Below are positions 1-64,000 of a stretch of 64,000 bases of DNA, in pieces. The number at the start of each line of letters is the position of its first letter. Positions within the stretch are counted from its first letter, which is position 1. The stretch comes from Dehalococcoidia bacterium (GTDB lineage: Bacteria; Chloroflexota; Dehalococcoidia; Plut-88900). The stretch is from assembly GCA_965207225.1 (NCBI GenBank), contig CBDBLV010000002.1:160001-224000 (forward strand), written 5' to 3'. A model generated the notes under the pieces. It searched no databases, was not told the DNA's origin, and worked only from the letters and a program-made list of their open reading frames with translations. A program made the position numbers and the translations under genes.

Positions 1-1083
1 GTTATAGCCCGCAAACTCAGGCAGTCCGAGGAAGCGACGGGTACAGGGCGCGGGCACTTCATATCCCTGAGCCGCCGTGCCGAAGGGTTTGCCCATGCCG
101 GCTCGCTGGCAATGAACGTCTCCAACCCCGAACAGGCGAGGCGGGTTGAGGATGGGCCTTATGGCGGCACGGCTTGGATGATCGGTGACGAATTGGCCGG
201 AGAAAGCATGACCGCCCCGGTCCAGTCGGACGGAGAATCCTGGGGTGCGGTCCGTCTGTCAGACCTGTCGCTGGCTCAGACAGCTTTCTCATTGGCCCAA
301 TCGAAGCTATGGCTTCCCGGCAGCCCATCGGCGTCGGACGTGAAGGTAGCCCCGTTGGACAAGATTGCCACACTGGGCATGGTTCATCGAGATATAACGG
401 GTCCCCGACCTCGCGGTCCCTTCGACAAGGTTGCCGCGACTCCGACAGCTACCTATCCGTCCCTATGGAACCACGATGCGAAGAACGAGACCAAGATGGT
501 CTGCCAGCCCGACTCCCAGCTCCGGGTCAGGTCGGGAATGGAGCAAAAGGCCGCCACTGCCTGGGCTACGGCAAGCCGCGCCCATATCAACCTTGATTTC
601 AGGTTCAACTCTCAGCCGTTGACAGCAGCGTTTACCGAGCGGGACAGCATGGGTGGCAGGGCGTGGCCCAACGTAAGGTTTCCAGGCAGCCGGTTCGATT
701 ACGCCTTCACGCTGTGGTCCAACTCCACGCTCGGGCTGCTGCTGTATTGGTGGCACTCAAACAGGCAGCACAGCGGTCGAGGCACCACTACTATCAGAAA
801 CGTTGAATCACTGCCTGTCCTTGACCTACGCGCCCTCAGCGAGGAGCAGTTGAGCACCTCTGAGGCCATTTTCAACGAACTCAAGGACTTGGAGCTGAAA
901 CCCGCCTATCTTGCCGACGCCGACCCCAACCGTGCTCTTCTGGACCGAAGAGTGGTCTGTGAGCTCTTGGGTTTCGACAAGGAGACCTACGCAGCCGTCC
1001 GTCGCTTGACCGAGAAATGGTGCGCTGAGCCATCGGTGCGTGGCGGCAAGGCACGTCCAAAGAGTGCTAAGGCAATAATCTAA
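1..1083 (+). CDS. C-terminal part of a type IIG/IIL-like restriction-modification enzyme (target-recognition region); 5' truncated by window edge
   Basis: Frame is open from base 1; motifs 'LWSNSTLGLLLYW' and 'ESLPVLDLRALS' are typical of the specificity C-termini of fused R-M methyltransferases. Confidence 0.6.
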   Translation, partial: VIARKLRQSEEATGTGRGHFISLSRRAEGFAHAGSLAMNVSNPEQARRVEDGPYGGTAWMIGDELAGESMTAPVQSDGESWGAVRLSDLSLAQTAFSLAQSKLWLPGSPSASDVKVAPLDKIATLGMVHRDITGPRPRGPFDKVAATPTATYPSLWNHDAKNETKMVCQPDSQLRVRSGMEQKAATAWATASRAHINLDFRFNSQPLTAAFTERDSMGGRAWPNVRFPGSRFDYAFTLWSNSTLGLLLYWWHSNRQHSGRGTTTIRNVESLPVLDLRALSEEQLSTSEAIFNELKDLELKPAYLADADPNRALLDRRVVCELLGFDKETYAAVRRLTEKWCAEPSVRGGKARPKSAKAII

Positions 1084-1111
1084 AGTACAGCACGACATCG
1101 GAGATGGCACT

Positions 1112-2545
1112 ATGCCTAGATTGTATGGCAGTGCATTTGAAGATGAACATCCAGGCACTTTGACGCTAAGGCACGAGTCGTCTGACCGGGTCGACGTCTT
1201 CTATACGCCTTCACAGGAACGCGTCCAACTCTCTGGTATAGGGGAAAACGATACCGAGACGTACCGCTTAAGACTGCTCCAGATTGATGGGCGAAAGAAA
1301 TCCCTGACTGTATTTCCAATCAGGACTACCGGTAGACAAGATGTATTTATGAAGCCCAAGTATCCCCAGGTGGAGCGAATCACTGTTGAGGACCAACGCA
1401 ATCTCGACATCGATTTCGAAAGGAGTCCACTTCGCACACAAGAAGATGTCATGATGCTGTTGGAACAACTGCCGTCGTGCTTCGTAAAAGACTTTGATTG
1501 GGGATTGGGACTGAGACAACCCTATCGCTTCATTGTCGATGCGGTCGAGAACCTCTCTGACTGCACTGAGATATTGATATCAGACCAATGCGAGACTGGC
1601 GTTGATCGTGCCAAGAGGCTTTTCTCCATTTCACTTTCGGACTTTAACGATATAAGAAAGACCATAAATAAGATTGCTACTCAGGGTCAGATTGAGGCGC
1701 AAACAGTCAACTACGACAACACATGGTCTTTCTTCGCGGATAAGCTCGGACTAATCCGTGCGCTAGATGTGCATAAGCCAGCCGCAGCCGTGGCAAGACG
1801 CTCAATCCTCAATGTAAGTCGTTCACCTGCACAAGAAGCCCGGGATACAGCGCTGACCATAGTAAACAGGAGTGCTGAAACCATCGCAAAGGACCAACCT
1901 GAACAACTTGCGACCCTAAAGGAGAATATAGAGCTTGCTACTCTTCAAGCACTGATCGATCGATTTGAAAGCATGACAAAATCGAAGGCCCTAGAGAATG
2001 AATGGCAGAGGTTCTTGGATGACAATCCATTTCTGCTGAGCCTAGCATTCGGTTATCCAGTGATCAAAGTTCATGGTCAGGCGTCCGTTGGTGGCCGCAA
2101 GTTGTCTGGGAGAGGCGATAAGGTTGCCGATTTTCTGGTCAAGAACAGCATGACCAACAATTGCGCCATTGTTGAACTCAAGCGGCCCAACACGAAACTT
2201 TTGAATCGCAAGGCGGCTCAGAATGGCGTTTACACTCCATCGAGTGAATTAGTGGGCGCAATCAACCAAGCTCTCGACCAGAAGTATCAATTTGACCGAC
2301 AAATAACACAGATCAAGGAGAATAGCGGCATACACGACATCAAGTCGTATTCCGTCCATTGCTGCCTTCTCATCGGTTCTATGCCGAAGGATGAAGATAG
2401 GCAAAAATCATTCGAGCTCTTTCGCGGTAATTCTAAGGATGTGGAAATCGTCACTTTTGATGAACTGCTGCAAAAGCTGAGGCAGTTCAGGGATTTCTTG
2501 AAGTCTTCGGAAGTCAACCCTAGTCCGCCCATCCAAAGCCAGTGA
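1112..2545 (+). CDS. sduA: Shedu anti-phage nuclease (DUF4263, PD-(D/E)XK) with long N-terminal domain
   Basis: C-terminal 'ENEWQRFLDDNPFLL...ADFL...IVELKRP...ELVGAINQALDQK...IVTFDELL' matches the DUF4263 signature. Confidence 0.85.
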   Translation: MPRLYGSAFEDEHPGTLTLRHESSDRVDVFYTPSQERVQLSGIGENDTETYRLRLLQIDGRKKSLTVFPIRTTGRQDVFMKPKYPQVERITVEDQRNLDIDFERSPLRTQEDVMMLLEQLPSCFVKDFDWGLGLRQPYRFIVDAVENLSDCTEILISDQCETGVDRAKRLFSISLSDFNDIRKTINKIATQGQIEAQTVNYDNTWSFFADKLGLIRALDVHKPAAAVARRSILNVSRSPAQEARDTALTIVNRSAETIAKDQPEQLATLKENIELATLQALIDRFESMTKSKALENEWQRFLDDNPFLLSLAFGYPVIKVHGQASVGGRKLSGRGDKVADFLVKNSMTNNCAIVELKRPNTKLLNRKAAQNGVYTPSSELVGAINQALDQKYQFDRQITQIKENSGIHDIKSYSVHCCLLIGSMPKDEDRQKSFELFRGNSKDVEIVTFDELLQKLRQFRDFLKSSEVNPSPPIQSQ

Positions 2546-2600
2546 CCTAGCGTCAACTGCCTGTTGCGCCCATGTGTCCCGATTCTGCTAGTCTCGATGT

Positions 2601-4313
2601 ATGCCCCCCACCGAACGACAGCTACTCGACGCCCTCAGCCGGACGCCCTTCGTCGATTCGACGGAGCTGGCACTCATTCTCGGCGAGCCCCACACGACCG
2701 TCCACCGCACCCTGGCCAACTTGATGGCCGAAGGCATCGTGGGGAGAGTGAGCCACGGCACAGCCCACCTGCCGTCGAGCCAGAGGTACCACTTGACGGC
2801 CAGCGGCGTCGGCGAAGCCGCCTGGACGCTCGGCTTCGGCACGCCTTCAGACTATGTGCGAGCCTACCCCATGTCGAGGGAGTGGCTGACGCTGCTCATC
2901 CGCAGGATTGACTCAGTGGTCGGCGTCTACCGACTCGCCGCCTCGATGTCCCCAGGCATCGAAGGACTCCGAACCCGTGTGGAGTTCCACCGCAAAGGCC
3001 GCTTCGACGCCACCATCACGCTGCATGACGGCCGTGACTTCGGCGTGGTGCGCCAGGGCCTCGCCCTGCGGCGCCGGTCCCTCTACGACCGGCTGAGGGC
3101 CATAGCGGAGTACGACTACAGTCGCCGCCCCGACGTCGTTCTCATCCTCGTCCCCAGCGTGTGGGAGGAGAGGCTGACTACGAGGTTCTGCGAGGAACGG
3201 AACGTCCGTGACTGCTACGTTGCCGTGGAGTCCAGAGACGCCCTCGAAAGACGGGACCGCCGCCTCTGGTGCACAACCTCGTGGGTGATCGGAAGCAGCT
3301 TCTTCTCGCTGGAGCAGGTCATCTCCGAAGGACGCCCCGGGAGAAGGCCCTCCACCGAGTCGCCAGAGCGCAAGCGGGCTTCCATACCCCAGCCTGAGCG
3401 GATGGCGCAGGCTGCGCCGGCCTTCGGCATCAGCCCTTCGGAGAAGCGGACGCTGGACATCATCACCGACCACCCGATGATCCCCCGTGAGCACTTGGCC
3501 TTCTGGCTCGGTGTCTCCGAGGGACGAGTCAGCCAGATGATGCGCAGCCTCGTCGATACCTGGGGCCTGGTGGAGCGCCAGGGCAAACGCGGAGACACCC
3601 GCTACACCCTGTCCACCGAGGGCATTCGCTACGTAACCCACCGGGATCGTGCCCAGCTACCCACGACGCAGGGCATCTGGAGCACGGCCCGCACCACCGA
3701 CAAACAGGGCCGCAGGCGTCACATGGGACACCGCATCGAGACGTGGGCTAGGCAAACGAGGCACACCGACGGCATCACGTGGTTCCTCTCGAAGCTGGCA
3801 GCGGAGACCAGGGCCGACCCGAACAGCGAGCTTCTGTGGTCCGTCCCCACCGCCAGGTCAGACCGTGCCTACAACTGGGGCGATTCGGCCATTGCCCCCG
3901 ACGCCTTGGGGGAGTTGGTCACTGGCGGCATCCACATACCGTTCTACTTCGAGCACGAGCTGCGAGCCCGTCACCCCAGGGGCGTCATAGCCCGCCTGCG
4001 TCCCTACGAAAGCTACTACTGGGCACCTGAGCATAAGGACGACCAGCCGCCGTTTCCCACGACGCTCTTCGTCGTTGACACCCAGGAGGTCGAGGATACC
4101 TACGTGAATACTGCCACCCAGATGAGCCGGATGTCGCTGCCCATCCTCGTGTCCTGCATCCCCGTCCTGTCACGAACTGGAATACTAGGAAAGTCATGGC
4201 GTCCACTGTGGGAATCGGAGTCTCCGAGGCTGCCCCTGTCCGGGCTGAGCGCCTTCCGGTGGGATAGTCTCTACCACCGGATGCGCCAGAGTCCTGTAGG
4301 GGGGAATAGATAG
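2601..4313 (+). CDS. Replication-relaxation (Replic_Relax)-like protein with two wHTH plus nuclease-like repeats
   Basis: Two wHTH starts (MPPTERQLLDAL../ISPSEKRTLDII..), 'HTDGITWF', 'IAPDALG...FYFEHE...ARLRPYESY'. Confidence 0.65.
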   Translation: MPPTERQLLDALSRTPFVDSTELALILGEPHTTVHRTLANLMAEGIVGRVSHGTAHLPSSQRYHLTASGVGEAAWTLGFGTPSDYVRAYPMSREWLTLLIRRIDSVVGVYRLAASMSPGIEGLRTRVEFHRKGRFDATITLHDGRDFGVVRQGLALRRRSLYDRLRAIAEYDYSRRPDVVLILVPSVWEERLTTRFCEERNVRDCYVAVESRDALERRDRRLWCTTSWVIGSSFFSLEQVISEGRPGRRPSTESPERKRASIPQPERMAQAAPAFGISPSEKRTLDIITDHPMIPREHLAFWLGVSEGRVSQMMRSLVDTWGLVERQGKRGDTRYTLSTEGIRYVTHRDRAQLPTTQGIWSTARTTDKQGRRRHMGHRIETWARQTRHTDGITWFLSKLAAETRADPNSELLWSVPTARSDRAYNWGDSAIAPDALGELVTGGIHIPFYFEHELRARHPRGVIARLRPYESYYWAPEHKDDQPPFPTTLFVVDTQEVEDTYVNTATQMSRMSLPILVSCIPVLSRTGILGKSWRPLWESESPRLPLSGLSAFRWDSLYHRMRQSPVGGNR

Positions 4314-4332
4314 CGACGATACATCGCTATCT
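4308..4332. other. Inverted repeat AGATAGCGA-N7-TCGCTATCT at the start of a ~550 bp non-coding region (possible oriT/terminator)
   Basis: Perfect 9-bp stem overlapping the stop of the relaxase-like gene. Confidence 0.35.
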
Positions 4333-4862
4333 GCCCTCTATGCTGTCTGGGGTGGACAAAAGGGAACATTTTGACCCGTCGGCGGGGTCTTGAGAGGCCG
4401 TAGACCGCCCGATTTGCCTCTGATTTAGCTACGAAACGGGCTGATTTCCCGCCTGACCGGTCAGCGACAGAAAATGCAAGTCAGTGGGAAGCCATGCTAA
4501 ACTGAATCGCCCCTTCCGAGACGGCAAAATTGCACTTTCGCACCCCTGACGTGTCAACCGGCTGGGAGGGAATTAGCTTTGGATGGACCTTCCCGGCGGG
4601 TCCGGGGTGTCGATGCGGGTGGGATTTGGGATGTCAGCGTCTGTGTTGGCCCAGTTTGGCCCATCGGTTTTGGCGGGAAACGATGGGGGGATGGGCGACA
4701 CGATTTTGGGGCGCGGGTAGAAACGGACATCCTGGGCCAACTCAGCTATGAAAACACACCGATTTCCTGGTACATCGGACAGTTCCAGTGAACACTTTGA
4801 CGAAAGGGCTGGTTCCACCGAAAAGTGGATGGAATTGCCAAAACGGGCCACCCCCGTAGAGG

Positions 4863-5333
4863 ATGGAAATGAGCGACGGACGGGCATCGAGGGACGACGA
4901 CCATCGGCCCGACCTGAAGTGGGTCGTGGAGTGGCTGGTCGCGCGGGAGGGACAGCGCAAGACTGCCGCCCTTCTGGGCGTGAACCGGAAGACGGTGGCG
5001 CTGGCCCTGCGCCGGGAGCGGCTGACGGGCAGGATGAACCTTGCCGTCCAGCGGCTCATGGCCAACCTGGACGATCCGGGGTGGGAGAAGACGACGCCGG
5101 TAGACAGGTTGGAGGCGAGGATACAGGTGGCGCTCGAAGTGGCGCACGAGCTGGCGGGGCTGGTGGAGAGTCTGACGCAGCGCGTCGCGGCCCTGGAGGC
5201 GGCACAGAGTCCCCAGTCCGACGCTGAAGGCCAGGAGCCGGCGGATGCGCCCGAGCCGGAGGGCCGGGGACTGCGCCTGTTCGACTGGGGGCGGAGGCGT
5301 CGGCCGCGGGGCGAGGAACAGAGCGATGAATGA
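4863..5333 (+). CDS. HTH DNA-binding protein with coiled coil
   Basis: 'GQRKTAALLGVNRKTV' HTH; stop overlaps the next ORF start. Confidence 0.6.
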   Translation: MEMSDGRASRDDDHRPDLKWVVEWLVAREGQRKTAALLGVNRKTVALALRRERLTGRMNLAVQRLMANLDDPGWEKTTPVDRLEARIQVALEVAHELAGLVESLTQRVAALEAAQSPQSDAEGQEPADAPEPEGRGLRLFDWGRRRRPRGEEQSDE

Positions 5334-5769
5334 GCACACCCGCTGGGTGACGAAGGCGGAGGCTGTGCGGGAGATGGAGGTTTCCGTCTCAACCCTCGAC
5401 CGGATGATTCGCCGGGGAGAGATCGAGGTCCGCAGGGAGGGGCGCCGGGTGTACGTGCGGATGGAGGGGCCGGAGCGTGTGAACGACGACGAGCTGCTGC
5501 GCCGGGCTCTCGTTCGAGAGGACGAGCTTAGGCGGAGACTGTGGGAGCTAGATAGGCGAGCATCGAAGTTGGAGAGGGAGAGGGACGAGGCCGGGGACGC
5601 CGCGACCGCCAGCCGTCAGGCGTATGCGGAGATGGAGGAGGCGTACCAGAAGGAGCGCGCCGTACACGAGAGGACGAAGGAGAGGCTCATCGCGGCCCGC
5701 GTGACCGCCTTCGTGCTGTTGGCGCTGCTGATCGGCAGCGTTCTCGTGTGGTGGTTCGTGCTGAGGTAA
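5326..5769 (+). CDS. Excisionase-like (HTH_17/MerR) protein with coiled coil and C-terminal TM helix
   Basis: 'WVTKAEAVREMEVSVSTLDRMIRRGEI'; C-terminal 'AFVLLALLIGSVLVWWFVLR'; ATG at 5326 after GAGGA. Confidence 0.65.
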   Translation: MNEHTRWVTKAEAVREMEVSVSTLDRMIRRGEIEVRREGRRVYVRMEGPERVNDDELLRRALVREDELRRRLWELDRRASKLERERDEAGDAATASRQAYAEMEEAYQKERAVHERTKERLIAARVTAFVLLALLIGSVLVWWFVLR

Positions 5770-5850
5770 GGGCGGTGCTATGACCCTTCTATGAACAGTG
5801 CTCTATGCTCAGGACCAAATGGAGACCGAGGGTAGGAAGGAGAGCGAATC

Positions 5851-6648
5851 GTGAGCCTTCTCAGAGAGTGGCGCAAATGGGACCCTGAGGACTTCCCATA
5901 CGTATTGGACATGGATGCTGATGTCCTGGAGTCCCCTAGCTGGAAGCCCTCGGTCGCCAAGCACCGAAGTTGGCGGAAAGCAACCGGAGCCCCAGACTTC
6001 TGCAAGTCAGACGACAAGCGGCTCCACTTGGGCCTCATTCCAGTCCCATTTATGGGAGACATGCTGAACGCTTCCATTTACGTGCTGATGCTGAACCCAG
6101 GGCTCGGACCTGGTGACTACTTCGAGTACAAGGTCCCTAGCTTACGGCGGGCACTTATCGCCAACCTGCGGCAGGAGCACATACCCGGAGTCATGCCATT
6201 TGTGTGCTTAGACCCTCGATTCGCTTGGCATGGAGGGTTCGGCTATTGGGACCGAAAACTCAAGGCAATAATGGAGACTCTAGCTGCATCGAAAGGTATG
6301 TCCTTGGCCGATGCACGCTCAGAGCTAGGGAGCAAGCTGGCAGTTGTCCAGCTTGTTCCATATCACAGCTCCGGATTCAATCAGAAGGCGTTACAGGAGC
6401 TACCCTCGGTGCGTCTAGCGAAGGACTTCGTTCGGCGGACAGTTGATAGACGAGTAAGAGCCCAAGAAGCAATTGTCATCGCCACGCGACAGGTCAAGGT
6501 TTGGGATCAATACCTGTCGAATGACCTTGGCGAGGAACGCGGAATAGTTCGATACACGGCTTCAGAAGCGAGAGCGGCGTCGTTGAGTCCTGATTCGAGT
6601 GGAGGTCGCGCCATTCTCCACAAACTAGGCGTCACGGACAGATACTAG
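5851..6648 (+). CDS. Putative uracil-DNA-glycosylase-superfamily protein (possible anti-phage glycosylase)
   Basis: 'IPVPFMGD...VLMLNPG' resembles UDG/MUG motif A; 'QLVPYHS' later; defence-island context. Confidence 0.45.
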   Translation: MSLLREWRKWDPEDFPYVLDMDADVLESPSWKPSVAKHRSWRKATGAPDFCKSDDKRLHLGLIPVPFMGDMLNASIYVLMLNPGLGPGDYFEYKVPSLRRALIANLRQEHIPGVMPFVCLDPRFAWHGGFGYWDRKLKAIMETLAASKGMSLADARSELGSKLAVVQLVPYHSSGFNQKALQELPSVRLAKDFVRRTVDRRVRAQEAIVIATRQVKVWDQYLSNDLGEERGIVRYTASEARAASLSPDSSGGRAILHKLGVTDRY

Positions 6649-6703
6649 CCCGTGCAACTATAGCGAAGACCCCGAGGCATGTATGTGAACCGGACGAGCA
6701 ACA

Positions 6704-7453
6704 TCAGAAGTCCACGTAATCATAAACGCAGACCAACCTCTTCCCGTCAAGTTCGAGATCGTCGGCCCGGAAATCCTTGCCGTCTCGAACCAGGAGTTTA
6801 CTGCGGGCAGCTTCCATGAAGCTCTCATAGTCTCGAAGGTTCGACAAGCCCTTTCGGTCATCGTACATTGAAGTTCTGAAGACTAGGACGTAAAACACCG
6901 AGACTTCGCCCGGTGCGGCGACCGTCCCGGCGGTTCCTGTCAACAGCTGATACCGAACATCTGCGAACCGGGAAGTGTCCGGTGAACCGTGGTCCGAAAA
7001 ATACTTCGCCAACAGCCCCTTCACCCTCTCGGGCGCGTTGGTGTTCTTCCCGGCCGCCCGTTTCTTCATGGCCGACGAGTACCTGCTCCTCACCGTACTG
7101 GCAAACGTTTCGTCTACCTTGGCTTCTACCCCTACAAACAGACTTGTCCTCGGAGTCAACTCTTCCACATGGCCGGTGATTGCAAGATCCAGGTTGCTAG
7201 GGTTGCCCGGATAGGAGTCGAACTTCGCCAGATGCTCCGGCGTGGCCTGCTCTAACTTTACGTACCGTGACAGGACGGAAGACAAGCGCGTTTCCAGATA
7301 AGCCGCGCCCTTCCGGTCCATAATGAACTCGGCAAGGGAATAGGCACTCCGCCCCTTCTTCCAATCCTTCTCCTTCGACGTCCCATCGAAGATTCGACTT
7401 CGCCACTCACTTAGGTTCGATATTCGTTGGCCGCGGGAATCTACGATTCTCAT
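6704..7453 (-). CDS. DUF6946-like PD-(D/E)XK nuclease-fold protein
   Basis: 'WKKGRSAYSLA', 'NLDL...VEAKVDETF', 'RYQLLTGTAGT'. Confidence 0.6.
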   Translation of the reverse strand: MRIVDSRGQRISNLSEWRSRIFDGTSKEKDWKKGRSAYSLAEFIMDRKGAAYLETRLSSVLSRYVKLEQATPEHLAKFDSYPGNPSNLDLAITGHVEELTPRTSLFVGVEAKVDETFASTVRSRYSSAMKKRAAGKNTNAPERVKGLLAKYFSDHGSPDTSRFADVRYQLLTGTAGTVAAPGEVSVFYVLVFRTSMYDDRKGLSNLRDYESFMEAARSKLLVRDGKDFRADDLELDGKRLVCVYDYVDF

Positions 7454-7489
7454 GCCTTACACCTCGGACTTCATTCTACCTACTGCCTC

Positions 7490-7519
7490 TTGCGTCTCAG
7501 GTATCCTGTAGCCTACAAT
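7490..7519 (+). promoter_or_regulatory. sigma70 promoter of the TA operon with palindromic operator TGTAG-C-CTACA
   Basis: -35 TTGCGT 7490, -10 TACAAT 7514; palindrome 7507-7517; ATG follows 6 nt after the -10 (leaderless). Confidence 0.55.
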
Positions 7520-7525
7520 GTGGTG

Positions 7526-7816
7526 ATGGTCGAGATTCGCCAGACCGAGGTTTACGCCCGTTGGTTCAGGCGGCTTCGGGACAGGCAGGCCAGAGTGAGA
7601 ATCGACAACCGCATCAGGCGGCTGTCCCTGGGCAACCCCGGAGACGTGAGGCCGGTGGGAGAGGGAGTGTCGGAGATTCGCATCGACTACGGACCCGGCT
7701 ACCGGGTGTACTTCTCGCAGAGCGGGGAAACCCTGGTCGTCCTTCTGGCCGGAGGCGACAAGGACAGCCAGGAGCGGGACATCCGAAGGGCGTTGGAGCT
7801 AGCCAGAGGACTCTAG
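7526..7816 (+). CDS. Type II TA toxin, RelE/HigB-like addiction module killer protein
   Basis: 'GNPGDVRPVGEGVSEIRIDYGPGYRVYF...LLAGGDKDSQ'. Confidence 0.9.
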   Translation: MVEIRQTEVYARWFRRLRDRQARVRIDNRIRRLSLGNPGDVRPVGEGVSEIRIDYGPGYRVYFSQSGETLVVLLAGGDKDSQERDIRRALELARGL

Positions 7817-7825
7817 GAGGCAGCT

Positions 7826-8134
7826 ATGGCAAAGACGCAGACGAGGCCGTGGGACCCGGCGGAGCACCTTGAAACCGAGGAGGACATGGCGGCATACCTG
7901 AATGTCGCCCTGGAAGAGGACGACCTGAGCCTCATCATGGCGACCCTCGGAGACATAGCCCGCGCCCGGAGAATGGCGCTGGTGGCGCAGGAGACGGGGC
8001 TAGGCAGGGAGAGCCTGTACAAGTCTCTGTCGGCCGACGGCAACCCGGAGTTCGCCACAGTCCTGAAGGTGGTGCGCGCCCTGGGACTCAGACTTCAGGC
8101 CGCCGCAGGGCCTGGAGCGAACGACGCCGCTTGA
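7826..8134 (+). CDS. Addiction module antidote protein (HTH antitoxin)
   Basis: 'WDPAEHLETEEDMAAYL...TGLGRESLYKSLSADGNPEFATVLKV'. Confidence 0.9.
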   Translation: MAKTQTRPWDPAEHLETEEDMAAYLNVALEEDDLSLIMATLGDIARARRMALVAQETGLGRESLYKSLSADGNPEFATVLKVVRALGLRLQAAAGPGANDAA

Positions 8135-8682
8135 GGGTGTCGCAGGACTGGACGACACGACCGAGACACAGACGAAGCCAACCAGAGAGGATCGGCATGC
8201 TTGAACCCAGAAACCAAGCTATGGGGATAGAAAGAAGAACGATGATAAACCTGGACTTTGTTAAGGAGGTGTTTGACAACTCGCCCAACAAAGCCGATGC
8301 ACCAGTTCATATGGTTACCCAAATAGTCAACTCCCTGCTGGGCTTGCTGGTCCTTCCATATGAGAGAGGTTACGCACTTCTGGAGGACGACGAAGAGTTG
8401 AAGAAACTCTATTCCCAAGGGTGGCCAAAGTGGAACATAACCAAGCGTCCGCCAATGGAACCTCGGACTTTGGGTAAGTTAGCCTGGCATCTGCGGAACG
8501 CGGCCTCACACGGCAGCTATCATTTCTCATCAGATAGTCGCGACCCGTGTCAGGTAACTATTACGGTGACGGATAAACCGATGGGGAAGAACGCACGGAT
8601 AAACTGGCGCGCAAGCATCAGAGCCGATAATCTCTACATCTTTTGCCAACGTCTCAGCGATTACATGGACCCGGCTCTCTGA
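8131..8682 (+). CDS. HEPN-family RNase (pEK499_p136-like); start uncertain (ATG 8197/8221/8242)
   Basis: 'VTQIVNSLLGLLVLPYE' and RxxxxH motif 'LRNAASHG'. Confidence 0.65.
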   Translation: MRVSQDWTTRPRHRRSQPERIGMLEPRNQAMGIERRTMINLDFVKEVFDNSPNKADAPVHMVTQIVNSLLGLLVLPYERGYALLEDDEELKKLYSQGWPKWNITKRPPMEPRTLGKLAWHLRNAASHGSYHFSSDSRDPCQVTITVTDKPMGKNARINWRASIRADNLYIFCQRLSDYMDPAL

Positions 8683-8770
8683 TGCGAGAATGAAGGTTAG
8701 ATCAGAATGTGGCAGTTTCCCAGGACTCACAGGAAACGACGCCACAACTAGGAGACTCAAGGAGGACAGC

Positions 8771-10354
8771 ATGAAGAAGAAGCACCTACAGCCACTCACG
8801 CCGGCAGCCCTCTACGCCAGGGTGTCCAGTGACCGGCAGGACGTGGACCTGTCCGTGTCCGCACAGCTTCGGGCGCTCAAGGAGTACGCGAAGGCCAACG
8901 GCTACTCCGTGGCCCGGGAGTACGTGGACGAGGCCGAGAGCGGCCGCGTCGCCGACAGGCCCCAGTTCAGGGATATGATCGAGGAGGGCGGCAAGGCCAA
9001 GGCCCCCTTCGAGGTCATCTTGGTATGGAAATTCAGCCGCTTCACCAGGAAGCGGGAGCACGCCGTGGCGTTCAAGGCCCAGCTGCGGCGCAAGGGCATC
9101 CGCGTGGTGTCCATCACCGAGCAGGCCGAGGACAACGCCACCGGCAGGCTGCTTGAGGGCATCATCGAGTCCGTGGACGAATATTACAGCGAAAATCTTG
9201 CGCAGGAGGTCGTCCGTGGCATGAGGGAGGCCGCGTCCCGGGGCTTCTTCCTCGCATCCAACGCCCCCTTCGGCTACAGGAAGATCAAGGTGCAGGACGG
9301 CCCCAAGGAGCGCCCCTCGCTTGAGGTTGACCCGGCCACGGCTCCCGTGGTGAAGGAGATATTCGAGAAGTCCCTGCGAGGCAGCGGCCTCAAGGAGCTG
9401 TGCAAGGAGCTGAACGACCGGGGCATCACCAACAGGGGAAAGCGCTGGTACAAGGGAACGCTTCACTATGTCCTGAGAAACGAGGCGTACACCGGAACCG
9501 CCGTCTGGGGAAAGACCAGCAAGGACGGACAGGCCCCGAACCCGGTGAGAGTGGAGGGAGCCTGGCCCGCGCTGGTGTCGAGGGAGCTGTTCGAGGATGT
9601 TCAGCAGGCGATGAGTGAGCGCGCCCCGAAGGTGCAGAGGCCCGGTAGAGTGGGGAGCAAATACCTGCTGAGCGGGCTGCTCAGGTGCGGGGTGTGCGGC
9701 AGGCCCTATCGCGCCCAGGGAGCCAAGAGCGGCCAGTTCGCCTACTACATCTGCAGTACCCTCCATCTAGAGGGCGCTGGGACGTGCACCGCCGACTATC
9801 TGAACGCCCCGAAGCTGGAGACCTTCGTCGTGGAGAAGATCAGGGAGCGGATACTGAACGAGGAGACCATCGTGGCCCTGGTGCAGCTTGTGGCCGAAGA
9901 GATCGACGCCATGGCCGGAGAACTATCCGGAAGGCTGGAGGTCGTTGAGGCGGAGCTGTCCGACGTACGAAAGCGTCTTGAGAAGCTCTACGAGGCCATT
10001 GAGACGAGCGAGTTGACCCTTGAGGTCCTGTCGCCCCGCATCATGTCTCTGAGGCATCGTGAGGAACAGTTGGAGGCTACAAGGGACGACGCTGAGACCC
10101 AGCTTGAGCAGAGGCGAGTGGAGCTGCCCAACACCGATGAGATAGCCCGGTACGTGGCGGACTTCCGGGAGTTCCTGAAGGACGGGACGATACCGGAGAA
10201 GAAGGTGCTCATCCGCAACTTCGTTGAGGACATCGAGGTGGAAGGAGACGAGGCGACGCTGACGTACACGGTCCCCATGCCGAGCGACGGGGCGATGTCA
10301 GAATCGGCCTCGGTTCTTGATTTTGTCAAGTCCAGCCCACCACCCCTCCATTGA
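8771..10354 (+). CDS. Large serine recombinase (resolvase + recombinase + Zn-ribbon + coiled coil)
   Basis: 'YARVSS', 'SRFTR', 'YLLSGLLRCGVCG', 'YYIC'; GGAGG RBS before ATG 8771. Confidence 0.95.
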   Translation: MKKKHLQPLTPAALYARVSSDRQDVDLSVSAQLRALKEYAKANGYSVAREYVDEAESGRVADRPQFRDMIEEGGKAKAPFEVILVWKFSRFTRKREHAVAFKAQLRRKGIRVVSITEQAEDNATGRLLEGIIESVDEYYSENLAQEVVRGMREAASRGFFLASNAPFGYRKIKVQDGPKERPSLEVDPATAPVVKEIFEKSLRGSGLKELCKELNDRGITNRGKRWYKGTLHYVLRNEAYTGTAVWGKTSKDGQAPNPVRVEGAWPALVSRELFEDVQQAMSERAPKVQRPGRVGSKYLLSGLLRCGVCGRPYRAQGAKSGQFAYYICSTLHLEGAGTCTADYLNAPKLETFVVEKIRERILNEETIVALVQLVAEEIDAMAGELSGRLEVVEAELSDVRKRLEKLYEAIETSELTLEVLSPRIMSLRHREEQLEATRDDAETQLEQRRVELPNTDEIARYVADFREFLKDGTIPEKKVLIRNFVEDIEVEGDEATLTYTVPMPSDGAMSESASVLDFVKSSPPPLH

Positions 10355-10380
10355 CACCCCCGCCCGACCCCAACTACACT
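10351..10380 (+). promoter_or_regulatory. sigma70 promoter for sthA
   Basis: TTGACA-N18-TACACT, followed closely by GTG 10385. Confidence 0.5.
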
Positions 10381-10384
10381 GCCT

Positions 10385-11848
10385 GTGCGTACCAGGTGGT
10401 TTACTCAAGGAGTTTTCTTGAGCCTTTCGAGCGACAGCGGGCGGTACGACATGTTCGTCATCGGCACAGGTCCCGCTGGTCAACGCGCCGCCATCCAGGC
10501 TGCTAAGTTGGGCAAGAAAGTCGGCATCTGCGAACGCAGGGAGGTCGTCGGCGGGGTATGCATCAACACCGGCACCATCCCCTCCAAGACCTTCCGTGAA
10601 GCCGTCCTCTACCTCACCGGTTTCCGCCAGCGCGGCATCTACGGCTCTTCCTTCACCGTCAAGGAAGATATCTCCATGGCCGAAGACCTCCTCTTCCGCT
10701 GCAACCACGTCATCGTCCAGGAGACCGAGGTCATCCGCCACCAGATGCGCCGCAATCGCGTCCAGGTTCTACAGGGCGAGGGAGTGTTCGAAGGGCCTAA
10801 CACCCTTGCAGTTGTTGGCAGAAGCGGCACCGCCCGAGTCGAAGCCGACAAGATCGTCATCGCCACCGGTACCAACCCCGCACCCCTCCCCGGCTTCGAC
10901 GTCGACAGCCGCGTCATCGTCGACTCCGACGGTGTCCTCGGCCTCGACTCCATACCCCGCACCATGACCGTGGTCGGGGCCGGAGTCATCGGAATTGAAT
11001 ACGCCTCCATCTTCGCCGCCCTCGGCGCCGACGTAACCGTTGTCGAAAAGCGCTCTGGCGTCCTCGATTTCGTCGACAGGGAACTGACCGAGGCCCTCGT
11101 CTACCACATGCGCGACATGGGCTGCATCTTCCGCTTGCGCGAAGAAGTCGAGCGGGTGGAGTCCGAAAATGGCAGGGCCGTCGCTTACCTCAAGTCGGGA
11201 AAGACCATAGCCTCCGATATCCTCATGTATTCCGTTGGTCGGGTGGGCGCAACGGCAGCCCTCAACCTGGATTCCGCCGGCCTCACCTCAGACGAACGGG
11301 GCCGCATTCCCGTCGACGAACACTACCAGACCGAGCAGCCCCACATCTACGCCGTTGGAGACGTTGTGGGATTCCCCTCCCTCGCCTCTACATCCATGGA
11401 GCAGGGCAGATCAGCCGCCTGCCACGCCTTCGGCATCGAGTACCACTCCTCCCCCGACAAATTCCCATTCGGCATCTACTCCGTCCCCGAGCTTTCCATG
11501 GTCGGCGGCACCGAGCAGGCTCTCACCGATGCCGGTGTCCCCTACGAGGTTGGCCTCGCCCGGTACCGAGAGATCGCCCGGGGCAACATCCTCGGCGACG
11601 ACACAGGCATGTTGAAGCTCCTCTTCCACCGCGACACCCGGGAGCTCCTGGGCATCCACATCATCGGAGCAGAGGCCACCGAGCTTATCCACATCGGCCA
11701 GGCCGTCCTCGCCTTCCGCGGCACCCTCGACTACTTCGTCAACACCGTCTTCAACTACCCCACCCTCGCCGAGTGCTACAAAGTCGCCGCCCTCGACTGC
11801 TACAACAAGATCGGCCCCGCCCCCGTCTCCCTCGCCCACGCCAATTAG
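10385..11848 (+). CDS. sthA: Soluble pyridine nucleotide transhydrogenase
   Basis: 'GTGPAG', 'GGVCINTGTIPSKT', 'FNYPTLAECYKVAALD'. Confidence 0.9.
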   Translation: MRTRWFTQGVFLSLSSDSGRYDMFVIGTGPAGQRAAIQAAKLGKKVGICERREVVGGVCINTGTIPSKTFREAVLYLTGFRQRGIYGSSFTVKEDISMAEDLLFRCNHVIVQETEVIRHQMRRNRVQVLQGEGVFEGPNTLAVVGRSGTARVEADKIVIATGTNPAPLPGFDVDSRVIVDSDGVLGLDSIPRTMTVVGAGVIGIEYASIFAALGADVTVVEKRSGVLDFVDRELTEALVYHMRDMGCIFRLREEVERVESENGRAVAYLKSGKTIASDILMYSVGRVGATAALNLDSAGLTSDERGRIPVDEHYQTEQPHIYAVGDVVGFPSLASTSMEQGRSAACHAFGIEYHSSPDKFPFGIYSVPELSMVGGTEQALTDAGVPYEVGLARYREIARGNILGDDTGMLKLLFHRDTRELLGIHIIGAEATELIHIGQAVLAFRGTLDYFVNTVFNYPTLAECYKVAALDCYNKIGPAPVSLAHAN

Positions 11849-11854
11849 CAAACT

Positions 11855-12880
11855 TCATTTGTCTGGAGTTACGGATGTGTAAGCTATCCGGGCAATATCC
11901 TCTATTGGAAAGCTAAAGTGAATCGTTTGGCCATTGGCGCCCGCGCTCGTTATAGGCTGCACATATATGGATTGGTTACCAAGAAGGATCAGCTCAAAAC
12001 TGCAAGATTTGGCCTCGACGTTACACATCCCTGAGACGTCATCTAGCAGAGTACCAACTATTGACCTATGGAACTCAATCTCTACTTGCGGGGCATATTC
12101 CAATGTGAATCTTGCATTTGTTTCCGCGATTTCTACTGCACTAGCCGTCAATACCAACACACCCATAGAGAGGAGGATGAAAAAGAACACAAGTAGAAAT
12201 ATTCTCAGTGTTCTGGTCTTGGCAGGATTATCATCAACGCTTGATGACTCATCCCTCCATACAAATCCGGAAGAGACTATGTAGGAGCCAAGGAGGATTA
12301 GTCCTGTGCGAAAAAACTCTCGCACTCCGAGAAGCCCCGGCCACATTGGTTGAGATTGCTCTCCTAATGGAGAAAATTCAGAAAAGAAGCCTGCACCAAC
12401 CATCACTAATCCGATCAATATTGTTGCCCAATGCCAAGTCTTTGCTCTTGGTACTCTTACTAGCCAAATCACCACCCAAAGCAATGTAATACCAATGCCT
12501 AAGATGGTTACATCAGGAGAAACCAACGCGTAGTCGAGTGGGTTCAGGTAATTTTCTGATGTTGGGATGTTCAAGTTTTCATAGTACGTCAGATAATATA
12601 TGCGCCCCATAAATGTTGAGAGCGCTACAAAGAATGCAAAACTTTGAGCCAAAAGCAGCAGATGTCTTAGATTGAGTGCCCTCATGGAAGTAGTCTCAGT
12701 CTGATGTTGAGTTCCTGTACCCATTGGATCATTACGAGCATTATTGGTAGAGCGACAAGTTGGAGCTATAAGCCGGGTTAAAATAAACAGAATCCCCGCA
12801 ACATAAAGTAGACCAATTCGCCGGATATTTGCGAATAGATCATTAATTGTTTTGCCAATAGTCCCTAGGGCGTTGATCAT
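11855..12880 (-). CDS. Hypothetical multi-pass membrane protein (AT-rich)
   Basis: 341-aa ORF with several hydrophobic helices; visibly lower GC than flanks; start uncertain. Confidence 0.6.
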   Translation of the reverse strand: MINALGTIGKTINDLFANIRRIGLLYVAGILFILTRLIAPTCRSTNNARNDPMGTGTQHQTETTSMRALNLRHLLLLAQSFAFFVALSTFMGRIYYLTYYENLNIPTSENYLNPLDYALVSPDVTILGIGITLLWVVIWLVRVPRAKTWHWATILIGLVMVGAGFFSEFSPLGEQSQPMWPGLLGVREFFRTGLILLGSYIVSSGFVWRDESSSVDDNPAKTRTLRIFLLVFFFILLSMGVLVLTASAVEIAETNARFTLEYAPQVEIEFHRSIVGTLLDDVSGMCNVEAKSCSFELILLGNQSIYVQPITSAGANGQTIHFSFPIEDIARIAYTSVTPDK

Positions 12881-12902
12881 TTAGATCACCACTCCCCACC
12901 CC

Positions 12903-13709
12903 CTACAACCCCCCCAACCCCCGACCCAGCTCTCTCACCAATCCCTCGTCCCCCGATACCTCCACCCGCCCCGACGCCATCGCATCCTCCATCCCAAGCC
13001 TTCCGCTTGAGAGCAGCACCAACGCCTCGCCATCGCATCGAATAGTCGCGCTCACATCCGCCGGAGCCGCGTCACCCCCGACAACCAGGTCCGGCACTTC
13101 ATTCCCATCCGTTAGCTCAAATCTGAACCGGGCCGGCCCCGTCGACGCCATACGCTCCAGCGTCATATTCCCGATAGCCAGCGCCCCCGGCAGCGACTCC
13201 GGGGCCATGTGGTAGTCGGGCTCCAGCGTGGAAAACGCGTCCCAGGCATGAATCGCCAGTTCGTTTACCACCAGGTCTACGAAGTCCGCCACGGTCATCG
13301 TACGCCACGGGTGCCAGCACGGCTTCTTGTAGTCCTCGGGCGTCAGTGAGTCCAGTAATTCAAACCCCTCCTGGTAGTTCTTGCTCAGCGCGTCCAGCAG
13401 CCCATCCCCGAGCTTCTCCCTCAGCCTGATCGCCCCCTGCGCTATCCTCACGTCCGCCGGTACATCCTCCGCCGCCGCCCGCCGGGCCCCCTCCGGCGCA
13501 TCGGATTCACCCTTCAAGCCCCGGGTCGTCATGTTCTTCTGGAACTGCACCACGAACACAACGTGCGCCACCACGTCCCCGACCTGCCACCTGTCGCACG
13601 CGCTCGCCCGATTAAAGTCCTCTGCGGACAACCCCCGCAGCCGACTCTCCAGCCGCGCAAACTCCCTCTTCGCCACCTCTATGTTCTCTCTGACCCTATC
13701 GCTAGCCAT
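12903..13709 (-). CDS. Maleylpyruvate isomerase/DinB-family (MDMPI) protein with SCP2-like C-terminus
   Basis: 'SACDRWQVGDVVAHV', 'ELAIHAWD'. Confidence 0.8.
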   Translation of the reverse strand: MASDRVRENIEVAKREFARLESRLRGLSAEDFNRASACDRWQVGDVVAHVVFVVQFQKNMTTRGLKGESDAPEGARRAAAEDVPADVRIAQGAIRLREKLGDGLLDALSKNYQEGFELLDSLTPEDYKKPCWHPWRTMTVADFVDLVVNELAIHAWDAFSTLEPDYHMAPESLPGALAIGNMTLERMASTGPARFRFELTDGNEVPDLVVGGDAAPADVSATIRCDGEALVLLSSGRLGMEDAMASGRVEVSGDEGLVRELGRGLGGL

Positions 13710-13780
13710 GCTCTCTCCTCCACTTCAGTTTGAGCCCTGGACATCTTAACTGCGTCAGCCCTGCATATGGACTCTTTCGC

Positions 13781-13810
13781 GAGAATCCGGCCCCCGGGGG
13801 CCGGATTCTC
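13781..13810. terminator. Perfect 30-bp palindrome, likely terminator of the lipoprotein gene
   Basis: GAGAATCCGGCCCCCGGGGGCCGGATTCTC is self-reverse-complementary. Confidence 0.6.
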
Positions 13811-13849
13811 CTGTTTCCAGGTCGGATGCCCGACTATGGCGGGTATATC

Positions 13850-14971
13850 CTATTGAGCCGAACTTATTGCGTTCGTAAAGGCCATCTGTAACGTTTCCAG
13901 CTCTTCGTCCGTCATGCAATCGTACTGCCCCAGGCCCGCGTCCGTGATCGCAACGAACTCATCCGGGTCCATCGCCATCATGTTCTCGATGCCGGACTGG
14001 ACCAGCGCCATGTACTCCGGCTGCTCTTTCGCGAATCCCCTTAGACACTCCAGGGACTCATCGCTGAAATCGCCAAGCCCCCATTCCAGGCCCCTTACGA
14101 AGATCTCAATATTGGTCTCCGGCTCGATGCAGTGGATAACCTTGTTTGCAATCGTCACCGCCTGCAGCGGCGTGGTGGTGGCCACGGCTGCCATCTCCTC
14201 CGCCGACAGGTCCCCCATCACGCAGGCCAACTCTTCCTCTGACAGCAGCCCGACAACATCGGCCCCCGTGGCTTGGGCGTTCCGGTCTACGCCTATCCAA
14301 AGCGCTAGCGTGAACTCCTGCTTCTCCTTGTTGGACATGCAGTCGTACACCTGCAGGTTGTAGAGATTTGTTTCACTTGCGTCGGCTGTCGAATCTCCCT
14401 GATAGGCCAGTCCTAGCCTCACGTAGATAGCGTTCGGGTGTCTCCTCCCGACTTCCGTAATGCATGCCCGCGTTTCCTCTTCCCATCCCGTTGACTGGGC
14501 TTCCATGAACGCCACGCCAATGAGCACCAGGTTGTCCTCTTCGATACACCCGAATATGGGTGCTGCCGCCTCCGGACTCGCCGACGCCTGCACTATCGGA
14601 GCGTCCATCATCAACCCGAAAAATGCCTCCCCGATGGCTTCCTTGATGCAGTTTGTCTCTGCTTCGGAGAGTGACCCGAACAATTCGCTCCCAGTCGTCG
14701 TCGGCGTGATTACCAGCGTCTCCAGCGGGTTCATCGCGGCGGGTTCTTCCTCGGGCTCGGGGGCGATTGTGGGGGGAGCGGGAGCAGGGGTCGCCGTGGG
14801 TGGGACAGGTGTGGCCGCAGGGGGAACTGGTGTGGCCGTAGGCGGCGTGGGTGTCGCCGTAGGCTCGGGAGTGGCGGTGGGATCGGACCCGCAGGCCGCG
14901 ACTGCAAGCGCCAGCAACAATGTCAACGAAACAACCCACAACCACCGCTTTTTTAGCATCGACGTAATCAT
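13850..14971 (-). CDS. Lipoprotein with Pro/Thr linker and Cys-containing repeats
   Basis: Lipobox 'LAVAACG', PTATP repeats, repeated E-x-x-C motifs. Confidence 0.8.
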   Translation of the reverse strand: MITSMLKKRWLWVVSLTLLLALAVAACGSDPTATPEPTATPTPPTATPVPPAATPVPPTATPAPAPPTIAPEPEEEPAAMNPLETLVITPTTTGSELFGSLSEAETNCIKEAIGEAFFGLMMDAPIVQASASPEAAAPIFGCIEEDNLVLIGVAFMEAQSTGWEEETRACITEVGRRHPNAIYVRLGLAYQGDSTADASETNLYNLQVYDCMSNKEKQEFTLALWIGVDRNAQATGADVVGLLSEEELACVMGDLSAEEMAAVATTTPLQAVTIANKVIHCIEPETNIEIFVRGLEWGLGDFSDESLECLRGFAKEQPEYMALVQSGIENMMAMDPDEFVAITDAGLGQYDCMTDEELETLQMAFTNAISSAQ

Positions 14972-15154
14972 CTTTAGGTCTCCTATAGCGTCAGCAAGAT
15001 ATTTTCCGCTTCCGTGAGTTTATGAAATGCCGATTGAGTGCGCAAGTGACCATGTATCAACTGTCCATGGACTTGGCCTTATAATGGTGCCGAGGCCCCA
15101 GGCTTCTACCTTGTTTACCGGTACCCGCAATAGAGCAGGAAGGCATAGGCGAAC

Positions 15155-15571
15155 ATGGAATTCTTGAAACGGATCGTAGCGATCTACCTTGTTCTGACCG
15201 CCCTGGCCGTCTTCTTCAACTTCATCCTCACCCCCGTCTACCACGACGGCTCGCCGGAATACCCGATCTGGGAGTGGATTAACTACTTCATGGCCGCGGG
15301 CGTGGTGCTGGCCCTCATCGCGAACTTCGCTAGAAAGCGCTCCTCCACCGACCCCTACGCCACCGACGCCGACGTCATGTGGGCCAACATCGCCCTGTAT
15401 GCGTCCATTGCACTGGCCATGCTCTTCTTCTGGCAGTACCTCTGGCTGATGTACCCCGAAAACGAGACAGGCGACGCCGCCCTCTCCCACACCATCTACT
15501 TCCCCCTGGTAGACGCCCTATACGTCGTCGTCACCCTGGACTCGGTGCGCTTCCTCTGGCGGAGGGAATAG
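15155..15571 (+). CDS. Hypothetical 4-TM membrane protein
   Basis: 138-aa ORF with host-like codon usage and hydrophobic helices. Confidence 0.7.
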   Translation: MEFLKRIVAIYLVLTALAVFFNFILTPVYHDGSPEYPIWEWINYFMAAGVVLALIANFARKRSSTDPYATDADVMWANIALYASIALAMLFFWQYLWLMYPENETGDAALSHTIYFPLVDALYVVVTLDSVRFLWRRE

Positions 15572-15680
15572 GACACAGGGAATCTCCCAAATAGCCACAC
15601 GCCTGTTCCTTCTCGAAGAGGGCTCCGGCACTAATTCTGTTAATTTGGCCGGCGTCGGGTCTTAGATATCTGTCTGCACT

Positions 15681-17063
15681 TTGGCGATGCTAGCTGAACT
15701 TAAGTCCCACCTTAGGCAATGGGACTGGCGTCTTTTCGCCTTTATCCTCCTGTTTATCGGCCTTCCCAACGTATACCAGCTATACAGAGTCCGATTAATC
15801 GGGAATGAATTACCTGATACCGGCGCTCTGGCTATAGTGTCGCAATGGCAATTCGTCGGACTGGCCGTCGAAGTGTTCCAGGAAGCCACCGTCCTTGCAA
15901 TTTTCTTTTTTCTCGGGTCTCAGATACGCAATGGGGCAGCCATACAACTGGATAGGGCAAAGAGCGTATTCGCTCTTATCCTCGGCGTAGCCCTTGCCTT
16001 CTCAATTGGGATATTCCTGTTTCGAGATGCGTTCATCACGCTTATAGGAACCTCTCCCGACATCCAGGCGCAAACCCGAACCTTCTTGGGAATAAGCATA
16101 TTCAGCGTTCCCTTCGCCCTCATGTCCGCCGCCATCATTGTTCTCTTTGAAGCCCTACGGCTCAGAACCCTGGTACTCGTAATGGCAATCGTCAATGTCG
16201 TCCTGCGCTTTGTGCTGGACAGCTTGTTTTTCGGCGGTTATGCATTCTCCTTGGAAGGCTCTACTGCAAACGTGGGCTGGTCCACGCTTTTGGCTAGTGT
16301 TGGAGTGTTCACCATCGCCCTGCTCCTACTCGTTAGGGTCAAAGACATTTCGCCGCGGAGTCTTCTGACCCTCCCGACGTTTTCTGACATGCGCGAATAC
16401 TTCAGGGTTGGCCTTGGCAGTGGCCTTGATAGCCTGATTCGCAATATCGCCTATTTCTTCATGATCGTCCGCATTGTCAACACCATAGGCTCCACCGAGA
16501 TTGGCGGGTATTACCTTGCCATGCAGATACTCTGGAGCTTCATGCTAGTCCCAATACTGGCCTTGGCCGACTCCGCCAAAGCCATGGTGGCCAATGCGTC
16601 CAACGACATTGAAAAAGTAAAAGTGCTTTGGCGTAGTTCCATGCTTATCACCGCAGGCATGATCCTTGTTTGGATCGCCATCGTTCCCGTCCTTCCAAAC
16701 TTCGCAAGATTCCTGTCCAATGATCCGGAGGCCGTAAGTTGGGCCACAACCACCTTAGCCATTCTTTTTGTGCCTTACGTCCTGTTTGCATTTAACGCTA
16801 TGACAGACAGTGTTTTCTATGGCATAGGAAAGACCCAATACCTCGCCTATCAAGCCTTTCTAACTAACGGCACAGTCTATCTCGCTGCATTCTTGCTCCA
16901 TATAACCGGGGCATGGCAGGTCACTTTTGAAGGTGTCATGTTGTTGTTCTCTCTCGGAATCCTGGTTGACTCTGTGCTAACCCTTTATTTCCTAGTTAAA
17001 ATACTGTACTCAGACCAATCCTCGCTGTTGCCTGAACCCGAAAGACCCACCCCACAGGAGTAA
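15681..17063 (+). CDS. MATE-family efflux transporter
   Basis: About 12 TM; 'DSVFYGIGKTQYL', 'LDSLIRNIAY'. Confidence 0.75.
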   Translation: MAMLAELKSHLRQWDWRLFAFILLFIGLPNVYQLYRVRLIGNELPDTGALAIVSQWQFVGLAVEVFQEATVLAIFFFLGSQIRNGAAIQLDRAKSVFALILGVALAFSIGIFLFRDAFITLIGTSPDIQAQTRTFLGISIFSVPFALMSAAIIVLFEALRLRTLVLVMAIVNVVLRFVLDSLFFGGYAFSLEGSTANVGWSTLLASVGVFTIALLLLVRVKDISPRSLLTLPTFSDMREYFRVGLGSGLDSLIRNIAYFFMIVRIVNTIGSTEIGGYYLAMQILWSFMLVPILALADSAKAMVANASNDIEKVKVLWRSSMLITAGMILVWIAIVPVLPNFARFLSNDPEAVSWATTTLAILFVPYVLFAFNAMTDSVFYGIGKTQYLAYQAFLTNGTVYLAAFLLHITGAWQVTFEGVMLLFSLGILVDSVLTLYFLVKILYSDQSSLLPEPERPTPQE

Positions 17064-17069
17064 CCCCCA

Positions 17070-18863
17070 GTGCCCGCCGACATCACAGACCCCAGTGGCA
17101 TCGAATATGCCTTAGAGTCCCGTAAAGGCTCGACCGAAGACAATCCCCTCGCCCTTCGCCGAGAGTCCATCCGACACTCTGCCTCCCACATCATGGCCGA
17201 GGCCGTCCAGTCCATCTTCCCCGAGGTCAAGTTCGCCATCGGCCCCCCCACCGAGGACGGCTTCTACTACGACTTTGACCTGCCTCGGGCGCTAACCGAC
17301 GAAGACCTTCCCGCCATTGAGAAGAAAATGGCCGAGACCGTCGCCGCCGACCTCCCCTTCCAGCGCACCCAGGCTCCCCGTCCCGAGGCCAATCGCCTCT
17401 TCCACGACCAACCCTTCAAGCTTGAAATCATCGAGGCCATACAAGACGACTCCCTGGGCATATACACCCACGGCAATTTCTCTGACCTCTGCAACGGTCC
17501 CCACGTCGAATCGACGGGGCAGGTGCCTGCATTTAAGCTGCTCAGCGTGGCCGGCGCCTACTGGCGCGGCGACGAAAACCGGCCCATGCTCCAGCGCATC
17601 TACGGTACTGCCTTCGAGTCGCAGGACGCCCTCGACACCTACCTTAATCGGCTTGAAGAAGCCGCCAGGCGTGACCACCGCAAGCTGGGCCGAGACCTCG
17701 GCCTGTTCACCGTCCACAATGAGCTTGGTGCAGGCCTGATCTGCTGGCATCCCAAGGGCGCCCGGGTCCGCAGCCTCGTGGAGGACTTCTGGCGGGAGCT
17801 TCACCTCGACTCGGGCTACTCCCTGGTCTATTCACCCCATATCGGCAAGTCCCGACTCTGGGAGACCAGCGGCCACCTCCAGTTCTACAGCGAGAACATG
17901 TACGCCCCCCTGGAGATAGACGACCAGGACTACTACCTGAAACCCATGAACTGCCCCTTCCACATCCTCATGTACCGCTCATCGCTGCGGAGCTACCGGG
18001 AGCTGCCGATGAGGCTGGCAGAGCTGGGCACCGTCTACCGCTACGAACGGACCGGCGTCCTCCACGGACTCCTGCGAGTCCGGGGGTTCACCCAGGACGA
18101 CGCCCATATCTTTTGCCGCCCCGACCAGCTGGAAGCCGAGGTCCGAGGCGTCCTCGACCTCACCTTCCGCCTCCTCGGCGCCTTTGGGTTCAGCGACTAC
18201 CAGGTCTATCTCTCCGACCGCCCAGAGAAATACGTCGGAGACCTTTCCGAATGGGACACCGCCACCAGCGCCCTTCGCAACACCCTTGAAGAGATGGGCC
18301 TGGACTACAAGGTGGACTCCGGGGGAGGGGCTTTCTACGGGCCCAAGATCGACGTGAAAATTGAGGACGCCATAGGCCGGGACTGGCAGTGCACAACCGT
18401 CCAGTTCGACTTCAACCTCCCCCGCCGCTTCGACCTGTCCTATATCGGAGAAGATGGCCGGGAGCACAGGCCCTACATGGTCCATCGTGCCATCCTTGGC
18501 TCCATGGAACGCTTCATGGGCGTGCTGATTGAGCACTACGGCGGAGCGTTCCCCGTCTGGCTGGCACCCGTTCAGGCTGCCATAGTCCCCATCACCGACC
18601 GCCACCTTGAATACTGCCAGGCAGCGGCGGCAAAGATGTCTGCGGCCGGGCTTCGTGTGGAAGTTGACGACCGCAGCGAGCGCATGAACCGGAAAATTCG
18701 CGACGCCCAGCTCAACAAGATCCCCTACATGATGATAGTGGGCGACAAAGAGGTCGCCGCCGACACCCTGTCCGTTCGAAAGCGCAACGGCGAGGACCTC
18801 GGCCCCACACCCCTCTCCGCCGTCATAGAAATGCTCCGGTCGGACATCGCCGCCAGGGCGTAG
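17070..18863 (+). CDS. thrS: Threonine--tRNA ligase
   Basis: 'RHSASHIMA', 'AGAYWRGD', 'KPMNCP', 'GAFYGPKID', 'HRAILGSMERF'. Confidence 0.97.
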   Translation: MPADITDPSGIEYALESRKGSTEDNPLALRRESIRHSASHIMAEAVQSIFPEVKFAIGPPTEDGFYYDFDLPRALTDEDLPAIEKKMAETVAADLPFQRTQAPRPEANRLFHDQPFKLEIIEAIQDDSLGIYTHGNFSDLCNGPHVESTGQVPAFKLLSVAGAYWRGDENRPMLQRIYGTAFESQDALDTYLNRLEEAARRDHRKLGRDLGLFTVHNELGAGLICWHPKGARVRSLVEDFWRELHLDSGYSLVYSPHIGKSRLWETSGHLQFYSENMYAPLEIDDQDYYLKPMNCPFHILMYRSSLRSYRELPMRLAELGTVYRYERTGVLHGLLRVRGFTQDDAHIFCRPDQLEAEVRGVLDLTFRLLGAFGFSDYQVYLSDRPEKYVGDLSEWDTATSALRNTLEEMGLDYKVDSGGGAFYGPKIDVKIEDAIGRDWQCTTVQFDFNLPRRFDLSYIGEDGREHRPYMVHRAILGSMERFMGVLIEHYGGAFPVWLAPVQAAIVPITDRHLEYCQAAAAKMSAAGLRVEVDDRSERMNRKIRDAQLNKIPYMMIVGDKEVAADTLSVRKRNGEDLGPTPLSAVIEMLRSDIAARA

Positions 18864-18959
18864 AGCCTTCATCCCTTACGGTCATCCCCACCTCCTTCCC
18901 ATCCCCCGGTCCCCTCTCCATCATCCCCGACTTCTCGGGAATGTGAGTTTAGAGAATCC

Positions 18960-19320
18960 AAGGGTGCGGGTTCCGCTCACCCTGAGCGATTAGTCGAAGA
19001 GCCTGCCCCTGCAAAGGCAGGGGGTCGAGCGGGTGGGTGGCCCACATCTCTCCAACCTATCACACCCGTCTTACCCCATTCCACACCCTTCCCTGTCATT
19101 CCGATGCCCCGCGATGAATCTAGGACTTGCCCGCTCACGCCCTTTATCTCCTTCTCCCTTCCTTTCCCCAGTACTGAACTAGAGGGCCACGGGGGTGCGC
19201 AGCACCCCCGTGGCCCTCTAGTTCTTCTCTCCCCCTCTCCCTTAAAGGCCCTAAGAGCCTGCCCCGAGTCCCTCGAGGGGGGGAGGGGGATCAAGGGGGT
19301 GAGGGTTCCCCTGTGGGGCC
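18960..19320. repeat. Cluster of palindromic REP/MITE-like repeats including a 23-bp perfect hairpin (19176-19224)
   Basis: GAGCCTGCCCCTGC-AAAG-GCAGGGG unit and CCCCTCTCCCTTAAAGGCCC unit; homologous to 20275-20405 and to the reverse complement of 40979-41128. Confidence 0.75.
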
Positions 19321-19348
19321 AAGGGGCATCCCCCCTGAAATTGCACAT

Positions 19349-19377
19349 TTGCCCTACCTGAACCCCCGTGCTATACT
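19349..19377 (+). promoter_or_regulatory. sigma70 promoter of ncRNA-like element copy C
   Basis: TTGCCC-N17-TATACT with extended TG; shares GCACATTTGCCCT with copy A. Confidence 0.6.
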
Positions 19378-19532
19378 ACTCCCCGGGCATCCGACCTCGT
19401 ACCTCGGCGCCCATCACAGGAAAGGAATAAAGAGTCTTATGAGACGCAACAGCCTGATCAGCTCTCGTCTTACCCGGGCCCTGCGCAACCGCCCGGCTAC
19501 CGACACGCGCCTCCTTCCTCCACCCTTTCCTA

Positions 19533-19992
19533 CCAGGCGATGGAAGGTCCATCGACCACACGCGGCACACCTGTCTCCCAGGGCATTCCCGCGTCTGCGC
19601 CACCTTAATGGCGTACTCACCCCCGGCCACAGGCCAGGGGGACGACCCGACACCCTCGGGTCCCCGGAGGCCACCGCGCCCCGGCTCGACTCCCCCGTCG
19701 CTTCCCTCGGAACTGCCCCCTTTCACGGCGACGGGAAGGAGTATACGCCCGACCCCCTCCGAAGGGTCGAGAGCGTCTGGGGTTCTTACCCCTTTCAGGA
19801 CTCCCCCCTCTTCCCTCTCGGAGACCCCTGTTCACCCAGAGACGGCAGAGAGTCCGCGCTCCCATCCCTCCGAATGGTAGAGCGTCTCCCGCATACGGAC
19901 AGGCCTGAGCTTCCCTCTAGCCCTGCCGACATGCGGGTCTGGCGCAGCTGGCCCCCGGCCCCTGCGCCCTGGTCATGGATCCTCCATCGCCT
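19533..19992 (+). ncRNA. Putative large structured ncRNA, copy C (with internal domain duplication)
   Basis: Closing stem AGGCGATGGAAGGTCCA / TGGATCCTCCATCGCCT, covarying internal hairpins, homology to 40344-40676 and 49288-49599. Confidence 0.55.
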
Positions 19993-19999
19993 ACACCCT

Positions 20000-20450
20000 C
20001 TTCCCGTCATTCCCGACCCCGATCGGGACCCTACGGGCGGGGGTTCCGCTCGCCCTGAGCGGAGTCGAAGGGTCTCAAGAGCGGAACGGAGTGGTATCCC
20101 CTCCTCGGAGCGGGGGACGGCCCACACACGACTGTCATGCCTCGCCAGTCATTCCCACCCCCTCCCCCTCCGTCATTCCTGCGGAGGGCAGAGCCTGCCC
20201 CTGCGAAGGCAGGGGAACCCATCCCTCCGGAACAATCACCTGCGATTTCGCAACTCACGCCATCCCCTCCCTTTCCACCAGTACCAAACTAGAGGGAGCA
20301 GTTGGCGCAGGCGCGCCAACTGCTCCCTCTGTTTTTCCTTCCCCCTCTCCCTTAAAGGCCCTAAGGGAGAGGGGGAACAAGGGGGAGAGGGTTCCCCTGT
20401 GGGGCTGAGGGTATCCCCTCTCCGTAGGGGCGACCGGCGGGTCGCCCTCC
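20000..20450. repeat. Mixed palindromic repeat array (GTCATTCC-type, GAGCCTGCCCCTG, long hairpin 20291-20330, GTAGGGGCGACC REP)
   Basis: Several short inverted repeats also found at 18960-19320 and 40979-41560. Confidence 0.7.
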
Positions 20451-20637
20451 CCCCTGCGACACGCGAAATCCCCAGAAAACCCTTTAGGCGTCGTTCAATC
20501 AAAACAGCTACGAGGTCAATCAACGTTCAATCAAAATCACAACCCCACAACCGGATAGAGACCCGGTGTGTCGCAAACCCACCCCACGGTACCTCGCCTT
20601 GAACACCCCCACCCTTCGTGCTAAGCTACCGACCCGT

Positions 20638-20714
<77 letters not shown>

Positions 20715-20837
20715 TTCCCATCCCTCATACCATCAGCCCGGACTGGTTTTCCTCCTTCCTCCAATGGCCTCTCGTCAGATGAAGTCCAGCCTGTCTGCTA
20801 TAATCGACCCAAATCTGCACTTGGCGGGAGGCTGAAC

Positions 20838-22046
20838 ATGGGAACCGCACTGGACGGAGTTCGAGTCATTGACCTCACCCAGTTCGAGGCTGGAACCACC
20901 TGCACGCAGGCCCTCGCCTGGCTCGGTGCAGACGTCATCAAGGTCGAGGCCCCCGGCCGCGGCGACCCCGGCCGCAAGGTGCGGGACGACGGTAAGGGCT
21001 TCGACAGCTACTACTTCATGACCCTGAACTCCAACAAGAAGAGCATCACCCTGGACCTCAAGACCGAAGAGGGCAAGCTCATCTTCTTCGACCTTATCAG
21101 GAAGGGCGACATCGTAGCCGAGAACATGGGCCCCGGCACCCTGGAGCGCCTCGGTCTCGGATACGATGTTCTTTCCCAGGTAAACCCCCGGATCATCCTG
21201 GCCCGGGTCAAGGGCTTCGGTACCTACGGGCCCTACAGCAGCTACAAGAGCTTCGACATGATAGCCCTCACCACCGGAGGCGCCGTGGCCATGACCGGCG
21301 AACCGGGCGGCCCTCCGCTTCTGCCCGGTGTAACGGCGGGAGACATCGGCACGGGTTACCACACGGCGCTGGGCATCATGGCCGCCCTGTGGCAGCGAGA
21401 GAAGACGGGCAAGGGACAGGAGGTAGAGGTCTCCATGCAGGACGCCGTGGTGAATTTCACCCGGGTCACCATGCACGGCTACTACTACGACAAGGAAATC
21501 CCCGACCGCCGGGGCAGGTCGTCCCCAGGCTCTTCTCCCTGTGATCTGTTCAGGTGCAAGCCCGGCGGCAAAGACGACTACGTTTACCTCTATATCAACG
21601 GCATCATCGGCCAGAGACTGTGGGACGACTTCCTGCGCCTCATGGAACGGGAAGACCTGATAGGAGACCCCCGGTTTTCTACCAACGACGCCCGCGTTGC
21701 CAACAACGACGAGCTCACCTCCATAATCGAAGAATGGTCAGCCAGGCACGACAAGCACGAAATTATGAAGCTGATGGGAGAGATCGGGGTGACTGCCGGT
21801 GCCCTGATGAACGCCGAGGACATCCATTCCGACCCCCACCTCTTGGAAAGGGAAATGATCGTCACTATCGATCATCCCCAGCGCGGCGAGTTCACCTTCC
21901 CCGGCAACCCCATCAAGCTCTCTGACTCCCCCACCCATGTGGAACCCTCCCCGTTGCTGGGCCAGCATACGGAGCAAGTCCTGTCTGAAGTCCTGGGCTA
22001 TGACGGAGAGCGCATCGGCAGGTTGAAGGAGTCGGGCGTCGTTTAG
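20838..22046 (+). CDS. Family III CoA-transferase (formyl-CoA transferase-like)
   Basis: 'DLTQFEAGTTCTQALAWLGADVIKVE', 'LNSNKKSITLD', catalytic 'GDIGTG'. Confidence 0.9.
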   Translation: MGTALDGVRVIDLTQFEAGTTCTQALAWLGADVIKVEAPGRGDPGRKVRDDGKGFDSYYFMTLNSNKKSITLDLKTEEGKLIFFDLIRKGDIVAENMGPGTLERLGLGYDVLSQVNPRIILARVKGFGTYGPYSSYKSFDMIALTTGGAVAMTGEPGGPPLLPGVTAGDIGTGYHTALGIMAALWQREKTGKGQEVEVSMQDAVVNFTRVTMHGYYYDKEIPDRRGRSSPGSSPCDLFRCKPGGKDDYVYLYINGIIGQRLWDDFLRLMEREDLIGDPRFSTNDARVANNDELTSIIEEWSARHDKHEIMKLMGEIGVTAGALMNAEDIHSDPHLLEREMIVTIDHPQRGEFTFPGNPIKLSDSPTHVEPSPLLGQHTEQVLSEVLGYDGERIGRLKESGVV

Positions 22047-22169
22047 GGCTCCAGTACTCCGCACAGGGGCCGGGCCATCGATTTAACCTTGTCAAGGGAA
22101 GTCATGGTCAGCTTGTGCGGCGAGTACAACTCTCCTTCTTTCCTAAAGAGCTGGACCTAGGCTCCACCC

Positions 22170-22760
22170 ATGCTGCGATTCTTCCGCAAAAAAGAGCCCA
22201 AACCCCTCGATGTCCAAATAGAGGAGAGGGAGACCCAGGAGGGCAAGACCCGACCCATCCCATGGCGACCTCTACACGTAATCGGGCTGCTGACCGTAGC
22301 CTTCATATTCGTCTTCTCTTGTGGCAGTGTGATCTTCTTCATGGTGGGGCCGGAGCTGGGAGAGGAGCCCGTACCCACAGCCAGGGCCGTCATCCCCGAG
22401 GAGTTCATCATCCGCGGCACCGTATTCGCCGAAGAAGGCCAGTTCGACCTGGCAGTCCGGGACTTTACCGAAGCGCTGCGCCTCCGCCCCGACTACGACG
22501 CCGCATACTACAACCGCGGCCTCACCTACGTGAAGATGGAGCGCTATGAAGAAGGGATCCAGGACTTCACCACCACCATATCCATCGCCCCGACCCACCA
22601 GGGCGCCTACGTTCAGCGGGCCTTCGCCTACGTCCTCCTCGGCCGCGACGCTGAAGCCGAAGCCGACGTGCTTGAAGCAATTGAGTTGGGCGTCGACGAG
22701 GATGAGTTGCGGGCAAGGATAGAGGGAGCGAAATTGTCTCGGGATGCGGAAAACCCCTAG
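22170..22760 (+). CDS. Membrane-anchored TPR protein
   Basis: TM helix followed by TPRs 'AYYNRGLTY', 'AYVQRAFAY'. Confidence 0.8.
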   Translation: MLRFFRKKEPKPLDVQIEERETQEGKTRPIPWRPLHVIGLLTVAFIFVFSCGSVIFFMVGPELGEEPVPTARAVIPEEFIIRGTVFAEEGQFDLAVRDFTEALRLRPDYDAAYYNRGLTYVKMERYEEGIQDFTTTISIAPTHQGAYVQRAFAYVLLGRDAEAEADVLEAIELGVDEDELRARIEGAKLSRDAENP

Positions 22761-23617
22761 GCCCTTCGGCCCTCCACCCAGACCCGGTACACCCTGTTCC
22801 TGCCCACCCCCGACTCTCGTCTCACCCTCTCCACTGCTTCCCTGCCCGTTATCCCCCGAGTCTCCAGGTTTGTCAGAGCAGCCGCCAATTCCTCATCGGT
22901 GACCTCCGTGTCCGGTTGATGGGAGGGTCCGATTACAATGGTGAACTCCCCGCGAGGCTTATCGAAGTAGTTGACAGCATCCGAAGCGGTACCCCTAAAG
23001 ACCTCTTCGTGGAGCTTGGTCAGCTCCCGGCAAACGGCAACCTCGACATCCGGGGCAAGGGCATCTATGTCGTTCAAGGCGGCCAACAATCGGTGCGGCG
23101 CCTCATAGGCCACCACGGTCCGACCCCCTTGTAACACCGAAGCCAACATCTTCCTCCGCTCCGAGGCCTTTCTGGGCAGGAATCCAACAAAGGTGAACTG
23201 GGCGGTGGGGAGACCCGAGACTGCCAGAGTGGAAGTAACGGCGGTTGGGCCCGGGACGGGGACAACAGGTATCGAATCCTTGATGGCTGCCAGAATGAGG
23301 TCGTGGCCCGGATCGCTGATGTTGGGCATCCCCGCCTCCGAGACCAGGGCCAGGTCCAGGGTCCTCATGTGCTCTACCAGCTGGCCCAGCTTGGCATCAC
23401 CGCTGTGGTCGTGGAAGCTGGTGATTCGAGTCTTTATGTCATAGCGTTGGAGGAGGCGTCTCGTTATGCGGGTGTCCTCGGCCGCGATGAGCGGCACTTC
23501 GCGCAGGACGCGAAGCGCCCTAAGGGTTACATCTTCCAGGTTGCCTATAGGCGTCCCAACCAGGTAGAGCAATGCTTCTCCATACGCTCGGCCGCGAGCA
23601 ATCAAACTGTGGGTCAT
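22757..23617 (-). CDS. rsmI: 16S rRNA (C1402-2'-O)-methyltransferase
   Basis: 'LYLVGTPIGNLEDVTLRA', 'AEDTR', 'ISDPG', 'RELTKLHEE'; start uncertain. Confidence 0.93.
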   Translation of the reverse strand: MTHSLIARGRAYGEALLYLVGTPIGNLEDVTLRALRVLREVPLIAAEDTRITRRLLQRYDIKTRITSFHDHSGDAKLGQLVEHMRTLDLALVSEAGMPNISDPGHDLILAAIKDSIPVVPVPGPTAVTSTLAVSGLPTAQFTFVGFLPRKASERRKMLASVLQGGRTVVAYEAPHRLLAALNDIDALAPDVEVAVCRELTKLHEEVFRGTASDAVNYFDKPRGEFTIVIGPSHQPDTEVTDEELAAALTNLETRGITGREAVERVRRESGVGRNRVYRVWVEGRRA

Positions 23618-23705
23618 GGTAGCACCGACAGAAAGGGTCTGCCCCTTAACTGCTGCCCAAGTCCAATGCGTTGACAAGCCGACTACCCGCTATTAGGGTT
23701 TTCCC

Positions 23706-24962
23706 ATGAACCTGCTCCCACCGCTCAGAGTCCTGGACATCACGCGTGAAAACGGCTTCCTGTGCGGGAAGATCCTCGCCGATCTGGGCTGCGACGTGCT
23801 CAAGATCGAAGAACCGGGCGGAGACCCGGGCCGGCTCCATGGCCCCTTCTATCAGGACACTTCCGATCCCGACAAAAGCCTTTACTGGTGGGCTTTTAAC
23901 GCCAACAAGCGAGGCATCACCCTCAACATCGAAAGGCCGGAGGGCCGTGCACTCTTCCTTCGTCTCGCAGAAAAGGCAGACTTTGTAATCGAGTCCTTTG
24001 CGCCGGGCTACATGGACGAAATGGGTCTCGGATACCGGGAGCTTGGGAAGCTCAATCCAGGACTCGTAGTGACCTCTATCACCCCCTTCGGGCAGTCGGG
24101 GCCTTACGCCCGATATAAGGTGACCGACCTAATCGGCATGGCTATGGGGGGCATCATGTACATCAGCGGAGATGACGACCGACCTCCGGTCAGAATCAGT
24201 TATCCTCAAGCTTGGAGCCACGCCGCCCTTCAGGCCGCAGTGGGAACCATGAATGCGTACTACTATCGAGAAAGCAGCGGCAAGGGCCAGCACGTGGACG
24301 CCTCCATGCAGCTCTCCGTAATTTGGACACAGATGAACGCGACCATCACGTGGGACATGTCACGCATGAACACCCTGCGGGGCGGAGCTGTGAAGACCTT
24401 CTCAATGGTTAGGGATGGAAAGGCCATGGACGTGCCCATCCGCTACACATGGAAATGCAAGGACGGCTATGTGAATTTCGTCATCGTCGGCTCTGGTCCA
24501 GGTGTCAGGGTAAACCAGGCCCTGGTGGACTGGATGAACAGTGAGGGAATAGGGCTAGAGCTCAAAGGGTTCGATTGGGCGGGATTCGGGTTTGTGCCCA
24601 CAGACCCCGAGACCCGAGAAATGCTGGAACGCAACATCGGTGAGTTCTTTGAGGCCCACACCGTGGAGGAGTTGTACGAAGGAGCCGTGGCCCAGCGTAT
24701 CTGGATAGCGCCTATCGGGACTCCGGCCTACCAGATAGTGAATCCCCAGCTCAAGGCGCGGGGATTCTGGCACGAAGTATTTGACCCGGAGATTGGGGAG
24801 ACGGTGGTATATCCCGGATGGCCCATCAAGCAATCGGAGAGTCCGGTTGGGCCGCCTAATCGGGCGCCGCACGTCGGGGAGCATAACCCGGCAATCTACT
24901 GCGGAGAGCTGGGCTTAGAGGCTGCTGACCTGGCCCGCCATGAGGAATCGGGAGTTATCTGA
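23706..24962 (+). CDS. Family III CoA-transferase, probable non-catalytic (BbsE-like) subunit
   Basis: CaiB fold motifs; catalytic Asp position reads 'PQAWSHAA'. Confidence 0.85.
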   Translation: MNLLPPLRVLDITRENGFLCGKILADLGCDVLKIEEPGGDPGRLHGPFYQDTSDPDKSLYWWAFNANKRGITLNIERPEGRALFLRLAEKADFVIESFAPGYMDEMGLGYRELGKLNPGLVVTSITPFGQSGPYARYKVTDLIGMAMGGIMYISGDDDRPPVRISYPQAWSHAALQAAVGTMNAYYYRESSGKGQHVDASMQLSVIWTQMNATITWDMSRMNTLRGGAVKTFSMVRDGKAMDVPIRYTWKCKDGYVNFVIVGSGPGVRVNQALVDWMNSEGIGLELKGFDWAGFGFVPTDPETREMLERNIGEFFEAHTVEELYEGAVAQRIWIAPIGTPAYQIVNPQLKARGFWHEVFDPEIGETVVYPGWPIKQSESPVGPPNRAPHVGEHNPAIYCGELGLEAADLARHEESGVI

Positions 24963-24974
24963 GGAGCCTGATCC

Positions 24975-26195
24975 ATGCCCGACCAGATATTTGAAGGGAT
25001 CAAGGTAGCCGACTTCACGTGGGTGGGAGTCGGGCCCATAACCATCAAGAACCTCGCCGACCATGGGGCGACGGTCGTCCACATAGAATCCCACACTCAC
25101 CTGGACACGCTGCGGATGACGCCGCCCTTCAAGGACGGCATCGCGGGTGTGGACCGCAGCGCATTCATGGCGGACTACAACACGAACAAGTACGGCGTGA
25201 GCCTGGACATAAACACCCCCAAGGGGTTGGAGATTGCCCGAGACCTTATCCTTTGGTCGGACGTGGTCGCGGAGTCCTTCAGCCCGCGGGCCATGGGCAA
25301 GTGGGGGCTGGACTACGAGAGCATCAGCAAGATCAAGCCCGACATCATTTACTACAGCGCTAGCCAGCAAGGTCACGGAGGGCCCCATAGTGGTTTCATC
25401 GGGTTCGGAATGATGATGGCCAGCCTGTCCGGATACGCACACCTTACGGGTTGGCCGGACCGGGACCCGGCTCCACCATACGGCGCCTACACCGATTTTA
25501 TATCGCCGTTCTTCGGAGCCGCAGCGCTGGTCGCTGCGTTGGACTACAAGAGGAAGACGGGGGTCGGGCAGCACCTTGACCTGTCCCAGCTGGAGTGCGG
25601 TTTACAGCTCATCGCTCCGGTGCAGATGGACTACGTCCTAAATCGCCACGAGATGAAGCGGGACGGGAACCGGGACCCGAGGGCCGCACCTCACAACGCG
25701 TATCCGTGTCTGGGAGAAGACTCATGGTGTGCAATCGCCGTCTTCACAGAAGAGGAATGGACGAGCCTGTGCATGGTGTTGGACAAGCCCGAATGGGCTA
25801 GAGACCCGCGCTTCGAGAACCTGGAGGCCAGGAAGGCCAACGAGGACGAACTGGACAGGCTGATCGGGGAGTGGACTCGGGGGTGCGAGGCACAGGAAAT
25901 CATGGAAGCCCTGCAGTCCGTGGGCGTCCCGGCGGGCGTAGTGCTCAATGCAGAAGGTCAGTTCAACGATCCCCAGGTCAAGTATCGGGGGTTTTTCAAG
26001 CACCTTGAGCACGAGGTGATCGGGCGGCACGCTTATGACGGGTTTTCTTTTGAGCTTTCCCGCACGCCGGGAACCCTGGCGGCGGCTCCAACTCTCGGAC
26101 AGCACAATGAGTACGTCTACAAGGAGATCTTGGGCATGACCGACGAGGAGATAGGTGACCTCATCGCCGAAGGCGTGATCACCGTAGAGGCCTGA
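24975..26195 (+). CDS. Family III CoA-transferase (BbsF-like catalytic subunit)
   Basis: 'DFTWVGVGP', 'YTDFISP'. Confidence 0.88.
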   Translation: MPDQIFEGIKVADFTWVGVGPITIKNLADHGATVVHIESHTHLDTLRMTPPFKDGIAGVDRSAFMADYNTNKYGVSLDINTPKGLEIARDLILWSDVVAESFSPRAMGKWGLDYESISKIKPDIIYYSASQQGHGGPHSGFIGFGMMMASLSGYAHLTGWPDRDPAPPYGAYTDFISPFFGAAALVAALDYKRKTGVGQHLDLSQLECGLQLIAPVQMDYVLNRHEMKRDGNRDPRAAPHNAYPCLGEDSWCAIAVFTEEEWTSLCMVLDKPEWARDPRFENLEARKANEDELDRLIGEWTRGCEAQEIMEALQSVGVPAGVVLNAEGQFNDPQVKYRGFFKHLEHEVIGRHAYDGFSFELSRTPGTLAAAPTLGQHNEYVYKEILGMTDEEIGDLIAEGVITVEA

Positions 26196-26225
26196 GCCAG
26201 CCATCGGGCCGGGAGGACTTCATAT

Positions 26226-27428
26226 ATGACTTTGCCGCTGGACGGAATCAAGGTAATCGACCTTTCGCGCATGGCCCCGGGGCCCTTCTGCACCATGGTG
26301 CTGTCGGACCTGGGGGCTGACGTGCTGAAGGTTGAGGAGTTCGCGCTGAGCGGGCGTCGAGCGGCGGTAAAGGGGGCGATGGCAGGGGCGGGGTGGCTGA
26401 ACCGTTCAGAAGAAGAGAACGCCTACGACCCCATGGCCCGCGGCAAGCGGAGCATCGGCCTGAACCTGAAGAGTGAAGAGGCGCGCCAGGTGCTATACAA
26501 GCTGGTCAAGGACGCCGACGTATTTGTGGAAGAGTTCAGGCCGGGGGTGGTGAAACGGCTCGGGGTGGACTACGAGACGATAAGCGGGATAAACCCGGGC
26601 ATTGTCTATCTCTCCGTCACGGGATACGGGCAGACCGGGCCTTACAGGAGCATGGTGGGGCATGATATTAACTACACCTCGACGGCCGGGGCCCAGGGGG
26701 CGATTGGGAGCGCAAGCGGAGAACACGCCATCCCCTGGAACCTCTTGGGGGATTTTGCAGGCGGTGGCCTGACCGCAGCAGTGGCAGTTCTGGGAGCACT
26801 GGTGGAGAAGAAGACCACGGGAAGAGGCAGGTACGTGGACGTGGCCATGACGGACGGAGTCATCTACCTGATGGCAACCATGTTCGAGGACTATTTCAAG
26901 ACGGGGGATGTGCCTGTTCTCGGTCGGTCAAGGCTGGCGGGAGGAGACCCGCGGTACTCCGTATACCGCACCAAGGACGACAAGTTCATCTCCATTGCCA
27001 GTCTGGAACCCTGGTTCTACGTGGCACTGTGCCAGGCCATGGGCCTTGAGGAGATCGCCGACCACTACGAGTTCGGCATGGAAGATGGGCGCGTAAACGC
27101 CCAGCTTGCCGAAGCCTTTCTGACCCGTACCCGAGACGAATGGTTCGATGTGTTGAGCGAAGTCGACACCTGCGTGGGCCGGGTGTACGCCATTGACGAG
27201 GTTGCGGGTGACCCGCAGGTCCAGGACCGCGAGATGGTGGTAGAAATGGAACACTCTTCACTGGGAACGGTGAAGCAGGTGGGGATCCCCTTCAAGTTCG
27301 CCGGAGAGGCGATGAGGCCTCGAGGGTTTGGCCCGAGCATCGGGGAGCACACAGAAGATGTCCTGGGGTCGGTTGGCTATACGGCGGAGGATATCGACTC
27401 ATTGCGGGCGTCGGGGGCTGTGGGTTAG
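26226..27428 (+). CDS. CaiB/BaiF family protein, alpha-methylacyl-CoA racemase-like
   Basis: 'GHDINY' and 'LGDFAGGG' AMACR motifs. Confidence 0.85.
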   Translation: MTLPLDGIKVIDLSRMAPGPFCTMVLSDLGADVLKVEEFALSGRRAAVKGAMAGAGWLNRSEEENAYDPMARGKRSIGLNLKSEEARQVLYKLVKDADVFVEEFRPGVVKRLGVDYETISGINPGIVYLSVTGYGQTGPYRSMVGHDINYTSTAGAQGAIGSASGEHAIPWNLLGDFAGGGLTAAVAVLGALVEKKTTGRGRYVDVAMTDGVIYLMATMFEDYFKTGDVPVLGRSRLAGGDPRYSVYRTKDDKFISIASLEPWFYVALCQAMGLEEIADHYEFGMEDGRVNAQLAEAFLTRTRDEWFDVLSEVDTCVGRVYAIDEVAGDPQVQDREMVVEMEHSSLGTVKQVGIPFKFAGEAMRPRGFGPSIGEHTEDVLGSVGYTAEDIDSLRASGAVG

Positions 27429-27445
27429 GGGCCGCAGCACGCGGT

Positions 27446-28876
27446 TCAGCACACGGGATTCTTTACCACCCTGTCGTCTATCTTTCGGAAGAGCAGTGTT
27501 CCGCGCTCCTTTTCTGCGGACAATTGGCCGCCCTCTACTACCACCTTTCCTCGGTGTATGGTCGTCACGGGCCAGCCGTGCACTTCCCATCCCGCCCAGA
27601 TGCTGTAGTCTGCGCCGTGCAGGTCGGAGAGTTCGAGAGACTTGTGATAGTCGGGGTCGATGATGGCGATATCTGCGTCGCTTCCTGGAGCTAAGGCGCC
27701 CTTCTTGGGGTAGAAGCCCAGAAGCCGGGCGGCATTTGCAGAAGTTATATCCACGAACCTCTCCAAGCTCATTCCTCGCTTGACCACTCCTTCGCTGTAG
27801 CCGATACCCATGCGAGCCTCGACTCCCTCTGCACCTCCAGTAGTATCCTCAATTGTCTGGCCGCGCAGCTTCTGTTCCCTCGTAGTCCACAGCTCGTCGG
27901 TGGCGAGGGTGGACAAGCGGCCGTCGAGCAAGCCTTGCCAGAGGGTTTCCTGGTCGACCTCGGTCTTGAGTGAAGGATAGGTATGGTACAGGGCGCCGTC
28001 GGGTCTTTCGTAGTCATTGTGGTTGAAGGAGGCGTAATGGTGAAGGGTCTCTCCATAAACGGGTAAGCCCTTGGCCCGTGCCTCACCTATGGCCTCGACT
28101 CCCTCCCTGGCGCTTACGTGAACAAGGTACAGGGCGCAGTCCATCCATTCCGAGAGTCGGATTACTCGTCTGAATGAAATGTCCTCTGACATGTTGTTGT
28201 GAACATGGTGCATGTACTTGCGATGCACCTGACCTAGGTGGGCCTGCTTCTTGTACATGAACATCACGATGTCCTCATCCTCGGCATGGACGAGCATCAT
28301 TCCCCCGCCCCTGGCAACATGGCTCATGATCTCGCCCAAGTGGCCGATATCGGTCATCTGACGGGGGCGGTGGGGGGTGGTGTTGGTAGTCCAGACCTTG
28401 AAGCTAGGATATCCGGCTTCGATCACCTCCCCTATCTGTTCCATTACGGAGAAGGGCAGGTCGCCCTTGGTGGAATAAAGGGAAACGTGATAGGAATAAT
28501 CGACGTAGCTATTTCCCTTGAAGATGGCCTCTTTCTTTTCAAGGGTCTCGAAGAGGTCTTCACCAGGCTCCCAGTAGGCGAAGTCGATTAGAGTGGTGGT
28601 GCCGCCGAACAGGCAGGCCCGGCTAACATCCTCGATACTGCCAGCACTGACACCTTCGTGGGCGAGGGTGGGCACGGTCCAAGAGCAGTGGGCGTGGGGC
28701 TCGACGCCGCCGGGGACTACGATCTTGCCATTGGCATCGACGATGCGTTCTGCGTCGGACGGAAGGGCGGCTGGGTCGGAAACCGAGACTATGCGGCCGT
28801 CTTTAACCGAGACATCCCAAGGGCCAACGCCCCAAGGAGTCACGACAGTGCCGCCCCGGACCACCAAGTCAAGCAT
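27446..28876 (-). CDS. Cyclic amidohydrolase (dihydropyrimidinase/hydantoinase-like)
   Basis: 'PGGVEPHAH', 'GGTTTLIDF', 'VHAED', 'KGALAPGSDADI'. Confidence 0.85.
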   Translation of the reverse strand: MLDLVVRGGTVVTPWGVGPWDVSVKDGRIVSVSDPAALPSDAERIVDANGKIVVPGGVEPHAHCSWTVPTLAHEGVSAGSIEDVSRACLFGGTTTLIDFAYWEPGEDLFETLEKKEAIFKGNSYVDYSYHVSLYSTKGDLPFSVMEQIGEVIEAGYPSFKVWTTNTTPHRPRQMTDIGHLGEIMSHVARGGGMMLVHAEDEDIVMFMYKKQAHLGQVHRKYMHHVHNNMSEDISFRRVIRLSEWMDCALYLVHVSAREGVEAIGEARAKGLPVYGETLHHYASFNHNDYERPDGALYHTYPSLKTEVDQETLWQGLLDGRLSTLATDELWTTREQKLRGQTIEDTTGGAEGVEARMGIGYSEGVVKRGMSLERFVDITSANAARLLGFYPKKGALAPGSDADIAIIDPDYHKSLELSDLHGADYSIWAGWEVHGWPVTTIHRGKVVVEGGQLSAEKERGTLLFRKIDDRVVKNPVC

Positions 28877-28894
28877 CTTATGCCTCCTCCAACT

Positions 28895-30193
28895 CTATTT
28901 GTACAGATGGGCATGATAGTCCATGCCCACATGTCCCACATCTTCCAATCGCTTGTAGTCGGAGTCCGGCAGGCCCAGCAATTCCTTGAATACGTAGTGG
29001 TTGTGTTCTCCGAGCATTGGTGCGGGTAGCCTGATGCCGTTGGGAGTCTCTTTCAGTTTCCACATCATGCCGGTGTAGGGGTGCCTACCCGTCGAGGACT
29101 GGTCCAGCTGCTCGAAATAGCCGCGAGCTACCATCTGCGGATCATCGTAGAGCTCCCTTTGGTCATGAACTGCGCCCGCCGGAACGCCTTCGGCCTGGAG
29201 AAGATTCATAACTTCGATATGGTCTTTGTCGGCCATCCACTCTTCGAGGTGATCGACGATCACCTCCTGAAGTCGATAGCGACCCAACACCGTATCTAGC
29301 CTCGGATCTCGAGCCCATTTAGGATTGCCCATAGCCCGTTTCAGCGCCACCCATTCTTCGTCGTTGCCGACTGACAGGACGAGCCAGTTGTCCTCACCTC
29401 TACACTTGTAGCAACCCTGGGGGGCACGGGAGGGGTGGGCGTTGGTCAGAGCGGACTGGATGCGACCGTTAACCTGCCAGTCGAGAGTCGACTCGGGGAT
29501 GTAGCTGATTATCGCTTCGGTAGTTGCCACATCTACGAGTTGCCCCTGTCCGGTCCTTTTCCGATGACACAGGGCCATGAGTGCAGCGAAGGCTTCGGTT
29601 ACTCCACCAACAGCATCGCCAAAATATGACGTTCCGGCATCAGTGAGTTGACCGTCTCTGTACCCGCGTATCCACGTGTATCCAGCCGCGGACTCCATCT
29701 GCGGCCCCAATGCCCTGTACTTGGCGTAAGGGCCGGAGAGCCCATAGGCCGGTACCCGAACCATTATGATGTCAGGTCTGACCTGGCGCAGCTGCTCATA
29801 GCTGGCACCAATCTTGTCATAGGTCTGCGGGACGTTGTTTTCGATGACGACGTCCGAGATGGATGCAAGCTGTAGATGGGTGTCCATGATGTCGGGTGCA
29901 GGTATATTTGAAGTCATGCTGAGCTTATTTCGGCCATGAATCTGGAACAAAGAGCTCCTGTTCCAGTGGCGTTCGCCGGGGACATCATCGGGGTAGGAGC
30001 TGGCCCAGTCATACAATCCGCGGTTTATCGGCATTACTTGGATTGCCCGCGTGCCATACTGGAAAATGGAGATGGGTTCAACACGAATCACCTCGGCGCC
30101 CCAGTCGGCCAGAAGTTGCGTTCCAAAGGGTCCAACCCACGCCAGTGTCATATCGATGATTCGCACACCCTCCAAAGGCAATCGTGCAGACAT
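28895..30193 (-). CDS. Family III CoA-transferase (catalytic Asp present)
   Basis: 'DMTLAWVGP', 'FGDAVGG'; TAATG overlap with the upstream gene. Confidence 0.87.
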   Translation of the reverse strand: MSARLPLEGVRIIDMTLAWVGPFGTQLLADWGAEVIRVEPISIFQYGTRAIQVMPINRGLYDWASSYPDDVPGERHWNRSSLFQIHGRNKLSMTSNIPAPDIMDTHLQLASISDVVIENNVPQTYDKIGASYEQLRQVRPDIIMVRVPAYGLSGPYAKYRALGPQMESAAGYTWIRGYRDGQLTDAGTSYFGDAVGGVTEAFAALMALCHRKRTGQGQLVDVATTEAIISYIPESTLDWQVNGRIQSALTNAHPSRAPQGCYKCRGEDNWLVLSVGNDEEWVALKRAMGNPKWARDPRLDTVLGRYRLQEVIVDHLEEWMADKDHIEVMNLLQAEGVPAGAVHDQRELYDDPQMVARGYFEQLDQSSTGRHPYTGMMWKLKETPNGIRLPAPMLGEHNHYVFKELLGLPDSDYKRLEDVGHVGMDYHAHLYK

Positions 30194-31428
30194 TAGACAA
30201 TGCTCTCCTGTCGCAGGATGGACAATTCCCGGCGGCTAACGCCAAGCAGGCCGCAGTAGACATGCCTATTGTGCTGGCCGAGACTCGGGGCTGGGCTCCT
30301 AATCTGCCAAGGCGTACGACGCATGATCATGTGCCGACTCGGGAATGTTTGACGACCATACCGGTGATCTTCGATGCCGGCCCATACTCCCCTGGCCCGG
30401 AACCCCGGGTCGGAGGCGACGCCTGCCGGGTTGTAGAGGGGGGCGGAAAGGGTCCTTTGGGCCTGACTTTGAGCCCATCCCTTTATCTGAGTGCGGGTCG
30501 ATATCCACTCGGCGATCAGTTCGTCCAGCTTTTGCACTACACGTGGAGTTGCAAGAGCCGTAGTGACATCTACCCCGTTCTCTTCGAAGAAATCCGGTCT
30601 CCCCAGAAGGGCCAAGAGCCTGGAGGACCCTCCAGCGTACTGCACATCCATGTACCCGTCTTTGCCCGGATACACCTGGGAGAAACCTTTGTTTTCGCCA
30701 GCGAAACGAGAATACCGCCGACCAGTGTAAACGTGGCCAAGCAGGAGAGCTGATTGCCTGTCTATCGTCCCGGCCTGAGTTTCCATTATAGATATGTCCA
30801 AGTGGTCTCCCAGGTTACCGTTACCCATCTGCCGGTATAGCGCAGTAAGAGTGGCGATGGCTGCGACTTGACCCGCGAAGTACATTCCGACTCGTCCGCC
30901 GTGCTTCAAGGGCTCCCGGTGGGAAGCACCGGTAAAGAGCATGGGTCCCCCGGTGGCATATTCCACTATTTCGGTTGCCTTACGATGCCTGTAGGGACCG
31001 GTCTGCCCGAAATTTGAAATGGAAGTTAGGATTAAAGAAGGGTTCAATTCCTTTAGTCGAGAGTAGCCCAGGCCGAATTTTGACATCACACCAGGCTGGA
31101 AGTTCTCCACTATTACATCAGCCCACATGGCCAGGGATTCAATAATTTGAACGCCTGCAGATTGCTTTAGGTCCAAAGTTATGCCGAGTTTATTTTGATT
31201 AAGGTACTGGAAGAGGGCGCTGGACTCGGGGTTGGGGAGGTCTTGATTAAATGGCCCGATTCTGCGTCCGGGATCGCCTGAGCCGGGTCTTTCGAGCTTG
31301 ATTACTTCGGCACCGTAGTCGGCGAGTAGCTTAGTGCAGAAGGGGCCGGCGACGTAGTGGGTCAGGTCCAGGACTCGGGTCCCGGCGAGGGCCTGTAGGG
31401 GAGGTCGGCAAGTCGAATCTTCCGGCAT
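30193..31428 (-). CDS. Family III CoA-transferase, probable non-catalytic subunit
   Basis: 'DLTHYVAGPFCTKLLADYGA', 'LNQNKLG'; Asp site reads 'GMYFAG'. Confidence 0.85.
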   Translation of the reverse strand: MPEDSTCRPPLQALAGTRVLDLTHYVAGPFCTKLLADYGAEVIKLERPGSGDPGRRIGPFNQDLPNPESSALFQYLNQNKLGITLDLKQSAGVQIIESLAMWADVIVENFQPGVMSKFGLGYSRLKELNPSLILTSISNFGQTGPYRHRKATEIVEYATGGPMLFTGASHREPLKHGGRVGMYFAGQVAAIATLTALYRQMGNGNLGDHLDISIMETQAGTIDRQSALLLGHVYTGRRYSRFAGENKGFSQVYPGKDGYMDVQYAGGSSRLLALLGRPDFFEENGVDVTTALATPRVVQKLDELIAEWISTRTQIKGWAQSQAQRTLSAPLYNPAGVASDPGFRARGVWAGIEDHRYGRQTFPSRHMIMRRTPWQIRSPAPSLGQHNRHVYCGLLGVSRRELSILRQESIV

Positions 31429-31505
31429 AATAGTTGCACTAATATAGCCGGGCGAAGGTTGGGGGGCAAGGAGTGGATGACACACCCGGTTTTGGGAGAC
31501 GAGTC

Positions 31506-32438
31506 ATGGCAGAGCCGAAATTTGGATTTCACTACAGCAGGATTGAGAACGTAATCCCGCCCGAGGAGTTCGGGCCAATGGCCGAGGAGATGGGCTTCGA
31601 CTCCGTGTGGGTGCCCGAGGCCCTGGTCAACGAGGTGCCGGCGGGAGATATCCTGATGACGATGAGTGCGCTGGTGCACAACACCAACAAGATCCGAGTC
31701 GGGGCGGGGGCGGTGCTGCTGCCACTGAGGAACCCGGTAGTGCTGGCCAAGGAGCTGGCCACGCTGGACATGTACTCGAAAGGGAGGGTGATAGTGGGGT
31801 ATGGGGTGGGGGGGCCACCGGACTCCCACCCAGACGCGTTCGAGGCGTGCGGGGTCAGCCTTCGGGAGAGGGGTGCCCGCACGGACGAGGCCCTGGAAAT
31901 CATGACCAAGTTGTGGACTGGGGAGCCGGTAGACCATGAGGGCAGGTTCCAGAGCTTCACCAAGATTCAGCTGGAGCCAAGGCCTCATCAGCGACCTCAT
32001 CCGCCGCTGTGGGCCGGAGGGGTCTCGGAGAGGATGTTGAAGAGAGCGGCTAGGTACTCGGATGGCTTTTACCCGGTGCGCATCAACCCGGCGGAGTTTG
32101 CGGAGTCCTGGGAGAAGATTGAGCGGTACGGGGAAGAGCTTGGAAGGGACGTATCAGGGATGTCCCGGGCGATCCACTTGTTCTTTCGTATGGGGCGGAC
32201 ACAGGAGGAGGCTCGGGCGGCGGGAGAGGCGGAGGTGAACAGGCGTCGGGGATTCGAGGTCTCGCTCGTAGCGGACGGCAGATATGCGTTCGGCACACCG
32301 GACGATTGTGCAAAGGCGGTGGAGGGTTTCCTGGATGTGGGAGTAGATCACGTAGTGTTCAACGCACTCACACCCTCGGGACAGGTGCGGGGCCAGATAG
32401 CACAGCTGGTAGAGGGTGTGATCTCCCGGTTCCGGTAG
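31506..32438 (+). CDS. LLM-class (luciferase-like, probably F420-dependent) oxidoreductase
   Basis: 'AEEMGFDSVWVPE', 'PLRNPVVLAKELATLD', 'PPLWAGG'. Confidence 0.9.
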   Translation: MAEPKFGFHYSRIENVIPPEEFGPMAEEMGFDSVWVPEALVNEVPAGDILMTMSALVHNTNKIRVGAGAVLLPLRNPVVLAKELATLDMYSKGRVIVGYGVGGPPDSHPDAFEACGVSLRERGARTDEALEIMTKLWTGEPVDHEGRFQSFTKIQLEPRPHQRPHPPLWAGGVSERMLKRAARYSDGFYPVRINPAEFAESWEKIERYGEELGRDVSGMSRAIHLFFRMGRTQEEARAAGEAEVNRRRGFEVSLVADGRYAFGTPDDCAKAVEGFLDVGVDHVVFNALTPSGQVRGQIAQLVEGVISRFR

Positions 32439-32445
32439 GGATAGG

Positions 32446-32718
32446 CTAGTCGGTGGAGATGGCGTCCCAGAGGACCCAGCCTTCCTTGGAGTCGCCGTAG
32501 CGAACGTGGGCGCGCTGGGACAAGGAGCCGTAGACGTCCTTTTGCTCTTCGAAGACCGTGACCTCGGTAGGAGCGGTGATTTCATCGAGGACCTGAGACC
32601 CCTCGATAGCGCTCATCGGCTCGCTCCAGACCCGGACCACGCCATTCCACTTCTTCAGGATAGCCTTGGTGACGTTGGCGGTGTAGGCTTCCACTTCTTC
32701 AACCTTATTCATCGACAT
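32446..32718 (-). CDS. Hypothetical protein (possible SH3-like beta fold)
   Basis: 90-aa ORF overlapping the dnaJ stop; 'HVRYGDSKEGWV'. Confidence 0.6.
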   Translation of the reverse strand: MSMNKVEEVEAYTANVTKAILKKWNGVVRVWSEPMSAIEGSQVLDEITAPTEVTVFEEQKDVYGSLSQRAHVRYGDSKEGWVLWDAISTD

Positions 32719-33814
32719 TTTCGGTTACTCTCCTTCTAAGCTGACGGTAATCCTGCAGCAAACGTCTTTCTTGTTCGTTGAGGTCGGTGGGGACGGTGAT
32801 CTTTGCCACGACGTATTCGTCGCCGACGCCACCTCCCCGGAGATGGGGAAGCCCCTGGCCCGAGAGCCGGAAAGTAGCCCCGTGCTGGGTGGCCTCGGGC
32901 AATGTGACGGACACGGCACCGTCAAGGGTAGGGACCTCGACATCTCCCCCGAGGGCTGCGGTGGCCATGTCAATTTCGTGTCTAACAACAAGGTCCTGGC
33001 CCCGACGCTCGAAGCGGGGATCTGGGATGACGTTCAGGACTACGAAGAGGTCGCCGGGGAGATCGGGGCCGGCCTCCCCTTCGCCGGAGATTTGGAGGGC
33101 ATGGCCGTCCTCGACACCCGGCGGCACATCTACATCAATTTCTACGGTTTCAGTTGTCCTGCCGCGTCCCTCACAGGTCCCGCAGGGTTCTACGATGACT
33201 CGACCGCTGCCCCGACAGGAAGCACAGGTGAGGATCTGCCGGACTACTCCGAACCCCGACCGCTCCTCTCGGACAGAACGCCCGGAACCTAGACAGGTCT
33301 CGCACTCACTTTCTCCACCAGCCTCGGCGCCGGAGCCGAGACAGCCGGCACAGGTTGAAGCGCGGTCCAGGGTGATGGTCTTGCTTAAGCCTTTGGCCAC
33401 GTCCTGAAGGGTTATCTCCAGGTCATATCGGATGTCGGCGCCTTTGTGGGTGCGGGGTCGGCTACGGGTGCGGCTGCCGAAGATACCGCCGAAGGGGTCG
33501 CCTCCGAAGCCAAAGATATCTCCCAAGCCAAACTCGCTGAAAATGCTGGAAAAATCGACTCCCCGGAAGATGTCTTCCTGGGTGTATCCTTCCAGGCCGG
33601 CGTGGCCGTACCGGTCGTAGAGGTCGCGCTTCTTGGAGTCGTTGAGGACGGCGTAGGCCTCGTTGACTTCCTTCATGGAAGTTGCGGCCGCGTCGTCACC
33701 CGGGTTCCTATCCGGGTGGTATTTCATGGCGAGGGAGCGGTAGGCCTTCTTGACAGCCTTGGAGTCGGCGCTGCGGTCGACCCCCAGGACCTCATAGTAG
33801 TCCCGCTTGGCCAC
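32705..33814 (-). CDS. dnaJ: Molecular chaperone DnaJ
   Basis: J-domain HPD, G/F region, four CxxCxGxG repeats, C-terminal domain. Confidence 0.93.
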   Translation of the reverse strand: MAKRDYYEVLGVDRSADSKAVKKAYRSLAMKYHPDRNPGDDAAATSMKEVNEAYAVLNDSKKRDLYDRYGHAGLEGYTQEDIFRGVDFSSIFSEFGLGDIFGFGGDPFGGIFGSRTRSRPRTHKGADIRYDLEITLQDVAKGLSKTITLDRASTCAGCLGSGAEAGGESECETCLGSGRSVREERSGFGVVRQILTCASCRGSGRVIVEPCGTCEGRGRTTETVEIDVDVPPGVEDGHALQISGEGEAGPDLPGDLFVVLNVIPDPRFERRGQDLVVRHEIDMATAALGGDVEVPTLDGAVSVTLPEATQHGATFRLSGQGLPHLRGGGVGDEYVVAKITVPTDLNEQERRLLQDYRQLRRRVTENVDE

Positions 33815-33817
33815 GAG

Positions 33818-33976
33818 TTACCCTCCGACGTATTTCCAGCCTACCTGGTCCCAGGAGTAGGAGGTGTTGTTGCAGCCGTTGCAGACGACGGTAGTGTTTT
33901 CTCCGTCTACGTCCCGGCGGACGCTGACCAGCTTCCTGCATTTCCTGCAATATACTTTTTTTGCGGTCAAATTCAT
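33818..33976 (-). CDS. 52-aa zinc-ribbon protein (absent from the ORF track)
   Basis: Manual translation MNLTAKKVYCRKCRKLVSVRRDVDGENTTVVCNGCNNTSYSWDQVGWKYVGG; two CxxC; stop 3 nt before the dnaJ start. Confidence 0.7.
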   Translation of the reverse strand: MNLTAKKVYCRKCRKLVSVRRDVDGENTTVVCNGCNNTSYSWDQVGWKYVGG

Positions 33977-34055
33977 GCTATGCGCCTTAGCTAATGGATA
34001 TGGATGTTAGCTGATAGTCGTTAAGGTAAATGGTGTTAAATGCACCAAAAACTGG

Positions 34056-34262
34056 CTACCTCTTTGTGGGCGGGTGCTGCCGGAAGGCGGGCTTGGACGG
34101 AGTCCTGATGTAATAGTCCACCTTTGATGCCGCGGCGGACATTAACTTTTGGCCCTCGGCGCTGCAGGTGGGGCAAGGGGCGGGGTCGGCGGACTTGCTT
34201 ATGGGTCTCATAAGCTCGAATTCCTCGCTGCAAACAGCGCAGTAATATTCGTAAATTGCCAT
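34056..34262 (-). CDS. FmdB-family zinc-ribbon protein
   Basis: 'MAIYEYYCAVCSEEFE...CPTCS'. Confidence 0.85.
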   Translation of the reverse strand: MAIYEYYCAVCSEEFELMRPISKSADPAPCPTCSAEGQKLMSAAASKVDYYIRTPSKPAFRQHPPTKR

Positions 34263-34292
34263 GAGTGGCCTCCTGGGGAGGGTGATCCTGGG

Positions 34293-34535
34293 CTATTCCT
34301 CGTCCTCCTCGGGCCTCCAGCCCGTTTTTTCGAAGACTTCCTGTAACTCCCGGATCCGGCCCAACACTATGTCCTGGACCTTGGCCTCGATGTCAGGTGT
34401 AATGATCAGGAGGGCTATCTGGTTCTTGCGGTGCCAGACCTGCAAGTTTCCGAAGGTCTCCTGGACCCAATAGCCTTTTTTGATCTGTTCTTCGGTGAGG
34501 TAATCGGTCGGGGCGATTTCATCGATGTCGGCCAC
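34293..34535 (-). CDS. Hypothetical protein
   Basis: 80-aa ORF with GGAGG RBS, first gene of the dnaJ cluster. Confidence 0.6.
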   Translation of the reverse strand: MADIDEIAPTDYLTEEQIKKGYWVQETFGNLQVWHRKNQIALLIITPDIEAKVQDIVLGRIRELQEVFEKTGWRPEEDEE

Positions 34536-34658
34536 TATTGCACCTCCAGAAAGGGGCCCGGGCCCCGATGCCTGAGTGGTTTTGGCGAGGATAGTATACG
34601 GACTCGGGGGCGCATGTAAAGAATATCCATGGCTGGCGCACTCTCGTCTCGCAGGCCC

Positions 34659-35966
34659 TCACTCCACGTGGGCGTGGTAGGCGTTGCCTATATGGCCTAT
34701 GTCCTTGAGTTCACTGTATTCCGACTCGGTGTAGCCCAGGAGTTGCTTGTAGACGTATTCATTGTGCTCGCCGAGTCGGGGCGGGGGAAGGCGGATGGCA
34801 TTGGGGGTCTCTGAAAGTCGGCCGATTATGGACGGGTATTCGTGCTTGCCGGTGCCGGGCATATCCACCCACTGGAAGAAATTGCGCCCCCGCAGCTGTT
34901 GGTCCCGGGAGACCTCGGCGTGGTTGGACACCTGGCCCGAAGGCACGCCCGCCTCCTGCAGCTTGCACATCACCTCTCCCTTATTGAGGGTCCGGGTCCA
35001 AGCCGAGATCAGGGTGTCGAGTTCATCTTGATGTTCGTACCGGCTGAGATAGCTGGCGAACTTTCTGTCGGCTGTCCAGTCGGGGCTGCCCATGACCCTG
35101 CAGAGGGCATCCCACTGCTCTTCTTTCTCGACGGCGATGACCACCCATTCATCCTCTCCGGCGCAGGGATAACAGCCGTGGGGGACCATGGTGCGGTGCC
35201 GGTTGCCGAGGGTGCGCTGGACCCGTCCGTTGGCCAGCCGGTCCATGTTCACGTCGCTGATGTAGGAGGTGAAGTTCTCGACCTGGGCCAGCTCTATCAT
35301 CTGGCCCCTGCCAGTGCGCTGTCTGTGCCTGAGGGCCATTAGCACCGCCAGGGCGCAGTTTATACCCCCCGCCGCGTCGCTGTAGAAGATGTCGGTCTGA
35401 AATTCGAGGCCGAGATCGGGATACCCGCGCAGGCTGGCGTGACCCGAGACGCCGTCAATGTGGCTGCCGAGGGTCCGATATGTCCTGTAGGGCCCCTGAA
35501 GGCCGAATCCCGGCATCCGGACCATGATAAAGCCGGGGTTGATCTTTCGGGCCCTTTCGTAGGAGATGCCTAGTTTGTCGGCGGTGGTGGGGACGTTGTT
35601 CTCTATCAATATGTCGGCAACATGGAATAGCCTCTGGAACACCTCCTGTCCCCCGGGAGCACCCAGGTTCACGGTCATGCTCTTCTTGTTGCGGGCGTGA
35701 ACGTTGAAGGAAGGCGTCCTGTTCCAGGGCATGTCGGTGGGGTCCCAGTCGGGGTAGGCGTTGTGCCAATCCGTATCCGCGGTTATTTCAGCCTTTGACA
35801 CCCGGGCCCTCTGGCCCCGGGCCATGGGTTGGAAATGGTCTATGGGTTCCAGCCGGATTACTTCTGCGCCCCAGTCGGCGAGCATCTGGGTGGCGTAGGG
35901 TCCCGCCCAAACGAGGGTGATGTCCAGGACACGAATGCCTTCCAGTGGCAGCTTTGTCGTACCCAC
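34659..35966 (-). CDS. Family III CoA-transferase (catalytic Asp present)
   Basis: 'DITLVWAGP', 'YSDAAGG'. Confidence 0.87.
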   Translation of the reverse strand: MGTTKLPLEGIRVLDITLVWAGPYATQMLADWGAEVIRLEPIDHFQPMARGQRARVSKAEITADTDWHNAYPDWDPTDMPWNRTPSFNVHARNKKSMTVNLGAPGGQEVFQRLFHVADILIENNVPTTADKLGISYERARKINPGFIMVRMPGFGLQGPYRTYRTLGSHIDGVSGHASLRGYPDLGLEFQTDIFYSDAAGGINCALAVLMALRHRQRTGRGQMIELAQVENFTSYISDVNMDRLANGRVQRTLGNRHRTMVPHGCYPCAGEDEWVVIAVEKEEQWDALCRVMGSPDWTADRKFASYLSRYEHQDELDTLISAWTRTLNKGEVMCKLQEAGVPSGQVSNHAEVSRDQQLRGRNFFQWVDMPGTGKHEYPSIIGRLSETPNAIRLPPPRLGEHNEYVYKQLLGYTESEYSELKDIGHIGNAYHAHVE

Positions 35967-35970
35967 CGGC

Positions 35971-37194
35971 TTAGATCACTCTCAGCTGTTTAAGTGTCGC
36001 AAGCTCTTCACGGGAGAAACCGAGAATCCGACCGTATATTTCAGCGTTGTGCTGGCCGAGGGTCGGGGCGGGGCGGCGCATGGCCCACGGGCCACCGTAC
36101 ATCTGGAAGGACTTGCCGGGCATCCGTACTTTGTCGCCGGGTGACCTTTCGACGGTAGGCCAGTAGGCTCGAGCGCGGAAGTTGGGGTCGGCGGTGAGAA
36201 GGGCGGAGTTGTAGACCGGCCCCGAGAGTATGCGAGAGCCCTGGGCCGCAGCGAATGCCTCCGTCACAGGGCGTTCCAGGAGCCACGGTTCGAGCAGCGC
36301 ATCAAAATATTCGTGGCTTTCGGGCATGGATCGCGCCTCCATGGTGGAAAAGAGGGGCTCTTCCATCAGCTCCGACATACCCAGCATGTTCAGGCCCTTG
36401 GGAATCATGGTGGCATCGGGGAACATGTTCAGGTAGCCATCCTTGCATTTATGGATCGATCCACCACCACCTTCAAAGTTCTCGCGTCCGGTGATAAAGC
36501 CGGTGTACTGGTAGGCCAACAGCATGACGGAAGTGCGGTCAATACTACCGGCCTGCAGTTCCTGGATCGACTCGTCAACGTGCTCCCCAACGCCCCTTGC
36601 GGCCGTGCCCCGGAGGGCGATCATGGAATGCAGGGCGCTCATTATCCCGGCATGGAACTGGATGACGTTAGGCCCCAGTTTGACCGGCTCCCGGGAAGCC
36701 AGCCCGGTAGTATTCATCAGCCCCGACATTGCGTAGTAGACCGCTTCCGAGGCCTGGTATTCACTGTACGGACCGTTCTGGCCAAAGTTGGTTACTGAAG
36801 TGAGCACGATCCTGGGGTTGCGCTCCTTCATGGTCTCGTAGCCAAGGCCGAGGGAGGGGAGGGTTGACGGGGAGAAGGTCTCGACGACGAGGTCGGCCCA
36901 CTCTATCAACTCAAGAAGGAGTTTCTTGCCGGTGATGGTCCCGAAGTCGAGGGTGATGCCGCGCTTGTTGTTGTTGAGGTAGCGGAAATAACCGCTGGAT
37001 TCTACGCCGGGGAGATCGTTGATGAAGGGGTTCGAGGATCGGGTGGGATCACCGGCAAGGGGTTCGACCAGGACTACATCTGCACCGAAGTCTGCGAGAA
37101 GTTTGGTGCAGACGTGTCCGGGGATGCGCCGGCTGATGTCCAGGACCCGGAGGTCGCTAAGGGCCTGATCGTGCAATGCGTTGACCTCGCCCAA
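35971..37194 (-). CDS. Family III CoA-transferase, probable non-catalytic subunit
   Basis: 'LNNNKRGITLD'; Asp site reads 'IQFHAG'. Confidence 0.85.
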   Translation of the reverse strand: MGEVNALHDQALSDLRVLDISRRIPGHVCTKLLADFGADVVLVEPLAGDPTRSSNPFINDLPGVESSGYFRYLNNNKRGITLDFGTITGKKLLLELIEWADLVVETFSPSTLPSLGLGYETMKERNPRIVLTSVTNFGQNGPYSEYQASEAVYYAMSGLMNTTGLASREPVKLGPNVIQFHAGIMSALHSMIALRGTAARGVGEHVDESIQELQAGSIDRTSVMLLAYQYTGFITGRENFEGGGGSIHKCKDGYLNMFPDATMIPKGLNMLGMSELMEEPLFSTMEARSMPESHEYFDALLEPWLLERPVTEAFAAAQGSRILSGPVYNSALLTADPNFRARAYWPTVERSPGDKVRMPGKSFQMYGGPWAMRRPAPTLGQHNAEIYGRILGFSREELATLKQLRVI

Positions 37195-37251
37195 ACCAGG
37201 TGATAGTAGGCTACGATTCTATCACTGCCGTGAAGGAGGAAAGGATTAGGA

Positions 37252-37767
37252 CTACTGGTCGGGGCCGACTTCGTCGGGGATGAATTCTTCCTGGACCTCG
37301 ACGGTGAGCCAGTTTTCGAAGCAAACGCCGCTGGAAAGGCTGGTCACGCCGATGGTCGCTCGTCCCCCGAGCCCTCGCTCTTCACCCAAAACCTCGACGA
37401 ACAGATCGGTGGCGCCGCTGGAGACCCTGTTCACATCCGTGAATTCTGGGGTGCAGACCACGAAGTTCAGAGACCTGATTATGCCGACTATCTTGTCCAG
37501 GTCGCCGATGGCGTACTTGATTCCGGCGAAGCAGTGAATGGCGGTAAGTCGGGCGGCCTGGTATCCCTCTTCAATGGTAACGTCCTTGCCGAGAGTGCCT
37601 ATACCGGTAGGGCCACCGTCCTTCCACGGGACGTGACCGCTGAGGTAGAGAACGTTGCCCACGCGGTGGTGAGACTTCATGGTGCCGAAGGTCGCGCCGG
37701 GATATCCCTCCTTGGAGTAGTCGGGGAGGATAATGCCCATCTCTGCCAGTTTTGCTTCAACTCTCAT
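37252..37767 (-). CDS. RidA/YjgF-family protein
   Basis: 'VGNVLYLSGH', 'GATDLFVEVLGE...RATIG'. Confidence 0.85.
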   Translation of the reverse strand: MRVEAKLAEMGIILPDYSKEGYPGATFGTMKSHHRVGNVLYLSGHVPWKDGGPTGIGTLGKDVTIEEGYQAARLTAIHCFAGIKYAIGDLDKIVGIIRSLNFVVCTPEFTDVNRVSSGATDLFVEVLGEERGLGGRATIGVTSLSSGVCFENWLTVEVQEEFIPDEVGPDQ

Positions 37768-37791
37768 TTCTGAGACCTCCGTAGGGATGGG

Positions 37792-38958
37792 TCAGTCGAA
37801 TACCCTGATGATGTCGTAGGAGGTGGTGCGTTGGGCCGGGACCCGGCCCATGTCCTTAATCAGCTTCTGGAACTCCTCGGGGGACATGTATTGGCCGTAG
37901 GGAGCGCCCGCAGACCGGGAGATCTTTTCGTTCATGAGTGTGCCACCGAAGTCGTTGGCGCCGGCGTTAAGGCAGACCTGGGCGAACTTCTGGCCCAGTT
38001 TGACCCACGAGACCTGGATGTTCTTGATCCAGTTGTTGAGCATGATGCGGGAAATGGCGTGCATCCTGAGGTCTTCCATGCCGGTGGGCCCGGGCCTCAC
38101 TCCTCCCTGCTGGTACAGGGGCGAGTCCCAGTGGACGAATCCCAGGGGCACAAACTCGGTAAAGCCGCCCGTTTCCTTCTGGATGTCCCGGATAAGGGCG
38201 ATGTGGTTGGCCCAGTGGACCGGGGCGTCGATGTGGCCGTACATGATGGTGGAGGTGGAGGGCAGCCCGACGTCGTGGGCGGTCTTGATAACCTCTGTCC
38301 ATTTCTCGGCGCTGAGCTTGTTCTTGGTGAGGCGCTGCCGAATCTCGGTGTCCAGTATCTCGGCGGCGGTGCCGGGTATCGAGCCCAGCCCGACCTCCTT
38401 CACCATGAGGAGGAAGTCCCGGATGCTGAGGCCCGTCTTCTTGCTACCGTATTGCACCTCGAAGGGGGAGAAGGCGTGGATGTGGATGCCCGGGACCCGA
38501 TCCTTGATGGCAATGACCATGTCCCGGTACTCGTAGCCGGTCATCTTGGGGTGGAGGCCACCCTGCATACAGACCTCGGTGGCGCCGGCTTCCCATGCTT
38601 CCTCGGCGCGGTCAGCGACCTGCTCTATGGTGAGGGTCTCGGCTTCCTCATCGCCGAAGTGCTTGGCGAAGGCACAGAACTTGCAGCCCGTATAACAGAT
38701 GTTGGTGAAGTTGATGTTCCGCACGGTCACGAAGGTAACCATGTCGCCGACGGTGCGCTTTCGGAGCTCGTTGGCGGTGGCGCAGAGGGCATGGAGTTCA
38801 AGGTCGGTGGCGGAGAAGAGGGTTATGGCCTCATCCACCTCGATATCGTAACCGTTGAGGGCCTTGTCGAGAATTCGGGCGGTCTCCGGTTCGATCACCG
38901 ACATAAGCCTGTCGATACCGGTGTCAAGGGCGCCGGGCAAAGCGGCATCAATTACCAT
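37792..38958 (-). CDS. cofH: FO synthase subunit 2 (radical SAM)
   Basis: 'NINFTNICYTGCKFCAF', 'PGTAAEIL', 'IQVSWVKLG', 'GGTLMNE'. Confidence 0.92.
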   Translation of the reverse strand: MVIDAALPGALDTGIDRLMSVIEPETARILDKALNGYDIEVDEAITLFSATDLELHALCATANELRKRTVGDMVTFVTVRNINFTNICYTGCKFCAFAKHFGDEEAETLTIEQVADRAEEAWEAGATEVCMQGGLHPKMTGYEYRDMVIAIKDRVPGIHIHAFSPFEVQYGSKKTGLSIRDFLLMVKEVGLGSIPGTAAEILDTEIRQRLTKNKLSAEKWTEVIKTAHDVGLPSTSTIMYGHIDAPVHWANHIALIRDIQKETGGFTEFVPLGFVHWDSPLYQQGGVRPGPTGMEDLRMHAISRIMLNNWIKNIQVSWVKLGQKFAQVCLNAGANDFGGTLMNEKISRSAGAPYGQYMSPEEFQKLIKDMGRVPAQRTTSYDIIRVFD

Positions 38959-40151
38959 CGGGTCTCCTCATCCTTAACGTAGCCGTCCCCGTCTATGAAG
39001 TCCAGGACAGCATTCTCCATAGCGGGGTTTAAATAGCCGGACTTTTCCACGATGTATTCGGGGTAGATGGCGAGCCTTTCTCGCAGGTCGTAGCCGAGGG
39101 CCTGGGTGCGGTCCTTCAGTTCGGTGATCATGGGCCAGGCCTTCTCCGGGTTGATGAAGTCCCTGGTGACTGGGGAAACACCGCCCCAGTCGTTGATGCC
39201 AGAGGCCAGGTAGAACTGGTAGGCATCGGCGGTGAGGTTGGGAGGAGCCTGGATGTTCATTTCGGTTCCGAGGACGAGACGGGCCACAGCTATTGTGACG
39301 GCCATGTCCACGGCGGAGGGTTCGCTGTAGGCCCTCATTCGGGTGTCGGGCTTGGCGCGGAAGTTCTGGATGATGACTTCCTGGATGTGGCCGTAGTCTT
39401 CCTGGAGGTGCTTGATGGCGAAGAGGGTGTCGACGCGCTCATCAAGGGTCTCACCTATGCCGATGAGCATGCCCGTAGTGAAGGGGACTCGCAGTTCGCC
39501 GGCATAGCGCATGGTCTCAAGGCGGATGCGAGGGTCCTTGCCGATGCTGCCGAAGTGGGCCTGGCCTCTTTCCAGGAGTCGGGGGCTGGCATTTTCGAGC
39601 ATGAGGCCCATGCTGACGGTGACCTCTCGGAGGCGGGCGACCTCCTCGGGTTCGAGGACGCCGGAGTTGGAGTGGGGCAGGAGGCCGGTTTCTTCGAAGA
39701 CCAGACGGCACATGTCCACGAGGTAGTCGGTCATGGAGGGATACCCGAGCTCCTGGAGGTGGGTGCGGGCCAGCCTGTGTACGTCTTCGGGCTTTTCACC
39801 GAGGCTGAAGAGAGCCTCCTTGCAACCGGCGCGGCGACCGGCCTTCGCCACGGCGAGGACTTCGTCGGGGGTCATGGTCTTGGCGTCGGGGTGCTTGGGG
39901 CCCTTGACGAAGGTGCAGTATCCGCAGCGGTCCCGACAGAGGTTGGTAAGGGGGATGAAGACCTTTCGGGAGTAGGCGACACGACGCCCCTTGGTCCTTT
40001 CGGTGAGCCTGGCGGAGCAGGCCAGGAGAGCGGGGATATCGGGGCCCTGGACCCGGATGAGGCTGCAGGCGTCCTCCCTGGATACGGGCCTGCCATCCAG
40101 GGCGTCTTCGAGGAGACGCTGGACAGGGGTATCGGTGGAAAGGTAGACCAA
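38952..40151 (-). CDS. cofG: FO synthase subunit 1 (radical SAM)
   Basis: 'YSRKVFIPLTNLCRDRCGYCTF', 'IQAPPNL', 'DWGGVSP'. Confidence 0.93.
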   Translation of the reverse strand: MVYLSTDTPVQRLLEDALDGRPVSREDACSLIRVQGPDIPALLACSARLTERTKGRRVAYSRKVFIPLTNLCRDRCGYCTFVKGPKHPDAKTMTPDEVLAVAKAGRRAGCKEALFSLGEKPEDVHRLARTHLQELGYPSMTDYLVDMCRLVFEETGLLPHSNSGVLEPEEVARLREVTVSMGLMLENASPRLLERGQAHFGSIGKDPRIRLETMRYAGELRVPFTTGMLIGIGETLDERVDTLFAIKHLQEDYGHIQEVIIQNFRAKPDTRMRAYSEPSAVDMAVTIAVARLVLGTEMNIQAPPNLTADAYQFYLASGINDWGGVSPVTRDFINPEKAWPMITELKDRTQALGYDLRERLAIYPEYIVEKSGYLNPAMENAVLDFIDGDGYVKDEETRW

Positions 40152-40343
40152 GGGTGTCTCCGGGAGCGGCGGTTACCGTAGAGTCGTCAAGGTCGGGTGC
40201 GGGGTCACAAATCGGGGGTCAAACAGGCGTCGCATCGGGATGGGCGTGAGTCTATCCGCGCACCTGGGGAATGTCAAATGACCGGGGGCCGGGCTATTCG
40301 GTTGTGGGGGTGGGGTTTTGATTGTTCTTTCGGGTTTTGGGTC

Positions 40344-40676
40344 GGCGATGGAAGGTCCGGGACTCAGGCGCAGGGGGGCGGGTATGCCTGCCCTGCGGAT
40401 ATTCGGCGGGTCTATGGTTAGGTGAACGGGTCAGGCAGTCCACCATAGAGGTTGAACCACCGAAAGAGCGGGCAAAGCCCGCCAGAGTCGTCGTGGTAGA
40501 CGCCAGAGGAATCCGACTTATCGACGGGATTCCCAACAAGGCCTGTTGCGGCCTTCAGACGTGCCGACAAGGTCAATGCCGGTGGCGTAGATGCGGTTCT
40601 TGCGGTATCCGCACAGACGGCATGCTCTTTCAAAGAGAGTGCACCGTAAGAGTATTGTGGACCTTCCATCGCCTGG
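40344..40676 (-). ncRNA. Putative large structured ncRNA, copy A
   Basis: Perfect 15-bp inverted repeat 40344-40358/40659-40673 enclosing many hairpins; homologous promoter and tail. Confidence 0.55.
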
Positions 40677-40901
40677 ATGGATGGGGAAGGGGCACGGGAC
40701 CCGTGGTGAGGAGACAACACTCTTAGCTTGAGCCTCGGGCCTGCGCGAGGGCCGTTGGGATGGGCCAGGGCGTTGAGTCCCCCGACCCCCGACTGCTCGG
40801 GGGCAGGCTTTCTCGGGGGCGATGCCTTGGGTCGGGTCTCGGGGCTTCCCTGGGTTTTTGGTTCCTCCTTGTGTTACTGAATTTCTGTTCGAACGCAGGA
40901 T

Positions 40902-40930
40902 ATGATAGTACGGTCGGACAGATGTGTCAA
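40902..40930 (-). promoter_or_regulatory. sigma70 promoter of element copy A
   Basis: TTGACA-N17-TATCAT, near-identical to 49114-49142. Confidence 0.7.
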
Positions 40931-40978
40931 GGGCAAATGTGCGGCTTTTTGGGGAGAATATCCCCCCGGTCCTCCCCA

Positions 40979-41560
40979 AGGGAACCCTCACCCCCTTGGT
41001 CCCTCTCTCCCCCGTATCGGAGTACGGGGCAGGCTCAGGGCCTATAAGGGAGAGGGGGAGAGGAGAACAGAGGCCCGCGTGGGTGCGACGCACCCACGCG
41101 GGCCTCTAGTTCAGTACTGGGGGAGGGATGGTTCGGTTTTGAAGGAGCGATCCAAGTCTTAGCGTGTATGGCGGACAGGGTACCCACGAGGGGCACCCCT
41201 ACAGGGAGGGATAAATATGAGTCCCACCCGCCCGCCCTGTTTTATTTGAATTATCAGAAATGCTGCCAAGCAGCATTTCTGATAATTCGTTACCAGGGGG
41301 GATGTCAGGAAGAAGTGAGAGTGGCAAGGATTGGGGTAGGGTTAAGGAGGGGCGCTTGAGATTCCTCGCGGAGCCTCGGGATGACAAGAGGGGAAGGTGG
41401 TTGTTGGTGATGGAAGGGCGAGACGGGTTGACAAGGTGTGGGGCACCCCCCGCTGCCCCGGGATCACCCTCACCCCAGCCCTCTCCCGTCGAGGGAGAGG
41501 GGGTAAGGACACCCCACCCAACCCCGCAGGATGGATTCCGGCTCGGGGGCCGGAATGACG
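40979..41560. repeat. Palindromic repeat cluster (composite hairpin unit, CCCCTAC REP, GATTCC..GAATGAC, CCCTCACCCC..CTCTCCC types)
   Basis: 40979-41128 resembles the reverse complement of 19166-19315; additional short inverted repeats. Confidence 0.7.
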
Positions 41561-41665
41561 GGAGGAAGGGGGTCGGAATGATGGGAAAGGAAGGTTGGGA
41601 TGGTAGGAGGGTTGGGTGTGATATCATCGAAGTGACCCCAGAGACGCCCTTTTTTCGGAGGAAGC

Positions 41666-42025
41666 ATGAACGTAATTGACCCTGAAAACATCGCCAAGCA
41701 GATAAGCACCATGCCCATATTCACTGGGGGAGAAGTGAAGGTGCAGCCACTGGTGAGCACGGAGCACACCGACACCCTGAACATGCTGCACGTTCACTTC
41801 GCGGCCGGGGCCCGGACGAAGTTCCACACCCATACCAACGACCAGGTCCTGCTGGCCACCGAGGGAGAGGGGATAGTCGCGACACGGGAGCGGGAGCAGG
41901 TGATGACGCCGGGGATGGTGATCCACGTGCCGCCCGGAGAGGTGCACTGGCACGGGGCGACGAAGCACTCGGCGTTTTCCCACATTTCCATCAACCCTGC
42001 GATGGAAACCGAGATAGTTGAATAG
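41666..42025 (+). CDS. Cupin-domain protein
   Basis: 'FAAGARTKFHTH', 'PGEVHWHGA'. Confidence 0.88.
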   Translation: MNVIDPENIAKQISTMPIFTGGEVKVQPLVSTEHTDTLNMLHVHFAAGARTKFHTHTNDQVLLATEGEGIVATREREQVMTPGMVIHVPPGEVHWHGATKHSAFSHISINPAMETEIVE

Positions 42026-42046
42026 GCGGCGCAAGTGAAAGCAAAC

Positions 42047-42466
42047 ATGAATTGTCCCAGGTGCGACGTGGGCCTGGATATCGAGCAGCACAAGGGCATA
42101 GAGATCGACAGGTGCCCTCGATGCGAGGGCCTGTGGCTGGACCACGTGGAGCTAGACCAGCTGGAGGACACTGCGTTCGACAAGGACGAGCTGAAGGGGA
42201 TGATGGAGTACAACCCCCGGACGAGCGAAATCGACTGCCCGAGGTGCGGGGCCCGGATGACGACCTTCAACTACCGGGCCTACAACCTGCCGATTGACAC
42301 CTGCAAGGAAGAGCACGGGTACTGGCTGGACAAGGGCGAGGACAAGCGGGTCATAGAGATAATGAAGCAGCGGATCAAGGACCTGGACCGGAAATCCAAG
42401 GCAGAAGCGCAGTGGTACGGATTTCTGTCGAAGCTGGGCAGGAAGAAGGGCGGGCTTTTCGGATAG
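42047..42466 (+). CDS. zf-TFIIB-type double zinc-ribbon protein
   Basis: 'CPRC...IDRCPRCEGLWLD' repeated twice. Confidence 0.85.
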   Translation: MNCPRCDVGLDIEQHKGIEIDRCPRCEGLWLDHVELDQLEDTAFDKDELKGMMEYNPRTSEIDCPRCGARMTTFNYRAYNLPIDTCKEEHGYWLDKGEDKRVIEIMKQRIKDLDRKSKAEAQWYGFLSKLGRKKGGLFG

Positions 42467-42628
42467 GGCCCGTGTCCATTGGCTTAGGGCGGGCTTGGTA
42501 TAATGGTTGAGTCGGGGGGAGTTCCACAGACAATGCGAGGTCCCAGGGGACCCGCGAATTTCACGTAACGGGTATCGGGAGGCCCTTTTAGTCCTGGCAG
42601 AGGCCTCAGCCTGGAGGGAGATGAGACC

Positions 42629-42937
42629 ATGCTTGTACGGGTGCTTATAGAGAGACACATCAAAGAGGGCCACGAGTCCGAGGCGGCGGACAAGATCCTG
42701 GAGATGAGAAAGCAGGCCACGACTTTTCCGGGCTATGTGTCGGGGGAGACGCTGGCCGACACGGCAGACCACCAGACGGTGATTATCGTCAGCACGTGGC
42801 ACTCCAGGGAAGACTGGCAGAAGTGGGACGCCAGCCCGGAGCACCGGGCATCCGCCAAATCGCTGGAGCCGCTTCTTGAGGGGCCGGCGACCGTGAGGAC
42901 GTTCGTGAACCCGTGGGATGCGCTGCTGGACAGCTAG
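42629..42937 (+). CDS. Antibiotic biosynthesis monooxygenase (ABM)-family protein
   Basis: 'FPGYVSGETL...STWHSREDWQKW'. Confidence 0.85.
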   Translation: MLVRVLIERHIKEGHESEAADKILEMRKQATTFPGYVSGETLADTADHQTVIIVSTWHSREDWQKWDASPEHRASAKSLEPLLEGPATVRTFVNPWDALLDS

Positions 42938-42963
42938 CAAGCCGGACTTAGCGGTCTAGTCCT

Positions 42964-43971
42964 CTAGCTGAATAGGAAGCCTTCTTTGAGGGGGTCCCGG
43001 GGGTCGATGAGGAACTGGTGGGAACCGGTTATGTATGCCGAACCTGTAACCTCCGGTATCACCGCCGGATAGCCGTCCACCCTTCCCTCCTCCACAATCC
43101 TGCTCTTGAATACCGTGCCCAGTATGCTTTCGTTGACGAACTCCTCGCCGATGCCTATGCGGCCCTGAGCGTGAAGGAGGGCGAGTCGGGCGGAGGTGCA
43201 GGTACCGCAGGGCGACCTGTCGAAGGAGCTCTGGGCGAAGACCATCATGTTGCGGGCATGGATGCCGGGTGAAGGGTTGTCGACGTACATGATGACACCA
43301 TGCAGGGGGCTAATCCCGGCCTCGGTGGGGTGGCTGATTTCGAGCTGGTCCAGGGCGGCGTCCCGGAAAGCGATGCCGCGCTCCACAAGCCGGTTAACGT
43401 TGCCCGGCACAAGCTCCAACCCCAGCCGCTCCACGGGGAGGACCGCATAGAAATTACCGCCGTAGACGATGTCGGCAAGGACCTTGCCGCCTTGGAAATC
43501 GACTTGGACATCCTGCATATAGACAAAGGATGGCACGTTTCGCAACGTTATTTCCTTGACGTTGCCATCGTGGTCCACGGCGGCTCGGGCGTGGACCGTG
43601 CCACTCACAGTGTCGAGCCGCACCTCGGTATAGGGATGGACGGGGGTGATCCAGCCGGTCTCGATGAGGGTGGTAACGATGCCGATTGTGCCGTGACCGC
43701 ACATTCCCTGAAAGTCGAGGGAGTCCATAAACAGAACGCCGATATCGCTGTCTTCGTTAACCGGGGCCGTGATGACTGCGAGGATGATCTCCGCATTGCC
43801 GCGAGGCTCGAGAGTTAGGGCTTTCCAAACGGAGCCCAGATTTTTGGAAAAGAACTCACGCTTGTCGGCCATGGTCGGGCCCGGGATGTGGGGAATGCCG
43901 CCGGTGATCATGCGGGTGCGTTCGCCCGCAGTGTGGGAATCGATGGTGGAAATTACTCTCTGAGTCTTCAC
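42964..43971 (-). CDS. Proline racemase/hydroxyproline epimerase family
   Basis: 'DSHTAGE', 'MCGHG', 'DRSPCGTCT'. Confidence 0.9.
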   Translation of the reverse strand: MKTQRVISTIDSHTAGERTRMITGGIPHIPGPTMADKREFFSKNLGSVWKALTLEPRGNAEIILAVITAPVNEDSDIGVLFMDSLDFQGMCGHGTIGIVTTLIETGWITPVHPYTEVRLDTVSGTVHARAAVDHDGNVKEITLRNVPSFVYMQDVQVDFQGGKVLADIVYGGNFYAVLPVERLGLELVPGNVNRLVERGIAFRDAALDQLEISHPTEAGISPLHGVIMYVDNPSPGIHARNMMVFAQSSFDRSPCGTCTSARLALLHAQGRIGIGEEFVNESILGTVFKSRIVEEGRVDGYPAVIPEVTGSAYITGSHQFLIDPRDPLKEGFLFS

Positions 43972-43991
43972 TGCCCCTCAACCAGTTCCTT

Positions 43992-44999
43992 CTAACCCAG
44001 CAGGAAACCCTCTTTGAGCGGGTCCCGGGGGTCGATGAAGAACTGGTGGGAGCCGGTCAGGTACGCCGAGCCCGTGACCTCCGGCACGATTGCCGGATAG
44101 CCGTCCACCCGACTCTCCTCTACTATCCGGCTTCGGAAGACCGTGCCGAGAATGCTTTCGTGGATGAACTCTTCGCCCACGCCGATTCTGCCCTGGGCGT
44201 GAAGAAGGGCCAGCCGGGCGGAGGTGCCGGTGCCGCAGGGCGACCTGTCGAAGGAATGCTGGGCAAAGGTCATGATGTTGCGGGCATGAATGCCGGGGGA
44301 GGGGTTGTCGACGTACATCTCGACACCGTGCAGGGGGTTGATTCCGGGCTCGGTGGGATGACTGATTTCAAGCTGGTCCCGAGCGGCGTCCCGGAAAGCG
44401 ATGCCGCGCTCCACGAGCCTGCCGACATTGCCGGGGGCCAGCTCCAGGCCCAGACGCTCCACGGGCAGAATCGCAAAGAAGTTTCCGCCGTATACGATGT
44501 CCGTCAGGACTTTCCCTCCGTCGAAGTCGACCTGGGCGTCCTGCATGTAGACGAAGGATGGGACGTTACGCAGTGTCACTTCCTTGACGTTGCCCTCGTG
44601 GTCCACGGCGGCCCGGGCGTACACCGAGCCGGTCAGGGTGTCGAGCCGCACCTCGGTATAGGGATGGACGGGGGTGATCTGGCCGGTCTCGATGAGCGTT
44701 GTGACGATGCCGATTGTGCCGTGGCCGCACATGCCTTCGAAGCCGAGGGAGTCCATGAACATAACGCCGATATCGCTGCCTTCGTTCACGGGATCGGTAA
44801 TCACTGCGACGATGATCTCGGCATCTCCGCGGGGCTCTAGGGTGAGGACCTTGCGGACGAAATCCAGGTTTTGGGAGAAGAACTCCCGCTTGTCGGCCAT
44901 GGTCGGGCCCGGGATGTTGGGGATGCCGCCGGTGACCATGCGCGTGCGTTCGCCCGCGGTGTGGGAATCTATGGTTGAGATAATCCTCTGAGCCTTCAT
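43992..44999 (-). CDS. Proline racemase/hydroxyproline epimerase family (tandem paralogue)
   Basis: 'DSHTAGE', 'MCGHG', 'DRSPCGTGT'; 335 aa from ATG 44999. Confidence 0.9.
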   Translation of the reverse strand: MKAQRIISTIDSHTAGERTRMVTGGIPNIPGPTMADKREFFSQNLDFVRKVLTLEPRGDAEIIVAVITDPVNEGSDIGVMFMDSLGFEGMCGHGTIGIVTTLIETGQITPVHPYTEVRLDTLTGSVYARAAVDHEGNVKEVTLRNVPSFVYMQDAQVDFDGGKVLTDIVYGGNFFAILPVERLGLELAPGNVGRLVERGIAFRDAARDQLEISHPTEPGINPLHGVEMYVDNPSPGIHARNIMTFAQHSFDRSPCGTGTSARLALLHAQGRIGVGEEFIHESILGTVFRSRIVEESRVDGYPAIVPEVTGSAYLTGSHQFFIDPRDPLKEGFLLG

Positions 45000-45100
45000 G
45001 ACCCTGCCCCCGATGCCAAGTGTGGGGCCATTGTACAACAGGCGCGGGTGATAATATGAGGTCGGGTTTCGGCCCCAGACCAGGAGCAAGGAGAGTCGTC

Positions 45101-45439
45101 ATGCCGTTCTATGACCCGAAGGCGCTGAAGGGCAAGGAGATTGCGCCGGGGGCGCATATACAGCCGTTGTGGGGAGACAAGGTGATGATGGTGTACATCA
45201 CGCTGGAGCCCGGGGCGGAGGTGCCCCTCCATACCCATCCCCACGAGCAGGCCGGCATGTGCCTGGAGGGAGAGTTCGAGCTGACGATAGACGGTGAAGC
45301 GCGGATGGTGAAGGAAGGGGACGCCTACCTTGTGCCGTCGGGGGTGGAGCACCGGGCGGTGGCGATTTCGGGTCGGGCGTTGGCGCTGGACATCTTTGCG
45401 CCGCCTCGGGAGGACTTCATAGCGCTGTTGGAGGATTGA
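45101..45439 (+). CDS. Cupin-domain protein
   Basis: 'LEPGAEVPLHTHPHEQAG', 'LDIFAPPRED'. Confidence 0.88.
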   Translation: MPFYDPKALKGKEIAPGAHIQPLWGDKVMMVYITLEPGAEVPLHTHPHEQAGMCLEGEFELTIDGEARMVKEGDAYLVPSGVEHRAVAISGRALALDIFAPPREDFIALLED

Positions 45440-45669
45440 ATAAAACGCGTCGATGCATTCCAAAACCCCTTGGAAAGGGAGTCGGGTTGTAGTATAGTCA
45501 CGGGAACTAAGCTGTTCAGTCATCCGCTCGGGCCTCTAATTTTTCTATTGGAAAGGGGGTGGGCAGGGTAGGCAAACCGTTAGTTCATCTTGGCGGATTC
45601 CGAGGACCAACACCCGGCGGTCGCCAATAACTCTTTCCCTCGGAAATAACAGAAACTACGGAGGATGCT

Positions 45670-46173
45670 ATGGCTTGGGAATACTACCTGGGTTCCCTGC
45701 GGTGGTTACACATAATCGCAGGGATTACCTGGATCGGGCTCCTTTACTACTTCAACTTTGTCCAGACCCCTTCGTTCCCCAAATTTGAAGGCAGCTCAAG
45801 GCGAGACGCTTTCATAAACCTGGTGCCGACGGCCCTGTTCTGGTTCCGGTGGGCTGCCCTCGTCACCATGTTTGCCGGAGTCGCGTGGATACTGTCCCGC
45901 GGCGTACAGCTTGGCTGGGACGGCTACGTGGGGTCGAATGCGTTCAACTCGATAACGATAGGCGCGGGCCTCGGGACGATCATGTTCCTGAACGTCTGGC
46001 TGATAATCTGGCCGAACCAGAAGAAGATTATCCAGGCCAACAAGGACGGAGAGGCCCCGGACCCCGCGTGGGTCAGCGCGGCGGGACAGGCCTCCCGGGT
46101 CAACACGCTTCTGTCCATCCCGATGCTCTTCTTCATGATCGCCGCCAGGCACCTGGGGGTCCTCTGGAGCTAG
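45670..46173 (+). CDS. Urate oxidase N-terminal (PuuD-like) membrane protein
   Basis: 'RWLHIIAGITWIGLLYYFNF', 'IMFLNVWLIIWPNQK', 'SRVNTLLSIPMLFFM'. Confidence 0.8.
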   Translation: MAWEYYLGSLRWLHIIAGITWIGLLYYFNFVQTPSFPKFEGSSRRDAFINLVPTALFWFRWAALVTMFAGVAWILSRGVQLGWDGYVGSNAFNSITIGAGLGTIMFLNVWLIIWPNQKKIIQANKDGEAPDPAWVSAAGQASRVNTLLSIPMLFFMIAARHLGVLWS

Positions 46174-46214
46174 AGCTAACGCAGGCAATACCTGTTTAAC
46201 GAAGGAGACGACAC

Positions 46215-46520
46215 ATGGAAGCGTTGCTAAAACCGATCTTTGCCGTATACGACCTGATTGCCAAGCCGCTGGCCGCGGTGCTCGAGCAAGTGCTCAAGGC
46301 GATCATGTCGATATTCGATGCGATTACACCGATACTCAGCCTGCCCTTCAAGATTCTAGAGATGATAATGCAGGTGTTTGAAGCTCCCTATGCAGCCATT
46401 TTCTCGCCGATATACAGGCCCTTCGGCGGGATACTGAGCGACCACAGGCTGGTCATCCTGACAGGGCTGCTGATGCTGGGGGTATTCATCCTGGTCATCA
46501 GGCTCACGCACGGGCTGTAA
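46215..46520 (+). CDS. Hypothetical membrane protein
   Basis: AAGGAG RBS; amphipathic repeats and a C-terminal TM. Confidence 0.6.
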   Translation: MEALLKPIFAVYDLIAKPLAAVLEQVLKAIMSIFDAITPILSLPFKILEMIMQVFEAPYAAIFSPIYRPFGGILSDHRLVILTGLLMLGVFILVIRLTHGL

Positions 46521-46544
46521 ACAGCACGGATACCGCTTGTGGAA

Positions 46545-46577
46545 AAAGGGGCCTCCCGCAAGTCGGGAGGCCCCTTT
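46545..46577. terminator. Intrinsic (possibly bidirectional) terminator
   Basis: AAAGGGGCCTCCCG-CAAGT-CGGGAGGCCCCTTT. Confidence 0.75.
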
Positions 46578-46654
46578 GCCATGCCCCGCCCCTAGACCCG
46601 TTTTTTAGCCCTGATGTATACTTTCGACAAATATCCCCCCACAGGAATTCGCCC

Positions 46655-47797
46655 ATGAAAGTTGTCTGTCTCCAAGAGAATTTAAGCGCCGCGCTGTCTG
46701 AAGTCGGGAGGGCGGTGGCGTCACGAACACCCCTTCCAATCACGAGCAATGTCCTGATATCTACGGACAACGGGCGTCTGCGGCTGTCGGCGACCAACCT
46801 GGAGCTGACGATAACCAACTGGATCGGGGCTAGGGTGGAGGAGGACGGGGTGGTAACGGTGCCGGCGCGGCTGTTGACGGAGTTCGTCGGGTCTCTGCCG
46901 TCGGAGGAGGTGACGCTGAACAGTGAGTCGGGGGGGAAGAGCCTGAACGTGACCTGCGCCCGGTTCGAGGCCAACATCTCGGGCACCGACCCCGAGGAGT
47001 TCCCCCCAACGCCGACCGTCGAGGACGGCCTGGAGGTGGATATTGCCCCGGACATGCTGAAGCAGGCGATAGACGGGGTGGCCTTCGCAGCAGCGACGGA
47101 AGACTCGAGGCCCGTGCTCACGGGGGTGCAGATCGAGCTCAAAGAGGGGACATTGGTGCTGGCGGCGGCGGACGGGTTCCGGCTGGCGGTGCACGAGACG
47201 AAGGTCGGGGAGGAGCTGCCGGATGGCGGCGCAATAATCGTCCCCGCGAAGTCGCTGCAGGAGGCGAGCCGGCTGTCGTCGGGGAAAGACCAGCCGGTCA
47301 AGATCAAGGTCAACGAAGGCAAGACCCAGGTGCTGTTCCAGTTCGAGAATGCGGCTGTGGTCTCCCAGCTCATACAGGGCACGTTCCCCAACTACAGCCA
47401 GCTGGTGCCGAAGGAGCACGCATCGAAGACTACGGTGGACGTGGGAGAGTTCGCGAGGGCTACGCGGGCGGCCTCGATATTTGCCCGGGACGGCAGCGGG
47501 ATCGTGCGGCTGCAGACTTCCGAAAGTGGAGAGGACAACGTGGGAGGGCTGTCGATTTCGGCCCGCTCAGAAGAGGTCGGGGACAACCAGGGTGAGATTT
47601 CCGCCACGGTGGAGGGAGACGCGGCGAAGATTGCCTTCAACAGCAAGTACCTGACGGAGGTGCTGGGCGTTCTGGGACACGGGATGGTGGCACTGGAAAC
47701 GTCCAGCCCGTCGAGCCCCGGGGTGCTGAGACCCGTATCTCCCAGCGAGGGCGTGACCTATGTTCACGTCGTCATGCCCATGTTCGTCCAGTGGTAG
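46655..47797 (+). CDS. dnaN: DNA polymerase III beta clamp
   Basis: 'SATNLE', 'RPVLTGV', 'AADGFRLA', 'GTFPNY', 'VVMPM'. Confidence 0.95.
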   Translation: MKVVCLQENLSAALSEVGRAVASRTPLPITSNVLISTDNGRLRLSATNLELTITNWIGARVEEDGVVTVPARLLTEFVGSLPSEEVTLNSESGGKSLNVTCARFEANISGTDPEEFPPTPTVEDGLEVDIAPDMLKQAIDGVAFAAATEDSRPVLTGVQIELKEGTLVLAAADGFRLAVHETKVGEELPDGGAIIVPAKSLQEASRLSSGKDQPVKIKVNEGKTQVLFQFENAAVVSQLIQGTFPNYSQLVPKEHASKTTVDVGEFARATRAASIFARDGSGIVRLQTSESGEDNVGGLSISARSEEVGDNQGEISATVEGDAAKIAFNSKYLTEVLGVLGHGMVALETSSPSSPGVLRPVSPSEGVTYVHVVMPMFVQW

Positions 47798-47866
47798 CCT
47801 GACCAGTCGCCGCCGCGTTTCCCGCTTCGGCCGGGGTCTTTTTCCTATTCAGCAGGGAGGTGCAAC

Positions 47867-48973
47867 ATGACCAGTGATCCAGCAGCTACAAGGGACCAGC
47901 GAATCGCGTCGCTGAAGATCATCGACGAATACTATTGGATGCTATTGCGGCATCTCACGATACATACGCGGGCGAGACTGGGGGAGCCGGGGATGAAGGC
48001 CCTGGGTGAAGGGTTCCGGCTGGCCGGTCGGTACAGGGGTCAGTCGATGGCGGAGGACCCGGCGACATTGGCGTCGGGGAACGACGCATTGTCTCTGCTC
48101 AGGGCGTGGGACGTGGCGGACCTGGCCTTTGCGCACCCGGACTCGGTGGTGGAGGTGGAGGGCGGGCCTGCTGCGGCGACGGTCATGCTGCCGAGCGTGC
48201 CGGGGAGCGAGTACTTTGCGAAGCGAGGCGGGGCGGAGATCCTGGCATTGTACTGGAGCAATACGCTGCAGGGGATTGCCGAGGGATTTGACGAGGAGAT
48301 GTCCGTGTCGCATACGGAGATACCGGCGGACGGGTCCGGGCCTATGGCGATAACGTTTTCGTATGCGGGAGATACCGCGGGGGCCTCTGGGGAGATGCCC
48401 AGGGACAGGCTGGCAGACGTTGCGTCATCGATCCTGTTTTCGCGCAGGACCTTTGGGGTGTTCGGGGCGTTGGGCATGTACGTGGCCCGGGCGATGGAGG
48501 ATAATTTTGACGCTACTGCTGAGAAGCTGATGCGTGAGGCGTTGTACGATTTCGGGTATGAGCGGGGGGAGGGGATGAAGGCAGAGGCGGTTTCGAGCGA
48601 AATGCCGCTCGACTTCGAGACGTGGACGGACATTATCAGCCGGCGTGACCCGAACTCCACTTGCTTCGTGTTCAAGGGGTCCAGTCACGTGTCTCCTGGG
48701 GTAATGCACACGACGTGCACCTACTGCCCCTGCGCGGAGGTCTGGGCCGAAGAGGGGCACCAGGGCCTGGCCTTTGGATACATCTACGACACGGAAGTGC
48801 ACCGGGGGCTGGTGGAGGCCTTTGACCCCAACGGCGTGGTGGGGTGGTCCAAGGTGAAGACCCGGGGCGACAAGGTGTGCGACTTCCGGTTCATATTGCC
48901 GTCGCTGGTCACGAAGTCGGACCCGGAGTGGGCGCAGCAACAGGGGAGGATTCGGACGCCTGTCGAAGGGTAG
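47867..48973 (+). CDS. ATC-hydrolase/V4R-like protein with two tandem domains
   Basis: Two 'G..RG' helical modules; 'CTYCPCAEVW', 'GDKVCDFRF'. Confidence 0.55.
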   Translation: MTSDPAATRDQRIASLKIIDEYYWMLLRHLTIHTRARLGEPGMKALGEGFRLAGRYRGQSMAEDPATLASGNDALSLLRAWDVADLAFAHPDSVVEVEGGPAAATVMLPSVPGSEYFAKRGGAEILALYWSNTLQGIAEGFDEEMSVSHTEIPADGSGPMAITFSYAGDTAGASGEMPRDRLADVASSILFSRRTFGVFGALGMYVARAMEDNFDATAEKLMREALYDFGYERGEGMKAEAVSSEMPLDFETWTDIISRRDPNSTCFVFKGSSHVSPGVMHTTCTYCPCAEVWAEEGHQGLAFGYIYDTEVHRGLVEAFDPNGVVGWSKVKTRGDKVCDFRFILPSLVTKSDPEWAQQQGRIRTPVEG

Positions 48974-49113
48974 GCCGGTCTCGCGGGTTGGGCATAGGTG
49001 GCTATGCGGGCCATCGTTTCCCCCTCACCCTGGCTCTCTCCCGGTCTATGCACCTCCCAGGGAAAGGGTTAAGGGGAGAGCTCACTCTCCCCTCATAAGC
49101 CGCACATTTGCTC

Positions 49114-49142
49114 TTGACACACCTGTCCGACAGTACTATCAT
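49114..49142 (+). promoter_or_regulatory. sigma70 promoter of element copy B
   Basis: TTGACA-N17-TATCAT. Confidence 0.7.
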
Positions 49143-49287
49143 ATCCTGCGGTCGAACAAATATCTGATAATAAAAGGAGGAACCAAAACCCCGGGGAGGC
49201 CCGAGCACGACCCAGAGGATGTAACCCCCGAGACGTCGGGGACGCCATCTCCTCACCCCACGGGTCCCGTGCTCCTTCCCCATCCAT

Positions 49288-49599
49288 CCAGGCGATGGAA
49301 GGTCCACAACATTAAACGGCACGCTCCTCACTTAGGAGCCCTGCCGAAAAACCTCGGGCCTTATGGCCCTTGGAAAAATCTCCCCCGTCGTTCCCCTCGG
49401 AGATTCCCATTAACCCAGCGACGGCAGCGAGAAAACACCTCCCCACCCCTCCGAGTGGGTCAGGAAAACTGAGAAACTGGTGGTAGAGACGCCCTCAGGC
49501 GAGGTCTCCTCGCTTGTCTGCCATGTGACACAGGAACACGGGGCTGAACCAGGCTGGCCTCCCGCCCCCTGAAAACCGAGTCCCGGACCTTCCATCGCC
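49288..49599 (+). ncRNA. Putative large structured ncRNA, copy B
   Basis: GGCGATGGAAGGTCC 49291-49305 pairs with GGACCTTCCATCGCC 49585-49599; internal CTCGGAG/CTCCGAG loop complementarity. Confidence 0.55.
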
Positions 49600-49789
49600 G
49601 ACCCCCTCCAAAACAGACAGAACGAAAATGAAAACCCCACAACTGAATAGGAACCCGGCGCATCACCAACCAGCCCAACCAGCGCAGCATATAGCGTTCC
49701 ACCCGGCTAAGGAGTACCATTACGCAGGCCCCAATTCTGCCAACCCCATGACAGGACCCAGACCCGTGAGCAGCCGGTAGGAGACACCC

Positions 49790-50956
49790 ATGGAGTACAA
49801 GATCATATCTGCGGACACCCACCTGGACACCGCTTGGCTTCCCGGCGACCTCTTCACCGATAACGCCCCCGCTCACCTCAGGGACAAGATGCCCTACGTG
49901 ACCGAGGGCAAGCACGGCGGCAAGGTCTGGGAGATCGGGGGTGAGTACATGTGCGGCGCGGGCGTCGGGGGCAACCTCACGCAGGACTTTGCCGCCTACG
50001 TCCCCGGCCAGTCCCATCACCTTGACCGCATGGCTGAGGTCGGCTTCTTCGAAGGCCAGGAGGACGGCATCTACCACCCCTCCGACCCCGAGCTCCGCAT
50101 CAAGGACCAGGACATAGACGGCGTGGACGCCGAGGTGGTCTACGGCATCCTTGGAATTGGCGGAGGCGGTTTTTCCGGGCCTGGTTTCAGGGACTTTGAG
50201 GTCACCACCGCCATCTACGACGTTTACAATAAATGGGTTTCCGACCTGTTTCGACCATACTCCAACCGGATAGCGGGCCTCGGGTGCCTCAGCAGCCACG
50301 ACCCCGATGTGGCCGCCCGGCAGCTCAGGGACTGCGCCGGCCTGGGCCTCCGCGGCGCCGAGATCAACGCCGGCAAGATGCCCGACCCCGCCTACCACAA
50401 GGCATGGGAGCCCCTGTGGCAGGCCGCGTCCGACACCCAGATGCCCATTTCCTTCCACACCCTGGGCTATCCCCACCGCACCCCCGCCCCCGAGGACCAG
50501 GACGAATATGGAAGGCTGGACATGGGTCTTCGCTTCATCATGTTTCAGCTATCCGGCATCGAGTTCCTGGTGAGCATGGTCCTCTCCGGCGCCTGCGTAC
50601 GCCACCCCGATTTCCAGTTCGTGCTCGGCGAGTGTGGCATCGGCTGGATCCCTTACGTAATTGAGAGGACTGACCTCAAGTACGATGACCGGCTGTTCCA
50701 TCTCGGCTTCGATATGAAGCCCAGCGATTACTGGCGCAGACAGGGATACTCGACCTTCCAGCAGGAGTACGTCTCCACCGATGAGGTCGAGCGGATCGGC
50801 GTTGACAACATCATGTGGGGCTCCGACTACCCTCACCCCGACGGCGTCTTCCCCGATTCCGCCAGGGCCATAGACGAGGGTCTTGGGCACCTGGATGCAG
50901 CCATTCGGCAGAAGCTGATTTGCGACAACGCCGCCAGGGTGTACAAGTTCAACTAG
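49790..50956 (+). CDS. Amidohydrolase_2 family protein
   Basis: 'ISADTH', 'DIDGVDAEV', 'MWGSDYPHPD'. Confidence 0.9.
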   Translation: MEYKIISADTHLDTAWLPGDLFTDNAPAHLRDKMPYVTEGKHGGKVWEIGGEYMCGAGVGGNLTQDFAAYVPGQSHHLDRMAEVGFFEGQEDGIYHPSDPELRIKDQDIDGVDAEVVYGILGIGGGGFSGPGFRDFEVTTAIYDVYNKWVSDLFRPYSNRIAGLGCLSSHDPDVAARQLRDCAGLGLRGAEINAGKMPDPAYHKAWEPLWQAASDTQMPISFHTLGYPHRTPAPEDQDEYGRLDMGLRFIMFQLSGIEFLVSMVLSGACVRHPDFQFVLGECGIGWIPYVIERTDLKYDDRLFHLGFDMKPSDYWRRQGYSTFQQEYVSTDEVERIGVDNIMWGSDYPHPDGVFPDSARAIDEGLGHLDAAIRQKLICDNAARVYKFN

Positions 50957-51011
50957 CCGAAATGCAAGGTCGATGCCCCTGCAACGCGCTGGCAGACACT
51001 AGGAGAGGAAT

Positions 51012-52166
51012 ATGAAATACAGCCTGATTTCCGCCGACACCCACATGGACCTCGTCTACATGCCCCCAGAGGTCTTCGTTGAGAATGCCCCATCGCACCT
51101 CAGGCACATGATGCCTCACGTAGAGGACACCGACGACGGGCCCTTCTGGATGCAGCAAGGAGACAGGGTAGTGCCTTCAGGGTTTGGTGGCCTGAACAGC
51201 GGAGAGTACAAGGAGGGCGAGGAACTGCACCTGGACCGCATGGCTGAAGTCGGCTTCTTCGACAGCATTGGGGAGGGTATTTTCCACCCCAGCAACCCCG
51301 ACCTCCGGGTCAAAGACCTCGATATTGACGGCGTCGACGCCGAGATGATGTATGGAATCCTGGAGATTGGCGCGGGCGGGCGCCTCGGCCCCGACGTTGA
51401 AGACGCAGGCGTCCTTGAAGCCACCTATGAGGTCTACAACCAGTGGGTCGCCGAATTCGTCGGCAAGAACCCCACCCGCATGAACGCCCTCGCCTGTCTC
51501 ACCCACCGGGACCCCCAGACCGCCGCCGACCAGCTCCGCAAAGCCGCCGAGCTGGGCCTCCGTGGCGCGGAGATACTCGTCCCCCCGATGATTAAGCCCG
51601 TCTACCACAAGGACTGGGATGTCTTGTGGCAGGCCGCCGCCGAGTGTCGGGTCCCCATCTCCTTCCACACCCTCGGCGGCCAGTTCTCCAGGCCCAAACC
51701 CGGTGAGGAGCAGGAGTACAAATACGTAGTCAGGGGGCTGGGCGAAGCTCTGTTTCAGATCGCCGGCTCCGAGTTCCTGATCAGCGTAATCCTATCCGGC
51801 GCATGCGAGAGGTTCCCGGACTTCAACTGGGTCCTCGGCGAATGTGGCATCGGTTGGATACCCTACATCGTCGAAAGGACCGACATAGAATACGACGACC
51901 GGCTGTTCCAGCTAGGGCTGGAGATGAAGCCCAGCGACTACTGGCGCCGCCAGGGCCATTCCACCTTCCAGGACGAATACGTCTCCATGGACGAGGTGGA
52001 GAGAATTGGCGTGGACTCCATCATGTGGGGCTCCGACTACCCCCACCCCGACGGCGTCTTCCCCGACTCCCGGGCCGTCATCAAGAAAAACCTCGGGCAC
52101 CTGCCGGATGAAATAGTCAGCCAGATCACCTGCGACAACGCCGCCAAGCTCTACCGCTTCAATTGA
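51012..52166 (+). CDS. Amidohydrolase_2 family protein (tandem paralogue)
   Basis: 'ISADTH', 'MWGSDYPHPD'; high similarity to the upstream gene. Confidence 0.9.
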   Translation: MKYSLISADTHMDLVYMPPEVFVENAPSHLRHMMPHVEDTDDGPFWMQQGDRVVPSGFGGLNSGEYKEGEELHLDRMAEVGFFDSIGEGIFHPSNPDLRVKDLDIDGVDAEMMYGILEIGAGGRLGPDVEDAGVLEATYEVYNQWVAEFVGKNPTRMNALACLTHRDPQTAADQLRKAAELGLRGAEILVPPMIKPVYHKDWDVLWQAAAECRVPISFHTLGGQFSRPKPGEEQEYKYVVRGLGEALFQIAGSEFLISVILSGACERFPDFNWVLGECGIGWIPYIVERTDIEYDDRLFQLGLEMKPSDYWRRQGHSTFQDEYVSMDEVERIGVDSIMWGSDYPHPDGVFPDSRAVIKKNLGHLPDEIVSQITCDNAAKLYRFN

Positions 52167-52235
52167 TTGCTCGCCTAGCGTAGGGGTAAGAGCGCTCGGC
52201 TACCGGGGCGAGAAAGTTGGCTGGTTCACAGCCGC

Positions 52236-53402
52236 CTAGCCTGCCCTGTGTATGGTCTGGGGCAGCCCGCTAAGAACCTCGCAACCATTCTCGGTTACCA
52301 GGACCGTCTCGCTCACCCCGACTCCATACTCACCCTTCTCAAACAGGATAACTGGCATGTGGAATGTCATGCCCGGAGCCAGGATGTCCGTGGAGTCGGG
52401 TTCCAGGCTCAGGTTCCCCCGGTCGGACCACATAATCCCGTTCTGGTAGCCCGTGCGGTGCCTGAACACCTCTGAGCTGCCCGCCTTTTCAATAACCCCG
52501 CGGCAGGCGGCGTCCACGTCTCCGGTTGTCACGCCCGGCCGGATTGCCTCGATAGTCGCTCGCAGCGCCTCCTCGGCCAGGGCGTGCAGCGACTCCGCCC
52601 CCGGATGGCTCCCGAGCACCGCGGAGCGGCAGATGCTTCCCGCGTATCCCTTCTCCCAGCCTCCCGTCTCGGTGAATACTGGCTGGTTGGCTTCAAGGGC
52701 GTAGGAGGTCGGGAGGCCGTGGGGGAGGGCAGTGCGCGGTCCAAAAAGTAATGTAAACGGCCGCATCCAACTTGCGCCGGCATCCATCACCGCCGAAATC
52801 ATTGCATCGGAAACTTCAGCTTCGGTGATGCCCTCCCTCAAGGAAGCATTCATTGTATTGATGGCTACCCGTGTGAAGCCCATGGCCTTGCGCATCGTCT
52901 CGATTTCTACATCGCTCTTTACCGCCGCCACCTTGGACACGACCTGTGTCGCATCTACCACCGTCAGATTAGGCAGTTCCGCCTCGAGCCTCGCCACGTC
53001 CCAGGGGGCCAGGTTCCAGCAGCCCAGCTCCATCCCGAGCCTCCCCCCATCCACCCCAAACCTCCGAAGGACGTCGGCCACCGCCTTTGCCTGGTCGCCC
53101 TGCTGGGTGTAGGGCACAACCTCGGTTACGCAGCTCTCGGTCAATACGGCGTCCTCGTCATACCTCCTGACCACATACGTTGGCGGCTGGCCCGGGGCCA
53201 GGATTAGCGGGAACGGGGCGAAGTAGCCCCCGGACCCGTCGTAACCGGAAAGGTATTCAAGGTGGCTGTAAGCAGTCACTGCAATCGCATCCAGCCCGTG
53301 CGACTCCAGCGACGCCACTACGGCATCCTGACGCCTCTGGTATTCCTCCTTGGAAAAGGGAGGCGCCGTCATGGGAATCGAACCGCTGCTCACTGATGCC
53401 AT
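52236..53402 (-). CDS. M24 Xaa-Pro peptidase/creatinase family (ectoine-hydrolase-like)
   Basis: 'YLSGYDG', 'VKSDVEIE', 'PGMTFH', 'GVSETVLVTENGCE'. Confidence 0.8.
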   Translation of the reverse strand: MASVSSGSIPMTAPPFSKEEYQRRQDAVVASLESHGLDAIAVTAYSHLEYLSGYDGSGGYFAPFPLILAPGQPPTYVVRRYDEDAVLTESCVTEVVPYTQQGDQAKAVADVLRRFGVDGGRLGMELGCWNLAPWDVARLEAELPNLTVVDATQVVSKVAAVKSDVEIETMRKAMGFTRVAINTMNASLREGITEAEVSDAMISAVMDAGASWMRPFTLLFGPRTALPHGLPTSYALEANQPVFTETGGWEKGYAGSICRSAVLGSHPGAESLHALAEEALRATIEAIRPGVTTGDVDAACRGVIEKAGSSEVFRHRTGYQNGIMWSDRGNLSLEPDSTDILAPGMTFHMPVILFEKGEYGVGVSETVLVTENGCEVLSGLPQTIHRAG

Positions 53403-53536
53403 TGTGTTCCTCCTGAATTTAATTGCCTTCCCCTCACCTCGCGGCGACCCATCTTAGGTTTTGGGCAGACAGACAGTCAATGGCAGACAGGCGAAAGCTG
53501 CGCCGCCAGTCATAGGCAGAATGGACAGGAAATGAG

Positions 53537-53611
53537 TGGTACCCCCGGCGGGACTCGAACCCACGCTTCCAGCTCCGGAGGCTGGCGCTCTATCCTCTGA
53601 GCTACGGGGGC
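53537..53611 (-). tRNA. tRNA-Arg(CCG)
   Basis: Reverse complement GCCCCCGTAGCTCAG...CCAGC-CTCCGGA-GCTGG...GGTTCGAGTCC...CGGGGGTACCA. Confidence 0.95.
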
Positions 53612-53697
53612 GCGCCTAAAGCATAGCCGTGCTTAATGGGGGCTGCAAGGGCGCTGCTTTGGTTGGGAGTTACGGATTCCTGAAAAGGCGCACCGAC

Positions 53698-55104
53698 TCA
53701 CTGCTCCTTCGGCGCTTCTTTCGCATCCTGTTCGGGCGAATCCGCCAACGCGTGAGGCATTATGCTCTCCTGGAATGCCGACCTCATCCCCACCTTGTCC
53801 CTGGAAAACAGAGGCTGGAGCACCAGCGGGGCCATCAGCGTGGTCACGATAGTCATAAACACCGTCACCCCGAACAGCTCTCCACCTATTACACCCTTGC
53901 TCAACCCGATGCCAGCGATGATCAACGCAACCTCGCCCCTCGGGAGCATGCCGAACCCGATCCTCGCAGAACCGAGGGTGTTGAACCCCAATCCCATGGC
54001 CGGAATCCCGGACCCGAACACCTTGGAGACTATCGCCAAGCCCGACAACACCAGCCCGAACACGATAACACCGCCGAACAGGCTCATGTCGACCTGCATC
54101 CCCTGCACCACGAAGAATATGGGCACCAGGGCGTCGTGCAAGACTACGAAGGGAGGGTCGCGCCTGTGTTCATCTTCTTCCGTGCCCGGCGGGTGATGGG
54201 CCAGCACCTGTGCCAGTTTCGTGCCCGAAAGGGCCAGCCCTGCGGCGTAAGCACCAATGATGAAAGCCAGTCCGAAGCTCTCTGCCAGCCCCGAAGACAG
54301 GAGCGCAATACCAAACGAAATCGCAATCGCAGCCCCGGTGACTTTCAGAGACAGTATGAACTTCGATATGTACTTGGAAATCAGCAGTCCTCCCCCGAAC
54401 CACACCACCAGGAACCCCGCCGCCTTCCCCCCGACTATCAGTATGTCAGTGACCGACACCGCACCCGTGTCGGCGACACCCACGGCCAGGGTCAGGATGA
54501 GGATGCCCAGGATGTCATCGATCACGGCCGCCGCCATGATTGTGACGCCCTCGGGCGTTGCCAGCTTCTTGCGTTCGCTCAGGACTCGGGCCGTTATCCC
54601 CACTGAGGTGGCCGTCATGGCTGCTCCCATGAACAGCGCCTCCGCACTGCCTATGCTATCCGCATATCCGAATGCGATGGTCGCAAATACGCCAAGAATG
54701 AACGGCACTACCACGCCGCCTAGCGCTATTACCGACCCCGGTTTCGCATATCTCATGAACTGCCCGAGATTGGTCTCCAGCCCCACGAAGAACAGCAGCA
54801 CTATCACTGCTATCTCCGAAATGGAGAAGAGCTCGGAACTGATCGCCTCGGTGGGCACCTCCGGCTTTGCGAACAGGAGCCCCAGGTCCGACCCCGGTAT
54901 GATTGTGCTCAGGTTGATCAGGTTGCCCAGGGCGTAGGGCCCTATGGCGACGCCTACCATCAGCTCTCCAATCACCGCCGGAAGCTTCAGGTATCGCGTG
55001 AAGATCTCGCCACCCAGCTTGGCCAGTATCAGGATCACACACAACTGGATGACCAGGTGTGTTACAGCTTCCAGGACGCTGGACTCACCAGCGGCAAAGA
55101 GCAA
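53698..55104 (-). CDS. CPA2 cation:proton antiporter
   Basis: 'LLFFVGLET', 'ATSVGITARVL', 'AAVIDD', 'GMLPRGEVAL'. Confidence 0.9.
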   Translation of the reverse strand: MLFAAGESSVLEAVTHLVIQLCVILILAKLGGEIFTRYLKLPAVIGELMVGVAIGPYALGNLINLSTIIPGSDLGLLFAKPEVPTEAISSELFSISEIAVIVLLFFVGLETNLGQFMRYAKPGSVIALGGVVVPFILGVFATIAFGYADSIGSAEALFMGAAMTATSVGITARVLSERKKLATPEGVTIMAAAVIDDILGILILTLAVGVADTGAVSVTDILIVGGKAAGFLVVWFGGGLLISKYISKFILSLKVTGAAIAISFGIALLSSGLAESFGLAFIIGAYAAGLALSGTKLAQVLAHHPPGTEEDEHRRDPPFVVLHDALVPIFFVVQGMQVDMSLFGGVIVFGLVLSGLAIVSKVFGSGIPAMGLGFNTLGSARIGFGMLPRGEVALIIAGIGLSKGVIGGELFGVTVFMTIVTTLMAPLVLQPLFSRDKVGMRSAFQESIMPHALADSPEQDAKEAPKEQ

Positions 55105-55444
55105 GGAAGTCCTCCGATGCCTGGCTGCTCACGCTAATCGCGTCCACTTGTAGCAATAGTCAAAAGAATATGGAAGGGGAAGGGTGCAGGTGTTGAAATA
55201 GAGAATGCTCTCAACAGGGTCTCTCGGGGGGAGTATACCATGCAGTTCACCACACAGAGCAGGAGGTCTCGTTGCTTGACACCCCTATGTGTGATACTTA
55301 TTATCTAAATAGAGATTGAGATGATTGAGCTTGACGACCCTCCCAGTAGTAGGTCGAAGGCCCCAATAAACAAATACTTGGACTAGCTGTCCCTTCCTTC
55401 CTCGCGGAGCGCGGAAAAGAAGGGACTTCTTATTTGGACAAAAT

Positions 55445-56797
55445 ATGACAAGTTGGGCTGGGGTAATACTGGCGGCGGGTAAGGGGACTCGGATGAAGAG
55501 CCGAATCCCCAAGCCCCTTCACCGTGTTGCGGGCAGAGAGATGCTCTCATGGGTGAAGGATGCGGTCTCGCAAACTCCGGCGACCGTAACTGCTGCGGTA
55601 GTCGGCCCCGACTTCCCGACCCAACACGCCTGCTTTTCCAACGGCACAATTCGGGTTTTACAGGGAGAGAGGCTGGGCACGGGCCACGCGCTCCTTCAAA
55701 CGCAGCCCTTCATTGCTGAGCACACCGACCACGTGCTGGTAGTCAACGCTGACATGCCCCTCCTCACCCCCGACACCCTAAACCTGATGATTGACCGGCA
55801 CCTTGGCGCCGAAGCTGCCCTCACTGTCCTCACCTGCAGGGTACCGGAACCCGGCGAGATGGGAAGGGTCATTCGCAGCCCGGACGGGGAACTCACCGGC
55901 ATAATCGAGTGGCGGGAGGCCGACAAAGAGACCCGAGCCTCCGACGAAGTCTGCTGTGGCGCCTACTGCTTCCGCTCCGAGTGGCTATGGCCTGCCCTCC
56001 GGGACCTTGCCCCTGCTCCTAACGGGGAGTTCTACATCACGTCGCTGTTAGACCGGGCCCGTCGAAGCGGACTCGGCGTCGAATCGGTATCCCCCGCCGA
56101 CCCCGACGAAGCCCTGGGAGTCAATGACCGCTCAGACCTGGCACGGGTGACCGCCGTCGCCTTCGAAAGGACCCGGCAGCGGGCCTTGGCCCAGGGTGTG
56201 ACCCTTGTTGATCCCCGAAGCACCTTCATAGACGCATCCGTGAATATTGGCATGGACACGGTCTTGCAGCCCGGGGTAATCCTCCAGGGCGACACCTCGA
56301 TTGGCAACTTATGCGAGATAGGCCCCAACGCCGTCATCAGGGACTCGTCCATAGGTGAAGGATGTAGGATCCAGGGGTCTGTGATCGAAGAATCCTCAAT
56401 CGATAGTCACGTCGAGATCGGCCCCTATTGTCATCTCCGCCCAGGGGCCCACCTATCCGAGAATGTACACATCGGCAATTACGTGGAAGTTAAGAAGGCG
56501 GCCATCGGCCCGGGGACCAGGGTCGGCCATTTCAGTTATCTGGGAGATGCTGAGATCGGGGCCAATGTGAACATTGGGGCAGGGACGGTTACCTGCAACT
56601 ATGACGGCGTGGCCAAGAACCGCACGATAATCGGCGATGGCGCCTTTATCGGGTCCGACTCCATGCTGGTTGCCCCCGTGAAGATCGGCGCCCGGGCCGT
56701 GACGGGCGCGGGGTCGGTTGTGACCAGAGACCTGCCCGATGATTCACTGTCCTTTGGCGTCCCCGCCCGTGAGAGAACACAAGACCAGGATAGCTAG
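55445..56797 (+). CDS. glmU: Bifunctional GlcNAc-1-P uridyltransferase/acetyltransferase
   Basis: 'ILAAGKGTRMKS', 'LGTGHA', 'HFSYLGDA', 'CNYDG'. Confidence 0.95.
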   Translation: MTSWAGVILAAGKGTRMKSRIPKPLHRVAGREMLSWVKDAVSQTPATVTAAVVGPDFPTQHACFSNGTIRVLQGERLGTGHALLQTQPFIAEHTDHVLVVNADMPLLTPDTLNLMIDRHLGAEAALTVLTCRVPEPGEMGRVIRSPDGELTGIIEWREADKETRASDEVCCGAYCFRSEWLWPALRDLAPAPNGEFYITSLLDRARRSGLGVESVSPADPDEALGVNDRSDLARVTAVAFERTRQRALAQGVTLVDPRSTFIDASVNIGMDTVLQPGVILQGDTSIGNLCEIGPNAVIRDSSIGEGCRIQGSVIEESSIDSHVEIGPYCHLRPGAHLSENVHIGNYVEVKKAAIGPGTRVGHFSYLGDAEIGANVNIGAGTVTCNYDGVAKNRTIIGDGAFIGSDSMLVAPVKIGARAVTGAGSVVTRDLPDDSLSFGVPARERTQDQDS

Positions 56798-56810
56798 GAA
56801 ACGTAGAGGT

Positions 56811-57737
56811 ATGATCGAGGAAGTAGGTCGAGAGCCTGTGCAAGACCAACGTCAGAACGGCAATGGACGCCCCAGATCCGCCAACGGTTCCAAGGGTGGA
56901 TTCCTTGGCCGGGTCGCATCCCTCTTTGGGTTTATTCGCAAGCCGGCCGAGGATGCTGCCCCGACCTTCGTCGACGAAGAAGGTCAGGTCCAAAGCCTGG
57001 AAGAAGACGAGACCCAAATGGTCCGGTCCATCCTGGACCTAGACAAGACCCTTGCACGGGAGATAATGGTCCCCCGTATAGACATCGTTGCCCTTGATAC
57101 CAAGTCATCCCTCTCCGAGTTGGTACGCACCGTCATAGAGGCGGGTGTAAGCCGGATCCCCATATACGAAAACACCATCGACAACGTGGTTGGTGTGGTA
57201 TACGCCAAAGACGTCCTCCGCTATTGGGGCCAGCCCGACAACGGCCCCAGCCTCGACCAGATTGCCCGTGCACCACATTTCATTCCCGAAACCAAGCGAG
57301 TGGATGAGCTCCTGCAGGAGTTCCGGAGGAAGCGGGTCCACATGGCCATCGTCGTGGATGAATACGGTGGGGTGGCGGGACTGGTCAGCCTCGAAGATCT
57401 GATGGAGGAAATAGTCGGGGAGATTGAGGACGAATTCGATATCGGGACCCCGCAAATCGAGACCGTAGGCCCCAACGAGATTATAATGGACGCCGCAGTC
57501 AGCATCGATGACCTGAACGAAGCCCTTTCTCTCAATATCCAGGGCGAAGACTTCGATACGGTTGGCGGGTTCATATTTGACCGCTTGGGCAAAATCCCCG
57601 TTCCCGGTGATGAAATTCGGGAGGACGGCTTCCTGGTCTCGGTGCTCACCACCACGGGAAGACGAATACGTAAGGTAAAGATCTCCAGGATTTCTGCCCC
57701 CGTGGAAGACGGAGATGCCGAGTCCCAGGATTCCTGA
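56811..57737 (+). CDS. CBS/CorC-HlyC hemolysin-family protein
   Basis: 'REIMVPR', 'SRIPIY', 'VVDEYGG', 'EDLMEEIVGEIEDE'. Confidence 0.9.
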   Translation: MIEEVGREPVQDQRQNGNGRPRSANGSKGGFLGRVASLFGFIRKPAEDAAPTFVDEEGQVQSLEEDETQMVRSILDLDKTLAREIMVPRIDIVALDTKSSLSELVRTVIEAGVSRIPIYENTIDNVVGVVYAKDVLRYWGQPDNGPSLDQIARAPHFIPETKRVDELLQEFRRKRVHMAIVVDEYGGVAGLVSLEDLMEEIVGEIEDEFDIGTPQIETVGPNEIIMDAAVSIDDLNEALSLNIQGEDFDTVGGFIFDRLGKIPVPGDEIREDGFLVSVLTTTGRRIRKVKISRISAPVEDGDAESQDS

Positions 57738-57803
57738 AGTCGGTGCAGCAATAGACCAGCCCCGACCGTCAAAAGGAGACGGTCCCATTGAGGAGGAAAG
57801 ACC

Positions 57804-58934
57804 GTGGGAGACTACAGGATTATTTCATCTGACAATCATATAGTTGAACCCCCGGACCTGTGGACCGAGAGGCTGCCTGCTGAATATAAGGAACGCGGCC
57901 CTACGGTTAAGCACACTCCCGATGGACCCTTCTGGCACATCGATGGGCAGCCCCATTTCAACATCTTTGCTATGGGTGCACAGCCCGGCGACAGGTTGGA
58001 AGGAGACGGCAGGCTGGACCAGGTCGTGGACTGGGAAGAAGTCCGCCCAGGCGCCTACATTGGGGAAGAGGCGGTAAAGGACATGGACATAGACGGCCTG
58101 GACGTCGGCCTGGTGTACCCGAGTCTCACGATCTTCCTCTACCCCTTCGTGGAAGACACTAGCCTCCTGAATGCCATTGATAGTACATACAATGACTTCG
58201 CCGCTGAATTTTGTCAGGCCAACCCCAGACGCCTGAAGGGTGTCGCAGTCGTCAACATCGACAACATTGAAGAAGGTGTCGAGGAAATCAAGAGGTGCGT
58301 GAAGAAGGGATTTGTAGGGGTAACAATCCCTGAATACATGGCAGCCAAGAGCTACCGCTCCCGAGACTACGACCCACTCTGGGCTTGTGCCCAGGACCTG
58401 GATATCCCGCTCACGTTCCACATCTCCACGGCCAGGGTACAGGCGGGTCGGGGGTGGGACCGAGACCTGCTTGACCCCTTCGACTTCGCCAACTTCCTCC
58501 TACACAACGCCGACTTCTGGGTGCGGGTATCCCTTACCGAGGTTATCCTTAGCGGCGTCTTCGAACGCTTCCCGAAGCTGAAGATTGGTGTTGCGGAGCA
58601 TGAACTCAGCTGGATCCCCTACTGGCTGGAGCGTATGGACTTCAGCTACAACGACAGGGCCGCCGGCCAGGACGGATACCGCATACCGGGTGACCTGGCC
58701 CCCAGCGATCTCTTCCATTCCAACTGCTTCGCCGACTTCCAGGAGGACGCCCTGGGCATCCAGAACAGGGACATAATAGGCGTGGACAACATCCTCTGGG
58801 GCTCCGATTACCCCCACTCCGAGGGCACTTGGCCCAAGTCCCGAGAGTTCATCGAGACAACCCTCGCCGACTGCACCGATGAAGAAAGGGCCAAACTGGT
58901 CGGTGGCAATACGGCCAGGATCTACAACATCTAA
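57804..58934 (+). CDS. Amidohydrolase_2 family protein
   Basis: 'SSDNHIVEPPDLW', 'WGSDYPHSE'. Confidence 0.9.
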   Translation: MGDYRIISSDNHIVEPPDLWTERLPAEYKERGPTVKHTPDGPFWHIDGQPHFNIFAMGAQPGDRLEGDGRLDQVVDWEEVRPGAYIGEEAVKDMDIDGLDVGLVYPSLTIFLYPFVEDTSLLNAIDSTYNDFAAEFCQANPRRLKGVAVVNIDNIEEGVEEIKRCVKKGFVGVTIPEYMAAKSYRSRDYDPLWACAQDLDIPLTFHISTARVQAGRGWDRDLLDPFDFANFLLHNADFWVRVSLTEVILSGVFERFPKLKIGVAEHELSWIPYWLERMDFSYNDRAAGQDGYRIPGDLAPSDLFHSNCFADFQEDALGIQNRDIIGVDNILWGSDYPHSEGTWPKSREFIETTLADCTDEERAKLVGGNTARIYNI

Positions 58935-58973
58935 AGGCTCTACGGCTTCGCAGAAGGGGGAGTTCAGGGGCGG

Positions 58974-60623
58974 ATGACAAATCACAGGAGCAACGGATCG
59001 AGTGAGTGGGACGCCATCGTAGTCGGGGGCGGTCACAACGGTCTCGTTTGCGCTGCGTATCTCGGCAAGGCCGGCCTCCGGGTCCTCGTCCTCGAGTCTC
59101 GTGAAGTCTTCGGGGGCCCCAGCGGCAGCTTTGAATTCATGCCCGGCTACACTGCCAGCTTCTCCAACTCACCGGGCTCCCTCGAGACCAGGGTAGTGGA
59201 GGAGCTCGACCTTGCAGACGCCGGACTCCGCTTCCTTCGCTCCGACCCCACGGTAATCCAGTTCTTCCCCGAACATCCCTTCGTCGTGTGGCGGGACATG
59301 AACAGGGTATGTGCCCAGCTCGACGCCCTCTGCCCCGGCGAGGGTAACCGATACCGCGGGTTCGTCGCCAAGCTGGAGGACTTCGCCACCAAGCTGAGGA
59401 CCTCGATTTTCAGGCCGGCGCCCGGCCTCGCCTACATGGCCGCTGGCCTTACATCAGACGAAGACAAAGATACGTTCGATCAAGTATTCCACGGCAGCCT
59501 GAGCGAGATTCTCTACAGGCACCTCAGGACCAACGAGGCCCGCACCCTGCTCGGCCTTCTCGCTTCCAACTCCGGCATGGTCCCCCAGTCGGCGCCCGGC
59601 ACCGCTACCGGCCTCATCCTCCGCCCCCTGGCCCTCGCATCCGCAGCTTCCCTACCCAGCGACGATTTTCGACGCATGCCCCTCCGCGGCTCCACGGGGC
59701 ACCCCATCGGCGGTATGGGCGCGATTATTGATGCGATAACGGCCCGCTGCCGAGGCTTCGGAGGGAGCCTTAAACTCGACACCCGGGTTGCACGAATACT
59801 TCACTCCGGAGGTCGGGCCCGCGGCGTAGAATGCGAGAACGGCGCGGTCTACACCGCACCCATAGTAGTATCCGCCATCAACCCCAAGACTCTATTCGGC
59901 AAGCTGCTGGACGACGATGCCGTTGGCTCGCAGATGAGGGATGAAGTCAGCCGAATCCCGATGCGCGGCGCAGCCTTCAAGATGGCCCTCGCATTAGACG
60001 GGGTACCTTCCTATGCGGGTCTCCCTGATGATCTCTCCCAAGAACAGGCTTCAACCTGCCAGATACGTGTTGCCGCATCGATGGAGCACATCGAGGAGTC
60101 CACTGTCGGCGCCATAGCCGGGTACCCTTCTGAAACTCCGATAATTTGGGGCCTCATCCCCTCCGTCGTTTCCCCAGACTTGACCCCTACCGGCAAGCAC
60201 ATAATGAGCTGGAATATCTGGCACGCCCCCTACGATCTGGCTGAAGGTACATGGGACGAGGAAAAAGACAAGTTCGCCAAGCGGTGCATAGAGACCGTGA
60301 CCCGCTACATGCCAGACCTACCGGACCACATCATCGACTATCGAGCCTTCAGCCCCTTGGACTGCGAAGCCGAATTGGGCATCATAGGCTCCAACATCAC
60401 CCACGGCGAAATGCTTCCCCACAACCTCTTCGGCCCCAGACCCCACCGCCTTGCCAACGACTACCGCACTCCCCTCAAGGGCCTCTATCTTACGGGTGGA
60501 GGCGTATGGCCGGGTGGTTTTGTCACCGGCGTCCCGGGCCGCAACACCAGCCAGGCGGTGCTGGCCGACCTCCGATGGGAACAGGATCGCTCAGCACCTC
60601 TCGCCGAAGCAGTGACCGGCTAG
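58974..60623 (+). CDS. Phytoene-dehydrogenase-like NAD(P)/FAD oxidoreductase
   Basis: 'VGGGHNGLVCAAYL', 'GGMGAI', 'YRTPLKGLYLTG...PGG'. Confidence 0.85.
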   Translation: MTNHRSNGSSEWDAIVVGGGHNGLVCAAYLGKAGLRVLVLESREVFGGPSGSFEFMPGYTASFSNSPGSLETRVVEELDLADAGLRFLRSDPTVIQFFPEHPFVVWRDMNRVCAQLDALCPGEGNRYRGFVAKLEDFATKLRTSIFRPAPGLAYMAAGLTSDEDKDTFDQVFHGSLSEILYRHLRTNEARTLLGLLASNSGMVPQSAPGTATGLILRPLALASAASLPSDDFRRMPLRGSTGHPIGGMGAIIDAITARCRGFGGSLKLDTRVARILHSGGRARGVECENGAVYTAPIVVSAINPKTLFGKLLDDDAVGSQMRDEVSRIPMRGAAFKMALALDGVPSYAGLPDDLSQEQASTCQIRVAASMEHIEESTVGAIAGYPSETPIIWGLIPSVVSPDLTPTGKHIMSWNIWHAPYDLAEGTWDEEKDKFAKRCIETVTRYMPDLPDHIIDYRAFSPLDCEAELGIIGSNITHGEMLPHNLFGPRPHRLANDYRTPLKGLYLTGGGVWPGGFVTGVPGRNTSQAVLADLRWEQDRSAPLAEAVTG

Positions 60624-60721
60624 CGGTCACCGCCTTCTAGCCCCGACGCCCTATAGCCTCCATCCCCGACCGTCTTTACAATACCGACCATTACGGTAAA
60701 CTTTCCCTTCGTTCCCATTCT

Positions 60722-60812
<91 letters not shown>

Positions 60813-60899
60813 CCCGATAAACGACCCTAAGCCCCTCGGCCCCAGACCCCCGTACCTGAATCAGTTCGCAATGTCAGCCACTAATGTCTTGAAAGGGAT

Positions 60900-62051
60900 A
60901 TGGTGCCGCCCATGCCCATAACTAGCTTGATTTCCGCAGATTCCCACGTAGTTGAGCCCCCTGACCTTTGGCAACTCCGCATCGATGACAAATTCAAAGA
61001 CGCCGCTCCGAGGCTCGTCGAGTACGACGGCGTACATCGTTGGGTTGTAGGTGGAGACGTGAACCTGGGCTCCCTGGGCGCTCCTTCCCAGGCGGGCCGC
61101 CGGTATTCCGGGCTTGAAGGCCTCGGACTCGGCGCCCGTATGGAAGAAGTCCCCGAGGCTTCATACGACCCTGCAGCGAGACTGGAAGCTATGGCTGTCG
61201 ACGGCGTCGAGGCTGAAGTGGTCTACTCTACCATCGGCACCAGAATCTATACGTCAACAGTCGGTGGGGAGTTGATGTCCGCGTGCTTCCGAGCGATGAA
61301 CGATTGGTCAGCGGAGTTCGTAGAGGCCTATCCCCAAAAGCTAGCCGGGACAGCCTTGATCAACATCGAAGACGTGGATGATGCTGTAACCGAGCTTGAG
61401 AGGTCCGCCCGACTCGGCCTGCGCGCAGCAGCCATACCCACCTACCCCGGCGACGAGGCGCCTTACCGAATGCCGTCATATGACAAGTTTTGGGATGCCG
61501 CTCAGCGCCTGGGCATCCCTCTTGGAATGCACGCCGGCTCCGAGCGCCCGGGGCCCGGTAGGTTCAGCATCGGCGATTTTGTGATGCCGGAGCAGAAGTC
61601 CGGCGACGCCTCTTTCAGGTCCACCTATCACTATTGGGCGATGCGCTCTGTCGCAGACATGGTATTCGCAGGAGTCTTCGAGCGATACCCGGACCTCCGG
61701 CTTGCCGTTGTGGAGCACGATGTCGGCTGGGCGCCCCACTTCATTCGCCGCATGGATATGACTTACGCAGAGCACCGCTATGTCACCGAAATCCACTTCG
61801 ATAACGACGCCCTCCCCAGCGACTTCATCCGCCGCAACGTCTACTTCACCTTCATGGAAGACCCGATATTTGTGCCGCTGCTTTCCTTTGTGGGCGCTGA
61901 TAGGGTAATGTGGGGGTCGGACTACCCCCATCGGGAATCGACTTGGCCCAGGTCTCGCCAAGTGCTGGACCAGGTGCTCCAATACCTTTCGGATGAAGAG
62001 CGAAGACGGATAACTCACACCAATGCCGCAGAACTCTATGGATTGGGATAA
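60900..62051 (+). CDS. Amidohydrolase_2 family protein
   Basis: 'ISADSHVVEPPDLW', 'WGSDYPHRE'. Confidence 0.9.
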   Translation: MVPPMPITSLISADSHVVEPPDLWQLRIDDKFKDAAPRLVEYDGVHRWVVGGDVNLGSLGAPSQAGRRYSGLEGLGLGARMEEVPEASYDPAARLEAMAVDGVEAEVVYSTIGTRIYTSTVGGELMSACFRAMNDWSAEFVEAYPQKLAGTALINIEDVDDAVTELERSARLGLRAAAIPTYPGDEAPYRMPSYDKFWDAAQRLGIPLGMHAGSERPGPGRFSIGDFVMPEQKSGDASFRSTYHYWAMRSVADMVFAGVFERYPDLRLAVVEHDVGWAPHFIRRMDMTYAEHRYVTEIHFDNDALPSDFIRRNVYFTFMEDPIFVPLLSFVGADRVMWGSDYPHRESTWPRSRQVLDQVLQYLSDEERRRITHTNAAELYGLG

Positions 62052-62071
62052 CCTGACAGGAGAAGACTGAA

Positions 62072-62593
62072 ATGCTTGAAGTGGAGAACATCAAAAAGAG
62101 CTTTGACAACAAGTTCACCCGGCAGTTTGGCTTTCCCAAGAAGAGGCCGGCCACCAAGGTCAAGCCCTATATGTCGGACAAGGAAATGGAGTTCGTGCGG
62201 GAATCTCCCTTCCTGGTTATGGCCACTAGCGGCGCTGACGGCACCTGCGATGCCTCTCCCAAGGGCGGCAAGCCTGGCTTCGTCAAAGTCCTCGACGAGA
62301 CCCGCCTCCTCATCCCGGACGTCGCCGGCAACCGGCTGTTCCAGTCTTACCTCAACATGACCGACAACCCCCACATCGGCCTCATCTTCTTTATCCCGGG
62401 AATTACAGATACCGTACGCGTCAACGGGAAGTCCGAATTCGTAACAAAAGAGGAGCTCAAGAGCCTGGAAATCGAGCTGGAGGTCCACAACCCTGACGAC
62501 AACTCCAAGGTCCAGCAGGGCATCCTGGTCACCGTGGAGGAAGCCTACGGCCACTGCCCCCGGGCCCTGAACTTCTCCAAACTCTGGGGTTGA
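62072..62593 (+). CDS. Pyridoxamine 5'-phosphate oxidase-family (PPOX, FMN/F420-binding) protein
   Basis: 'DASPKGGKPGFV', 'IPDVAGN', 'VRVNG', 'HCPRA'. Confidence 0.85.
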   Translation: MLEVENIKKSFDNKFTRQFGFPKKRPATKVKPYMSDKEMEFVRESPFLVMATSGADGTCDASPKGGKPGFVKVLDETRLLIPDVAGNRLFQSYLNMTDNPHIGLIFFIPGITDTVRVNGKSEFVTKEELKSLEIELEVHNPDDNSKVQQGILVTVEEAYGHCPRALNFSKLWG

Positions 62594-62646
62594 CCCGGCC
62601 CCTCCTCCCTTCCGTCCCCACATCGCTAAAGCACTCGAGGACTCAA

Positions 62647-62904
62647 ATGTCGTTTGCCGAAATTCTGGGTACCGCCGGCGTCAGCATGATTCTTGTTGGG
62701 TTCACCCTCAACCTGTTTGGCATTATGCAACGGCGCTCTTACAAATACGTGCTGCTTAACCTTGTGGGAGGTGCGCTTGCCTGCACGGCCTCCATCCTCA
62801 TCGAGTTCTTCCCCTTCGTGATCCTGGAAGGGACTTGGACTGTTGTGGCCGTGGTCGGCTTGGCAAACCTGCTGCGGTCCCGAAACGTCAGAGAGCAGGC
62901 GTAG
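62647..62904 (+). CDS. CBU_0592-like small membrane protein
   Basis: 'YVLLNLVGG...PFVILEGTW'. Confidence 0.7.
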   Translation: MSFAEILGTAGVSMILVGFTLNLFGIMQRRSYKYVLLNLVGGALACTASILIEFFPFVILEGTWTVVAVVGLANLLRSRNVREQA

Positions 62905-62990
62905 ACCTTGCCCCGACTCACTCCCGTGTTTCTACGTCGTATCCCTCAGGCAACGAATAAGGACCTCCGCGTGAATCGGGGCCCGAGCCA

Positions 62991-64000
62991 GTGACTTACT
63001 CCTACGCCCCCACCCCCACCTATCCCCGCTACCGATGGGTTGTTCTGACGTCCTGGATGCTGCCCCATCTCTGGAGCTTCGTCTTCCTCTCCAGCCTGGG
63101 ACTCATGCTGCCCAGCATCAGGGAGGAACTTGGACTTACCGGTATTCAAGAAGGCCTGTTGGGAGGGGCATCCCAGCTGGCCAACATCCTCCTTGCAGTC
63201 CCCTTCGGCTGGTTCCTCAGCCGCTTCAACCCCAAGCACATCACCACTATCAGCCTGTTCTGCGCAGCCACCCTCATCTTCTTCCAGGCCTGGGCGCCCT
63301 TCTACATCCTGCTGCTCCTGGGCAGGTTCCTCTACGGCGTCACCGCCGTCGCCCGAGAACCAGCCTGGGTCATGCTCATCCGCCGCTGGGTTCCGCCTCG
63401 GGAGATCGTAATTGCCAACACCATGGGTAACTTCATGTGGGGGTTCGTGGCCCTGGGCATTATGGCCGTGCCCCTGCTAATCAGGATACTCGACGATAGC
63501 TGGCGCAACGCATCCTACGTTATTGGACTGAGCCTACTCGTCCTGAACCTTGGGTGGCTATTCCTGGGCCGGGACGGCAAGAACCTGGAAACCGCCGTAC
63601 AGGCCCCGACCGAACGCATAAACCCCTTCGCAATCGTCAGGCGCCACAAGGAGCTTTGGCTTCTTGCCTTCGGCATGTTCGGCCACGGGATCAATTTCAC
63701 GGGCTTCTCTACCTTCTGGCCCAGCTTCCGCTTGGACCATTTTGGGATGTCGGAACTCGAGTCCTCGGTGGTCATGGGTATCGGAGGCCTCTTCACTTCC
63801 TTCACCGGGCTCAGCGTCGGATTGTACGTGAGCCGCAAGGGGGGCAAGCGGACGGTGCTCATGTTGTCCGGGATCATCCTCGCTGCCTCAGAGATGGGAC
63901 TGCTCTGGGTAGGGCCCTTGTGGATCCTGGTCCTGCTATTTGTGGTGCAGAGCCTCGGCTGGACCTTCTTCCCCGCCGCCACCACCATCCCCTACGAACT
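62991..64000 (+). CDS. MFS transporter, 3' truncated by window edge
   Basis: Manual translation from GTG 62991: 'YPRYRWVVL...LGLMLPSIREELGL...LGRFLYG'; hydrophobic helices. Confidence 0.75.
   Translation, partial: MTYSYAPTPTYPRYRWVVLTSWMLPHLWSFVFLSSLGLMLPSIREELGLTGIQEGLLGGASQLANILLAVPFGWFLSRFNPKHITTISLFCAATLIFFQAWAPFYILLLLGRFLYGVTAVAREPAWVMLIRRWVPPREIVIANTMGNFMWGFVALGIMAVPLLIRILDDSWRNASYVIGLSLLVLNLGWLFLGRDGKNLETAVQAPTERINPFAIVRRHKELWLLAFGMFGHGINFTGFSTFWPSFRLDHFGMSELESSVVMGIGGLFTSFTGLSVGLYVSRKGGKRTVLMLSGIILAASEMGLLWVGPLWILVLLFVVQSLGWTFFPAATTIPYE

Follow-up and report, generated by a model that had tools for sequence, protein, structure and literature searches.

A multicopy, protein-less element next to host promoters in sponge-associated Dehalococcoidia, with a predicted structured RNA

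The three intergenic repeats A, B and C of the window (the whole stretch of 64,000 nt of Dehalococcoidia DNA that was analysed) belong to one family of protein-less mosaic insertion elements of about 0.6-1.3 kb. It is very likely that the family is a promoter-docked element that is mobile, or once was. As an overall reading we favour, on balance, a non-autonomous element that homes to promoters and carries a structured RNA predicted to be driven by the element's own promoter. The first-pass annotation had offered two alternatives, a family of structured RNAs and a mobile element that is non-autonomous. Each is partly right and both describe one thing: the insertion, the absence of an ORF, the multicopy nature, the own promoter and the lack of an Rfam match stood, whereas strong covariation was not seen (double changes at 6/71 pairs).

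Results

Copy number, range and common architecture

Three copies in 30 kb had been noticed initially; this genome (G000, 4.0 Mb) has 48 copies in 13 sub-families, and A, B and C are three of them. The similarity between copies is 88-97%. Matches to the family were found in 9 of 41 genomes, i.e. in G000 and in all eight further genomes of the same genus, each of which has dozens of copies. At the sensitivity of BLAST, no match was found in other genera of the same family (0/3) or in other families (0/29). A 19-mer of the P1 stem, the helix that closes the core, occurs in 78 stretches among 185,579 species; 70 of these are in records titled Dehalococcoidia MAG, and the remaining eight are single matches in unrelated taxa. 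Judged by BLAST and the 19-mer, the two methods applied outside the genus, the family thus appears to be restricted to one genus of sponge-associated Dehalococcoidia, with about 50 copies per genome.

The motifs of the ordered architecture that had been proposed for A, B and C were all found at their places (Table 1). The order of the modules is a near-consensus sigma70 promoter, a SD-like box, a variable zone, a core closed by P1, a C/A-rich and G-poor tail, and a 3' end of about 40 nt. The promoter is present in 40/48 copies and exists in three versions, each of which keeps the -35/-10 consensus and the spacing; the versions are shuffled relative to the core types. That of B is common to 20 or so of the 48 copies, and a scan of B yielded one promoter-like site, compared with 0.2 expected. 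The SD-like box, AAGGAGGAACC, lies 29-36 nt past the -10 in 40/48 copies, with no start codon behind it, and is absent from eight (C type and E02). In B, there is no ATG, GTG or TTG at normal spacing from the box; the nearest ATG is about 40 nt further on and is followed by TAA. On the minus strand of B, a hairpin after the SD-like box and a T-run make up a terminator-like site (49205-49190), while no sense-strand terminator was found in A or B.

Table 1. Positions of the modules of copies A, B and C, and of adjoining host promoters, within the window
Copy	Feature	Position	Strand	Remarks
B	Upstream box GCACATTTGC	49102-49111	+	
B	Own promoter TTGACA-17-TATCAT	49114-49142 (-35 49114-49119, -10 49137-49142)	+	11/12 matches
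B	SD-like box AAGGAGGAACCAAAA	49174..49188	+	31 nt past -10; no start codon behind
B	P1 5' arm CCAGGCGATGGAAGGTCCA	49288..49306	+	15 bp perfect with 3' arm
B	Core, stacked hairpins, B type	49307..49584	+	14 copies in G000, 92-94% identity x coverage
B	P1 3' arm GGACCTTCCATCGCC	49585..49599	+	15 bp perfect with 5' arm
B	Tail, C/A-rich, G-poor, ending in CCCCACAACTGAATA	49600..49649	+	
B	3' terminal segment, about 41 nt	49650..49690	+	Weakly conserved; ends the element; same geometry in sister orthologue L014
C	Promoter, leader, P1 and core	19341..19991	+	C-type leader; core of two tandem related modules
C	Own promoter TTGCCC-17-TATACT with TG	19349-19377	+	
C	P1 arms	19533-19551 and 19977-19991	+	One A.C mismatch, one G.U
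C	Other repeat modules between P1 and tail	19992..20520	+	Families D8, D12, D19
C	Terminator-like hairpin; REP-like hairpins	20290-20331; 20331-20411	+	
C	Tail and 3' terminal segment	20521..20598	+	Tail end 20557
C	Host promoter of tRNA-Pro, TTGAAC-17 nt-TGCTAAGCT	20599..20627	+	Adjoins end of C
A	Whole copy	40278..40945	-	Tail end 40295, short 3' segment to 40278
A	Own promoter	40930-40902	-	Same version as B
A	P1 arms	40676-40658 and 40358-40344	-	15 bp perfect
A	Host promoter of radical-SAM (cofG-like) gene, TTGACA-17-TAGACT	40249..40277	-	Adjoins end of A directly

The closing helix P1 consists of 10 invariant and 5 variable bp. Among 122 distinct copies, the first 10 bp show no variation, and the inner part has two fully compensated sequences, GGTCC/GGACC and AGACG/CGTCT; binding of both arms by a protein is another potential cause of such compensation. 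The earlier description of this stem, perfect in A and B and with a G.U pair and one mismatch in C, was accurate. The core is rich in hairpins and specific for the sub-family, and outside P1 and the flanks the 13 sub-families have little in common. The same locus has different cores in different species, i.e. cores have been swapped. Loops with CCUCC are present in addition to the 5' AAGGAGG box.

The tail was recognised in 45/48 copies. About half of all copies are followed on the 3' side by other repeat modules and not by a promoter directly, and different other modules are found on the 5' side of many copies. In C, the tail is 566 nt beyond P1 because such modules have been inserted. A common 5' border did not emerge: the motif was found in just 21/120 sequences, several of these being false matches.

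For B, the initial 3' limit at 49657 was too short, as about 40 more nt belong to the element, to about 49690. The short-read contig depth on B is down to the flank level past the bin 49640-49686. The contigs of four DNA runs break at the repeat, and their sole joints run from one P1 arm to the other without the core, as expected from other core types; no contig that bridges B and no joint that skips the whole element was found among them. The predicted size of the RNA also needed revision, from about 310-460 nt to at least 0.5 kb, because some 150-190 nt separate the predicted start from the closing helix downstream of it.

Position relative to host promoters

Empty sites in relatives were found at four loci (amidohydrolase, nusA, tRNA-Pro and radical-SAM), and the search for them, which the first-pass annotation had recommended, thus established a discrete insertion. 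At four loci, 1-4 nt separate the 3' end of the element from the -35 hexamer of a downstream host promoter that has the same orientation, and this promoter exists without the element in relatives. Upstream of nusA, the element is present in four genomes and absent from four, and the promoter, TTGCAA-18-TATAAT, is also found in other genera. The tRNA-Pro locus is element-free in five sister genomes, in which 13-66 unaligned nt separate the upstream gene from the promoter block (413 nt, tRNA included, in G001). The promoter of the radical-SAM gene likewise occurs without any element in five sister genomes. Beyond the end of B, there is a weak -35-like ATAGCG at 49691 and a TACCAT at 49715, followed by the ATG of the amidohydrolase gene at 49790; this pair is a weak candidate for the host promoter of that gene.

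The 45 tailed copies of G000 have a promoter-like site 41-43 nt past the tail in 11 cases and 10-17 nt past it in 3 cases, compared with 4 sites at all other offsets from 0 to 224 together. For 53 tailed loci of the sister genomes, 18 promoter-like sites were found at offsets of 40-44. The downstream gene is co-oriented with the element in 43/47 cases, the upstream gene in 21/48. We scanned the content of 40 of the 43 co-oriented downstream genes. They are unrelated and include rpoB, nusA, rpsB, rpsO, leuS, uvrA, def and katG, and the unrelatedness already noted within the window was borne out, i.e. an Amidohydro_2 protein (B), a radical-SAM protein (cofG-like; A) and tRNA-Pro(GGG) (C).

The targets known for bacterial transposable elements are small in number and comprise attTn7, REP hairpins, terminators and attC. 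A limited literature search, which included part of a review of MITEs (PMC10969869), retrieved no description of an element that is placed, always in the same orientation, at a fixed distance of 1-4 nt from the -35 hexamers of numerous promoters of unrelated genes.

Ends, mobility and potential partner enzymes

The amidohydrolase locus is empty in G003 and filled in G006 and G002, and the comparison delimits a block of 837 bp that starts with ATGATCTCGTTCAGATAG... and ends with ...CCGAACGAGTACAT. At this one locus, 3-4 bp, (T)CCC, are repeated on both sides of the insert. The termini at this one clean locus resemble an inverted repeat, with about 14/16 matches and one indel between the 5' end, TGATCTCGTTCAGATAG, and the reverse complement of the 3' end, TGTACTCGTTCGGTAG; the end core CGTTCRG / CYGAACG is also found at the nusA-locus copies. 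The insertion at nusA is older, and its left junction is without visible duplication; at the A and C loci, the left junctions do not lend themselves to comparison. As in MITEs, there is no internal transposase gene, the copies are many, and relatives differ in presence and absence. For sister-genome copies with both flanks mapped to G000, G000 is filled at all 19 loci, and most insertions are therefore old.

An autonomous partner with the same ends was sought in G000. The 3' end motif (up to 2 mismatches) gave 86 matches, which looked right only at known copies and otherwise lay inside unrelated genes, and a loose regular expression for the 5' end gave 68 mostly irrelevant matches. A self-BLAST of the genome and an inspection of 14 IS-like repeat families revealed only ends unlike those of the element. 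An IS481-type copy beside E01 was rejected as a partner, its ends being different. TnpB-type (PF07282) and IS110-type (PF01548) genes each gave 0 matches in G000, which is 92.3% complete; as controls, the two profiles have matches in 8 and 6 of 14 genomes, respectively. The reverse transcriptase profile PF00078 has 6 matches in 4 genes of G000. A reverse transcriptase beside the element or a transposase with its ends, candidates of the kind that had been envisaged, was thus not found in G000: the reverse transcriptase genes are at least 16 kb away from any of the 48 copies, and none of the 14 IS-like repeat families inspected has matching ends.

Relation to known RNAs, and predicted fold

At gathering scores, only 3 tRNAs of the whole window matched Rfam 15. 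With E values up to 1, 11 matches were obtained, none of them in A, B or the P1-to-P1 part of C; weak matches to BjrC80 and to miRNAs lie in the REP-like module of C (20287-20461). The initial impression that the element is unlike tmRNA, RNase P, 6S, SRP and group I/II introns is in agreement with this Rfam search, in which none of these families, nor OLE, GOLLD, ROOL, HEARO or riboswitches, matched the element.

The fold of B has a predicted energy of -133.6 kcal/mol (z = -6.4, 100 shuffles), and the opposite strand has z = -4.4. The consensus energy (alifold) is lower for the minus strand (-99.7) than for the sense strand (-92.6). In helices predicted on both strands, wobbles occupy 26 cells in sense and 10 in antisense (11 vs 3 in P1), which is a modest excess. 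In the alignment, 99.1% of the cells are paired, compared with 36-44% when the partners are slid. Double changes occur at 6/71 pairs, compared with 2.4 in shuffles (1 of 500), and in 23 cells, compared with 6.9 (0 of 500); 37/71 pairs never vary. The covariation support for the fold is thus modest. The covariation that had been ascribed to the first internal hairpin of A, B and C does not hold, because cores of different, unalignable sub-families had been compared. Among 38 copies from 8 species, both paired and unpaired blocks of 20-35 nt do not vary at all. By contrast, neutral intergenic DNA of these loci cannot be aligned between clades.

Discussion

Proposed explanation

The following scenario is what the comparison of genomes and copies suggests to us. 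The element would spread as DNA, with an enzyme that is presumably supplied in trans and that would dock, in one orientation, on the upstream edge of promoter -35 regions. Its ends may be short TG...CA-type terminal inverted repeats together with a duplication of 3-4 bp, in the manner of IS3-like DDE enzymes. Once the element has inserted, two tandem promoters would serve the host gene, and that of the element would fire towards the host promoter and yield a predicted non-coding RNA of at least 0.5 kb. This RNA is probably made and under selection. The SD-like box near its 5' end may bind 30S subunits and thereby shield it from RNase J (STAB-SD-like), a long-range helix would close a multi-hairpin core that differs between sub-families, and the unstructured, C-rich and G-poor tail could load Rho. 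Genes for Rho and for RNase J are present in the genome, and the composition of the C-rich, G-poor tail, judged by inspection, would suit a candidate rut site, for which an unstructured stretch of about 60-80 nt on an untranslated RNA is expected. The particular STAB-SD and Rho steps are tentative, and we would expect them to be wrong in this form rather than right. Most transcripts would end near the host promoter, and the remainder would extend the host mRNA by a long leader. Together with its transcription, the RNA might act mainly in cis, by tuning or insulating the adjacent host promoter, or might serve the persistence of the element.

Alternative explanations

The docked element could be real and its RNA incidental, i.e. 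a passive MITE-like repeat with hairpins that are DNA palindromes or protein sites and a promoter that is a by-product. The fold of either strand is much more stable than that of shuffles (z = -6.4 and -4.4), the consensus energy is lower on the minus strand, the covariation is weak and cores have been swapped between copies at one locus, all of which are compatible with such a repeat; bacterial MITEs often have sigma70-like promoters and stable folds, according to the sections of the review that we used (PMC10969869). However, a near-consensus -35, the spacing and the -10 are kept in three promoter versions, the SD-like box is at a fixed distance in 40/48 copies, blocks of 20-35 nt are invariant in 8 species amid unalignable neutral DNA, and sense wobbles exceed antisense wobbles (26 vs 10) in both-strand helices, so that we regard an incidental RNA as rather unlikely. 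An RNA gene family that acts in trans, e.g. as an RNP scaffold or as a SD/anti-SD sponge, and for which the place beside promoters is secondary, seems improbable. Such a role is suggested by the own promoter, the strong fold, the long invariant blocks, the many copies kept at orthologous loci across species, and the CCUCC loops together with the 5' AAGGAGG box. A pure trans model leaves the exact docking at the -35 and the orientation bias of 43 to 4 unexplained, and it is at odds with sub-families whose similarity hardly extends past P1 and the flanks, with different cores at the same locus in different species and with sites that differ in presence and absence.

The location upstream of co-oriented genes, the large conserved fold and a terminator-like hairpin after some copies are also what a shared cis-regulatory leader would show, i.e. 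a riboswitch- or attenuator-like RNA that places about 50 operons under one signal. At the four loci examined, a host promoter that predates the element lies between it and the gene. In addition, the downstream genes have no shared theme, the cores differ between sub-families, no Rfam riboswitch matches, and a similarity of 88-97% between copies fits repeats and not the leaders of a regulon; we consider this explanation very improbable. The only features reminiscent of decayed protein genes are the long stop-free frames of C-type copies, which reach 474 codons in the window (19178-20602) and 117-155 codons in E06, E32, E42, E14, E15, E34 and E39. Searches of Pfam and PHROGs with 13 stop-free stretches from A, B and C returned no more than two matches, at E = 0.2 or worse; the open frame that crosses P1 is not the same one in sister sub-families, B-type copies have frame-shifting indels, and the C-rich sense strand contains few of the letters that make up stop codons. 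The first-pass annotation had seen no conserved reading frame, and indeed open frames differ even between copies of one sub-family. It had also named decay from a protein gene as a potential objection, and with no match better than E = 0.2 and no shared frame the copies do not represent such remnants, an origin that we find scarcely conceivable.

Implications

The preferred reading, a promoter-homing element with a predicted RNA, can be extended. The machinery might read promoters, i.e. a transposase or integrase could act on sigma70 region 4 or on the polymerase at the -35, perhaps aided by the RNA of the element, and the genus might have domesticated the result as about 50 genes with a tandem promoter and an RNA module that sets expression. 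This extension is speculative, and we give it only a small chance. If true, a bacterium would have a layer of promoter control that was built by a transposon and covers rpoB, nusA, rpsB, leuS and uvrA, among others. Provided that the docking is real, it suggests an enzyme with the ability to recognise promoters or the polymerase bound to them, and such an enzyme would be a natural tool to place cargo beside promoters. The cargo is likewise unusual, being a strong promoter with a predicted folded RNA of at least 0.5 kb; it precedes core housekeeping genes and has been retained by several species at orthologous sites. The family therefore offers a testable case for the transposon-driven rewiring of bacterial promoters, and it suggests that "large orphan structured RNAs" from intergenic scans can be parts of mobile DNA.

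Comparison with known systems

The Correia repeat-enclosed elements, MITEs of Neisseria, are also protein-less and multicopy and lie mostly just upstream of genes; their sigma70-like promoters can drive neighbours, and their inverted repeats become RNA stems once transcribed, as stated in the part of the MITE review considered here (PMC10969869). They are about 100-200 bp long, compared with 0.6-1.3 kb for the present element, which has a multi-hairpin core in 13 versions and an internal promoter that points through the whole element. It also docks 1-4 nt from the host -35 in one orientation, which is not reported for Correia elements in that part of the review (PMC10969869). The same source mentions that some prokaryotic MITEs give rise to small RNAs, e.g. 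the QMITE-derived sRNAs of Coxiella (PMC10969869). With MITEs and mobile insertion cassettes, the element shares its non-autonomous nature and its intergenic location, and at one locus it has putative short terminal repeats and a small duplication. In contrast to MITEs, no cognate transposase with matching ends was found in G000, the size is at or above the usual range, the structure is mosaic, and the target is tied to a transcription signal.

The HEARO/omega-RNAs of IS200/IS605 elements and the bridge RNAs of IS110 elements are likewise large multicopy structured RNAs of mobile elements that run towards the end and the flank, as is predicted here. Omega-RNAs and bridge RNAs guide their enzymes. 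The present family differs in having no Rfam match and in the absence of TnpB-type and IS110-type genes from G000, and a -35-like hexamer, the sole feature common to its targets, does not suffice for guidance by RNA.

Group IIC introns insert after terminator stems, so that their target, as in the present case, is set by a transcription signal and not by a long sequence. As retroelements, they comprise a ribozyme as well as a reverse transcriptase, whereas here no Rfam intron matches and the reverse transcriptase genes are at least 16 kb away. The attC lineage and outward promoters are mentioned in the abstract of PMC3001079. For the present element, an RNA copy route is unlikely because new copies include the promoter.

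A further parallel concerns the 5' end of the predicted transcript, near which there is a strong SD-like box without a start codon, in a genome with a RNase J gene. According to the abstract of PMC5737220, the action of RNase J1 is blocked by ribosomes located at a strong SD. With respect to stabilisation by such a box, the element would resemble STAB-SD. This 5' stabiliser, attributed to Agaisse and Lereclus (1996), is reportedly a short motif in an mRNA leader of Bacillus, whereas here the box would be part of a mobile non-coding unit.

Copies and range

The three copies A, B and C, which precede a radical-SAM gene (cofG-like), an amidohydrolase gene and tRNA-Pro, respectively, belong to a much larger family. 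A search for the 5′ arm of the closing helix (P1) paired with its 3′ arm 150-700 nt downstream revealed 48 copies in G000, the 4.03-Mb genome from which the window comes, so that the three of the first-pass annotation were an underestimate. They form 13 clusters with a within-cluster likeness (identity times coverage) of 68-97%, and the B type has 14 members with values of 92-94%. With B as the BLAST query, 9 of 41 genomes yielded matches, i.e. G000 and all eight genomes of the same genus (G001-G008). None came from the three genomes of other genera in the family or from the 29 of other families in the class. A search of 185,579 species for an exact 19-mer from the 5′ arm gave 78 stretches, 70 of them in records titled Dehalococcoidia MAG; the remaining eight are single matches in unrelated taxa, about the number expected by chance. 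DNA runs that contain the locus are mostly labelled sponge metagenome.

Modular architecture

Reading of the regions and a three-way alignment confirmed the motif order described earlier for A, B and C, i.e. promoter, leader, 5′ arm, core, 3′ arm and tail, as well as the 15-bp closing helix, which is perfect in A and B and has one A.C mismatch and one G.U pair in C. The modules were defined by aligning 14 B-type copies with their flanks and by scanning all 48 copies. A script rule assigned an own promoter to 40 of the 48 copies, one of which (E19) looks spurious. This promoter exists in three sequence versions, each near-consensus in the -35, the spacing and the -10, and the versions are shuffled relative to the core type. 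A and B share TTGACA-17-TATCAT (11 of 12 consensus matches); C has a TG-extended TATACT and a poor -35. A Shine-Dalgarno-like (SD-like) box, AAGGAGGAACCAAAA, lies 29-36 nt 3′ of the -10 and is not followed by a start codon; the zone between the box and P1 contains variable inserts. Across 122 distinct copies from nine genomes, the outer 10 bp of P1 never vary; the inner 5 bp are GGTCC/GGACC or AGACG/CGTCT, the latter fully compensated. The cores are 200-540 nt long, each sub-family having its own. The C/A-rich, G-poor tail, which terminates in CCCCACAAC(C/T)GAA(T/C)A, was recognised in 45 of the 48 copies. About half of the copies have an extra 3′ segment of ~40 nt, its end resembling ...CCGAACGAGTACA; in the other half the tail is followed by other repeat modules, e.g. 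terminator-like or REP-like hairpins.

At five loci of G001, G002 and G006 (L017, L018, L031, L036 and L037), one to three tandem units of ~21 nt (GGAACATCCGCCTCAGGAGGA-like) interrupt the tail ahead of its final CTGAATA and of the 3′ segment. A related element 30 kb beyond the window has the C-type promoter and leader but another closing helix, AGGAAGGTCCCCGGAC / GTCCGGGACCTTCCT, so the architecture exists with at least one further stem type. A second repeat family, the terminator cassette, begins with a long GC hairpin that carries a T-rich run and continues with two REP-like hairpins (CTCTCCCCCTCTCCC...GGGAGAGGGGGA and GGGGGTGAGGGTTCCCC); it is found both 5′ of elements and lodged inside them. 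An IS481-type insertion sequence occupies the loop of a REP-like hairpin, and an IS481-like end fragment, possibly a remnant, lies just 5′ of B. Self-BLAST of G000 yielded many repeated segments of 1-28 kb, with several IS families of 3-10 copies and long duplicated blocks. This fits the reported 8.3% "contamination" of this genome, which may partly reflect duplication.

Positions of elements, associated sites and neighbouring features (window positions unless a contig of G000 is named)
Feature	Position	Strand	Remarks
Copy A	40278-40945	-	upstream of radical-SAM gene
Copy B	49102-49690	+	upstream of amidohydrolase gene
Copy C	19341-20598	+	upstream of tRNA-Pro
Terminator-like antisense site facing the element's own promoter	49205-49190	-	GC hairpin and T-run, B leader
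Terminator-like antisense site facing the element's own promoter	40838-40854	+	GC hairpin and T-run, A leader
Stop-free frame of C	19178-20602	+	474 codons; ATG at 19440
Tandem amidohydrolase genes 3′ of B	50018-50840, 51228-52050		78% alike
Terminator cassette	19178-19325, 20280-20411, upstream of A at ~40990-41100		sequence repeats
IS481-like end fragment	49036-49052		5′ of B
IS481-type insertion sequence	G000:C1:39130-40400, outside window		rve, HTH, LZ_Tnp_IS481 domains; ends TGTATAGACCGGGGA
Related element with another closing helix	G000:C2:254340-255050		C-type promoter and leader

Genomic neighbourhood

Genes were called with a crude custom codon-usage caller (3,037 ORFs, 83% coding). 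The downstream gene is co-oriented with the element in 43 of 47 cases (one further copy lies at a contig end) and the upstream gene in 21 of 48. The flanking genes diverge at 24 copies and converge at one. A Pfam scan covered all but three of the 43 downstream ORFs that share the element's orientation. All 40 have clear Pfam families without a common theme, in agreement with the earlier statement that the downstream genes are unrelated; they include rpoB, nusA, S2, S15, LeuRS, Glu/Gln-RS, UvrA, deformylase, Lgt, FolD, RibF, RNase HII, KatG, two CoA-transferases, one IS481-type transposase and others. Amidohydro_2 accounts for five of the 40 element-adjacent genes; the gene 3′ of B is followed by a tandem paralogue, and more paralogues occur elsewhere in the window.

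Insertion and docking on host promoters

The comparison of orthologous sites shows that the element has been inserted. At the amidohydrolase orthologue, G003 provides the element-free upstream site that the first-pass annotation had proposed to look for, and G006 and G002, with flanks 94% identical to G003, have a block of 837 bp. The empty site reads ...GCCTCCC/TTAGCA... and the filled one ...GCCTCCC/ATGATCTCGTTCAGATAG ... CCGAACGAGTACAT CCC/TTAGCA... (slashes mark the junctions); the block terminates in imperfect inverted repeats and has (T)CCC on either side. The same intergenic region has a B-type copy in G000 and G008, and another core type with the same tail in G007. Differing cores occupy one site at other orthologous loci as well, suggesting that parts are swapped between copies, presumably when dispersed copies recombine. 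All 19 loci at which both flanks of a sister-genome copy could be mapped to G000 are filled there too, and most insertions are therefore older than the species splits. In four DNA runs the short-read contigs break at the element, the depth over 49076-49686 is 10-50x that of the flanks, and none of the contigs represents an empty B site.

The element is an ORF-less, promoter-bearing block docked on host promoters in a single orientation. Where the ~40-nt 3′ segment is present, a promoter-like site, defined as at least 8 of 12 matches, follows directly. Offsets were counted from the tail over the range 0 to 224. In the 45 tailed G000 copies, the site starts at offsets 41-43 in 11 cases and at 10-17 in three copies with a short 3′ segment, A among them; all other offsets together gave only four matches. 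The 53 tailed sister-genome loci gave 18 matches at offsets 40-44, many of them orthologous to G000 loci and hence non-independent.

Relatives without the element carry the same promoters, which shows that the abutted host promoters are older than the element. The nusA promoter, TTGCAA-18-TATAAT, is present in all members of the genus and in other genera. Its locus is filled in G000, G008, G005 and G007, with the element end ...GGGTGCAC GGCC directly before TTGCAA, and empty in G006, G002, G003 and G001, where homology restarts at the same ...CC/TTGCAA. At tRNA-Pro, the gap between the upstream-gene match and the promoter-tRNA block is 13 nt in G006 and G002, 36 nt in G004, 66 nt in G003 and ~1.7 kb in G000, and homology restarts 2 nt (G006, G002) or 7 nt (G003, G004) before TTGAAC. 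At the radical-SAM gene, the homology of five genomes to G000 stops 2 nt before TTGACA, with no element motif upstream, and three genomes have an element with other cores. The junction geometry is alike at the amidohydrolase, nusA, tRNA-Pro and radical-SAM loci. The hexamer abutted by B, ATAGCG, is a poor -35, and the host promoter there is not securely placed.

A co-occurring protein (e.g. a reverse transcriptase or transposase), which had been suggested as a check, was not found in G000. The 3′ end motif occurs in a transposon-like context nowhere in this genome except in the element copies, the ends of 14 IS-like repeat families are unlike those of the element, TnpB-type and IS110-type genes are absent, and the few reverse transcriptases are distant from the copies. 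An IS481-type element beside copy E01 was rejected as partner; its ends differ, and its insertion target is the loop of a REP-like hairpin.

RNA structure and coding potential

The P1-to-P1 segment of B has a fold energy of -133.6 kcal/mol (z = -6.4 against 100 shuffles), and its opposite strand a z of -4.4. At gathering scores, Rfam reported only three tRNAs in the whole window; even at E values up to 1 there was no match inside the element proper, consistent with its earlier description as unrecognised. The consensus fold derived by aligning 38 B-like cores, taken from G000 and seven sister genomes (G001, G002 and G005-G008 among them), has 71 pairs in 12 helices. The fraction of paired cells is 99.1%, compared with 36-44% with partners slid. 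Double changes affect 6 pairs versus 2.4 in shuffles (1/500), and 23 cells versus 6.9 (0/500), but 37 of the 71 pairs never vary. The consensus energy of the reverse strand is lower still than that of the sense strand; at the 43 pairs predicted on both strands, wobbles occupy 26 sense versus 10 antisense cells, and in P1 the values are 11 and 3. These pairing statistics support, but do not prove, a structured RNA. Blocks of 20-35 nt, paired as well as unpaired, are invariant in 38 of 38 core sequences, and unconstrained intergenic DNA at the same loci is unalignable between clades. The blocks are a stronger argument for constraint, although recent exchange between copies could instead have made them invariant.

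A decayed protein gene was considered and rejected: in A, B and C, 13 stretches without stop codons yielded no Pfam or PHROGs match better than E = 0.2. Copies within one sub-family open in different frames, which bears out the earlier claim that no reading frame is conserved. The long stop-free frame of C has an RBS-like GGAAAGGA upstream of its ATG. In sister C-type sub-families, the frame that is open across this P1 is a different one, and the open frame of C thus looks like a by-product of C-richness on that strand, not a gene.

Proposed mode of action and comparison with known elements

The element probably spread by DNA transposition, with a trans-acting enzyme reading the -35 region, which would generate tandem promoters. 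At the start of the predicted RNA, the SD-like box could bind 30S subunits and guard against RNase J, the gene for which is present. The RNA would be held by P1, and at its end the C-rich unstructured tail could load Rho (a rho gene is also present). A and B have no sense-strand intrinsic terminator, and therefore transcription would enter the host promoter unless Rho halts it. On the antisense strand of both, the conserved leader just 3′ of the SD-like box can be read as a T-run preceded by a GC hairpin that includes G.U pairs, a site that could halt opposing transcription. The net effect on the host gene may be activation, occlusion or insulation.

The closest described elements are MITEs that carry promoters, such as Correia elements, together with sRNAs derived from MITEs (PMC10969869). 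A fixed docking on -35 hexamers was not found described in the literature searched, and such a description may still exist. This docking is the foremost difference from Correia elements and MITEs, from which the element also differs in its size and its large modular RNA.
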